Shown in pieces: positions 1 to 64,000 of a stretch of 64,000 nt of DNA (positions are counted from its first letter, which is position 1; each line of letters begins with the position of its first letter). Made by a program: the position numbers and the translations under genes. This DNA is from Mobula hypostoma. Its lineage: Eukaryota. Where the stretch lies: the NCBI RefSeq assembly GCF_963921235.1, contig NC_086108.1, positions 80,416,001-80,480,000 on the forward strand, read 5' to 3'. The notes beneath the pieces are model-generated. The model made no database searches, was not told where the DNA came from, and saw nothing but the letters and a program-made list of their open reading frames with translations.

Positions 1-1436
1 GAGTGGCTCATGTTGTTCCGTTGTTTAAAAAAGGATCGAAAAATAATCCGGGAAATTATAGGCCAGTAGGTTTAACGTCGGTAGTAGGTAAGTTATTGGA
101 GGGAGTACTAAGAGACAGAATCTACAAGCATTTGGATAGACTGGGACTTATTAGGGAGAGTCAACATGGCTTTGTGCATGGTAGGTCATGTTTGACCAAT
201 CTGTTGGAGTTTTACGAGGAGGTTACCAGGAAAGTGGATGAAGGGAAGGCAGTGGATATTGTCTACATGGACTTCAGTAAGGCCTTTGACAAGGTCCCGC
301 GTGGGAGGTTAGTTAGGAAAATTCAGTCGCTAGGTATACATGGAGAGGTGGTAAATTGGATTAGACATTGGCTCAATGGAAGAAGCCAGAGAGTGGTGGT
401 AGAGAATTGCTTCTCTGAGTGGAGGCCTGTGACTAGTGGTGTGCCACAGGGATCAGTGCTGGGTCCATTGTTATTTGTCATCTATATCAATGATCTGGAT
501 GATAATGTGGTAAATTGGATCAACAAGTTTGCTGACGATACAAAGATTGGAGGTGTAGTAGACAGTGAGGAAGGTTTTCAGAGCCTGCAGAGGGACTTGA
601 ACCAGCTGGAAAAATGGGCTGAAAAATGGCAGATGGAGTTTAATACAGACAAGTGTGAGGTATTGCACGTTGGAAGGACAAACCAAGGTAGAACATACAG
701 GGTTAATGGTAAGGCACTGAGGAGTGCAGTGGAACAGAGGGATCTGGGAATACAGATACAAAATTCCCTAAAAGTGGCGTCACAGGTAGATAGGGTCGTA
801 AAGAGAGCTTTTGGTACATTGGCCTTTATTAATCAAAGTATTGAGTATAAGAACTGGAATGTTATGATGAGGTTGTATAAGGCATTGGTGAGGCCAAATC
901 TGGAATATTGTGTTCAGTTTTGGTCACCAAATTACAGGAAGGATATAAATAAGGTTGAAAGAGTGCAGAGAAGGATGTTGCCGGGACTTGAGAAACTCAG
1001 TTACAGAGAAAGGTTGAATAGGTTGGGACTTTATTCCCTGGAGCGTAGAAGAATGAGGGGAGATTTGATAGAGGTATATAAAATTATGATGGGTATAGAT
1101 AGAGTGAATGCAAGCAGGCTTTTTCCACTGAGGCAAGGGGAGAAAAAAACCAGACGACATGGGTTTAGGGTGAGGGGGGAAAAGTTTAAAGGGAACAATA
1201 GGGGGGGCTTCTTCACACAGAGAGTGGTGGGAGTATGGAAGGAGCTGCCAGACGAGGTGGTAAATGCGGGTTCTTTTTTAACATTTAAGAATAGATTGGA
1301 CAGATACATGGATGGGAGGTGTATGGAGGGATATGGTCCGTGTGCAGGTCAGTGGGACTAGGCAGAAAATGGTTCGGCACAGCCAAGAAGGGCCAAAAGG
1401 CCTGTTTCTGTGCTGTAGTTTCTATGGTTTCTATGG
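1..1436 (+). mobile_element. CR1-clade LINE, 3' part (ORF2 reverse transcriptase 3..1361 plus 3' UTR), cut by window start
   Basis: 452-aa ORF with NYRPVGLTS, QHGF, MDFSKAFDKV, GVPQGSVLGPLLF, KFADDTK and RPNLEYCVQFWSP motifs; ends in a (TTTCTATGG)n tail. Confidence 0.97.
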
Positions 1437-1929
1437 TGTGGTAAGTTAACTTTCTGCACCTTCCTGAGAATCAAAATACATTGAGATAGCATGTTTATCA
1501 TTATGCTATCTCAAGAGGAAACCTTCAGGAAATTTTAATACTACAGAAAGCAATGTGTAATTTGAAGTCATATTGAGTTTCTGCTGCAATATTTACGAGG
1601 TATGCAAAAGTGGGAGCACCTGATTAAAATTCCATCCCTAACTCATAACATAACATACATAATGTTATGTAGACTTTAAAAGGCACTACAAGTTTGCTCA
1701 CTAAATCACATTGTAAACATTAAATAAAATTGTACTATTGATTTGGGATTTGAGTAGTTCTTTCATTAACTGTTTTAAACTCTTTGCTGTTGCAAAATAG
1801 CCTTGAGGATCAAGAGAAAACATTGAACGAATAGCATTACTTTCTGATGTTATATTAAGGGAAAAGGACCAAGTCAAAATAGATAACAGCAAATGGCTAT
1901 TGTTAGCTCAGTTGGACAACCACTATAGA

Positions 1930-2590
1930 ATAAGTTTAGAGAGGTCACCATTTGTGAAGCCAAGCCATGAAAATAATCCTTGAGGGCTCTGTTTGATTCT
2001 AGCTTCCTGAGCTTTACATACCTTTCCTTTATATTCTTTACTAATTTCACCACTTCCATCAACATCCAAAGTTCTCTTACTTTGTCATCCTTGTCCTTTC
2101 TTCTGACTGGAACGTACCTGTCCTGTACTCCGGGCAGTTGGTCTTTAAACAGCTTTCACACGTCAGATGTGGACATGCCCAAAAACAGCTATTCCCAACG
2201 AACTCTCCCTAGTTCCTGCCTAATGCTCTTGTAATTTGCACTGCTCCAGTTTAATACTTTCCCACAAGGTCCATGCTTATACCTACCTATAACTATCTTA
2301 GAACTGAAGAAATTGTGGTCACTATTCCCTAACTGCTCACCACTGAAAGATTGGTCACCTGGCCAGGCTCATTAACCAAGACCAGATCCACTATAGCCCC
2401 TTCTCTTGCTGGACTATCTATATATTGATTTAAAAAATCCTCCTAAATGCACCGAACAAACTATGCCCCATCTAATCCATTTGCACTAAGAAGGTCCCAG
2501 TTTATATTAGGAAAGTTGAAATATCCCTGTGACAGCAACCCTATTATTTTTACACCTTTCCTTAATCTGCCTGCATATCTGTTCCTGGTG
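1930..2590 (-). mobile_element. Degraded CR1 ORF2 fragment (endonuclease region)
   Basis: Minus strand reads EQICRQIKERCKNNRVAV..FNFPNINW, like the endonuclease region of the CR1 ORF at 40282-41073; frameshifted. Confidence 0.75.
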
Positions 2591-2592
2591 GC

Positions 2593-2753
2593 TACCTAAT
2601 AATACAGTGGCCACTGAGTCTACGTTCATGGTCTTCTGCTGCTGTGGCCTCTTGAACATGTCTGCGTGCTTTTATACAATGAGTTGCTGCCACATGATTG
2701 GCTGATTAGATATTTGCATTAATGTGTACCTAATTACGTGGACACCGAGTGTA
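2593..2753 (-). mobile_element. Internally deleted non-autonomous Tc1/mariner element
   Basis: Minus strand starts TA-CACTCGGTGTCCACGTAATTAGGTACAC, a Tc1-type terminus next to TA; a second copy of the motif (ACTCAGTGGCCACT..TATTAGGTA) lies at the other end. Confidence 0.7.
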
Positions 2754-4237
2754 CTGCCATCTACACCTCCGGCAATAGGAAGCTTGGGGATAAGAGGCAC
2801 ATGAGGGTGATGCAGTGTGCACTTACTGTCCCTTTTTCCTTCATCCACATCTGATCTTGTAAAACTAATCCTGCTTACATAGCCTTATAAAGAAAAACAT
2901 TGTAGTTGAAATATTAAGTATAGAACTCAATATAAATTCAATGTAAAATTTGGATAGAAAGAAAAGTTTAAAATAATTCACTTGATTAAGACAAGGCTGG
3001 TCTGAAAAGTCATAATTTTACCAATATCCACAAGTTGACAAGTTATGATAATTATAAGATAAATACAATCAATGCATTGATTATTGCACTAATGTTGTTA
3101 CCTGAACTTTTATTTACCTTTTCAATAGTTTCTGCCTTGGATAATTTCTGCGCTCTCATTGCAAAGTCAACATCTCCAAAGGCTGGAGCTAGAATATGGT
3201 TCACTCCTGAGTACTTGCCAACCTCGTCACAGAAAGTAGACACTAATACAAAGAGCAGCACAATCTCTACAGCCAGAAAATTGCAGCACTATTTATTGTT
3301 TAAAGAATGGAATAATGATATTAATTTAATTATCTTGTTGCAATGAATCCCATGCAGTGTCCTGTGGGTGTCCCCTCTGGATAATCTCCTGCATCAGGAA
3401 GAGTAGGCTGAAGGAGAGCTCATCATATACATTGCATTCACCCTGCAACAAAGAGAAGTCACGTTTACTTGAAAACCCACATTCAGAACATTATAATAAA
3501 AAAGATAGGCCGAGAATGCTGTATTACTTTCTTGGTTGGCATGCAACACTCTGCTCAAAGTCTCAGTATCAATGGTCACCTGTGTGTGTTCCTCTAAGGT
3601 AAACCGATAGCCCACCTCATCCTCTCATGAGCACTCAGGAAACGTGTCTCTGTGTTTTCTAGCCTTCACATGTGTGAAGGTACACCAGTACTGTTATTAA
3701 AGATGCCTTCAATGCACTTACTGTTTTGTAGCAACAGCTGAATGCATTTGTATGAATCCTTAGTGGATGCAAGCAGCAGTACTTACATCAGCACTTGATT
3801 ACAACAAGGCAATGTTATTCCACTTTCCTTTTAATGGTGAAATAGATAATTGGTGATTTTAAAATAAACTATTATTTACATGTAATCTTGAAATCTTGCT
3901 TCCTCATCCCTGAAAAACTGGAATCTCTAGTTCAAACCAGCTTGTGTAGCAGCATTAATGAGTGTCCCCACTGAGGAATACAATGGATTCAGTCAGTGAT
4001 TAAAATGTAACATGGCGCTGCACTTTGTATCAGGATGCATCTCTGCTGAAAGTCGAATTCCTGTCTCGATACACTGAATTCGACAGAGTGGATTCTATGG
4101 GTATCCTTACAAAATAGATCTTGATTTTTTAGCTACGGAGATATATCACTATCAATATTTACTGAGGAAATGATAAGCAAAATCGGTATTAAAGATGTGG
4201 ACTTTGAAATAAAGGAGTCTGAACATTTCCCAATGAG

Positions 4238-4367
4238 AGACAATAGACAATAGGTGCAGGAGTAGGCCATTCGGCCGTTTGAGGCAGCACTGGCATTCAC
4301 TGTGATCATGGCTGATCACCCACAATCAGTACCCCGTTCCTGCCTTATCCCCATAACCTTTGACTCC
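4238..4367 (-). mobile_element. Short 5'-truncated CR1 3' end
   Basis: Near-identical to the 3' UTR of the CR1 at 39485-39610, with a (GACAATA)n tail as read on the plus strand. Confidence 0.85.
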
Positions 4368-4526
4368 GGGAGGAATTAATTTTAAGCAGATTTATCAAAT
4401 GCAATTAATCAACAAAATGCCGCATCAACTGCACGTTGAATAAACAACATAAATGCAATATCCTAACATTAGACAGTGTGCTGAAGATCTAGATCTGAAA
4501 TTCTTGGCCATTTATCCCACTGTCAC

Positions 4527-4995
4527 CTATGTCACCTCAAACAGCCTCTGATACCAAGTCCAGCTCCTGGCCTTCACGTGTGGTTTAGCTACTAAGCCTG
4601 GCAGTATGGAGAAGGGGCAAAGGCAGGTTACTGGCGCTTTGGGCAGATGGGGCTCGTCAGCCATGGTTGGCAGCTCATCTAGGTGAAGGAAAACTCTGAC
4701 CTCAAACCTCCGCTGCCTTGCAGCTATACCCACTCACGGGGAAGGTTTCGGGAGTAAATCCAGAGCTGGAGTCCCTAAGGCAGTACTACATTGAGTTCAA
4801 TGCTGACTGGCAACCCCTGTGACTTGCTGGTGCCAAACCGTATTAGTTTCAGCTGTTCCTTTGAGTTCATCAGATGTGTGGAGAAGGGGAGCTTGCTGCA
4901 TGGGCAACAGCTTGCTCTCCGTATCGTACTGCTTTGGATTATGTATCTCGTCAGCTAGGATGCAACATCCATGGACAACTCTGAGCGACGGAGGC
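4527..4995 (+). mobile_element. Interspersed repeat resembling an RTE-LINE 5' region
   Basis: GC-rich non-coding block containing GGAAAACTCTGACCTCAAACC, which I recall from RTE 5' regions; lies just upstream of an RTE RT fragment. Confidence 0.45.
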
Positions 4996-5212
4996 CCTCA
5001 CTCGCTCATCTGTGTACTGCTATTCCCAGCTTAGGGCCTCAGGTTCTGGTGCTCGTTTTATCTGGGTGATCATGAGAACTACTTTTTGTCTGCTAGGTGG
5101 ATGCACGCCATCCCCTCTTTCACATTCAAAAGAATAAAAGAGTAATGTAATCTACCAAGAGTCTAGGTCCTGAAAAATCACAGCCTCCTGTATTACTTTA
5201 CATGCAGTACAG

Positions 5213-6381
5213 TTGGGGACTGTAAAAGAAACAAGAAACACAATATTGATGTTAAGGATACTATCAGAACAAGCTATTCAAGTGCAAAAAGATTCGTTTG
5301 TTTATTTTATCGACTACACAAAAGCATTTGATAAAGTGAAGCACAATAAGTTATTTGAAATATTACAGAAAACTCTAGATCTAGATTCACAAGACCTCCA
5401 CCTAATCTGTACTGGGAACAAACTGTCGTTGTAAGAATAGATGGAGAAGTGAGTCAGTTTATGAAAATCAAGAGAGGCGTTAGACAAGGGTGTGCTTTCT
5501 CCCCTGATTTATTTAATATATACAGTGAAACAATATTAAAAAAAATAAGAGACATCTTGGGAATCAAAGTTGGCGGTGAGAACATCAATAATTTCAGATA
5601 TGCAGATGACACTGTGTAAATTGCAAGTACGGAGGAAGAACTACAAAACTTAATTGATGTAATTGCTGAAGAAAGTGCAAAAATGGGCCTATCTATCAAT
5701 GGCAAAAAGACAGAATGTATGGTGATATCCAAAAAGAAGGAGAATCCTATCTGCAGGCTGAGAATAAATGGGGAAGACATAAAACAAGTACAGAACTTTT
5801 GTTACTTAAGAAGCTAGTTGACATCAGATGGCAGGTGCGACTTGGACATCAAAAGAAGAATAACGATGGCAAAAGACACCTTTACGAGAATGAAGAGTAT
5901 ACTGACCAATACTAAACTAGGCATCACAACCCGCCTCAAAGTACTGAAATGTTACGTTTATCCGGTTATGTTATATGGCTCAGAATGTTGGACAATATCT
6001 AGTAACATGAGGAAACGAATTGTAGCAGCAGAGATGTGGTTTTTGAGGAGGATGCAAAGAATATCATGGACGAAACGAATATCTAACGAGGATGGCATGA
6101 ACAGAGCAAACACAAAAAGAGAAATAATGTATGAGATCGTGAAAAGGCAACGTAACTTCATTGGACATGTGATTAGGAAAGAGGAGTTAGAATGCATGGT
6201 AATTAAGGGAAAGATTGAAGGGAAGAAAGCAAGAGGAGGACAAAGACAAATGATGATGGAGACAGCAGCCAGAGAACTGGAAATGAATACCAATGAATTG
6301 ATCCACTTGACCTGAAACAGGAGTGTGTGGGCCATGGCAGTCAAAGCTCAAACTGGGCCTGGTGCCTGATGATGATGATGA
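5213..6381 (+). mobile_element. RTE-clade LINE, degraded RT and C-terminus
   Basis: FIDYTKAFDKV, RGVRQGCAFSPDLFNIY, GGENINNFRYADDT and YGSECWT motifs split over frameshifts; (GAT)n tail at about 6368-6381. Confidence 0.93.
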
Positions 6382-6409
6382 CAGTTGGGGAGTTGGGTGG
6401 TTGGAGGAG

Positions 6410-7006
6410 ATCCTAAATTAGGGAGCTGTGCTGTAATGTTGCAGCTGTGCAAAACTCTGATTCGTCCTCCCTTGGAATATTATGTTCACCTCTGGCCGCT
6501 TCATTATAGGAAGGATGTGGTAGCTTTCGAGGCTGCAGGGGAGATTCACCAGGGTGCTGCCTGGATTACAGAGCATGTCCTATGAGGATAGTTTGACGGA
6601 GCTGGAGCTTTACTTTTTGAAGTGAAGGGGGATGGGAGGTGTCTTGATGGAGGCCTCTAAGATGATAAAAGGCATAGCTCAAATGGGTAACTAGAGAACC
6701 AGATACTTTTTTTCCCAGAAGTAATGGCTTATTTTAAGGTGATTGGAGGAAATTATAGGGAGGATGTCAGAGATAAGTTTTTTTTAACGTAGAGTGGTGG
6801 GTTTGTGGAATGCCCTGTCAGTGATGGTGGTTGAAGCAGATACATTAGGGGCATTTAAGAAGCACTTAGATGGGCACAAGGCTGGTAGAACTATGGAGGG
6901 ATATGTAAGAGAGCAGGGTTAGATTGATCTTGAAGTAGGTTAAAAGTTTGACACAATATTGTGGGCTGAAGGGCCTGTACTGTGCTTTAATGTTCTATGT
7001 TCTATG
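6410..7006 (+). mobile_element. Degraded CR1 3' fragment
   Basis: LIRPPLEYYVHLWPLHYRKDV remnant and (GTTCTAT)n tail. Confidence 0.85.
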
Positions 7007-7577
7007 GCAGAAGTGTTCATGTCTGAGCTTAGTCAATGAATTGTTCACTTCAGAGTTTCTGAAGTCATTTTCAGAATTTTAAGTATTACACAAATCAACA
7101 AAGTTAAGATGTTATTAAAACCCCATTGTTACTTTGAAAACATCGAGAGTCAAATTCCATAATATACATGAAAGTGGCACCTTACCAGCGATGGCACTCG
7201 ACGACTGGGAACATGGTTTCAATCGCTGGCCAATGTAAATCTCTAGAGCTTCCTAAACCTTAAGTAAGGTTATTTCTTCCCCTTGACCAGATATCCCACA
7301 TCTTTTGTCAACCCTGGTTCCTTCACCATTCTTTCAGCTTCCATTGGAGCAAGTAATGAACCGCAAAACGATGCCAAATCAATACCAGAGATGGTGAATT
7401 TAGAATTTATAACTTCAGAGTTCAGGAGAGATGATAAGCAATTACTTTGGTGTTCTAAAAGATTTGTTCCAGCAATCCAGTTTTTGGGTGAATTGGACTT
7501 GGTTTGTGTGTAGGCTGATCACTGAGTACATCCAGTCCAAGTGAAAGAAGACAGGCAGGCAATTTAGCTAAAAAAAA

Positions 7578-7770
7578 AACATATTGTTGAAGGAATTCAA
7601 TGTGTCAGGAAGTATCCATACAGGGGAATGGACAGTCGACATTTCCTGTATAGATGCTTTATCTGGATGTCCAACCTGAACCATTGATTGTCCATTTTCT
7701 TCCACAGAAGGAGTTCCTCCTACAGCTTGTATTTTGCTCCAGATTCCAGCACCTGTAGCCTCTAGCATCT
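7578..7770. mobile_element. Degenerate Penelope-like terminal repeat with inverted arms
   Basis: Diverged matches to the PLE-end motifs elsewhere in the window (GGAATTCAATGTGTCAGGAAGTATC, CAGATTCCAGCACCTGTAG). Confidence 0.55.
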
Positions 7771-8986
7771 CCATGCAAGTTAGCTACACGTAGGAAATTG
7801 GATCTAAAATGCAAACGAGTTCTGGCTGGGCATTGACGTGAACTTGTATACATAGCAAGGGTGGGAGTTTCATGAGTCCAGACCTTGAGTATAAATAGTT
7901 GAAATGCAGGTTTGCTGGGAAATAGGAATTACTTAGCATAAGTGCTTCCATTCCAATCAGCAAGGTGTTTTAATTATTGAATGCAAGGGCATATAATCTT
8001 TGTAAGTGCGGCTAAACAAAATGAATGATTATTAATCAAGATATTAGACTGAAACTTTTTTTTAACATATTGAATTGAAACTTTGAACAGCTGCCAAATG
8101 CTCCACTGTGGAAAGTGCTATGTGTGACCAGAAAATTAAGGAAGTGCAATTAGAAAAACGCACATTAAAGTTGAGGACGTCTTCTGTGAGCATCAATACA
8201 GATAGAATGTGTCATCCACTGCAATCAGCAAAAAGCAAGCCTACTATCAAAATGGCTGATTACATGACAAAATCATTTCTACTAGGGAAAGCCTGAGTGA
8301 AAGTATTGAAGATGAATTGGAACACTAAATACAAAAACTTCATGAATGTTTTTTAAAATAGGATTCTGGAGCAATGTGAATTTATATTTTAGGATTCATA
8401 CTGTTAAAATAAAGGCCGCTACGTGCACATACATATCAAACAGAGCCAATCTTTTACAGATCTATATGAGTACTATATATACTGAAAGCACAGACTGAAA
8501 AAAACAAACTCAAACAAAGTTGAACAATAGCTATTGTTCTGTTGCAGTTTATAAAAATATCCAGAGGTTCTTGAAATAAAATGGGCAGTTATGCTAGACC
8601 GTTGGCCGCACATATTTTCACTCTTAATTTATTCGATATGATGATACATAATTCACTGAGCTGGTTACCTTTTTATCAATGGTTAACAGCTAATTTTCAA
8701 AGTCACAGGATTGTCCTGTTTTGGTTGAAGACTTCAGTACTTCATTTCTAGACAATTTCCTGCATACAAGTATGTCCTGAAACTTTTCTATGATTTTCTG
8801 ATCAACAAACAAAAGCGATAAAGGACATTTTTGAAGCTGAGAAACAGAATTAATGTTTCAGTTGATGAACTCTCTGCAAATATGCTGCAAACAACAGGAA
8901 TTCTGCAGATGCTGGAAATTCAAGCAACATACATCAAAGTTGCTGGTGAACGCAGCAGGCCAAGCAGCATCTATAGGAAGAGGCGC

Positions 8987-9022
8987 AGTCGACGTTTCAG
9001 GCCGAGACCCTTCGTCAGGACT
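8987..9022 (-). ncRNA. Minimal type-I hammerhead ribozyme motif (PLE-associated)
   Basis: Minus strand: AGTC-CTGACGA-A-GGGTCTCGGCCT-GAAAC-GTC-GACT; stem I AGTC/GACT, core CUGANGA/GAAA, GUC cleavage triplet. Confidence 0.8.
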
Positions 9023-9087
9023 AACTGAAGGAAGAGTGAGTAGGGGATTTGAAGCTTTAAAATCCCTTACTCACTCTTCCTTCAGTT

Positions 9088-9123
9088 AGTCCTGACGAAG
9101 GGTCTCGGCCAGAAACGTCGACT
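9088..9123 (+). ncRNA. Minimal type-I hammerhead ribozyme motif (PLE-associated)
   Basis: AGTC-CTGACGA-A-GGGTCTCGGCCA-GAAAC-GTC-GACT; basal pair of stem II mismatched (G/A). Confidence 0.75.
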
Positions 9124-9552
9124 GCGCCTCTTCCTATAGATGCTGCTTGGCCTGCTGCGTTCACCAGCAACTTTGATGTATGCTGCAAATATGCTGCTTG
9201 AGTTGCTGAGTATATCCAGTAACTTTTTATTTTTATTTATATTTCCAGCATCTGCAGATTTTTTTTCTTTTCAAAGTAATAGAGAGGCAATATTAGAATT
9301 TGGATCCCCTGCCACTGATGTTGGTATTTAAATAATTTTTGAAAAGAGACACTTCAAAAGGTATGGAACATGACCAACTGACAGGTTGATGTTAAAAAGC
9401 CCTACGGAACTGATGGAATAGCAAACCCCTTTCTGTGCTGTATCATATGACTTTATGAGAAGGATTATCAAATCAGTGTCCTGTCCGGAGCTTGAAAATT
9501 GATGTCATAAAGGGAACAAATTCATCTGTTTGATGTGCTGATTAGGGTGTAT

Positions 9553-9735
9553 GGGGTGTCCAGGGAGGGGGAGTACCTCTGGTGAAATAGCCTGTCATGT
9601 CCATTCTGGGACAGCTCACTCCCTTTGGGTTCTACCGGGCACTCAACTCTCACCTGTGGCTCCAAGTAGCAGTTTGCACATGACAGCAGTCACACCCTGA
9701 TCAACCGTTTTGGCAGACGGGCTAAACCAGGTGAG
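9553..9735 (+). ncRNA. HDV-like self-cleaving ribozyme fold
   Basis: P1 GGGGTGT 9553-9559 / ACACCCT 9692-9698 (G-U first pair); P2 CTCACCTG 9649-9656 / CAGGTGAG 9728-9735; P3 GGC/GTC; L3 starts TCCAAG; P4 CCGTTT/AGACGG; J4/2 GCTAAAC. Confidence 0.7.
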
Positions 9736-10030
9736 GATAGCCAAGGGGCCTCATACCCCAGTGAAATAGGAAATGCCTGTCCTAGCAGGTGAAGTCGGCT
9801 CTGGCGGACTGGGCGGATGAGATCAACAGTTAGATCCAACACTGAGAAGGCAGTTCTGCAACACTTCGTGGAGATTCAAGGGCATGACAAGGCACAGAAG
9901 AAGTCATGGTCATCCACTGCAACCAAAGGAGATTCCAGTTTGTGACAACTACTCATACCACTGGACTCAGAGATCAAGAGAATGGAACTGCCCTAGTGCG
10001 ATGGCTTTTCCACTTCAAACACTCCCCCGC
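9553..10030 (+). mobile_element. Interspersed repeat, probable RTE-type 5' UTR or non-autonomous derivative
   Basis: GC-rich non-coding block in AT-rich DNA that begins with an HDV-like ribozyme fold; such ribozymes are known at RTE 5' ends. Confidence 0.55.
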
Positions 10031-11286
10031 ACAAGTCTCCTGCCATCATCCAGGGTACGATGGATGTGCTGATCATTACACGTTGGTCTATAACACAACA
10101 TTCCCTGAAGTGCACAATTCAAATTTAGTTTTCCATTTAGAAGAAATGACCGCTTACTCACTCCCCTATCCTTTGCTTTGTTATCGAGCAGCTGATAGTA
10201 AATAAAATTGCAGCTTCCAGATGCAACAAAAAAATGATCAATTGTTAACTCAAGAAAATACAGCACATTACACCTATTTTTGCAGTGTTTATGTGTAACT
10301 TACTCACAGATATACAGTACCACTGGCTGAAATTGCTCTTTCTCCAGTGAATAGTCTGATTAAATATTAAAGTTGAAAAACAATGCTCAATTTCCCTTTT
10401 TGTTTTAGTTTTGGAGAGGTTCCTCCATTTCACTTTTACTCTGAATCAGAAATATAATTTAATGAGGATCATGACTTAAACACCAGCTGTCAGATCTTCC
10501 CAGTCCTGTTCGAGAAACAGGGATTGAGATAATGGATTGTTGCATGGCGACTCCCCCTCTGACAACACACAACCCCCAATTACTGGCATCCAGTCAATGG
10601 AATTCCACAGTACGCTGGAACTGAAATTGGCACGTTGCTAAGAGAGTCAGAAGAGAGAAAATGGGAACAACCATTCTATATAGTATCACGAGCAATATTA
10701 AACACACTGAGCAGCAGCACTACGTTCATAAACAGTGACCCAATTTAAACATTCTCTGGCAAAATCCCAGTTGATTTATCTAAAATAGGTAGATTTACCT
10801 AGCGCAGGTCATTTTAAATAAACTGTTGCATTGTTACCTTATTCTGCTCAGATTGATACATTCCAGTGTCTTGATGATTAATCGCAGAGAGAGGCAGTTC
10901 AATAAGACCTGAATTTATAAAGCAAAATAATATTTGCATATATTAATCACTAAAATCCAGATACAATTCATTACAACCCAGGCAACCAATGTAAAACAAT
11001 GTCACCTAAAGATAAATCCTGCTTTGATAATTGGATCTTAACAATGGGGTACATGAACTGCAAGGTACAAATTTTATTCCATATAAGGGCACTTCCACAT
11101 ATGCTAAAAGTAAATGGCAAAAGTCTTTTTCGGTATATCTGCCCATCCAGATTACCACACTAACATTAATGAATCTACAAAAAGTTAGAAAATCAAATAA
11201 ATCAGTAACAATCCCTGCAATTGTAGCAAGGTAAACAACCTCAGACACTCTTCTTTTAAAAAGAAAAATAATGCATATATGCTGCA

Positions 11287-11379
11287 CTCACAACACACTG
11301 GAGGAACTCAGCAGGTCGGGCAGCATCCGTGGAAACGATGAGTCGACGTTTCGGGCCGGAACCCTTCGTCAGGACTGGG
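11287..11379 (-). mobile_element. Short Penelope-like terminal fragment with TSD
   Basis: CTGGAGGAACTCAGCAGGTCGGGCAGCATC motif; flanked by ATATATGCTGCA (11275-11286) and ATACATGCTGCA (11380-11391). Confidence 0.85.
11341..11376 (-). ncRNA. Minimal type-I hammerhead ribozyme motif
   Basis: Minus strand: AGTC-CTGACGA-A-GGGTTCCGGCCC-GAAAC-GTC-GACT; all stems intact. Confidence 0.82.
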
Positions 11380-11487
11380 ATACATGCTGCATTTTTTCAT
11401 CTATTGATTCCATTTCATCCATATATTTACCATAGATCATAGCAATTTGCACCTGCCATTGTGGTAGATCGATGTGTGTTCCTCTTT

Positions 11488-11668
11488 TTCCATTCAACCC
11501 ATCGAGTCTGTTCTGCCATTTCATCATGGCTGATCCATTATCCCTCTCAACCCCATTCTCCTGCCTTCTCCCGTAACTTTTCATGCCCTAACTAATCAAG
11601 AACCTATCAACCATCACCTTAAATATAGCAGTGACCTGGCTTCCACAGCTGCCTGTGGCAACAAATTG
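11488..11668 (-). mobile_element. CR1 3' end fragment
   Basis: Reverse complement of the CR1 terminus (..KSYGRRQENG.., GATCAGCCATGATG). Confidence 0.8.
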
Positions 11669-12174
11669 AGCCACCATTTAAATACCGAAAAAAAATAGTA
11701 CCGTTTCATGTTCCTTCAAAGTTACATTTCAGGATTGGGTTAATAGATGTGCATATTCACTAAAAACCTTGTGGTCATCAAGCTAGCCCACTAAGAATGA
11801 TATCTAATTTCAGATAGTCTGTACTCAGTTCAATCAAATACAAACATATTTACTGATATTTTAGAGCCTCTGTCCTCCTTAAGTGTTAACAACTGGAATA
11901 TACAAACATAGTCAAGACATGCGGATATCCTAGTCAGATGCTGACTATCCAACTGAAGGTACAAGAGTGAAAAATGGCAGAATTGGAAGATCCAAGATCC
12001 TGCACAGTAGTTCCAAGAAGATACACAAGGAAGTTGATGTCCATCTCCCCACAGACCAATTGTAAGTTGAGACGATTATGCCAAATTTCTATTTGATTTT
12101 ACTTAACATAACTTTCGTACATACATTTACTGCATATGTATGTATTTATCTGCAAGGAATTTCACCAGTCACAG

Positions 12175-12415
12175 TGATGCACTATCAATTACTCCAAAAG
12201 ACTGGAAGTGGAGTAAATACTGAAAGGCTCTTATTAACAGTAAAATGGACCCACGTCCATGCTGAGTATCTGTCCTGGGCTGAGGGAGGAGCAGTGACAC
12301 AATCCCTTTATTCAGGGGTCTGTGGGAGGAGCCACAGGAGCAGTCAGCACAGGGGTGTGTCCAGGCATGTCCAGACAGGTAACTCAGTTACAACCTATAT
12401 ACATGGTTTACCACA
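12175..12415 (-). mobile_element. Solo LTR (241 bp) of an LTR retrotransposon, probably Gypsy-type
   Basis: TG...CA termini; exact 5-bp TSD CACAG at 12170-12174 and 12416-12420; no internal coding sequence. Confidence 0.8.
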
Positions 12416-12679
12416 CACAGGCATTAATCAGCTATGGAGGTATCTGGTGGAACCCAGGAAGTGAACTAGTCACAAAAAGCTTATAATAGGGATAACTTCC
12501 AACTGAAGGATTTGAAATCACAAACTCTAGTAATAAAATGTATTTATATGAACAAAACCCCTGAGGAGATTCTCTAAATCATTATGAAACAAAATGTGGG
12601 ACTGAAGCACAGAGGTGCTCGACAAAAATCCTGGTAAGTTTTACTGACACGGATGGAAAGGTAAAACAAGAGGAAGTAA

Positions 12680-12950
12680 ATTAAGTGGAGTGGTTTAGAA
12701 AGGGAATTCAGGAACCTGGAACCTTGGCAGTGAGAGCACAGTGAGCTGGTGCTGGAGCAACCAGACGAGGAAATGATCACAAACTGTGAATTGAAAGAAT
12801 GGAGGCAGCTGGGGGAGATGGTGAGGCCTGGGGGGATGGGGAGCATTTGTAAACTGAAGCTCTTGCCGAGAGAGGGAGGGATTTGAAGACACAGATAAGA
12901 ATGCTAAAATTAAGATGTTGTTCAGCCAGGAGACAAAGGATGTCAGCAAG
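12680..12950 (-). mobile_element. Possible ancient L2-type LINE 3' remnant
   Basis: Minus strand ends CCAAGGTTCCAGGTTCCTGAATTCCCTTTCTAAACCACTCC, resembling the L2 ORF2 terminus (P.LWNSLP); very degraded. Confidence 0.4.
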
Positions 12951-15900
12951 TAGTGGTATTGGTGACAGTTAAGGCAAGAGATAACCTCATTTAAAATCTA
13001 GGAATTCATAGTTATGGGGATCAGCCATTTTTATATTGCATGGTGTTGCTGCTGCTAATGGCCTTTTCCCGCTCCTCTTTTCCTGTGCTTTCGTATTTAT
13101 GTAATTTTATATTTTTTTTATGTTTATATTTTATTTATCAAATGTTATATTGAAATGTTTGTATTTACGTGTGTGCTGGTTAGAAGAAGGGCAACCAGAC
13201 AAAATTACATGGAATAATAATATACAGATTAGCAAAAGCCTGGATTAGGGTTTCACTAACAGTTGAGTTCAGGTAGGGGCAGAAAAGGGCAACGTTTTAC
13301 ATTGGAAACAAACAGCTTCAGCATCAACAAGGATGCACTGTCCAAAGCTGCTATTGCAGACATTCTGTTCAGTTTCACAGAGTTGCTCAGGAGAGGGATG
13401 GAGATGACAGCTCATGAACTGAGGTTATGGTGGGAGTCGGAGTCCACTGCTGCAGATCAAGAGAATGCTGTATTTAAGAGCTTGAGAGAACATTCCTGCT
13501 TATCGAGTAAAAGATGTCAAACGTTACAAGTGAAAAGTCTGAATTATAAGCGTACTTTTGGAAAAATATTGCCAAAGGTCAGCATAAAGGCAAGAACAGG
13601 AGGTTGTCAAGTGTAGATTCCTGGCCTTCTTCAGATTTTCTCCAACACAGTGTGGATAATATGGAAGGACTTATCTAAAGAACATTAAAAAGCTATTTTA
13701 TAAATTAAAGCTCTACGATACAGACCAGATAAACTATTCTCAAAAACCGGGAGATCAAGGTTCCATTATTTTTTTTATCTCCTCCCCACACTTTATCTCT
13801 TTTGTAGCAAAAACTGATTTCCTAAACAAATATAATGCTTGTTCAAGAAAAAGAAGACAAGTTCAAGGTCAGAAAATTTACCCCCTTGGAGGTGCTCACA
13901 CCAAATAACAGGTGTAGAGGAACTCAACAACTCTTTTCCCAAAATGGGGGAAATAAGGAAAATACAACCAAGAAAAATATAACTGTTCAATCTTAGTCTA
14001 AGTTAACATTTTATTAATACTAGAAATAGCAATATTTTATTACATATTGACTATGATTAATGACTACACCATCAGTCATTATTCACTTGTGTCATACAAT
14101 GTTTCCTGTCTCCCAGCTAAGCTTTGAACTCTATCAATACAATATATAAAACAAATTATTTGCTAAATGTTTTAAACCATTACAGTAATCATCCCTGGAT
14201 TGTATGCACATATACCACAAACACTGGAAACATGGTTCTTGATACAGTTGGCAGATAAAAATCAGAAGAAGGTGAATCTATAAAATTTTTTTATCTCACA
14301 TTAAATACTGTGATAGACATATAGCCGGTAATGATTATAAATTGGTGATTTAATCTTCAGCTGACATTTATTAACTGCTGGAGCTCGGCTTATGTGGAGT
14401 TGTGCATGTAAATTCCTTAATATACAGATTTAACAGCAATTCCAATCAGTCATAATTCTGCATACAATTTTTGATTCACAACTGCTTTGGTAGGACAGGC
14501 TCAGGGAGTTTCCAAAATAAGTGGCAGCAGTGGCAGATTTTATTTTAACGCACGATTACCCAAGTAGAACCTATCAGAAGTTTAGATTAATTCCCTTCTT
14601 TTGCTCGAGGATATGTCAAATCTCCTGGGAACACAGTTACAACAAATTAGCCTCCTTTCATGGGAGAGAGGATGGCCGACAGCTCAACTGCACGAGCGTG
14701 TCAGCGTGGGTTCCCATGAACCCCTTCCTAACCTCCTTTTCATTGGAGAAGGAAGCGGTTATTGTGTTAGCACCTGTGTCTGTGAAAATTGGGAAAATGA
14801 TGGCTTTGTTTGCTGGTTGCCTAGGGAATGGGGAGATCAGGGGACCCCAGAAAAAGGTTCTGATTGATGGTGCGATGTCCACGATCGCCTGCTTTACTTT
14901 ATATTACAAAAACCAAACTATGTGTATGTAAATGTTTGAGACTGCGCATTTGAACTTCTGTGAGTTTGGAGCACAGTGTACCCCCACTAAACAATCAGCC
15001 TCTAGTAACAGTTGTAAGTAGCCTCGCAATCTCACAGAGCATAGCAGCAGATGACTACTGTTTGAACCTCAACCTTCAAGAAACTCATTTAAGATGCGGT
15101 TTGCAGTATGCCAAATATTTTTATGACAAAGATTTCAACAAATTTGGTCATTCTAAATTTTTTTGTCCTGGTTGAATGGGAAAAGCTTGAGAAATTGATT
15201 AAAGTTAATTTAATTTAAAAATGTACTGCATTCATGCGAATCTATCTTAAGATTTATTTTATAAACAGTAAAACATTCACTACATTTTATTTAGTGTCGA
15301 TTTAGTGTCTTATTAAACCTGACAAATTAGTGTGCAGGCAGACTAGCTTTCCATAACCTGTGTGCAGTAATAGATTGCTTCTGTCCCTGCTGTGACCTCC
15401 TAACATGGCATCTATCGCGTGATTTGCATTGGGCATAACACTATTTTGGATAAGGAAGTAGTACAGTGTCATGTACATAGTATACAACTATAATCCAATT
15501 AAAGGGCTTCAGATTACAGGGGAACGTCGATCCCATTATCCGCATTCAATTATTCACTCAAATTCTTGTGGAAGTTTGAGCAGCCAGAATTTTCACCAGA
15601 GTTAGGGATTTGGGTTAGGAAACTGGCAGAAGTCTGAGCTGCCCCTATTTACATTTTTTTTAAGAAGAGAGAAAGGGGGAAGATGTTTCAGTTTAAAATG
15701 AAACAGAAGTTCACAAAGTTCATTTAAAACTTGTTGAAAGGAGATTTGGAGACTCTCAATTGTCCATCAATTTCCACTCTCCACAGGGGGCAGGCTGTTG
15801 ATGTGGCAGATAATCAATGTTACAAGCCACAAGAGCAAGAGGCTGTTTTGCTCCCCGCAGGCTCACTTCTTTTTTGTATAATAGATACAGTAAAATGGCT

Positions 15901-16697
15901 TTTGTAATTTTTTTTAGCATTTCCTGTCTTCCCCATCACTGATATATTTTTTCTCAATGCAAGTTTACACATAAAACCTCCAATGATTAGGTCCAGGAAG
16001 GCTGATATGAAACTACGAATGTCTTTCTGCAGACTTTAACTCAGGAGATTATGCCTGTATTAAGTTACTGCAGAGGGACATCTGGTGCAATGACAAATTT
16101 ACACCTTTACTGCAATAAATGTTCGTATACCTGACAGTGAATTATATCAAGAGGAGTTAGGACAGGTGACCAGAAGCTTGGTTAAAGATGCAGTTTTTAA
16201 AAGAGGCAAGTAAAGTAAGGAAGCAGAAAGGCTGAGTGAGGGATTTATAGAGCTTATTGTAGAAGTATGGCTGCCAGTGGTGGGTACTTTAAAAAAAATC
16301 AAGAATGATTTAATAGCAGACCAAGTGATTAAGATTTCCATCATGGCAGTTCTATAAACTGAAACGCACATCTCCATTTCAAAATTATACTTCTTTGATT
16401 TTAGTTTATCTCCATCACTTCTTTCTGCAACACAATTTTACTAGGTTTTTGGAAGAATTTTATGCAGACCTTCAAGTAAAGGCCATTCTGCAATGACCCA
16501 CTAGACATTCAAAGATAGCAGCCCAAAACACAGAGCCAATATCTTTCAGGAACTATCTATACCATTCCACATGGAACAGGAAGATCCACGTGAGGGAATC
16601 ACTGATGCATTCCAGCATCTTGCTTCATTATATAACTGAATACTTAATAATACACCTTTGAAAACGATTTTCTGTGGTCCTTTATTACACATACTTT

Positions 16698-17030
16698 AGA
16701 AACATAGAAACATAGAAAACCTACAGCTCAATACAGGCCCTTCAGCCCACAATGCTGTGCCGAACATGTACTTACTTTAGAAATTACCTAGGGTTACCCA
16801 TAGCCCTCTATTTTTCTAAGCTCCATGTACCTATCCAGAAATCTCTTAAAAGACCCTTTTGTATTCGCCTCCACCACCGTCGCTGGCAGCCCATTCCACG
16901 CACTCACCACTCTCTGCATAGAAAGCTTACCCTTGACATCTCTTCTGTACCTACTTCCAAGCACCTTAAAACTGTGCCCTCTCGTGTTAGCCATTTCAGC
17001 CCTGAGAAAAGGCCTCTGACTATCTGCACG
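16698..17030 (-). mobile_element. CR1 3' end
   Basis: ORF 16794-16994 (NTRGHSFKV..QRVVSAWNGLP..FKRFLDRYM); (AGAAACAT)n tail on the plus strand. Confidence 0.92.
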
Positions 17031-17287
17031 ATCAAGGAGTAATGCTTATTTTTCACAGGACCTGCAAGTTTAACTTCTGAAAGTCTTGTGATAATGAACT
17101 GCAGTTCTAGGTCTACATTGCACCATTCTACCTGATGTGCCTACCTCATTGACTTAGTAACAAGCACTCCCTCATCAGACAGAGTAAAAGATAAAGACCT
17201 TTCCATTATTTCTTGCATCAGACCCAAGGGGAGTATGACATATTTTTCTGAAACATGGATTGACTGACATTTGCTCTACAATAGTAT

Positions 17288-17687
17288 CACAAACATGAGA
17301 AAATCTGCAGATGCTGGAAATCCAAAGCAACACACACAAGATGCTAGAGGAACTCAGCAGGTCAGGCAGCATCTATGGAAAAGAGTACAGTTTCAGGCCA
17401 AGGCCCTTCAATAGGAACCATTGAACTCCTGCCACAGGAAGGTTTAAATTTCTTCAGAATAGGCATCCCTTGAAGAGACTTTGCAGTAGTAATAACATCA
17501 CAAACACGAGAAAGTCTGCAGATACTAGAAATCCAAAGCAACACACACAAAATGCTGGACAATGAAGGGATGGAGGGTGAAGGAGGATGACCTGATGAAA
17601 GTTCTTGGCCCAAAACATCAACAGTTTACTCTTTTCCATAGACGCTGCCTGGCCTGCTGAGTTCCTCCAGCATTTTGTATGTGTTAC
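17288..17687. mobile_element. Two Penelope-like terminal fragments (17288-17410 and 17498-17687)
   Basis: TCTGCAGATGCTGGAAATCCAAAGCAACACACAC motif; the second copy has inverted arms and a decayed hammerhead (CCTGATGAAAGTTCTTGGCCCAAAACATC). Confidence 0.8.
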
Positions 17688-19185
17688 TGTACACTAGACG
17701 ATTCACTGCATCTTTAGCACCACTTGAGGAGGGCAGACCAATGGGAACCAGATTCACCTTTAAATAATGACAGTTTAGGAAAGGGGAAGTTAACAGCATA
17801 AAGACCAAGGATGTGACTGATATTAAGGGCATGAATTCAATATTACAATGTCAAATTTGGTATTGACTAAAGAACTGAAGAATGAGAAAGATTGGCGAGA
17901 AAAGATACAAAACAAAGACAAAACGTTATATACTTTTTAAAACAGATAAAAATTACGCAAAATCATAATGAATGAGATTCCATATTCATAACAGTTAAAT
18001 TTCATTGATTTGCAGTTATTAACACAGTTTTGAAAGATTACTGCCATAATTCCTAACTCCAAGTACCTTTGGGCAATTTAAATGTGCATCTGCAGATCAC
18101 ACACTGCAACTCCATGGCATTCAAGGCATGTGAATGAAAAGGCAGCTACAAACTGACAGCTTTGCGAGGTGGAACGGAGCAACAAGTCAACTCAGACTGT
18201 GATCCTTTTTTTTTGCATATCAGCATTCAAATGTATCTCTCTTTCTCACTGAGGATTCAATAACCATTTAATGATGACATCAAGCCCACCTTTTTTTGAC
18301 AGCAAAATATGTATTTTTGCTTACACGTCAGTCATCTTAATAGTCTCTCAAAAGAAGATTGCTGATTTACTAGAACCATTGTGTACTGCTTTATTTGAAC
18401 TTCTCCATTTGGAGGACTAAGGACTGGATTGAGAAAACCTCAAGCCTCTTTTTCTTCAGACCATTATACCTAGTAAAAATAGAAGACCTTCATTGTGTCA
18501 CTTTGGATTGAAATCAAACACAGCTTTTAGAGGTGAAAGGTCAAATTGTTTTCTCTTAAAAAAGTGGCTGTCCCTTGTCCCAATCCCGTAACCTTCCGAT
18601 CCTGATGTTACAGCCTGCTTCAGTTTTCATTGGCTCCCACCCTGAAGGGAAATATGATATTAACTTAACAGAAGTAAACAACTTGCAAATGTTTCTGCTA
18701 CTCCATAACGTTTTAGAAAGAGGACATCTACAGATATCATCAGATTATTTGACATCGCAGCCGTGATGTAATTATTTTTAATGCTTCTCCATGCTTGGCA
18801 TGTATCACATTTGAAACAGAGAATTAAATGTGATTGAAATTAAATGAGATGCATTTAATTATTTGGACCCTGAGATTCTACAGTGGATCTCCTGGTAATC
18901 CCACTTTATCGTTATCAGGAGTCTGGCACCCACCCCATCTCCAACATCAATAGCTACTGGCTGCTGTTTTTATCTCCCACAGAAGTTAGGCAGGAATGCT
19001 GGGGAAGAACCTGTCTTCCAGAAATTTTAGACTCGGATTTTATGCAATGACTTTTGCCCACATCAGAGTGAGTACCATTGATACAGGATTTACAACATAT
19101 TCCATCTTCTTGGAATCAATTTTATCGGTCATAAACTGCATAATGTCCTCTCTATTCTGCTCAAACATAACAAAATCTATTTGTT

Positions 19186-19430
19186 TATTTATGTAGCGAT
19201 ACAGAGCGGAGTAGACCCTTTCAGCCCTTTGAGCCACACTGCCCCAGCAACCCATGACGAACCTGATTAACCTTAACCTAAACACAGGACAACTCACAAT
19301 GACCAATTAACCTACTCAGTACGTCTTTGGACTGTGGGAGGAAACCAGAGGACCCGGGGAAAACCCATGTATCCATGGAGAGGACATACAGAGGCTCCTT
19401 ACAGAATCGAACTCCAAACTCCAGAAGGCC
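19186..19430 (-). mobile_element. V-domain SINE (HE1-like), partial
   Basis: CTTTGGACTGTGGGAGGAAACCAGAGGACCCGGGGAAAACCCA core and CR1-like tail. Confidence 0.75.
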
Positions 19431-21109
19431 CCAATATGCCTCTTTAACATTTTAGAAATAAGACAGATGCAGATAGTATCATGTTACAGAATTACATAGA
19501 ATTTCTCCTATTGTGTCCTTATTAACCAAAAAATATTAGAGATTTGTGTCACATCATCTATAACTGAAACTCGGATACTGGTGGCAAAGTAATTAAGGGC
19601 GGACCTACTGTTACATCCAACTTTTCTGAACCATAAAAACTAGAAAATTGGTAATGATGGTTTAAAATCTCTCTGTCTACTTTCAAAACAGAAATTATTG
19701 CAGCTCAAAGAGTTACGTATGTCAAGATGGCAAGTTTGAATTTTGGATGCTTAAGGCAAAAGTCTCCAGGAAACTATTCAACTCCCCACCCCCCAAACTC
19801 TCCTTAATAACTCACATTTAAGTTGCTACTGGGATCCAAAAACCCCTGTAATCTTCCTTCTGACTGAATCACAGTCAAGAAAACATTGACAATGAAAGAA
19901 AATAAAGCCATTTATGGAGAGGGCTTAAACACAGGGTTGGGGGGTGGGGGAGAGAAAAAAAATTCAACAAGCTTGCAAAACTTTCTGTAAATATTCTTTC
20001 AGGCAGAATAAAAGGTCTACCAGACCGTGTGCTATTCATCCCCCTGTATAAACTCTGTCAGTCATCTAGGCTGGGATTCAGAGGGACCCAAAGCCCTATT
20101 CCTTTTGAAAACATGTCTGTCTTCAAGCCATACTATTAAAATTCAGTGGCTGCGCATTGTGTATTGCAGAATAGAAGGCTTTACAAAACACGCTCCTGGC
20201 TCCAGAAATAAATCATGTCGCTGACAAAGGGCCAAGGCCTGCTTTTGTTGTTGCTGTGACAGAACTCTGAGCCACGAGTGAAACTTTGGCCACAGACAGA
20301 AGTAGAGATTTTCCTCAGACTTTAAAGGCTCAACATTGTTTGAGGGCTACAGCAGAGATCCACGCACAGCAGCAATGCACACATTTAAATATTAAGCACC
20401 AAAAATATTGCTTCACTTTTGTTTTAACTAAAGCATTTTGTTGTTAAAGTGATGCCTTTGTATACTTGGAACTTAACTGATGCTTTTTCTCCCTCATTTT
20501 ATATTTTCACCCTGTTTCTGATTTTCGGTGTTTATACAAGTAACACATGAATGGTAAATAACAAAAATCTCAATGGTTTACTTTGAGGGAGATACATCAT
20601 ATTTAGTATGAATGCAGAGACCATTCAGGGAAGATTGTGCTTGTTCTGCCCCTTGCTTCTGAGAATACTGAACAAGGCTCATAACTTATTTTTATAAATA
20701 AAGTAAAACAAAGTCAGTAAGAAAATAGGTGAGTTAAGGATTCAAAACTGATTATTCCATTCAATGTCATATTTAAGAATCCAATTTTGTATTTATGGCA
20801 TCAGGCAGGTATCCTGTTAATGATATGATCCTATATACAGTATTTGGTATGGTTTATACACATACCTTGTTGTATTTACTAAATGACCAACTGACGTCTA
20901 GTGGTAAAACACCAATACAACATCAATTTTATTTATTCCTTTGACTTTCAACAGCCATGTTGAACCAGATGCCCATGGTCCCTTCTGCCCTCTAAGTAGA
21001 ATATAAACTGCCAGTTAAACATTCACAGAGATTAGCAGGTCTAACGAACTCGCTTTTTTCATCATTTTGACTCGGCACCTTTAGTGCTCTTGCCTGTTGA
21101 CGGGGAAGT

Positions 21110-21391
21110 TATTTATTTATTGGGACACAGCAAGGTCCTTCTGGCCCATTGAGACACGCTGCCCAGCATTCTCCTGATTTAATCTGAGCCTAATCACAGG
21201 ACGGTTTACAATGACCAATTAACCTACCAACCACGTGTCTTTGGACCGTGAAAGGAAATCGGAGCACTCGGAAGAAACCCACAAGGTCGCGGGAAGAACA
21301 TACAAACTTCTTACTGGCAGCAGCAGGAACTGAACCTGGGTCACTGGTACTGTAAAGCGTTGTGACAACCGCTATGCTACCATGCTGCCCC
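21110..21391 (-). mobile_element. V-domain tRNA-derived SINE (HE1-like), near full length
   Basis: Minus-strand head with A box (GGTAGCATAGCGG) and B box (GGTTCAGTTCC), V core and (TAAA)n tail. Confidence 0.85.
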
Positions 21392-21957
21392 AATCACTGT
21401 TGTCACAGGTATTGCAATTCACTTATCTCATTTAAGTTCTAATACTTAGTTTAAGAATCTTTGTTAACTAGAAAATTGAAGGGAGAAACGATTTTGTGCT
21501 CAGAAAAAATAACCAGATAATGATAACAAATAGAAAATCTTCCTCACTTTTCCTTCTAGAATTAAAACCAATTCTTCCAAGAACCATCTATGACAGGTTT
21601 ACTGATTTATATTGCCCTAAAAAGTACCTTGAGCTTCAGCAAAATGTGAAGTATAGACCCTGGACTGAAACCATTAATTTAACAATAGCTCTCAAAATTT
21701 ATGTTCTCAGAGTTAATAATAGTTAAATAACATAATGCACAGAATTTGTGCTGAGGCTGCATGAAAATTAGATGGAATTACCTTAAATTTATTCTGCCTT
21801 TAATTTAGCTGATGGAGTTTGTCTATCAATCTTTTCAAGCTAGATTCAAATTCAAGACTGAGAGGAAATGGTCTAACCATATATCTATGTCCAAGAATTT
21901 CTGACCTACCAGTGTATTTCATTTCCGTTACAAGATCTAGCTGGAAGTACTTTATTA

Positions 21958-22292
21958 TCCATCATTAACAATCTCCATCACCAGGACGTGCCCTCTTCTC
22001 ATTGCTAGCATTAAGGAGAAGGTACAGGAGCTTAAAGACACATACTCAATGCTTCAGGTACAGCTCCTTCGCTTCCGCCATAAGGTTTCTGAACGGACAA
22101 TGAACCCGTGAACAATAACTCAGTAATTTTTTCTTCTCTTTTTACATTATTCACTTATTTTACTCTTTTTTATCTACAATATATTCTTTCTATTGTAATA
22201 GATAGTTTTTCATTATAAATTGCATTGTACTGCTGCCACAAAGCAACAATTTTCACAACTTGTGCCAATGATATCAAACCTGATTCCGATTC
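21958..22292 (+). mobile_element. Rex1/Babar LINE 3' end
   Basis: H-PGRALFSLL..RRYRSLKTHTQCFRYSSFASAIRFLN remnant; ends AAACCTGATTCCGATTC. Confidence 0.8.
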
Positions 22293-22704
22293 AATATCTT
22301 TAATAATATTTATTGGGGGTAGGGTTTTCCAAGCCACGAAAATAATTTAAAAACACAGCTTTCCCAAAGTATTAGCATTAACCTAGAATTCCTAAAGTTT
22401 TGAATAAATTATAGGTTTTAATAACTGAGTCTAGAACAAGCAAATATTCCACCACGTCCGTTCAACCCTCCAAAGAGGTTTTGATTATTTTATCTTACAA
22501 CTTGTAACTTTCATATTTCACAATTTTCCCCATTACACCATCTGATCCATTTATAAATTTTGTAGTCTAATATATATTTAAACGTAATAAAATATCTAAC
22601 TTGTCTGTATGTTGATTAAAAGTTATTGAAAGTCTATTAAAATTATTGAAAGTAATTGAAATAACTAAAATAAAGTTATTAAAAATACTATTAAAATTAT
22701 TGGA

Positions 22705-23372
22705 AGTCCCCCACCCATGTATCATCCCCTTTGCTTGGCTTCACTTATCACCTTCTAGCTTGTACTCCTTTGCCTCCCCCACCTTCTTATTCTGAATTCT
22801 TCCCCCTTCCTTTCCAGTCCTGATGAAAGGTCCCAGCCCAGAACATAGACTTTTTTTCCCCCATATATACTGCCTGACCTGTTGAGTTCCTCCAGCATAT
22901 TATTTGTGTTACTTATTGAAAGTCTGCACATTTTTTCCTGGTATATTCCTGTCTCCACTTTTGTTTTCCCTTATCCCTCTGGCTCCTTTACCCTTTCACC
23001 CACTCTGCGCCTTCACTACCTGCCCCATCCACAGTTCCCTCCCTCTGCCACCCCATGTCCTCCTATTTATTCTATTGTCCACTGTTCTCTCCTATCATAT
23101 TCTACTTTCCACCTATCACCTCCTGGCTTCTCACATCATTTCCCCTCCTCCCACCAACCTACCTTCCTCACTCATCTGGATTCACCACTCACGTACTCAT
23201 TTCCCCTCCTCTCTCCACCCTTTTATTCTGGCTACTGCGCTCCGTGGAAGGCTCCTGGCCTGAAATATTGACTGTACATTTCCCTCCATAGATGCTGCTG
23301 ACCTGCTGAGCTCCTCCAGAATTTTGTAGGTGTTGTTCCAGATTTCCAGCATCAGCAGAATATCTTGTTTCT
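22705..23372 (+). mobile_element. Two Penelope-like 3' fragments with pyrimidine-rich region
   Basis: CT-rich tracts followed by decayed hammerheads (CAGTCCTGATGAAAGGTCCCAGCCCAGAACAT) and GAGTTCCTCCAGCA motifs. Confidence 0.75.
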
Positions 23373-24332
23373 CCTTATAACTCCCAGTCATTCTATCTCC
23401 TCTCAATTCTATTTCACCCTTTCTGGAACTCCATTCTGAAATGCACCAAAGAACCTTTGTCCCTGAAACTACTCTCATCAAACTGATTTTAATGTGACCA
23501 GCAACACTGAAAACTTATTTCAGTTTTAATCTATCTCTGACACTGCTAAATACTGCTGTCATCATGCTTTTATTTCAGATTTTTTAGATGGTCCTCCATT
23601 GCTGTTCTTCATAGTCTGATTGCCTGTACCAATCCTTATCTACTGAAGTGTAACCAGAGATCCATTTACCATGCCTCTGCTCTTCTGCTCTTCTCCTTGG
23701 AGTTCACCATTAAAATCTACCCCAGGCCAAACTGTAAAACTCTGCAGTTGTTTCCTGAAATTGAGTTCCACTAACATCACTCACGACAAAAGCAGGGCTT
23801 TGTTTAAAAAAAATAAACAATTGAAGGAGAATATGGTTTCAGTATCTTTTACTCATTCACTCAGCAAGAGACTGGAGGCTAGCCAATAATTCAAACTTAA
23901 AAAAAGTGCTTTGTCAGACAAAAGAACTTGCAGGGAGGAAGGCAGCAATTGATGAGTTTTACTCCACACATTGGAACATTTGTAGTAACACACAGAGAGC
24001 AGTTGGCCACATTGTACAATTCTTAAAGGGTCCTCACCAAATATTACATGAGCCAGTTTTATCACATAGTAATGAAAATTTAATAAGAAACATTGGCCCT
24101 CCCAGACATGCAAAGTGAATTCACTTCATCGTGTTGTTGCATCATAGATTGGGAACAATTACCCTTTTACCTCCAGTGGCCTAAAGCAGGCTTAGACTAG
24201 TGCTGCCATCCATACATCTCTCTGGCTGGAGTACGGTATGAATAGAACCATCATCTCTTGAGCACTTCACTTGTAGAAATCACCAGATATTTAAAACAGT
24301 CTATGACCATACCGATGGTTAGATCCATTATA

Positions 24333-24417
24333 TATGCTGCCTGGCCTGCTGAGTTCCTCCAGCACTTACTGTGTGTTGCTTGGATTTCCAGCATCTGCAG
24401 ATTTTCTCTTGTTTGTG
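24333..24417 (+). mobile_element. Penelope-like terminal fragment
   Basis: ATGCTGCCTGGCCTGCTGAGTTCCTCCAGCA..GGATTTCCAGCATCTGCAGATTTTCTCTTGTTTGTGA. Confidence 0.8.
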
Positions 24418-25611
24418 AGATCCATTCTAATTGTTCAAGTGGCAGGCTTCAAATAATCCAAAACATTTTGAAAGAGAAACTACATTTCCAATAAGGAATG
24501 CATTTCAGAAAGGAATAAATGTAATTATGTTAAAATCAAAATTAAAGACATTATTGTGTAACAAGATTTACACCATGGAGTTTCACAACAACTCTTTTCC
24601 TTCTTTCACACCAATTAGGGGAGATTTATTCCATTGTATTTGCATCTATACCAGTTCTACCAAATAAACTGAATAGGACATTCTGAATGTTAATGATTTG
24701 ATAGGCTACCAAATGGCCTAATTCTGTGGTCCTATGTCCTATGTTTTATGATCTATGGAGCACAAAGGCAGAAAGAAATGAGAAACCCAATCACTTCAAA
24801 TTACCATCTAAGACACACACTGTGCCATCTTGCATGTATCCTGCCATTCCTTCAACACCGCCAATTTAAGTACTGCATCTTCCTGTTCAAAGGCATTGTA
24901 TTGACACCTGGCAGAGTTCAGCTCACCACTAATTTCTCAAGGGCAACCAGGACTGGGTTGTAAGTGCTGGCATTGACAGTGATGTTGATATACTCAGAAT
25001 CAAAGTTAATATTCACAGTATATCCACTTCACTATAGGCAATCCTATGTGTGCCGTTCGTATTAATTATATGCCTCATTTTCATATTTCAGTTTATTTTC
25101 AATTTTGTTTCATCCACAGAACCAAATTTACTTGATGCTTTATGTCTGTCTATTCTGTCTCATCACTGCTATTCAGTCTTGGGTAGTACTCATTATTTCT
25201 CTTCCCTTTTGTACGTGGATTGCCTTAAACCAACCCAAAGATATTCAGATGCTAGCATTTGCACATACCGCTATGCCAATCACTTTCTGCCCTCATGTAA
25301 GGTTTGAAAATATTTTAAACATAAGTTCCCAATCCTGCTTAAGCATATACATTACAACTATGATATCATAGCTGTCATAGTCATAAATGACTCTAACTGG
25401 TTTTATTTTGCCTATTTATGCAGATAGAACTAATTGCTGACTTTTAATTTCTCCTCTCAAATATTGGCTGGAGTTTTTCTTGTTTTTCTCATTCAATTCT
25501 TTGCTACTTTTAGAGCCTTTCATGAAAATGTTTTTTTTTATCTTTCACTAATCGAGTTTCCTTTTCTCCTCTGTATTTTCTGATATTCCAACTAGACCTC
25601 TTGGCTTCTGA

Positions 25612-25895
25612 ATAACCATGGGTGTGGTCTTTGTCATCATAACCGTGGGTGTGTTTTTATGTGTCTATAATAACCATGGGTGCTGTTTTTATTTACCAAT
25701 AATCCACTATGTGTAGTTTTTATTTACCCATAATACCATGCGTGTGGTTTTTATTTACCCATAATACCATGCGTGTGGTTTTTAATTTACCCATAATAAC
25801 CATGGGTGTGGTTTCTATTTTCCTATAATAACCATGGGTGTGGTTTTTCTTTGCCCACAATAACCATGGGTCTGATTTTGATTTATCCATAATAA
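25612..25895. repeat. Minisatellite, unit about 30-32 bp, about 9 copies
   Basis: Repeated AATAACCATGGGTGTGGTTTTTATTTACCCAT-like unit. Confidence 0.9.
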
Positions 25896-26241
25896 AATAT
25901 GGATTGTTTGGGTCAAATTACTTCTTTCAGTGGTGTAAATCTTATGCAAATCTACTCCAATGACTTTATGTTCTGTTCTTCCTCTTTATCTCACATCTGG
26001 ACTCTCCCCATCTTCTGTCCATTTAACATTTTGCCTTTTTCATGACTGGACTGATTCTTCCTATCAATACTATTTCTGCTCAAGTGAACGCCATCCTTTC
26101 CTTCCACCTGCCCACAGATTTTGACATCAATCATATGATGACAGCAGTGAAAATTCCCCAGAGCAAGAGCCAGCACCTGGAAGGAAACAAAATGAAAATT
26201 GTGGGATGAATTAGTAAACCTTCCCATCACAGCTTGTAATA

Positions 26242-26537
26242 TAGAAACATAGAAACATAGAAAATAGGTGCAGGAGTAGGCCATTCGGCCCTTTGAGCCT
26301 GCACCACCATTTATTATGATCATGGCTGATCATCCAACTCAGAACCCTGCACCAGCCTTCCCTCCATACCCCCTGATCCCCGTAGCCACAAGGGCCATAT
26401 CTAACTCCCTCTTAAATATAGCCAATGAACTGGCCTCAACTGTTTCCTGTGGCAGAGAATTCCACAGATTCACCACTCTCTGTGTGAAGAAGTTTTTCCT
26501 AATCTCAGTCCTAAAAGGCTTCCCCTTTATCCTCAAA
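26242..26537 (-). mobile_element. Young CR1 3' end
   Basis: Near-identical reverse complement of 30478-30773; KPFRTEIRKNFFTQRVVNLWNSLP. Confidence 0.95.
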
Positions 26538-26789
26538 TGTTGGTGTTCTTTCTCTTTATTCATAGCTTGTATAGATATGGGTCCTGCTGGCCAGGCTGCC
26601 TTTTGTTATGCATCTCCAGGTGGTCTTGCGTAGTGGCAATGCCTTTTGCAGTACTGCATTTTGTCAGGTGGAGAGCCTCCCTTTGTGTTGTTGGGTTAGG
26701 AGTTACAGTACTTAAACTCTAAATCAGGAAGGTATGGGAGGAAACGCATTGGCATGGATTGGAAACTACAGAAACTAGAAAAGAGTTGA

Positions 26790-27935
26790 AATAAATTGGG
26801 TCTTTTGAGGCTGGAGAGATGTACCCAGCACCGTACCATAGGATTCAATTCTTGGCCCTCGATTGTTTAATATCTACATTAATGATTTGGAGGAGGGATT
26901 GAAATGTAGTTTTCCAAGTTTGTTGAAGATATGAAAATAGGTGGAAGGGAATGTTGTTAGGAAGACATTATGATTCTACAGGTAGATTGAATGGTTGGGA
27001 AAAACCTAGAAAATGGAGGTTAATATAGGAAAGTGTGGTATGAAGAATCAAAAGGTGGATTATTATCCAAATGGAGGGAGATAGCAAACGAGTGAAATTC
27101 AAAGGGATTTATTGTTCTAGTGCATGAATCACAAAACAAGCTGGTATATTCAACCGCAGTTAAGAAGACAAACAACTTATTGGCCCTTATTGTTTCATGT
27201 TTAGGAATAAGGAAGTTTTGTTTCAGTTTTAAAGGATGCTGGTGTGGCCCATATCTGGAATATTGCACATCATTTTGGTCCTTTACCCGAAAAAGTATAC
27301 AGTTGCTTTAGGGACAGTTCAAAGGAGATTAAACAGACTAGCTGCTGGGATGAGAGGAAAGTCCTATTAAAAGAGGCTAGGCAGATTGGATCTCTGTTCC
27401 TTGGAATTTGGAAGAATGAAGGGTTTTCTTATTCAAACATACAAGCTCCTAAAGGAGCTTGACACGGTAGATGTTGGGCAACATACACAAAGTGTTGGAT
27501 GAAGGGTCACAGCCCAAAACATTGACTGTTTACTCTTTTCCATAGATGCTGCCTGGCCTGCTGAGTTCCTCCAGCCTCCTGTGTGTGTTGCTTGGATTTC
27601 CAGCATCTGCAGATTTTCTTGTGTTTGTGAGGGTAGATGTTGAGATGTTTTCACGATTGGGACAATCACAAACTAGTAGACATGGACCACAACTGGGAGG
27701 CTTGTCATTCAAAATGCAGGCATTGAAATTGCTTCTCTTGGAAGGGATTGAGCTTCTGCCCGTGAGAATGGGGGAAGATAGATCATTAGAGACATTTATG
27801 GTGGAGGTAGATAAATACTTGGAAGATTGAAGAACTGAAAGTTGGTGGGAAACTGGCACATGAGAAAGCGGTACAGATCAGCCATGATCATATTGAATAG
27901 TGAATCAGGGGCCTGGCCATCTATTCCTGCTCTTT
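26790..27935 (+). mobile_element. Old degraded CR1 RT/3' region, interrupted by a PLE fragment
   Basis: Remnants of GVPQGSILGPxLFNIYINDL, SKFVEDMK and PYLEYC..FWS. Confidence 0.75.
27477..27631. mobile_element. Penelope-like fragment with short inverted arm, inserted in CR1
   Basis: 11-bp TSD GGTAGATGTTG at 27466-27476 and 27632-27642. Confidence 0.85.
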
Positions 27936-29366
27936 CTTACTCATATTCTTATACGTGCTATCTGGAAGAAAGCCTTCAAATGGCGGTGGTCTTCTTTGAC
28001 ACCTGCTGCTCATCGTTGAAAGATGCTGTGGTGTAAGCTTGATGCACTGCAACCACGTTCAATAAAGTCCAGAGTGTGAAAGCAGAGCATGTCAGTGTAG
28101 CAACTCATGCCTGAAACAACTTGTCAATTGTCTTTGTGACACAAGATACTTTGAAAAAGAAATAGCCCTATAAGCCCAGTAACTCCAACTTTTATAAAGC
28201 TAATACGATCAGTTCCCAGTCATGATCGCAACAGCTTTAGACATTAAAAGTCTCTCCTTGGAAGCAAATATGAAGTTATCTAAATGAGTCAGAATTAATC
28301 AGAATATCCTAAATGTATTTACCCAGCTGTCAAGTTTAGCAAATAAATATCCAAAAGAAACCTTTTTCTGAGGATGATAAAACATATAATGGTTTTGGTT
28401 TTAATGCAATTGGTTCAATGATAATGTTACAATAGTACAATAGTGTACATATTTTTAAGATCATTCATGTCCTGCATTACTGCCCAGCAGATTCTCTGAT
28501 ACAGTGTTAAGAAGCCTCACATTTGATTGGTTATTTATCCTGCGATCTGAATTCTTTCATACTTTACGCCATGTCTCCTATATTTCATTTCTTCCAGATT
28601 AAATCTGTAGAACCTTTCTTAATCTCTATGGAGAGAGAAACAAGATTAACATTTCAGGCCAATGACATGTCTTGAAAGTCAGATACATGAAATGTTAACT
28701 CTGCTTCGCCTCCACAGGTACTGCTTGACCTGTTGATCATTTTTATTTCGGATTTCCAGCATTTGTTTTTGTGCCCATGGCATTTCTCTGTGTAATAATT
28801 CAGGCCATTCAAATATCAAAGGAGGTTTACTAACTAAAAATGACAAAATATATTCCCAGCAGGTAGATAATGTTGATGCAACTTAAACCAAGGTATTGAG
28901 AGCTGCTCCTGACAGTTTTACGTACTGTACAGAATAGATTCGTATTTAATTTATTTCACAATATGTCACTCCTTTCTCCGTGAGTCAGTATGGCCACCAC
29001 TTTCTCATTTTGAATACCATCTTCAGAGTAATTTGTTTAGACCACAAAATATGGCTCAAGAAAACAGGCCTTTTTTGCATATTTTCTGTGCTCCCTGGCA
29101 CCGTAATTCACTATCGCACTTTGACCTATATGGCTCCTACACTGTTCCAGGCAAGCCTAACACAGACATGAGGAACTGTGCTCCATCTTCCCTGAGGGCA
29201 CAATGTTGCCTAAGGGACAATTACAATCATCAACAATTGCAGGCATCTTGCTTTTCCTGTTCGTATCACCATTGGCTGGTTCTGCTGTATGGTTATCCCT
29301 CCATAACAGTAACAAACTTTTCACTCTCCATAACCACTGCCTGATCTGTTGAGTATTTTCTATATT

Positions 29367-29580
29367 TAGAGATACAGTACAGTAACAAGCTGTTCCAGCC
29401 CAACAAGCCCATTCTGCCCATTTACACTCATCTGACCAATCATCCCATACGACTTTGGAATGTGGGAGGAAACCTAGGTGGTCATGGGCAGAATATGCAA
29501 ACTCCTTATAGACAGTGGCAGAATTGAACCCAGGCCGCTGCTGTTATAATTGAGTTCCACTAACCACTAAGCTGTCGTTC
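29367..29580 (-). mobile_element. V-domain SINE (HE1-like), degraded
   Basis: CTTTGGAATGTGGGAGGAAACC core; GAATTGAACCC is the reverse B box. Confidence 0.7.
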
Positions 29581-30119
29581 CAGCCAAACTCTTTCGGTTT
29601 TGTCTATCTCAATGTCTCTAGATGGCACAGAAACACATTACTAAAGCAACCATTACCATCTTAGCTTTCTTAACTACCCAAAGATTACGATTAGAAAGCA
29701 TTCGTTCTTGGTCATGTTTAACTCAGATGCTTTTGATGTTCTTGTGATAGTTTATGTGGAAGAGTACCCTTCAATAGCTAGCAAGGACAAGTGGTTAACA
29801 ATGGTATTGCAACACTAAGGGTAAAGTCGCTACCCTTTACCAGATTACTGATTTAATGACACTCAGGAAGTCACTGTCTCTTTTGCCTGGTGAGTAATGA
29901 ACATAAGAAAAAAGCTGATCAGTTATAGGTCAGTTACACAGAATGGACAGCAATGCAAACCAGATTGTCAGCCCAAGTGATTCACGCTAGTCTCAACATA
30001 AATCTCCTTCTCCCATTCTTCATTTAACTTCTCTGATTTCACATTTGTTTAGTTGTCACACATACATTGAAACATCCAGGGTAACACGTCACTTGTGTTG
30101 ACAACCCATACGACATAAA

Positions 30120-30773
30120 TGGTATGCTGGCATCTATAGCGAGAGGATTCGAGTACAGGAGCAGGGAGGTACTACTGCAGTTGTACAAGGCCTTGGTGAG
30201 ACCACACCTGGAGTATTGTGTGCAGTTTTGGTCCCCTAATCTGAGGAAAGACATCTTTGCCATAGAGGGAGTACAAAGAAGGTTCACCAGATTGATTCCT
30301 GGGATGGCAGGACTTTCATATGAAGAAAGACTGGATGAACTGGGCTTGTACTCGTTGGAATTTAGAAGATTGAGGGGGGATCTGATTGAAACGTATAAGA
30401 TCCTAAAGGGATTGGACAGGCTAGATGCAGGAAGATTGTTCCCGATGTTGGGGAAGTCCAGAACGAGGGGTCACAGTTTGAGTATAGAGGGGAAGCCTTT
30501 TAGGACCGAGATTAGGAAAAACTTCTTCACACAGAGAGTGGTGAATCTGTGGAATTCTCTGCCACAGCAAACTGTTGAGGCCAGTTCATTGGCTATGTTT
30601 AAGAGGGAGTTAGATATGGCCCTTGTGGCTACAGGGGTCAGGGGGTATGGAGGGAAGGCTGGGGCGGGGTTCTGAGTTGGATGATCAGCCACGATCATAA
30701 TAAATGGCGGTGCAGGCTCGAAGGGCCGAATGGCCTACTCCTGCACCTATTTTCTATGTTTCTATGTTTCTAT
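30120..30773 (+). mobile_element. Young 5'-truncated CR1
   Basis: Uninterrupted 183-aa ORF2 C-terminus (30124-30675); (TTTCTATG)n tail. Confidence 0.96.
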
Positions 30774-31709
30774 AAAGATGTGCTGGGAGCGTCCCACATG
30801 TGTCGCCACACATTAAGAGCCACCAACATAACATGCCCACAATGTTTTACAGAATAAAAGAAGCAGCAATAACATCAACAATGTCAACAAAACAAATCAA
30901 TAACAGCAAAACAAGCCCCTCTCCTCCCTCCCTCGCTCCCACCCACCCAGACAGGTCTTCAACCCAGGAGAGGCCAAGTGCCGGTCTCCAACCTTCAGTC
31001 CCTGGCCTGGACTTGCAGACACTGAGTCTCCAATTTCCAGACACGTCGAAACAGGAGCTTCAACAATTGGGCCTTGACTTCTAGATTCATTGACTTTGGT
31101 CTTCACCCTTTCAGATTCATACTTTGTTATCGACCACAGGACTTGTCAATCACGGAACTTTGAATTCCAGGTCTCAAACTCCTGACTTGCACAGACCTCT
31201 GACCCCAGGACTTACCAAACGGGTATGACATTGGCCCTCAAGCCTCCATTTGGATGGATACCTATCCTGGGATTCACCCACCATAGAATCACCAGCCCTT
31301 GACCATGGGGCCCAACTTTCCTGGTCATTGAACATGGCGTTTGCTGGACTTCATCCTCAGTGCCTGCCAACCTGACATCCATCACTGGTCTTCAATAACA
31401 GAACACTCCAACCTGGACTCTGGCTCCCACCCTGACTCTCCGTTTACTGCCCCTGAACACTAACTCCACTCATTCCTGTCCCTAAGCACTAGCCTGTCTC
31501 CAATTCCCTGCACTGTCCCCAAAACCATCCCAAAGGCCCTAAAGAGCAACTAAGTCTGAACCAAAACCCAACACATATTGTAGCTTGGTGTTATCTTGAC
31601 TAATTTCTGTCACACATTCCATGAAATTCATCTTTTGGAACCCAAGTATTCCATTTCCACAGTAACCATAATTGTTTTGTCACTCAGAAAAACTGCTGAT
31701 GCCATCGTT

Positions 31710-31981
31710 ACCCAACGCAGACTGGGAGACCATTTCGCTGAACACCTATGCTCTGTCCGCCAGAGAAAGCAGGATCTCCCAGTGGCCACACATTTTAATT
31801 CCACGTCCCATTCCCATTCTGATATGTCCATCCATGGCCTCCTCTACTGTCAAGATGGAGCCACACTCAGGTTGGAGGAACAACACCTTATATTCCGTCT
31901 GGGTAGCCTCCAACCTGATGGCATGAACATTGACTTCTCTAACTTCCATTAATTCCCCTCCTCCCCTTCTTACCCCATCTC

Positions 31982-32012
<31 letters not shown>

Positions 32013-32345
32013 TTTTCCCCTTTCTTTCTCCCTCTGTCCCTCTCACTATATCTTCCTCTGGTGCTCCCCTCCCCCTTTCTTTCTCCCTAGGCCTCTCGTC
32101 CCATGATCCTCTCCCTTCTCCAGCCTGGTATCCCTTTTGCCAATCAACTTTCCAGCTCTTAGCTTCATCCCTTCCCCTCCTGTCTTCTCCTATCATTTCG
32201 GATCTCTCCCTCCCCCTCCTACTTTCAAATCCCTTACTATCTCTTCTTTCAGTTAGTCCTGATGAAGGGTCTTGGCCCGAAACGTCGACTGTACCTCTTC
32301 TTGTGGATGCTGCCTGGCCTGCTGCGTTCACCAGCATTTTGTTTG
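31710..32345 (+). mobile_element. Penelope-like element 3' part: GIY-YIG endonuclease C-terminus (31710-31952), CT-rich UTR, hammerhead-bearing terminus
   Basis: TQRRLGDHFAEHLCSV..PVATHFNSTSHS..LRLEEQHLIFRLGSLQPDGMN fits the PLE GIY-YIG pattern (T.R.L..R..EH, HF...H, E...I..L....P.G.N); includes (TTTA)n at about 31983-32013. Confidence 0.9.
32255..32290 (+). ncRNA. Minimal type-I hammerhead ribozyme motif
   Basis: AGTC-CTGATGA-A-GGGTCTTGGCCC-GAAAC-GTC-GACT, on the same strand as the GIY-YIG ORF. Confidence 0.85.
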
Positions 32346-33214
32346 TACCATCACTCATTATCCATGTCCCAGTGAGAGGGAGAATCGATATTCAAGAGTG
32401 TTGCTAGACTCCTGATCATATCTCACTCGCTTCTATCACTGTCCTATCTCTTGGATTAGAAATTGATGTAAAAATTTACAACTCACAAAAAATTAGTATG
32501 TGCTACAAAAATCATGCTAACCTTAAGTAGATTCATTTTGCACACATTTCTAGATGTCTTAGCACTGGTCAGTAAAATCATCTTTTTTTCCCCTCAAGGT
32601 TTCTATGCAATGGTAAAATTTTATCAACCATATTGGTCTGAGAAGCCTTTATCTTTCTTCACTCACAAATCAGTCAGCAGGTACTAAGCTGATTGTTCAG
32701 AAATATTACTTCAAAGGGCCTGCAATTTGCAATCTGGTGTTGCACACTGTTCTACACATTCACCATTCGCTCCGCACTTTGCTCAGACTCACTGACGCCT
32801 CCCAGCATCAACAAGCATTGATCTCAAAGCAAAACTAACCTAGAGGGGATTTGTTTAGATATTAAACTCCTGAATAATAGTAATGGGGATCAGGAGCTGC
32901 ACCTCAGGGACCATGCCAGTCCTGGTCCCAGTCCAATTGAAGAGGCATTGCTCATTCTCCCCTTCCTTCCAATGAATAGGATAGCGATTCAACTGACGGT
33001 TGCCCATATTTCTGATGTCTCAGACCCATCTGAACTATGCCTTGAGACCTTGAACATTTTAAATCTTCCAAATAATAAAGAGAAGTAAGCATAAGCAGAA
33101 AGAGAGACACGAAAATTACTTAAAGTGCTACAAAGCTTTTTAATAAAAATAATCTGCATGTGACCCTGCACACATATTTAAGTGGGTAGATGGATGACCA
33201 CAACAGTGTTCAGA

Positions 33215-35968
33215 AAGAAAGACCATACAACATTAGGCCATTTGGCCCATCCAGTTTTCTCTGCCATTCCATCACGGCTGATTTATTATCCCTCTCAGTT
33301 CTATTCTCCTGCTGTCTCCCTGTAACAACTGATGTCCTGACTAATCAAGAACCTTTCAAACTCTGCTTTAAACATGCTTAATGACATAGACCCCACAGCC
33401 ACCCAGATTCTCCGGCCTCTGGTTAAAGATATTCTTCCTCATCACTGTTCTAAATGTATGTCCCTCTATTCTGAGGCTGTGCCTTCTGGTCCTAGATTTC
33501 CCACTATAGGAAACATTCTCTCCACACCCTCTCTATCTAGGCCTTTCAATGTTCAACAGGTTTCAATGAGGTCGCCCTTCATTCTTCTAAACTCCAGCAA
33601 GTACAGGCCTGGAGCCATCAAACACTCCTCATACTTTAACCCTTCCACTCCTGAAATCATTCTCATGAAGCTCCTCTGTACCCTCTCCAATGCCAGCACA
33701 TCTTTTCTTTGATAGAGGGTCCAAAATTGCTCAGAATACTCCAAGTGCAGTCTGAACAAAGCCTCAGCATTACAGCCTTGCTCTTATATTCTAGTCTTCT
33801 TGAAATGAATGCTAACATTGCATTTGCCTTCCTCACCACCGACTCAACCTTTAGGGAATCCTGCATGAGGACTCCCAAATCCCTTTGCACCTCTGATTTT
33901 TGAATTTCCTCCCCATTCAGAAAATAGTCTATGCCTTTATTCCTTCTACAAAGTGCATGACTATACATTTCCCTGCATTATATTGCACTTGTTACTTCTT
34001 TGCCAATTCTCCCAATCTGTCTAAGTACTTCTGCAGAGTCCCTGCTTCATCAATGCTACCTTCCCCTCCAGCTATATTTGTATTGTCCACAAACTTGGCC
34101 ATAAAGCCATCAATTCTGTCATTCAAGTTACTGACATTTAAAGTGAAAAGAAGCAGTCCCAACAATGATGCATGTGGAACACCATTAGTTACTGGCAGCC
34201 AATCAGAAAAGGCTCCCTTTATTCCTACTCTCTGTCTCCTGCCAATTAGCCAATGCTGCATCCGTGCTAGTATCTTTCCTGTAATACCATGGATCTTATC
34301 TTGTTAAGCAGCCTCATGTGCGGCACCTTGTCAAAGGTCTTCCGAAAATCCAAGTACACAACACCCACTGACTCTCCTTTGTCTATCTTGCCTGGTATTA
34401 GACTTAAAACAGATTTGTCATGCAAGGTTTCCCTGTATCCTTCACTGTGAAGACTGATGCAAAATAAGTTCATCTACTTTTTTGTTGTCCCCCATTACTA
34501 CCTCTGCAGCAGTCTAATATCCACTTTTGCCTCTCTCTTATACTCTTTATGTATCTAAAAACTTTTGGTATCCACTTTTATATTACTGACTGGCTTACCT
34601 TCATATTTCATCTTTTCTCTCCTTATAGCTTTTTAGTTGCCTTCTGCTGTTTTTTAAAAGCTTCCTAATCCTCTAACTTCCCACTAATACTTGCTATATT
34701 ATATGCTTTCTCTTTTGCTTTTATGCTGTCTTTGACTTCCCTTTAACAGTTGCCTCAATCTCCCTTTAGAATACTTCTGCTTTGGGATGTATCCATCCTG
34801 TGCCTTCTGAGTTGTCACCAGAAACTCCAGCCATTGCTGTTCTACCATCTTCCCTGCTAGTGTCCCATTCAAATCAATGTTGTCTTTCTCTTCTCTCCTG
34901 CCTCTGCAATTCCCTTTACTCCACTGTAATACCGATACATCTGACTTATCCCTCTCAATCTGCAGGGTAAATTCTATCACATCATTATCACTATATTCTA
35001 AGGGTTCCTTTACCTTAAGCTCCCTAATCAAATCTGGCTGTTTAAACAATAACCATTCCAGAATTGCCATTGACATAGTGGGCTCAGCCAATAGCTGCTC
35101 TAAAAAACTATCTCATAGGCTTTCTACAAATTCCCTCTCTTGACATCCAGCACCAACCTGATTTTCCCAATCTATCTGCATATTGAGATTCCCCCATCAC
35201 TATTGTAACATTGTCCTTATTACATGACTTTTCTATTTCCGTCATAATATGTATCCCACATCCTGGCTACTATTTGGAACCCTGTACATAACTCACATAG
35301 GGTCTTTTTACCCTTGCTGTTTCTGAACTTATACCCACAGGGATTCTATATCTTCTGAACATAAGACACCTCTTTCTAAGTATTTAATTTCATTTTTTAC
35401 CAATAGAACAACCCCACCTCCTCCAAGTACCTGTCTATCCTTTTGATACAATCTGTATTATTGGTGTTAAGGTCCCAATTATAATATTTAGTTACAACTC
35501 AGTGATGCCCACAACGTCATAGCTGCCAATCTCTGACTGCGCTACAAGATCATCTACTTTATTCCATATACAGTGTGCATTCAATTATAACACCTTCAGT
35601 CCTGTATTTATCACTTTTTGATTTTGGCTCCATTTAACACTTCAACAAATCCCACTGAATGCAATTTTGCCTATCATCTGCCTGTTCTTTCTCATAATCT
35701 CACTACACACTGCCTCTGCTTGTATCCCAACTGTCTCATCCTCTGCCCTATCGCTCTAGCTCCAATCCCCTGACAAATCAGTTTAAATTCTCCCAAGCAG
35801 CTTTAGTTAAGCTGGTGCGAGAATATTCATCTCTCTCATGTTCAGGTGTAACCTGTCCTTTTTGTACAGGTCATACCTTTGCCAAAGGAGATCCCAATGA
35901 TCCACAAGTCTGAAACCTTTCTGCCTGCACCAATCCCTCAGCCACACATTCATCTGCCAAATCATCCT
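33215..35968 (-). mobile_element. Long degraded CR1 (end of ORF1, ORF2 with deletions, 3' UTR)
   Basis: Minus-strand ORF pieces: VYLDFRKTFDKVPH, WLPVTNGVPHASLLG, RLHLEYSEQFW, VKEPLEYSDNDVIEF. Confidence 0.9.
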
Positions 35969-36629
35969 TACATCCTTTACATTTGGTAAGGCTAATTTTC
36001 TGAAGGTTTTCTCATATCAAACCAAACAGAACATAGGTGAGACAATAACTTGACAGAAACCTGGCACAACTTTTTGCACCCATTAATCAATCAGAAAATC
36101 ACAAGATCCTCCACTTGGCCACAAGGTGCGTGTTAGATGTAATGCTCAAATCTCACCACAAGATGGTGAGAGATAGATTCTTTGCTGGGTCAAAGTCACT
36201 GCTTCACTCATTAAACATTCAGCTGTGTTCATTATTATCATTTGATGTACAAATTGCATGAAAGGTGCTTTCCACCTGACAATGTGCTGACAACTCCTTG
36301 CTATCAACTTCAAATATCTCTTCAGAACATTTCTTCTTAACATTCAGCAAAGACTCTTAATTGGCTTTGGCCCTTCTGCAGCTCAGTGCCAAAGAAAATA
36401 TTGTAAAGCAAGTTGTTACGTAAAGCCAGATTTGAAGGTATCGGAATGGGTAGCTGCATGATCAGATTCTGGAGTTTAGTTTTTGCAATTCAGGCAAGAT
36501 GTCAGGGTGCAGGGAATGAACCCAGGGCTCTCTCTGGCATGGACCAAAGAGGAGGAAAGAAAAACAATCTGAGAGAGATGGATTTGCATCTGTTCTGGAA
36601 GATAGTTACAGAGCAGGAATGCAGCAGAT

Positions 36630-37860
36630 TGCTAAAGGCCGAAATTACTTTTTTTAAACCTTCTTTGAGTGATCCAATTTTTTTACTTTGGGAAAAATAA
36701 AGGTATTAATTCTTTTTTGGATTTATTTAAAGAAGATTGATGTCTTTTGAACAATTAATTGATAAATATTCTCTTTCATACTCACACTTTCTGCAATACC
36801 TTCAAGTTAGACATTTTTTACAAAAATATTTAAGTAATTTTCCTTACATATTGGAGGCTGACCTGTTAGATACGATTATAAGTACAAATCCTTCAATCAA
36901 GGGTCCTATTGGAAGAATTTATAATTTACTATTACAATGGGATAAGCGTCCTTTATCTAAGATTAAACAGGATTGGGAAAAGGAACTCAATTTGACTTTT
37001 ATGACGGAGGATTGGATACGGATTTTGAAGTTGGTTAACTCTTCAATTTGTGCTAGCCATTCATTGATTCAATTTAAAATTGTACATCGTTATCATTTGA
37101 CGAAGGAGAGACTTTCTAAAATCTTTTCTAATGTTGGTAGTCAATGTGATAGATGTAAAACTGAGATAGCTACACTGACACATATGTTTTTGTCTTGTTC
37201 TATATTGGAACAGTTCTGGAAGTCGGTTTTTTCAACAATTTCTAAAGCCACTTAAAATTATCTACAACCTAATAAATTAACTGTGCTTTTTGGAATAATT
37301 CCTCAAAATATTCATGGTATTTCTGTGTCTGACCAACGTGTTATTGCATTTGTTACATTGATAGCTAGGAGGGCCATTTTGTTGAAGTGGAAGGATATAT
37401 CAGAAGGTTACAGTGGTTACAAGGTTACATATGTCACAATGGTTCTCTCAAGTGATACTGTGTCTTAGTTTGGAGAAAATTAGAAGTTGAACCTTTGAAC
37501 CTTTATTTGATTGTGAGAAAAGATGGAGCTCATTTGCTTGTAATTATCAGTTGAGCTAATTGATAGATTTTTTCCACGATCTAATTATAAATTTTTTGGT
37601 ATATTTTCTTTTCTTGCTGGCGGTTTGATGTTTATTTTTAGAAGCTTTTTGTATGACGCATGGTTCCGGGGTTGTACACCTAATGGGTTCTTTTTTTTCT
37701 CTCACTTTTTCTGCTTAGTAGGTTATTTTTGTTATCACAAATTTTTTTTCAATCTTTAAGATAATGTCTTTGAGACATTGTAAGTGTTGTTACTTCAATG
37801 TACTCGTGTTATTTCTTTTGTATAATATAACAATAAAAAGATCTGAAAAGAAAGAAGAAA
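36630..37860 (+). mobile_element. L1/Tx1-clade LINE 3' part
   Basis: ORF 36737-37255 with FLQYLQVRHF, LIQFKIVHR and zinc knuckle CDRC..HMFLSC; T-rich 3' UTR, AATAAA and A-rich tail. Confidence 0.9.
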
Positions 37861-38026
37861 GATTGCCAAAGGCAGCTTGCAGAGCAAATTTGGAAACATG
37901 CAAACAGTACTGAGGGAACAATGCTTAGAGAAAATCAGGAAAAATAAATTCATAAAGAATTCAAAGCAACTTTGTAGTAAAATATTGCTGAATTTTTTTT
38001 GGCATTTACCAATACCAGGGAAAATG

Positions 38027-38382
38027 AATCAGGATCGGTTTATTATCACTAATATATTTTTAAAATTTACAAAAGCAGTACAATGCAATACGTGATAATA
38101 TAGAAATAAAAATAAAAATTGTGAATTACAGTATTTATTATATATAATACAGTAAGTGGTGAAAATAGTTGAATTAAATACATAAGTAGTAAAAAAAAAC
38201 AGAAATAAAAAGTAGTGAGGTAGTATTCACAGGGCTAAACACACATACATGAGGCACTCCAGTGTTGACTGTCAGTGAGATGGAAGTGTTATTTACAAAC
38301 CTCACAGGTTGTGGTATTCCAGCTAGGAAGTCAAGGATCCAGTTGCAGAGGGAGGTACAGAGGCCCAGGTTCTGGAGCTTTA
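38027..38382 (-). mobile_element. Rex1/Babar LINE 3' fragments
   Basis: Reverse tail AATCAGGATCGGTTTATTATCAC; minus-strand RT remnant ([10 protein letters not shown]). Confidence 0.6.
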
Positions 38383-38704
38383 CAAAGTTCAGAGTTTAAA
38401 GTGCATTTATTATCAAAGAATGTATAAATTATACAACCTTGAGATTTGTTTGCTCATTTTAAAATATAGAAATTTGATAAAGCAGCACACAGCAGAAACC
38501 CAAAAGAGCCCAATTAAAGAAAAAAAAAACTAAAAATGAAAGACCAACGCCTGACATGCAAGAGAAAGGGAAAAAAATACAAACAATTGAAATGAGCCAC
38601 AACAATCCGAACTGAGTCCTCAGATCTGAACTCTGGAGCAGGCCAGAGTAGGCCCAATCCCTCATCTATCAGTTCATCATATAAGCTGTTGTAACAATAA
38701 GTGC

Positions 38705-41457
38705 TCCTGCTTGAGTACTGTTGGGGGAGATGGCTTACCTAGGGGAAGCCACAGTTTGGTTCCCACCCCCCAGCAATTCTAGTTTAAACTCTCCTCAATA
38801 GCCTCAGCAAACCTCCCCGCCAGGATATTGCTCCCCTTGAGATTCAAGTGCACAGAGTCTGGCCCTGTAGCTCAGAAGGGTAGGTAAAGGAAGAGGATGG
38901 CAGCAGTGAAAAAGAACTCTATAGTTAGGGGGTCAGAAAGGCAATTCTGTGGATGCAGGAAAGAAACACACATGGTAGCTTGCCTCCCAGTTGCCAGGGT
39001 CTGGGAAGTTTCTGATCACGTCCACGATATCCTGTAGTGGGAAGGAGAACAGCCAGAGGTTGTGGTACATATTGGTACCAATGACATAAGTAGGAAAAGA
39101 GAGGAGGTCCTGAAAACAGACTACAGGGAGTTAGGAAGGAAGTTGAGAAGCAGGACCTCAAAGGTAGTAATCTCGGGATTACTGCCTGTACCACGTGACA
39201 GTGTGTATAGGAATAGAATGAGGTGGAGGATAAATGAGTGGTTGAGGGATTGGAGCAGGGGCAGGGATTCAGATTTCTGGATCATTAGGACCTCTTTTGG
39301 GGCAGATGTGACCTGTACAAAAAGGACGGGTTGCACTTGAATCCCAGGGGATCAATATCTTGGCGAGGAGGTTTGCTAAGGCTATTGGGGAGAGTTTAAA
39401 CTCGAATTGCTGGGGGGTGGGAACTGAACTGAAGAGACGGAGGAAGAGGCAGTTAGCTCACAAATAGAGAAAGCTTGGAGACAGACAATAGACAATAGGT
39501 GCAGGAGTAGGCCATTCGGCCCTTAGAGCCAGCACCGCCATTCACTGTGATCATGGCAGATCATCCACAATCAGTACCCAGTTCCTGCCTTATTCCCATA
39601 ACCTTTGATTCTGCTATCTTTAAGAGCTCTATCCATCTCTTTCTTGAAAGCATCCAGAAACTTGGCCTCCACAGCCTTTTGGGACAGAGCATTCCATATA
39701 TCCACCACTCTCTGGGTGAAAAAGTTTTTCCTCAACTCCATTCTAAATGGCCTACCCCTTATTCTTAAACTGTGGCCTCTGGTTCTGGACTCACCCATCA
39801 GTGGGAACATGCTTCCTGCCTCCAGCGTGTCCAATCCCTTAATAATCTTATATGTTTCAATAAGATCCCCTCTCATCCTTCTAAATTCCAGTGTATACAA
39901 GCCCAGTCGCTCCAATCGTTCAACATATGACAGTCCCGCCATCCCGGGAATTAACCTTGTGAACCTACGCTGCACTCCCTCAATAGCAAGAATGTCCTTC
40001 CTCAAATTTGGAGACCAAAACTGCACACAATACTCTAGGTGTGGTCTCACCAGGGCCCTGTACAGCTGCAGACAGTGCGAGAGGGAGGATAGGCAGATGA
40101 TAGAGAAGGGAAGCGCTCAGACCGATGGTTTGAGATTTGTCTTATTTAATGCAAGGAGTATTATGAATAAAGCAGATGAGCTTAGAGTATGGATCAGTAC
40201 TTGGAGCTATGATGTTGTGGCCATTACAGAGACTTGGATGGCTCAAAGGCAGGAATGATTACTATGAGTTCCAGGCTTTAGATGTTTCAGAAAGGACAGG
40301 GAGGGAGGATAAAGAGGTGGGGCATGGAACTGTTGATCAGGGATAGTGTCACGACTGCAGAGAAGGAGGAAGTCATGGAAGGATTGTCTACAGAGTCTCT
40401 GTGGGTGGAAGTCAGAAACAGGAAGGGGTCAATAACTCTACTAGGTGTTCTTTATAGACCACCCAATAGTAACAGGGACATCGAAGAGCAGATAGGGAGA
40501 CAGATTCTGGAAAGGCGTACTAATAACAGGGTTGTCATATTGGGAGATTTTAATTTCCCAAATATCGATTGGCATCTCCCTAGAGCGAGCGGTTTAGATG
40601 GGGTGGAGTTTGTTAGGTGTGTTCGGGAAGGTTTCTTGACACAACATGTAGATAAGCCTACAAGAGGAGAGGCTGTACTTGATCTGGTATTGGGAAATGA
40701 ACCTGGTCAGGTGTCAGTTCTCTCAGTGGGAGAGAATTTTGGAGATAATGATCACAATTCTATCTCCTTTACCATAGCATTGGAGAGGGATAGGAACAGA
40801 CAAATTAGGAAAGTATTTAATTGGAGTGAGGGGAAACATGAGGCTATCAGGCAGGAACTTAGAAACATAAATTGGGAACAGATATTTTCAGGGAAATATA
40901 CAGAAGAAATGTGGCAAATGTTCAGGGGATATTTGCGTGGAGTTCTGCATAGGTATGTTCCAATGAGACAGGGAAAGGATGGTAGGGTACAGGAACTGTG
41001 GTGTACAAAGGCTGTTGTAAATCTAGTCAAGAAGAAAAGAAAAGTTTATGAAAGGTTCAAAAAAACTAAGTAATGATAGAGTTCTAGAAGGTTATAAGGC
41101 TAGCAGGAAGGAGCTTAAGAATGAAATTAGGAGAGCCAAAAGGGGCCATGAGAAGGCTTTGGCGGACAGGATTAAGGAAACCCCCAAGGCATTCTACAAG
41201 TATGTGAAGAGCAAGAGGATAAGACGTCGGAGAATAGGGGATCAAGCAAGTGTGACAGTGGAAAAGTGTGTATGGAACCGGAGGAGACAGCAGAGGTACT
41301 TAATGAATACTTTGCTTCAGTATTCACTACGGAAAAGGATCTTGGCGATTGTAGGGATGACTTACAGCGGACTGAAAAGCTCGAGCATGTGGATATTAAG
41401 AAAGAGGATGTGCTGGAGGTTTTGGAAAGCATCAAGTTGGATAAGTCACTGGGACTG
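38705..41457 (+). mobile_element. CR1 with degraded SGNH-esterase ORF1 and ORF2 endonuclease, interrupted by another CR1
   Basis: VVHIGTNDI..VISGLLPVP (ORF1); LFNARSIMNKADEL, VAITETW, YRPPNS, GDFNFPNIDW, LDLVL (endonuclease). Confidence 0.93.
39485..40069 (-). mobile_element. Young 5'-truncated CR1 nested in an older CR1
   Basis: Intact 159-aa C-terminal ORF (39571-40050); TSD AGACAG at 39479-39484 and 40070-40075. Confidence 0.95.
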
Positions 41458-41730
41458 TACTTGCAATGTCCAGGTGATCCAAGACCGCGTGAAGAACCAA
41501 TGAGATCACGTCCGCTGTAGACCTATTGTGGTGATAGGCAAATTGCAGTGGGTCCAGGCCTCGCTGAGGCAGGAGTTGATTCTAGACATGACGAACTTCT
41601 CAAAGCACTTCATCACCGTAGATGTGAGTGCTACTGGGTGATATTTGTTAAGCCAGCTCACCCTGCTCTTCTTGGGCACTGGTATGATTGTTGCCCTTTT
41701 GAAACAGGTTGGAACTTCTTACTGTAGCAA
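41458..41730 (-). mobile_element. Rex1/Babar RT fragment
   Basis: Minus strand encodes [36 protein letters not shown]. Confidence 0.85.
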
Positions 41731-42124
41731 TGGAGTAGAAATGGCTCCAGTTTGTTATCTTTGCCATTGAATCAGCATCATGATCCACCCGAATGCTGGA
41801 CAGCTAGGCTGAATACTTCACCATAGGCAGATGTTACATGTTATATTGACCTCATTTTGGGGAATTTTACAATAGAGAAGTGGTGCTAGGACAACACGCA
41901 TCCTGCTGAAAAGCGAGATGACAAATATCCAGACAGCTAATTAGGAACTCGGAAATATGTGCCACATTGGCCTACTCTTGGTTAAGTAAACTTGATTTTC
42001 AACAATTTTAAGAGTTAGAAGAAAATGTTTCTAAGAATGGCACTGCCATCTGCAGATAGTAAATCAGTAATGCAGGAACAAGTATCTCTCCTGCCCAGGA
42101 TTGTAAAATGCTATCTCGTTTCAG

Positions 42125-42138
42125 CCACCAGATGGCAG
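42125..42138 (+). promoter_or_regulatory. CTCF core motif
   Basis: CCACCAGATGGCAG is a 14/14 match to CCASYAGRKGGCRS, in non-repetitive DNA. Confidence 0.6.
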
Positions 42139-42439
42139 TAACTACATCTCTATAATTGTATCAGCACTTTGCTCTAAATTAACTCATTCCTTCTCTGATT
42201 CCTGCTATTTAAATATTAACTCACACCAATTTCCAGTTTTACACCATACTTGCACACAATAAATATTGTTTAAGCAACATGAAAAAAAACTACTCAGCTC
42301 AGGGAAGCAAACCCACTGGTCCCAGTCCCTCTCCCAATTTTCTCCGCATCCCAGGAATATTCTCTTACACAACTTGCCTAATAATTACCCTTCAATCCTT
42401 CCTGCCATTTTGGTGACTAAAAGGTCATTGACAGCAGCC

Positions 42440-42585
42440 TGTTAACCCACCAGCACGCCTTTGGGATGTGGGAGGAAATGAGAGTACAAGAAAGGAAACT
42501 CGTGATCAAAGGGTGAATGTACAAACTCACATGGAGAGTTTCGACCCCAGGTCTCTGCAGTTGTGAGGCAGCAGCACTAACTTCT
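42440..42585 (-). mobile_element. V-domain SINE fragment
   Basis: CTTTGGGATGTGGGAGGAAA core and reverse tRNA-like head. Confidence 0.6.
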
Positions 42586-42997
42586 GCAAAGTACAATAAC
42601 TACTTATATCAATCTGAACTCCTAGAAGCCTCTCAAAGTCCAACTCTGCATCCCCATTGTGAGAGGAGGAAACGGGTAGGGCCAGCCAGCAAGGCTCTGG
42701 TGAAGCTGTGTAAGCCAATCCTCTGTACAGCGGATGGAATGGGTTGCAGAAGCACTGATGAACTCCAGCCATACCATCGACTTCAGAGGATGATAGAGAT
42801 GGGAGGTCATCGATCTTACGAGCTCCACCGGGAGCTAAGGGCCCAAGTGCGTAAGAACTCCTAGAAGCCCAGAATTTATCCTATTGAATGAGATACATCA
42901 AGGAAATAATCAACTTGGTCAGCATTCTGAAACTTTTCCATTCTAAAGAGAAGAGTGTTCCTTGGAAATATTTTCAAAAAATATACCGTGTATATAC

Positions 42998-43708
42998 CCA
43001 GGATATCTTCAAGGAGTGGTGTCTCAGAAAAGCAGTGTCCATTATTAAGGACCTCCAGCACCCAGGGTATGCACTTTTCTCACTGTTACCATCAGGTAGG
43101 GGATACAGAAGCCAAAGACACACACTCAGCGATTCAGGGACAGCTTCTTCCCTTCTGCCATCCGATTCCTAAATGGACATTGAACACATGAACACTACCT
43201 CACTTTTTAAATATATATTATTTCTGTTTTTTGCATGATTTTTGATCTATTCAATATACGTATACTGTGATTAATTGATTGTGTGGGCACGTGGCCAAGT
43301 GGTTAAGGCATTGGACTAGCTACCTGAAGGTCATGAGTTTGAGCCCCAGCCGAGGGAACGTGTTATGTCCTTGAGCAAGGCACTTAATCACACATTGCTC
43401 TGCGACAACACTGGTGCCAAGCTGTATGGGTCCTAATGCCCTTCCCTTGGACAACATTGGTGTTATGGAGAGGGGAGACTTGCAGCATGGGCAGCATGGG
43501 CAATTGCTGGTCTTCCATACAACCTTGCCCAGGCCTGAGCCCTGGAGAGTGAAGACTTTCCAGGCGCAGATCCATGGTCTCACAAGACTAACGGATGCCT
43601 TAATCTAATTGATTGATTTATCTTCTATATTATGTATTGCATTGCACTGCTGCTGCTAAGTTAACACATTTTACAACATATGCCAGTGATAATAAATCTG
43701 ATTCTGAT
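42998..43708 (+). mobile_element. Rex1/Babar LINE 3' end, interrupted by a SINE
   Basis: KAVSIIKDLQHPGYALFSLLPSGRGYRS; tail AATAAATCTGATTCTGAT. Confidence 0.85.
43282..43605 (+). mobile_element. tRNA-derived SINE
   Basis: A box TGGCCAAGTGG, B-box-like AGTTTGAGCCC, GTCCTTGAGCAAGGCACTTAA body; 10-bp TSD TAATTGATTG at 43272-43281 and 43606-43615. Confidence 0.88.
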
Positions 43709-44969
43709 ATATATACACACTTGCACAAGGACAGTATATTGACACGTAGGAACAGTTCTGCAGTTGGCATTGGATAATGTGGGCAAAGTTCCACAACACA
43801 TCAGCACCCGCAGGAAACAATCTGAGAGGAAGTCTTGCTTATTATGAGGTCCCATGACAGGAATGTACTAACAGTTGAGATTATCATTTCCTTGCCTACA
43901 AACTAAACCAAGCAAGGAGGAAACTGATGCTGTGATAAATGACTGAAAATGAATGTGCAATAGACAATTAAATCAATCACATGTGTGTACAAAGTAGTGC
44001 CCTGCCCCCACTTTGCTGTAGTCCTACAAAGTGCAGAGTGATGCAAAATGAAGCCATGAAACAGCATGACCATCTGGCTGGCACAGGTCGTGCTTTACTT
44101 TAACACTACATAAAGTACAAGCGCTAACCTTCAGGGTTCAGAACACAGGAAGTGCTCTGTAAAAATTGCGGCTCCCCTCAAATTTGCCTGCAGCCATTCA
44201 ATTTAAAGGATGGAACAGTAAATGCTACATGACTAGGGTGTTATGTCAAAGTCGAATGCAGATTAATCACAGCTGCATCTTGAAACTGGTAACCAAAAAA
44301 CTGACTGGATATTTTTTGGATTTCATTATCTCAAATTCCAATATAACCCATTAAAACTGTACTAAACAGATACCTGTGCATCTGACAGGAAATGTTCTCC
44401 AAATCACAAGGAAGTGTGGCATTTGATATACTGCATTATTTTTGTCTTTGCATTTGAGATTAGTAATCAACTTGTGAACGCTCCTTGGCCTGTTTTCTGA
44501 ATCTGGAGTTTGCCTTCTGAGCTGATCTCACTATATTTTGGCTACTTCAGCAACAGCTTGACTCACAGTTGGTCTCACAGACTGCCGCTGTGGCTGGAGG
44601 AAGAGAGCAGCAGGGGCCGTGAGGGTCTCTGAGGAGGGCGCCATAATCCGAGAATGCACTCTTCTCTCTGAAGGTCTAGGAGATATTTGTTTCCCTGCGG
44701 ACACATTAAACTGTGTTCCGTGTGATCTGTAACCAGAGCCTTGCATCTGAGAATGGACAGCGTTGCCCATTCTGTCAGGACAAATGCAGTCAAAAATTTA
44801 AGCTTTAAGCTATTCTAGGGAGCATTTTGCCCATTTTTAGCCCACTACTGTACTAGTGAGCTTATCAGGTCTTTAGCACCAAAGACATCAAACCATGTTC
44901 AGGTCAGAAAAGAACTTTGATCGCACTCTTGGCTTCCCCTGGATAAAAGGTGAGATAACCCACATGCAT

Positions 44970-45163
44970 ACACAAGGAATTCTGCAGATGCTGGAAATTG
45001 AAGCAATACACATCGAAGTTGCTGGTGAACGCAGCAGGCCAGAGATTACTAGCTCTTCCTTCAGTTAGTCCTGATGAAGGGTCTCGGCCTGAAACGTCGA
45101 CTGTACCTCTTCCTAGAGATGCTGCCTGGCCTGCTGCGTTCACCAGCAACTTTGATGTGTGTC
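44970..45163. mobile_element. Penelope-like mini-insertion with inverted arm and 12-bp TSD
   Basis: TSD ACCCACATGCAT at 44958-44969 and 45164-45175; arms at about 45008-45042 and 45126-45159 are reverse complements. Confidence 0.9.
45067..45102 (+). ncRNA. Minimal type-I hammerhead ribozyme motif
   Basis: AGTC-CTGATGA-A-GGGTCTCGGCCT-GAAAC-GTC-GACT. Confidence 0.8.
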
Positions 45164-45579
45164 ACCCACATGCATGTAGACTTGTGAGCTTTCCGTCAGC
45201 ACGCTGAAATCTTTCTCAACGCAGAAAGGAATCCATTCCCCAGCAGTCATCTCGAAAGTCTGAGCCTGCAACAATCATAATGCATGTATGCTGCACAACT
45301 GCATTCTGCGACCTTTGAACATCGGTGAAGCATGCATAGACAAGCAGATGGTCTTTGAAAGACTTTTTGCAGGCCATGACCTCTTGCCTCCTGGTTACCT
45401 ATCAGCTCTTGCATCTCCCACTGTTCGTAGGCCCTTCATGCATATGACCTAATTTCAGGAGCCTTCTTTGGTATCCTCCCTCTTTGCTGCAGTAATAGAC
45501 TCTTTGGTTAATATTGAAAGGCCACCTTCTCTTTTAAATTGCTCTTCCGAAGATTCCATACCCTGGAATGTTAAATTGC

Positions 45580-46110
45580 CAGTCCCGCCCAATTTAAAAT
45601 GCGTCTGTGATAGCAATGATGTCCTATTCCCAGATGCAACACAACACTCTCAATTCATCTGTCAGACATCTGTCCTTGCATTAAAAGAGAGGCAATTCAG
45701 GCTTGCATTCCTCAAATATGCATGATCAAGTTTACATACACTCTGCCTCCTGGACCGATTAAGATTTCCTTCGATATTTGACCTTCCTCAGCCTTGACTG
45801 TCCTTCAGCCTGTCCTATTCCCCAGACAGATTAGTTTAAACCTTTCACAACAGCAGCAGCAACTCCCAATCCTGCAACTATATTGGACACGTTTTTGAAG
45901 TCAAAATCTATCTCAGCGGGCTATCCGGGATCTATACCAGTGATCCAAAACTCTAAACCTGTCCCTCCTGTACCATCTTTTCAGCGACACATTCGTCTAA
46001 CTCATCCTCACATTGCCATGCTTGCTGGCACACAGCACTGGAAGTAATCCCAATGTTGCATCTTTACAGGCCTATCTTTTTATTCTGTTATTTAGTACCC
46101 TTAATCCAAG
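45580..46110 (-). mobile_element. Very degraded CR1 ORF1/ORF2 junction remnant
   Basis: Minus strand resembles the GLLPV..GFRFLDHW..GTTTAAACTA region of the CR1 at 59750-59990. Confidence 0.55.
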
Positions 46111-47261
46111 TTCCAAGACATCATCACACTTTTAAGCTGTTAGTGGCTTTTTTTTGTATCCAATGGCAAATTTCTGGGCTGAAAATTTTTCCCCTCTATT
46201 TCGAGAGGAAGCATAAAACAAACCTCTGATTCTACTGTGGTTTTACTCACCACAGTGTATGCAAGATCGATCTCTAATTCTGGTAGAATTTAGGATAATT
46301 CAGCAATGCTGGCAATCCTACTCTTTTGAGAGTGCCAATTCCTTATTCACAAAACTATGAAGTAAAATTATCCAAGTCCAAAATTCCTCTTTGCCAGAAT
46401 CAAAACTGGAGGGGCGACAGGAATCGTTGCCCTCAGTTACTCTTCATGGATGCAGGTACGGTGCCTTTCTTTTAAGCCACACTCCTTGCTGCCCACATTC
46501 CCTGCCACCTAAATTTACAAAGGACAGGGGTTTAGCTTTTCATGTTGGTGGAATTTAAAGGCATCAATTTAATTTATTCAGTGTAAATTAGGAAAGAATT
46601 GTCACCTCTCTTTCCGCTCGAGTCTTTCCTTTTTTCACAACCTTTAACGTCTTTGTTTTTCTGCAGCAATGAATAATTAGTCAGGTTGCTGCTCTCTGTC
46701 ACACATGCAAATGATAACTGAATCGTGTCTGAAATGTGACATGGAAGTCAGTTCTTCCTCAGTAGGCAGCTCTAGTTACCTGGCATGATAGTTTTTTGTT
46801 GGCCCTTTGGACTTATTTTTGGATGCACCAGAGCCTTCTGGGTTACCCATCTTTCTTGGCCAAGTGCCTTCTATCCAAACATTTGCCAGTGTTGGATTTG
46901 ATCATAACTGATACTAATCCTCTTTACAGCATCAATGAGTGCAGGTCCTTCAACAAATGATCACAAAATAGGAAATTCTTATGTTCAATTGCTGATGTTC
47001 AATTGATACTTGTAGCCTAATTTTACGTTAAAAGACCTCTTGGCCCCAGTATTCATTAAAATGTTTGTTCTGAACCAAAGCATGTGGGAATTCCAAGCAC
47101 ACCAAGCTATATGCAGTGAGTCAGATCTTCCAACTTAATTCTAATTAATTTATTTTGCAGATTTGATTGGCTGACATGAAATCTGCTCATGAATCTCTCA
47201 TTGGGGAAGAAGTAGAGGATTGAGGAGCAATTGTGGATTCACTAGGAGCAAACACTGAACA

Positions 47262-48465
47262 AGATTTAACAATATTGGAAAAGTCTAACCAGAGTGGATA
47301 TGGAGAGGATATTTCCAGTAACGGCAGAGTCTAGAACCAAAGGGAACAGCCTCAGAATACAAGGACATCCCTTTATACAGAGAAGAGGATGAATTTCATG
47401 TCCTAGAGGGTGGTGAATCTGTGGAATTCATTGTCACAGATGGCTGTGGAGGCCAAGTCAAAGGACAAGGTTCAAAGGAACAATTTAACGACAGAGAAAT
47501 GTATACAAAATACATCCTGAAACGCTTTTTCTTTACAACCATCCACAAAAACAGAGCAGTGCCCCAAAGAATGAACAACAGTTAAATGTTAGGACCCAAA
47601 AGTCCCCCAGCTCCCCCCTCCTGTGCGTAAGCGGCAGCGAGCAACAATCCTCCCTCCCCCTATCGGCAAAGAGAAAGCATTGGCAGCGCCACCAAGCACT
47701 CAGGCATGAGCAAAGCAATAGCAAAGACAGAGACTCCTATTTACCCCAGAGACTTCGCGTTTCTCCAGGTATTCAACATACCACAGGTTCTCTTTCTTTC
47801 CCTAATAAGGGAGAAAGTGGTGTCTCCATTTTCCCAGCAAGCAGGGAAACATAAACAAACAACTCACTGGTTTACGACGTTAAAAGTCCGTTACGTTGCT
47901 TTTTTCAAGCTCTATGCCTGAAGATCACAAAGATCCCGGGTCTCCAGGCACACAGCCCTAAATATTTTGATTCCCCTGATGACACACGGGTCTGCTGTCA
48001 TGACACCGACCCTCAATCCACCCACCTCCAGAGTCCCGAGATCCTAGGCTTCCGAATCCAAGATGGACGCTTAGGCCAAGCCTTTGGTGTGCCAAACATC
48101 GGCCGGTTATGGAACCGTAATAGCAGGTTCCATTCCGCAAAGAACTGTAGTCAGCGTGTAACTCCAGGTCAGGGTCTTCAAAAGAACCCAGAAAGGGAAA
48201 AATAGAGATATTAAAGATGGAAATAAAGCTGTTTCCGAAGATACAAGCAAAGGAGTTGCCGTTAGGCGCCATTAACCCTCCGAAGTTCCGCCTTCTTCAT
48301 TGGGAATATTTAAAGTGCAGGTTAATGCCTCTTGATTAGTAAGGGAGTCAAATGTTATGAGGGAAGGCAGGAGAAGAGGGCTATAAGGGAAATAAATCAA
48401 CCATGATGGAACGACGGAGCAGACTTGATGAGCCCAATGGCCTAATTTTCTATGTCTTATGATCT
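47262..48465 (+). mobile_element. CR1 3' end split by an insertion
   Basis: RVVNLWNSLSQMAVEAKS stops at 47460 and resumes (TTGGGAATATTTAAAG) near 48300; tail TATGTCTTATGATCTT. Confidence 0.85.
47461..48297 (-). mobile_element. Non-coding element (about 840 bp) inserted in CR1, probable non-autonomous non-LTR element
   Basis: Cleanly interrupts a CR1; minus-strand head AATGGCGCC; 3' end ATTGTTCCTTTGAACCTTG resembles Rex1-type short-repeat tails; no coding homology recognised. Confidence 0.65.
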
Positions 48466-48912
48466 TAATACTTTCCATGAATTATTGTTGAATGCATTCA
48501 AGACTAAGCCCCAGACAGAAAGAGAGGCACAGTCAGACAAAGGCAGAGAAATGTCTTAGCTGTAGAGTAGGAAATAGGATTGCTATGGGGTAGCAAGTGG
48601 TTAATGGCCTATCTATTTCAGAAAAGCGAGACATTTCATTAATTGTCCTGTACCCTGCAGTGCACAAACCAGCCCTCCCTCACTGACTTGCCGAACTTAC
48701 GCCACTCACATCACTTTATGACACCCACACAAGTCTCAGCACTTGTCCTTCACTCGGTGTACTTCTTCACCTCCTCTGTATCTCTCCAGCAAGGGCATCC
48801 ACATCTGACATTACCAGACACTATGATGTGCCAGTCGATATCACCTGTAATAGAGAGCCCACACCTCAGTGAAGGGGGAAATGGATGGAGGTGAGCCGTC
48901 ACAAAATTGTGC

Positions 48913-49065
48913 AGCACACACAAAATGGTGGTGGAATGCAGCAGGCCAGGCAGCATCTATAGGAAGAAGTACAGTCGACGTTTCGGGTCGAGGTCCTTCG
49001 TCAGAACTAATGGAAAAAAGAGACAGTAAGAGATTTGAAAGTGGGAGGGGGAGGGGGAGGGGGAG
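48913..49065 (-). mobile_element. Penelope-like terminal fragment with TSD
   Basis: 10-bp TSD AAAATTGTGC at 48903-48912 and 49066-49075; homologous to 32205-32345. Confidence 0.88.
48973..49008 (-). ncRNA. Minimal hammerhead ribozyme motif with weakened stem II
   Basis: Minus strand: AGTT-CTGACGA-A-GGACCTCGACCC-GAAAC-GTC-GACT. Confidence 0.65.
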
Positions 49066-49424
49066 AAAATTGTGCCGTTGACTTACAGCCTCTGTGCTGC
49101 TGTGAGTCAGAGATGAGAAAACTAGTAATCAACAGATGGCTGGCAATAGAATTAAAAATATCTCTGACACACTCTGACTATTTCATCGATGACTGAACTA
49201 TGAGAAAACGGGTTGTCAAGATCACTACTTTCCCACAGCTAAATCACAGCCCTTCATTGAGAAAATCAAAGCTTTCAAATTGAATTATACCTTGCAGACG
49301 CGTATTGTACATCATCATTAGATCAATTAACCCGATTCTCTCAGAGGGTGCACTGTCACAAGACCTGTCAATAGCACCAGCAGAGATACCCATATATTGC
49401 TGGGCCCAGTTTATAATGCCACAA

Positions 49425-52400
49425 CCATGCAAACAACATCAGCAAGACCAAAGAATTCATTGTGAACTTCAGGAAGGGAAAGTTGAGGGAAGACATACCA
49501 GTCCTCATCGAGGGGCCAGAATGGAAAGGGTGAGTAGTGTCAACATCCTGGCTGTCAACATCTCTGAAAATCCATCCTGGGCTCAACATATTGCTGGAAT
49601 TATGAAGAAATCATGTCAGCAGCTACATTTCATGAGGAGTTTGAGGAAATTTGATATGCAATCAAATATGTACAGATTTCCACCATTTTAACTGGTGCAC
49701 CACTGCCCAATATGGAGGGATCACTGCACAGGATCGGGAAAAGCTGCAAGGGGTTGCAAACTCAGCCAGCTCATCATGGGCACTAGACAGCCCAGCACTG
49801 AGGACATCGTCAAAACGCGATGCTTCAATAAGGAGTAATCCGTTATTGCATGTCACTGGGAGCTGAACGTCCAAGGATACACGGTGTATCGGACGGATAG
49901 GAAGGTAGGCAGAGGGGGAGGCATGGCTTTATTGGTAAGAAATGATATTAAATCATTAGAAAGAGGTGATATAGGATCGGAAGGTGCAGAATCTTTATGG
50001 GTTGAGCTAAGGAATAGCAGGGGTAAAAGGACCCTGATGGCAGTTATTTATAGGCCTCCAAACAGCTGCAGGGATGTGGACTACAAATTACAACTGGAAA
50101 TAGAAAAGGCTTGTCAGAAGGGCAGTGTTATGATAATTGTGGGGGATTTTAACATGTGAGTAGATTGGAAAAATCAGGTCGGCACTGGATCTCAAGAGAG
50201 AGAATTTGTAGAATGTCTGCGAGATGGCTTTTTAGAACAGCTTGTTGTTGAGCCCACTAGGGGATCGGCTGTACTGGATTGAGTATTGTGTAATGAACCG
50301 GAGGTGATTGGAGAGATTGAGGTGAAGGAACCCTTAGGAGACAGTGATCATAACATGATTGAGTTCACTGTGAAATTAGAAAAAGAGAAGCCGAAATCTG
50401 ATGTGTCGGTGTTTCAGTGGAGTAAAGGAAACTACAGTGGCATGAGAAAGGAACTGGCCAAAGTTGACTGGAAAGGGACACTGGCGGGAAAGACAGCAGA
50501 GCAGCAGTGGCTGGAGTTTATGCGAGAAATGAGGAATGTGCAAGACAGGTATATTCCAAAAAGGAAGAAATTTTTGAGTGGAAAAAGGATGCAACCATGG
50601 TTGACAAGAGAAGTCAAAGCCAAAGTTAAAGCAAAGGAGAGGGCATACAAGGAAGCAAAAATTAGTGGGAAGACAGAGGATTGGGAAGTTTTTAAAACCT
50701 TACAAAAGGGAACCAAGAAGGTCATTAAGAGAGAAAAGATTAACTATGAAAGGAAACTAGCAAATAATATCAAAGAGGATACTAAAAGCTTTTTCAAGTA
50801 TATAAAGAGTAAAAGACAGGTGAGAGTAGATATAGGACCGATAGAAAATGATACTGGAGAAATTGTAATGAGAGATGAGGAGATGGCAGAGGAACTGAAC
50901 AAGTATTTTGCATCAGTCTTCACTGAGGAAGACAGCAGGATACCGGACACTCAAGGGTGGCAGGGAAGAGAAGTGTGCGCAGTCACAATTACGACAGAGA
51001 AAGTACTCAGGAAGCTGAATAGGCTAAAGGTCGATAAATCTCCTGGACCAGATGGAATGCACCCTCGTGATCTAAAAGAAGTAGGTGTGGAGATTGCGGA
51101 GGCATTAGTGATGATCTTTCAAAAGTCGATAGATTCTGGCATGGTTCCGAAAGACTGGAAGATTGCAAATGTCATTCCGCTATTTAAGAAGGGGGCAAGG
51201 AAGCAAAAAGGAAATCATAGACCTGTTAGCTTGACGTCGGTGGTTGGGAAGTTGTTGGAGTCGATTGTCAAGGATGAGGTTACAGAGTACCTGGAGGCAT
51301 ATGACAAGATAGGCAGAACTCAGCATGGATTCCTTAAAGGAAAATCCTGCCTGACAAACCTATTACAATTTTTTGAGGAAATTACCAGTAGGCTAGACAA
51401 GGGAGATGCAGTGGATGTTGTATATTTGGATTTTCAGAAGGCCTTTGACAAGGTGCCACACATGAGGCTACTTAACAAGATAAGAGCCCATGGAATTACA
51501 GGAAAGTTACATACGTGGATAGAGCGTTGGCTGATTGGCAGGAAACAGAGAGTGGGAATAAAGGGATCCTATTCTGGTTGGCTGCCGGTTACCAGTGGTG
51601 TTCCACAGGGATCAGTGTTGGGGCCGCTTCTTTTTACATTGTACATCAACGATTTGGATTATGGAATAGATGGCTTTGTGGCTAAGTTTGCTGATGATAC
51701 GAAGATAGGTGAAGGGGCCAGTAGTGCTGAGGAAACGTAGAGTCTGCAAAGAGAATTGGATAGATTGGAAGAATGGGCAGAGAAGTGGCAAATGAAGTAC
51801 AATGTTGGAAAGTGTATGGTTATGCACTTTGGCAGAAAAAGTAAACGGGCAGACTATTATTTAAATGGGGAAAGAATTCAAAGTTCTGAGATGCAACGGG
51901 ACTTGGGAGTCCTCGTGCAGGATACCCTTAAGGTTAACCTCCAGGTTGAGTTGGTGGTGAAGAAGGCGAATGCAATGTTGGCATTCATTTCTAGAGGAAT
52001 AGAGTATAGGAGCAGGGATGTGATGTTGAGGCTCTATAAGGTGCTGGTGAGACCACACTTGGAGTACTGTGGGCAGTTTTGGTCTCCTTATTTAAGAAAG
52101 GATGTGCTGATGTTGGAGAGGGTACAGAGAAGATTCACTAGAATGATTCCGGGAATGAGAGGGTTAACATATGAGGAACGTTATCCATTCAGAAATCTGA
52201 TGGTGGAGGGAAGTATGTGGCTTCAGGCTCCAGTACTTCCTCTCTGATGGTGGTAACGAGAAGAGAGTTTAGAAGAATGAGGGGAGACCTCATAGAAACA
52301 TTCCGAATGTTAAAAGGCATGGATAGAGTGGATGTGGCAAAGTTGTTTCCCATGATGGGGGAGTCTAGCACGAGAAGGCATGACTTCAGGATTGAAGGGC

Positions 52401-52950
52401 GCCCTTTCAGAACAGAAATGCGAAGAAATTTTTTTAGTCAGAGGGTGGTGAATCTATGGAATTTGTTGCCACGGGCAGCAGTGGAGGCCAAGTCATTGGG
52501 TGTATTTAAGGCAGAGATTGATAGGTATCTGAGTAGCCAGGGCATCAAAGGTTATGGTGAGAAGGCGGGGCAGTGGGACTAAATAGGATAAAATGGATCA
52601 ACTCATGATAAAATGGCGGAGCAGACTCGATGGGCCAAATGGCCTACTTCTGCTCCTTTGTCTTATGGTCTTATGGTTATTAAGGACCCCCATCACCAAG
52701 GGCATGCTCTCTTCTCGTTACCACCATCAGAGAGGAACTACTAGAGCCTGAAGCCACACATTTCCCTCCACCATCAGATTTCTGAATGGATAATGAAACA
52801 ACCCATGAACACAAAGTCATAGTTTTTGCACTAGTTACAGTAATTTATTTTTAATACCGTATATACTTCTTATTGTAATTGATTATACTTTTTATGTATT
52901 GCACTATACTGCTGCTACAAAACAACAAATATTAAACCTGATTCTGATTT
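49425..52950 (+). mobile_element. Rex1/Babar LINE 3' part (49425-49847 and 52676-52950), split by a CR1 insertion
   Basis: VNISENPSWAQHI..LHFMRSLRKF remnant; resumes IKDPHHQGHALFSLPPS; tail ATTAAACCTGATTCTGATT. Confidence 0.82.
49848..52675 (+). mobile_element. CR1 with nearly complete ORF2 (EN and RT), a few stops, 5'-truncated
   Basis: ORF pieces 49884-50159, 50286-51740, 51756-52180 and 52268-52582; TSD GTTATT at 49842-49847 and 52676-52681; (TCTTATGG)n tail. Confidence 0.96.
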
Positions 52951-53814
52951 GATGATTCTCTGTGGAGAATCTGCTGCAGGGGAGGTGGGGAAATGCAGTA
53001 CTACCCTCTCCAACCTCTGGTCAGACAGGAATAAGCAGCAGAATGTAAAGCACCGAAGGGCTAACAGACAGTCCGCACCTGTGGTGAAGATACAGCAGTC
53101 CAACTCCATCGCAGACATAGTAATTAGTGAACGACTGCTACCGAGAGGGTGGCCGTTTCCGCGGAGCTTCAAGCACAGTTTTCAGCTCAATCTACATAAA
53201 CCATGACTACAGCTGAGCAGGAAATGTCTGCCACATTAAACTGAAGGGCAGATATTTGTGGTTTACAAAGCATCAGAGTGGAAGGAGTTATGTGGCACCG
53301 CAGCAAATATCAAAATAGGATGGCAAATATACATGAAAGTGGACACACCCGAAGTGTTAACATTGCTCACTCCTCCCTAAGTATACAGCATGCAGCCGGA
53401 TAAAAGACTGCCTCTGCACAAATGTAGTTAAAGCAATCTTTGGCACAGACCACGTGGTCTCCAAGATACCAAGACTATTGGCCAAAGCTATTTTTGCAGT
53501 CAAGGTACTGTTCAATGATGTGGATCAAGCAGGTAATACTTTAAGCTAATTGTAATTCACCAAGACTATATTGAGAAGACATTACATAGCATGGTTTCAT
53601 TTCTTTACTGATATTAATGACAGCACTCACTTCACAGTATAAATCCCAAATGCCATCTCAATCCTTTACATACATGACAGGACAGATTGGGTAAATTTGC
53701 AATGGGAAATCCAGAGACTGGCAGACTCCAGTAATGCAAGAGGCTTCATCAGTACCACCATGAAGTCTATGGTCCATGTTGCTTCTGATGAAACCTCTGT
53801 GCTCAAAGGATGCA

Positions 53815-54853
53815 AAGAACTTGTTCCAACTCCTTCCTTCCGGTAGGCGCTTTAGCACACTGTATGCCAGGACAAATAGGTACAAGAACAGTTTCTTTCT
53901 GTATGCCATCAGTCTTATGAACACTTGAATTTTAGTCTATTATAAACTAAGTCCACCTGTACATACACAGGTATACCTCATTGAATATAGTTCACGATTA
54001 TTTGCACTATTGTTTTGTTTGCTTTTTGATTCTGTACAGTGAGAGCTCAGGGAAATCGGCATCAAATTCTCCGTATGTGTCCACATACTTGGCAATAATA
54101 AAGGATTCTGATTCTGATTCTGAACTTGCTGAAGGATTGGAAGGATATCAACAATCGATGGAGAGACAACTTGCCAGAACCTTGAGTTCAAGTTCAAGTT
54201 TATTGTCATTCAACTGTACACATGTATGCCACCAAACAAGACAACATTCCTCTGGACCAAGCTGCACAAACAGTACATATTTCACGCACATAACACAAAG
54301 TAATATTATCACAAAATAAATTAACAAAAAATAAAGTGCATATGTGATACAAGTTAAAAAGTAAACAGTATAATGCCACTGGCGCTTCGCACATGATAGA
54401 ATCTGGTGGTGGCAGGGAGTCCAATACTCTTACGGCCTGGGGAAAGAAGCTGTTTCCCAACATTTCTCGTTCTAGTTCTTCGGTACTGCCTGCCTGATGA
54501 TAGGAGTCAAAGCGATTGTTGGATGGATGGTAGGGATCACTGACAATATAAGCAGCGCACTTCTGATAAATATCTGATAGGTGCAAGAGAGATCCTGATG
54601 ATCCTCTCGGCTGTCCTCGTAATCCTTTGTAGGGACTTGTGATCTTTGTAGGGCCTTGCATTTCCCATATCAGACAGTGATGCAGCTGGTCGGGAGATTC
54701 TTGATGGTGCTCCTGTAAAAAAATGGGTAAAATGGGAAGAGGGAGAGCCTCACTTCCCTCAATCTCCTCAGGATATGGAGATGCTGCTGTGATTTTTTGA
54801 TGAAAAAAGTGTTGTTAAGGGACCAGGTGAGATCGTCCGTTTGTGCACTTTCA
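53815..54853. mobile_element. Two tail-to-tail Rex1/Babar 3' fragments (53815-54123 plus; 54186-54853 minus)
   Basis: LFQLLPSGRRF..RYKNSFFLYAISLMN with (GATTCT)n tail; minus-strand IVSDPYHPSN..NSFFPQAVRVLD with (AACTTG)n tail. Confidence 0.8.
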
Positions 54854-54859
54854 GAAATT

Positions 54860-56770
54860 TGATCAGCACTGCTGAATCAGAGGTTACTAACCAAATCCTC
54901 CAGAGACCTGTGAGAGAAGACATGGGGAAAACTCCCAGTATGACAGAGTCCATGGGGCCACCAGGAGCCTGAAATGCAAAAAAGCCACTGGTCCTGAAGA
55001 GATCCCAAAAGAGATCCTCAAGGAAGCTAGACCAGCACTCCTGCACTAAGAGATCCCAAAAGAGATCCTCAAGGAAGCTAGACCAGCACTCCTGCACTAA
55101 GAGATCCCAAAAGAGATCCTCAAGGAAGCTAGACCAGCACTCCTGCACTAAGAGATCCCAAAAGAGATCCTCAAGGAAGCTAGACCAGCACTCCTGCATT
55201 ATATACATGCCTTCCTCCTGAAGGTCGGGGAAAAAGAACAACTGCCCTCGGAGCTCACGGATGCTCTAATTGTGACCATATTCAAGAAAGGAGACAGGGC
55301 ACACTGTGGCAATTTCAGAGGCAAGCCCCTCCTGTCAACAACAGGAAGGAGCATGCATGTATCCTTGTCTACCTTCTTCTGCTATCTGAAGAATCTGAAG
55401 AAGTACTCTCTAATTTATGTGTGGTTTCTGCTTATCTAGAGGTACAACAGAAATTATCGTCACCGCACACAAATTACAGGAAAAATGCCGTGAACAAAGG
55501 CAACGCTTGTACTTAGCTTTCATAGAATTGACAAAGGCATTTGATACAGTAGACATGGATGTCCTGACAAGTACTTACGAATACTGAGAATACAGCATGA
55601 CGGCATGTAAGCCACAGTACTCAGCAATAGTGGTGCTGAATTAGAACCCTTCACTGTCAAGGCATGAGTCAAATAGAGTTGCATCATTGCATCCATCCTA
55701 TTTGCCATCATTATTGCTGTCATCCTTTATCCCACTGGCCAAGACCTGCCACAGGGAATCCCAATCGTGTATAGAATGGACAGCAGGCTTTTCAGCTTCA
55801 ACTAGTTCAAGGCCAAGAACCACTACTATCATAAAGCTTCCGTATGCGGAAGACAACACCATCTCAGCACACTCCGAAGATCTCCAATGTTTTCTAAGTG
55901 CCTTTGCTGATGCATATGGAGCCCTGGATCTTGTTTTGAATATAAAAAAGACACTTCCTATATCGGCCACTGCCCAACCAGCCATTTGTCCAGCCCTCCA
56001 TAAAAGAGGACTTGAAAGTGCTCTTGAAAATATAGATTACTTTCCCTACCTTGGGAGCATTCTCTCCTCAAAAGACGACATTGACTCAGAGATCAACTAC
56101 TGCCTCAGTAGTGCTAGTGGAACCTATTCAAGATTAAGAAAAAGAGTCTTTGAAGATTACAACCAACAGTTCCAAGCAAAGCTTTTGGTCTATAGAGCAA
56201 TTGTTCTTCCTTATTACTATATGGAGCAGAATCTTTGACCAGAATGATGGACCATCTGAAAGACCTGGAAAGTACCACCAAAGGACCTCATGAAAGATTT
56301 TGAGGATCAGCTGGAGGGACAGACACACTAACACCAATCTACTGGAGGAGGCCAACATGGAATGCATTTCCACCATGATAAAGCAACACCAACTCCAATG
56401 GATAGGTCATGCTTAACACACCTCCCCAAACTAATCTTTTACTCCCAGTGAGTCCCTGGTGGGCAAAGGAAATGCTTCAATGATAACATCCAAATCAGCC
56501 TGAAGAAATTCAACACTACATCTAAAAGCTGGGAAGACATTGCACTCAATAGATCCACCTGGAGGAAATCTGTTCAAGAGGGAGCTGCATTACAAAACAG
56601 CGACCTCTGCTGTGCCACAGAGAACAAGCGGCAGCTGCTAAAGGAGAGAATGAACAACCAAAAGAGCCAACCACTAACCACAGGCATCACTTACTCGTGC
56701 CCACACTGCACCAGAACATGTGCATCCTGGATTGGCCTCTACAGCCACCTGCGGACCCACCAATCGACAA
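54860..56770 (+). mobile_element. Degraded RTE-clade LINE ORF
   Basis: IVTIFKKGDRAHCGNFRG, AFIELTKAFDTV, LPYAEDN, FPYLGSILS and C-terminal C2H2 finger CPHCTRTCASWIGLYSHLRTH. Confidence 0.9.
54997..55198. repeat. Perfect 51-bp tandem repeat, about 4 copies, inside the RTE
   Basis: Unit AAGAGATCCCAAAAGAGATCCTCAAGGAAGCTAGACCAGCACTCCTGCACT starting at 54997, 55048, 55099 and 55150. Confidence 0.97.
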
Positions 56771-56780
56771 CCCCTTAGGA

Positions 56781-56860
56781 CAGGAGTTCCCAACCTTTCT
56801 TATACCATAGACCCTTAACATTAACCGAGGAGACAGTGGACCCCAGGTTGGGAACCATTG
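56781..56860. mobile_element. 80-bp hAT-type MITE
   Basis: TIRs CAGGAGTTCCCAACCT / AGGTTGGGAACCATTG; 8-bp TSD CCTTAGGA (56773-56780) / TCTTAGGA (56861-56868). Confidence 0.82.
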
Positions 56861-59800
56861 TCTTAGGAGAACATCTCACTCAACTTGAATGATCGCAAGA
56901 TGATACTCGATACTTCCTTTTAATTAAGCAGTCAGATTTGCCTGGTCCACACCAGTTCAGGTGCAAGATGTTGGCCGAGGACACCCGCCCGCATGGGGGT
57001 ATCTGCATGGGTGAAGGACTGAACTGGGAGCAAGAGGATTTCCATCAATTTATTTTCCTGTGCAGGTCATTTCTGAATGGAGCTTATTGGGGATGTATGG
57101 TGGTAACGTAAGTTACTGCTCTGACAAGGAGAGCCCATCTTCCTATTGCTCACCATCTTTTTCCTCCTCCTCAGTTACTTTTTAATCATCCCGCCACCTC
57201 AAATCCTCACCTCCGTGCAGTGTGCTGAAGCAGTTTTACTCTAAAAGACTTAAGGGTTCAGCTACTGAAAATAATGAAAATACCATGGAAAGAGAGAGAG
57301 AGAGAGAAAAGATAAAAAAAATTGCTCATGAAATGCTGATAGAGGACCGGAATGCAAGGAGGTAGAAGTTACATTGCAGTTATATATAGTCTTTGATAGG
57401 CATTGGAGCATCAGTTAGGACGGGCTCAGGGGGTCATTGCTTCCAAATCCTCATCCAGTGATGGCAGCTGAAAAGGTTCAGTGCAGAATCGAACTCATCT
57501 ATTATTTCCCTCTACAGTACCTTAATGCTAAAGAATAAGAGAACACGCTGTCCTTCTGCAATTGCAGCATCTTCATGTTTATATCTTGTTTAATATAAAA
57601 TGATAATCGATTGGAAAGAAAAAATGGAAGATTTTGAGAATTATGAACTTATAGGGCAGTGTTGCCTTGGCAAAGAAAGCTTTCTTTGAGTTCACCATCT
57701 CCTAACGTGAAGGAACAATGACAGTTGTTCATGAGATTCTCATCGCTAATCATACCTGACACTATCAATTTATTATATTAATTTAGCAAGAATACTATAA
57801 CACCAGCACATCTGCTGCAAAACAATGGGAAGAAAACCAGCTCAGTGAACTGCAGCTCCAGCAAAAAAAGAAGCTTGCTTATCACCGATTCATTGCACCT
57901 GCCACCCAATGGGTTCTACACACAGATACATTCACAGGCAGGCCACAGAAAGAATACTGTACCAGCACAAAACTAATTTATGTGCAATTTTATGTGGATA
58001 AGCCTAAATGGCATCTCAAGTTGTTACTGAATGAGGGATTTTCAACAGAACAATCACAGCTTCAGTCCATTGATTGAAAAGCTACACAATAAATATTTCA
58101 ACAGTATTTATGAGTTGAATAGTCTTGTTAATTAAATTAAAACAGGTAGCTGATCTTCACCTGGTCTTCCCACTGAATGATTAAACCAGTTGAACTTAAC
58201 CTTGAAAACAGAAAAAAAACAAGTTAAATGTATTTCAAGGGAAATTGCAGTTTGCTTTATTGTTCTTTACAATGTGGCAGCTAAGAACTAATGAGTTCTT
58301 CATGAAATCCACAACAAAATGAGAGAACTTAATTGCTAATTTGAGACCCATCTCAATCTTATGGGTGGTGATTATTGGAGCCATGTGTGAGATATAATTA
58401 AGGCAGCTTCACAGTCGTTCTATTTATGAGCAACAGTCACAGCAAAACAAATTTTGCACCGATTGTCTCATTTACTGCGGGCAGGCAGTTAGAACGTAAG
58501 AAGATAGGAGCAAGAATAGGCCACCTGGCTCCCCAATCCTGCCCCTCCACACAGTATGATAACGATTGATCTGTTGCAGATCAATCTGAGGATATTACAG
58601 CTGCCATCTGCTGTCATGGATCAATCTGTAAGCTGTTTTAGACTATTCAGCTGACCTCTTCCATTTGATCATTTATTACTGCAGAGTGAAATTCTATTGG
58701 TTTTGTAGAGGGCTGCATTTAATCCATTTGGTATCCCAGGTATTCTTGATGCTAAGGGCTTGAGGATGAGGAATTACAATTGGGATAGAAGCACTTGAAC
58801 TATGGCAACCAAGAAACCATGAATCAGAAAACTCGAATTTATCTCTTTCAGTGTTGACAATGCATCAAAGAGCTAGTTATAGCTTCAGCAAGACCAGATG
58901 AGTGGCTACACTACACCAAATTGACATCAGTTAAAATGGTAGTACCCAATATGGAAACATTGATTTGTCTTGGTGAAAATTCATGGTGTAAATGGAGGTT
59001 CCACTTCATCAAGAAGTTTTGCTTACTGTGTCAGGGGTACATGATGTAGTTTAAATGGCTGTTGTGTGTTCTTCATGCCAGATGTCAGAGTTCTGGGAGA
59101 CCTAGAGACCCCCAAGGAACTACATCTGTGTGGACTGCATCCAGTTGAAGCTCCTTGAAATCTCTGTTAGGGATCTGGAGCAGCAGCTGGTTGACTTTCG
59201 GCTTGTACAGGAGAGTGAGGAGATCATCGATCGGAGTCACAGGGAAGTAGTCACCCCTAAGTTGCAGGCGGTGGGTAGCTGGGTGACTGTCAGGAGAAGA
59301 AATGGGAAGGTGAATAGGCAGGCAGCACAGAGCGTCCCTGTGGCCATTCCTCTCAATAATGAGAATATTGTGTTGGATACTGTTGTGGGGGATGACCTCC
59401 CAGGGGAATGGCATGGAGACCAGGTTACAGGCATCGAGCATGGGTCTGTGGTGCAGAAGGGAAAGAGAGAGAAGAAGGGAGCAGTAGTCACAGGGGACTC
59501 AATAGTCAGGGGAACAGACAAGAAATTCTATGGACATGTATGGGACGATCAGATGGTATGTGGCCTCCCAGGTGCCAGGGTCAGGGATGTCTCAGATCGC
59601 ATCAACAATGTTTTAGAGAGGGAGGGGAAGCAGCCAGATGACTTGGTACATATTGGTACCAATGACATAGGAAGGAAAAGCAAAGAGGTCCTGAAGAGAG
59701 AATTTAGAGAGACAGGCAGAAGACTGAGAAGCAGGACCACCAGGGTAGTAATTTCTGGATTGCTGCCTGTGCCACACACCAGTGAGGGTAGAAACAGGAT

Positions 59801-61420
59801 GATTTGGCAGATAAACGCATGGCTGAGAAGCTGGTGCATGGGGCAGGGCTTCAGGTTCTTGGATCATTGGGATATCTGCTGGGGGAGGTATGACATGTTC
59901 AAAAGGGACGGGTTACACCTGAACCCGAGGGGGACCAATATTCTCATGAGCAGTTTGTTAGAACTGTTGGAGAGGGTTTAAACTAATTTGGCAGGGGGAT
60001 GTGAACTGGAGTGAAGGGACCTAGGGACAGGATGGATAGTTAAAGAAACAGTCAGACTGTCAGGAAGATGCTAGGACAAAATCGCAGCCAGCAGGGTGAG
60101 TGAGAGTGCATTAGGCATGCAGAATCAAAAAGGGTAGCAAATTCAGTACTCAATGCACAATAAGAAATAAGGTGGATGATCTTGTTGAACTTTGTTACAG
60201 ATTGTCAGGTATGATGTTGTGGCCATCACTGAATTGTGTCTGAAGAATGGTTGCGGTTGGCAGCTGAATGTCTAAGGCTACACATTGTATTGGAAGGATA
60301 GAGATGTAGGCAGAGGGGGTGGTGTGGCTCTGCTGGTAAAGAATAGTATCAAATCATTAGAAAGATGTGACATAGGATCAGAAGATGCTGAATCCTTGTG
60401 GGCTGAGTTAAGAAAATACAAGGGTAAAAGGACCCTGATGGCAGTTATATACATACAGGCTCCAAGCAGTAGCTGGGATGTGGACTACAGATTACAACGG
60501 GAAATAGAAAAGGCGTGTCAAGAGGGCAATGCTATGATAATCGTGGAAGATTTTAACGTGCAGGCTAGCAAAAGTTTTTTCAAGTGTATAAAAAATTAAA
60601 AAAAATAAAAGAAATGAGAGTGGATAGAGGATTGCTAGAAAATGATGCCAGAGAAATAATAATGGGGGACAAGAAGATGGCAGATGAACTAAATGAGTGT
60701 TTTGCATTAGTCTTTACTCTGGAAAACACTAGCAGTGTGCCAGATGTTGACGTTGAAGGCTATGAGGAAAGAGAAGTGAGTACAGTTACAATTACAAGGG
60801 AGAAGGTGCTCAAAAAACTGAAAGGGTACATAAGTCACCCTGGATCAGATGAACTGCACTGTAGAGCTCTGAAAGAGGTAGCAGTAGAGATTGTGGAGGC
60901 ATTAGTAATGATCTTTTCAGAATCATTGAACTCCAGGCATGGCTCTGGAAGACTGGAAAATTGCAAATGTCACTACATTCTTTAAAAAAGGAGGGATGCA
61001 GCAGAAAGAAAATTATAGACCAGTTAACTTGACCTTAGTGGTTGGGAAGATGTTGGAGTCAATTGTTAAGGATGAGGTTATGGAGTACTTGGTGACACAG
61101 GACAAAATAGGACAAAATCAGCATGGTTTCCTTAAGGTAGTGTTGAGGAAACAGGAAGGCTGCAGAAGGACTTAGACAGATTAGGACAAAGGCCAAGAAA
61201 GTGTCGAATGAAAATACAGTGTTGGAAAATGCACTTTCGTAGAAGAAACAAATGTGCAGAATGGGGAGAAAATGGGGAGAAAATACAAAAATCTGAGATG
61301 CAGTGGGACTTGGGCATCCTTCTGCAGAACGCTCTAAAGTTTAACTTGTGGTTAATTTGGTGGTGAGGAAGGAAAATGCAATATTAGCATTCATTTCATG
61401 AGATCTGGAATACAAAAGCA

Positions 61421-62220
61421 GGTGTAAATCTCCTCTGCATCCTTTCTATGGTTTCCACATCCTTCCGGTAGTGAGGCAGCCAGAACTGAGCACAGTACTC
61501 CAAGTGGGGTCTGACCAGGGTCCTATATAGCTGCAACATTACCTTTCGGCTCCTAAATTCAATTCCACGATTGATGAAGGCCAATACACTGTATGCCTTC
61601 TTAACCACAGAGTCAACCTGCGCAGGACCCCAAGATCCTTCTGATCCTCCACACTGCCAAGAGTCTTACCATTAATACTATATTCTGCCATCATATTTGA
61701 CCTATTAAAATGAACCACTTCATACTTATCTGGGTTGAACTCCATCTGCCACATCTCAGCGCAGTTTTGCATCCTATCAATGTCTCGCTGTAACCTCTGA
61801 CAGCCCTCCACACTATCCACAACACTCCCAACCTTTGCGTCATCAGCAAACTTACTAACCCATCCCACCACTTCCTCATTCAGGTCATTTATAAAAATCA
61901 CGAAGAGTAAGGGTCCCAGAATAGATCCCTGAGGCACACCACTGGTGACCGACCTCCATGCAGAATATGACCCGTCTACAACCACTCTTTGCCTTCTGTG
62001 GACAATCCAATTCTGGATCCGCAAAGCAATGTCCCTTTGGAACCCATGCCTCCTTACTTTCTCAATAAGCCTTGCATAGCGTACCTTATCAAATGCCTTG
62101 CTGAAATCCATATACATTACATCTACTGCTCTTCCTTCATCAATGTGTTTAGTCACATCCTCAAAAAATTCAGTCAGACACGTAAGGCACGACCTGCCCT
62201 TGGCAAAGCCATGCTGACTT
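61421..62220 (-). mobile_element. Internal CR1 RT fragment in inverted orientation within another CR1
   Basis: ORF 61539-62156 with MDFSKAFDKV, GVPQGSILGPLLF and KFADD; no 3' tail. Confidence 0.9.
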
Positions 62221-62289
62221 ATGGCACTGGTGAGGCCTCACCTTGAGCATTTGGGCTCACCTCACCTTTGGGCTCCTTATCTACGAAAA

Positions 62290-62539
62290 GCTGGCTAGTG
62301 GTGCAGTGACATCAGCGCCGGACTCTGGAGTGAAGGTTCCTGAGTTCAAATCCAGTTGGGCCGCTCCCAGGCACGCTTTCCATCCATGCTGGGTTGAGTG
62401 TCGAGCTCGCAACTCGGCCTCATAAAACAAAACTGCGCTGTGAGAAGGACGTGGGGGACCACTCACAGAATCTTTCCTCCAAGACAACCACTTGAAAAGT
62501 GGTCGCCGAGACTCTGGCAGAGTATGGCACACAAAAAAA
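62290..62539 (+). mobile_element. tRNA-derived SINE nested in CR1
   Basis: A-box-like TGGTGCAGTGA, B box AGTTCAAATCC, A tail; TSD ATCTACGAAAA (62279-62289) / ATCTACAAAAA (62540-62550). Confidence 0.82.
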
Positions 62540-63377
62540 ATCTACAAAAAAGATGTGCTGGCATTGGAGAGGGTTCAGAGGAGGTTCACAAGGATGATTC
62601 TGGGACTGAAAGGGTTATCATGTGAGGAACATTTGATGGCTCCGGGCCTGGACTCACTGGAATTTAGAAGTGGGGCGGAATCTCATTGAAACCTTTCGAA
62701 TGTTGAAAGACCTAGTAGATGTGGAAAGGATGTTTCTCATGGTGGGGGAGTCTAGGACAAGAGGACACAACTTCAGGATAGTGGGGTGTTCATTTAAAAC
62801 AGAGATGTGGAGAAATTTCTTTAGCCAGAGGGTGGTGAATTTGTGGAATTTGTTACCACAGGCAGCTGTGGAGGCCAGATCGTTGGGTATATTTAAGGCA
62901 GAGATTGATAGGTTCTTGATTGGACATGGCATCAAAGGTCACGGGGAGAAAGCAGGGAACTGGGGTTGAGGAGGAGAAAAAAAAGGATCAGCCATGATTG
63001 AATAGTGGAGCTGACTCAACAGGTCAAATGGCCTAATTCTGCTCCTATGTTTTATGTCTTATAGAAGAGTCCCCAGAAGAATCCTGCAGTGGTTGGGTTT
63101 AATGGTTGATAATTGTTCTGACAAGATGCCTCAGTACGAGTTTCACGTAAAATTTCCACATAAGGAAAGAATGATCAGCCCATACAGAAAAATCATGGAT
63201 TCTAGGTGCCCTTTATACTTGTTGATGCAGTCAGCTCAGGAAACTGCTTAAAAGGAAATCCTTTCTATTCAATGGATGAAACAAGAACTACTGCCCAAAA
63301 CAATGACTGAATACAAAAAAGCACAATCATCCTTCCATCAACCAGAAGGCAAGCAAAAGGAGACCAGTGTGCCACAA

Positions 63378-64000
63378 TTAGATTAGATTAGATTATGAGG
63401 ATATGCAGTCCTCTTTTATTGTCATTTAGAAATGCATGCATTAAGAAATGATACAATGTTCCTCCAGAATGATATCACAGAAACACAAGACAAACCAAGA
63501 CTAAAACAACTGACTAAAACCACATAATTATAACATATACCCTAAGTTGATAAAGAACAGACCATGGACACGGTAAAAAAAAGTCTCAAAGTCTCTCAAA
63601 AGTCCCATCATTTCACGCAGACGGTAGAAGGAGGAGAAACTCTCTTCCTGCCATGAACCGCCAGCACCACAAACTTGCCGATGCAGCACCCTGGAAGCAC
63701 CCGACCACAGCCGACTCTTGAGTCCGTCCGAAAACTTCGAGCCTCCGACCAACCCTCCAACACTGAGCACCGAGCACCAACTCTGCCGATTGCTTCGACC
63801 CTGGCCCCGGCAACAGGCAATAGGCAAAGCCGAGGATTTGGGGCCTTCCCCTCCGGAGATTCTCGATCGCACAGTAGCAATGGCAGAAAAGCAGGCATTT
63901 CAGAAGTTTCTCCAGATGTTCCTCTGTGCTTCTCACATCTGTCTCAATCAAATCAGGTACCTACTTAACAAATACAATATCATTTTGGAGTGGCCGCGCA
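63378..64000 (-). mobile_element. Non-coding element with (AATCT)n tail, probable non-autonomous non-LTR element, running to window end
   Basis: (TTAGA)n at about 63378-63395 followed by reverse AATAAA; CpG-rich body with no recognisable ORF. Confidence 0.6.

Follow-up and report, generated by a model that had tools for sequence, protein, structure and literature searches.

The window, i.e. the whole stretch of 64,000 nucleotides of Mobula hypostoma DNA analysed here, contains at positions 9544-10062 (forward strand) a decayed copy of an ORF-less retroelement of about 540 nt, with a target-site duplication (TSD) on both sides (Table 1). The majority sequence of the family comprises 539 nt, has no long ORF and ends with a short CAC repeat; the window copy differs from it by 76 substitutions over 517 aligned positions. 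In 30 fetched copies, the common sequence runs from about 9 nt upstream of position 9553 to about 530 nt downstream. First-look searches of the 3.48-Gb genome returned 3976 and 4344 candidates (40 of the 3976 were scored), i.e. thousands of copies, and exact matches to the core numbered 3001, against 0 for the control. The element family is not confined to the Mobula hypostoma genome. Homologous heads are carried by two metagenome contigs, L375 and L357, and words of the element also occur in sequencing runs of nine organisms.

The TSD of the window copy scores 11, to be compared with a maximum of 9 among 247 mismatched pairs. Ten of 62 full copies reach a score of at least 9 (null maximum 8, n = 247); in the other 52, no TSD above the null was found. 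When copies are selected by their tail, the 5′ truncation points are scattered and the 3′ end is fixed and bears a microsatellite. Scattered 5′ truncation is expected from target-primed reverse transcription. Thus, the TSD, the variable 5′ truncation and the fixed 3′ end with its microsatellite indicate insertion by this route. A tRNA-derived SINE was considered and rejected: no tRNA head is seen in five out of five loci (0 tRNA genes by ARAGORN, which a decayed head could escape) and the head of the element matches the 5′ end of a LINE from base 1. Folding of the last 62 nt of the majority sequence brings the tail into pairing with the end of the 5′ part (-9.9 kcal/mol, with no control). At five loci (L008, L013, L015, L027, L028), a slightly 5′-shortened copy lies inside another repeat and has been multiplied along with it; L101-L103 are also embedded in that repeat, as judged by their 3′ flank. 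The common flanks of the five loci resemble what we take to be a pogo/Tigger-type element.

Table 1. Features of the element copy and of its borders in the window
Feature	Positions	Strand	Remarks
Whole non-autonomous retroelement copy	9544..10062	+	From alignment to the family majority
Left target-site duplication	9532..9544	+	11-nt exact core 9532-9542; 12/13 match to 9544
Outer GGGGTGT-like arm, likely true P1 5′ strand	9544..9550	+	Predicted cut 9543/9544; G1 is A here
Inner GGGGTGT arm (9553-9559)	9553..9561	+	P1 in the preliminary description; more likely 5′ arm of P1.2
Structured J1/2 domain	9554..9644	+	Closed by P1.2 (9554-9561 with 9637-9644), predicted
P2 5′ strand	9649..9657	+	8 bp (9649-9656/9728-9735) plus U9657-A9726 beyond bulged C
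P3 and L3	9658..9691	+	P3 9658-9660/9689-9691; L3 9661-9688, 28 nt
Extra L3 hairpin	9669..9687	+	5-bp stem, one mismatch in the window copy
P1 3′ strand (ACACCCT, 9692-9698) and P1.1 3′ strand (9699-9700)	9692..9700	+	P1.1 strand GA here, GG in the family
P4	9705..9720	+	6 bp (9705-9710/9715-9720), tetraloop
J4/2, then P2 3′ strand	9721..9738	+	Catalytic-C position 9722
Remaining LINE-derived 5′ UTR	9739..10039	+	Majority positions 1-3 to ~505 match upstream of LINE ORFs
LINE-derived 3′ tail	10040..10062	+	~30 nt in the family; here lacking the microsatellite end
Right target-site duplication	10063..10075	+	Pairs with 9532-9544

A ribozyme-like fold at the head of the element

The first 195 nt or so of the element contain all the helices of an HDV-like double pseudoknot, in nested order. 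The preliminary description had placed such a fold at the head of an RTE-related repeat; the link with a LINE, the position at the 5′ end and the pairing all agree with this, and each structural element that it listed is found in place. The equivalents of U20, C21, C22 and G25 in L3 are positions 9661, 9662, 9663 and 9666, and P2 reaches 11 bp in the family majority. J4/2 reads CUAA in the family, as in antigenomic HDV. P1.1 is an intact CC/GG in all family majorities; one of its pairs is lost in the window copy. In the accessible text of the papers that set out HDV-like ribozyme criteria, G1 is paired with a pyrimidine at the cut and P1 has 6-7 bp (PMC6326823, PMC8495972), and the descriptor given in the accessible part of one of them has CRRA as J4/2 (PMC6326823). 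The pair at G1 is G-C in the family majorities and A-U in the outer register of the window copy.

A descriptor of our own (P1 of 7 bp, P2 of 7 bp, P3, U-C-C-N-N-G, L3 of at most 35 nt, P4 and C-N-R-A) finds a single core in the window, with two P1 registers (9544 and 9553), and only when P1.1 is relaxed. Neither 12 dinucleotide-shuffled versions of the 64-kb strand nor 300 shuffles of each family majority sequence gave a match to it, and there were 0 matches outside the family in 2.28 Mb of scanned loci. The Rfam ribozyme models did not match the window (E up to 10) or four loci (E up to 1).

The same head is found in at least five related families, A (that of the window), B, C, E and F. When pairing is compared across copies, as had been proposed, all HDV-like helices are kept, and both P4 and the L3 hairpin show compensatory changes. 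For 34 chosen copies, 92.8% of 1587 cells are paired (93.1% for P1.2), against 41-50% for slid controls. Changes on both sides affect 24 cells, a number as high in 0 of 500 shuffles, and the covarying pairs number 7, which 82 of the 500 shuffles also reach. These covarying changes reflect few events inherited by many rows. The second pair of P4 goes from C-G to G-C (11 rows) and the fourth from C-G to U-A (4 rows), the two sides of the latter co-occurring within family A (4/76, Fisher p 0.002). The outer pair of the L3 hairpin goes from G-C to A-U in family B (4 rows), and family E keeps the hairpin stem with a shorter and different loop. P2, P3 and P1.1 show no both-side change in the 34 copies; they are invariant. 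Covariation in P1 rests on one sequence, L375.

Conservation is uneven along the head. The five family majorities diverge by 0% in J4/2 and the P2 3′ strand, by 23% in J1/2 and by 24% in P4. Within family A, U20 is kept in 76/76 copies, G25 in 71/76, and the catalytic C and the last A of J4/2 in 69/76 each; the C24 equivalent is A in families A, B and E and C in families C and F. In family C, P1 is topped by a C-A mismatch. Under nested folding, where the pseudoknot lies outside the model, P1 has a probability near zero in the unconstrained ensemble, and RNAalifold (also nested) predicts P3 lengthened to 6 bp at the expense of P1 and P2.

L3 is the part in which the head departs from expectation. 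It spans 26-28 nt and includes a hairpin in the families, whereas a canonical HDV-like L3 has 7-8 nt; insertions are tolerated near the U27 position of the HDV fold. That the hairpin is a family trait, as had been proposed, is borne out by the genome counts, 3001 for the long-L3 pattern versus 20 for the short one (controls 0), and by its presence in L375. A hairpin-less sister family was sought among the 20 short matches, which are heterogeneous deletions with no family among them. In family F, L3 starts with UCCCCG, closer to HDV. Family F (L306-L334) and loci L308, L313, L321 and L327 combine the same ribozyme head with different bodies and tails. A helix in L3 of HDV-like ribozymes was not found in the accessible text of PMC6765202, PMC4035085, PMC8495972, PMC4870747, PMC6326823, PMC10879173, PMC7761336, PMC3774820, PMC5786205 and PMC4908430; figures or supplements may well contain an earlier description.

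The window copy itself carries several changes: G1 to A, C9698 to T (of the CpG type), G9700 to A, one mismatch in the L3 hairpin and one wobble in P3. The G-U wobble at the cleavage site and the CC/GA in P1.1 noted previously are indeed present, because of the changes at 9698 and 9700, respectively. However, they are the decay of one copy, and most family copies have C and GG: in family A, 49/76 copies have C at the 9698 equivalent, and 50/76 and 62/76 have G at the two P1.1 positions. The suspicion that this copy is impaired is strengthened, with a P1.1 pair broken, G1 lost and the hairpin mismatched; judging from these changes, the window copy is probably slow or dead as a ribozyme. All nine core bases checked are kept in 23 of the 76 family A heads. 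Family F, whose copies are 97% identical to their own majority (n = 11), is a better test object than the window copy.

P1 register, predicted cleavage site and alternative explanations

Cleavage had been placed at 9552/9553. The copies start about 9 nt further upstream, at the first GGGGTGT-like arm. Extension of the copies well upstream of 9553 had been named as an argument against the ribozyme reading; an extension of 9 nt is found, and it moves the site while the reading is kept. J1/2, previously taken as about 90 nt, measures about 98 nt in the outer register and is structured. Nine of the ten copies with a clear TSD start between -4 and +2 of the outer arm and one starts at the inner arm. 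Of the tail-selected copies, 57 gave a match, and in 26 of these it extends into the first 11 nt. With P1 forced, folding favors the outer register by 9.9 kcal/mol in family A, 6.8 in B, 3.1 in C, 8.1 in E and 10.4 in F; the margin is 1.7 kcal/mol for three decayed LINE copies and 6.1 kcal/mol for the window copy. The reason is that the inner arm is then free to close J1/2. A pattern scan of metagenomes gave, among the at least 119 loci listed, two homologs of the head; the remaining 117 have no similarity to the head and were taken as chance. One homolog, L375, combines the head and the L3 hairpin with a stop-free piece of RTE-like ORF (58% over 253 residues). A G-C pair of its P1 is changed to U-A. 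No other 7-mer near the L375 head that would pair at six or more positions was found. Finally, in contigs of another organism, the likeness ends at the first G (121 and 88 loose ends at L009:1502/1503). From the copy starts, the folding energies, the pairing in L375 and the contig break, the cut site most likely lies at 9543/9544 rather than at 9552/9553; the inner arm may be used occasionally.

Alternatively, the ribozyme might be the same but cleave at the equivalent of 9553, or at each of the two sites, with the outer 9 nt as a passive duplication of the sort modelled for R2 (PMC3774820). In all five families, the P1 3′ strand can pair equally well with either arm, and in family C the two arms share a change of U7 to C. 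Moreover, among 55 near-full copies (a set partly selected by the head, from which seven composite copies were left out), ten match at most four of the first 9 nt, and the TSD of L019 abuts the inner arm. Nevertheless, an inner cut would delete the outer arm from the progeny, whereas 44 of the 55 copies keep at least six of these 9 nt; of the 26 tail-selected copies that extend into the first 11 nt, 17 begin no later than position 3; and the P1 3′ strand of L375 pairs by seven out of seven Watson-Crick pairs with the outer arm only. Overall, an inner or double cut has a small probability.

A former ribozyme crippled by the L3 insertion, with a fold kept as a promoter, a translation start or a site for RT binding, is a different proposition. 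It draws on the facts that L3 belongs to the active site and that competing pairings are predicted; in addition, a young and abundant RTE family spreads with no descriptor match (0/30 loci), so that a ribozyme is not obligatory. It is quite improbable in view of the catalytic C, J4/2, U20, C21, C22, G25 and GG, which are unchanged in the five families and in L375 while J1/2 and P4 drift, and of the coincidence of the 5′ ends with the predicted cut. As for chance pairing in a G+C-rich repeat, G-rich and C-rich runs do pair easily and Rfam returns no match. Still, the descriptor gives 0 matches in shuffles and outside the family, compensatory changes are seen and the fold sits at the exact 5′ end of the element; this explanation is already largely refuted and can practically be dismissed.

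The partner LINE

A pattern built on the tail of the element gave 468 genome matches (control 0), of which 30 loci were taken. At two of them, the upstream sequence is a different one and corresponds to the end of an RT ORF. On the 3′ side, the overlap of this LINE with the element is limited to the last 30 nt or so. At the other end, full-length LINE copies match the element with 71-82% identity from its positions 1-3 to about position 505, and an element-like 5′ UTR is found about 340-390 nt before the APE ORF at many loci. The LINE has a single ORF with APE and RT, and a short 3′ UTR. In the proteins closest to it (identity up to 52-57%), one ORF of about 1050 residues combines RT and endonuclease domains; we take the LINE to be an RTE from its motifs and domain layout rather than from a tree with named references. 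The ESM Atlas returned only generic RT clusters, and a pattern for the LINE continuation built from L114 matched L114 alone. Judging from these alignments, the element is a bipartite non-autonomous LINE, since it consists of a 5′ part and a 3′ part with the ORF deleted: the 5′ UTR and the roughly 30-nt 3′ tail of an RTE-like LINE from the same genome. Ribozyme-headed derivatives of this kind appear to have arisen more than once.

Part of the UTR is also found in a much younger RTE-like family of the same genome (L255-L284; 6143 candidates, about 95% alike, ORFs longer than 1000 residues), the heads of which are GC-rich, variable and devoid of this ribozyme. This family was considered as a carrier of the same ribozyme and rejected on the descriptor result given above. 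The head thus looks exchangeable. Some LINE copies have an inverted 5′ portion (L212, which is L196, L214, L233 and L165/L171); in two such cases, the start corresponds to the first bases of the ribozyme. Fragments of other LINEs in the window (50283-52160, 55155-56760, 5225-6186, 6-1025, 40282-41073, 59106-59981) include sequences for RT (Pfam RVT_1) and for APE endonuclease as well as a GDSL-esterase ORF, the last being typical for some ORF1 proteins.

Relation to known systems

Ruminski et al. reportedly described HDV-like ribozymes at the 5′ ends of non-LTR retrotransposons in 2011. In the accessible text of later papers, such ribozymes head RTE, R2, R4, Ingi/L1Tc and baggins elements (PMC6765202, PMC3774820, PMC5786205, PMC7761336). 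The present head shares with them, as far as these texts go, the position at the first base, the double-pseudoknot topology, the core bases and the presumed release from a co-transcript. It differs by a 26-28-nt L3 with a hairpin and by a tandem P1 arm reused in P1.2, and cleavage is here a prediction. The closest likeness for J1/2 is drz-Agam-2-1, as presented in the accessible part of its description: a large J1/2 closed by P1.2, short linkers and an extended P2, of 12 bp against the 11 bp predicted for the element (PMC4908430). The layout of the element (2-3-nt linker, P1.2, 1-nt linker, 11-bp P2) fits the pinch described for that ribozyme. However, that text mentions no L3 hairpin, and activity was measured there and is predicted here (PMC4908430). 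With P1.2 domains already described, the long J1/2 is not the departure that it had first seemed.

R2 ribozymes with a duplicated P1 likewise combine a long J1/2 with two P1 candidates in tandem, and a shift of the cut site by the duplicated P1 has been modelled for R2; according to the accessible text, the duplicate is there the 28S target (PMC3774820), whereas in the present case it belongs to the element itself and is predicted to find its partner within J1/2. Bipartite non-autonomous elements are a known class for RTE, a clade with reported 5′ ribozymes; Bov-A, RTE-N2_Lch and RTESINE2, in the part of the source available, likewise retain nothing of a LINE but its 5′ part and its extreme 3′ end, with no ORF and no tRNA head (PMC5786205). 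The element family may already be named in Repbase. Hence, in the accessible literature, the link between ribozymes and RTE, the bipartite RTE elements and the long J1/2 are already known, and the unusual feature is the L3 hairpin.

The window also holds a repeat with six copies (8988-9018, 11342-11372 and 48974-49004 on the minus strand; 9092-9122, 32259-32289 and 45071-45101 on the plus strand), the core of which resembles a minimal type I hammerhead (CUGANGA, stem II, GAAA and a palindromic ACGU; chance expectation 0). Two copies lie head to head and form an inverted repeat at 9005-9105; sub-threshold Rfam miRNA matches there correspond to this inverted repeat and are unrelated to the element. 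Minimal type I hammerheads are reported for Penelope-like elements in the accessible text of PMC7761336.

Proposed model and implications

The locus is very probably the decayed 5′ end of a bipartite retroelement, the active ancestor of which is predicted to have carried an HDV-like ribozyme cutting at the 9543/9544 equivalent. In the model that we propose, the element would be read through from host promoters. P1 would form from the outer GGGGUGU arm and the inner arm would close J1/2 via P1.2, the P1.2 domain pinching P1 against the extended P2. The extra hairpin would emerge near the U27 position, at the 3′ end of L3, and point outward, while U20, C21, C22 and G25 would stay placed. C9722 would then act as the general acid in an HDV-type cleavage at the outer G, freeing the element RNA, and this RNA would be copied in trans by the RT of the LINE through its 3′ tail.

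The biology is expected, ribozymes at the 5′ ends of RTE and two-ended RTE parasites being already known. It is tempting to go further and to see in these heads an active HDV-like subclass, with a selected L3 helix and a duplicated P1 arm closing J1/2, that heads animal RTE families and is invisible to current models. We put this forward tentatively, as a proposal that may well be right and to which we do not yet lean. If it is true, L3 would be a third insertion site of the HDV fold, descriptor searches would undercount HDV-like ribozymes and many genomic ones would have been missed. The thousands of copies and the near-intact young relatives offer the means of testing the L3 helix cheaply. 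L3, which makes up the active site, is regarded as a short and fixed loop. An active hairpin variant would therefore widen the rules of the fold, and it would offer a new site for engineered insertions.
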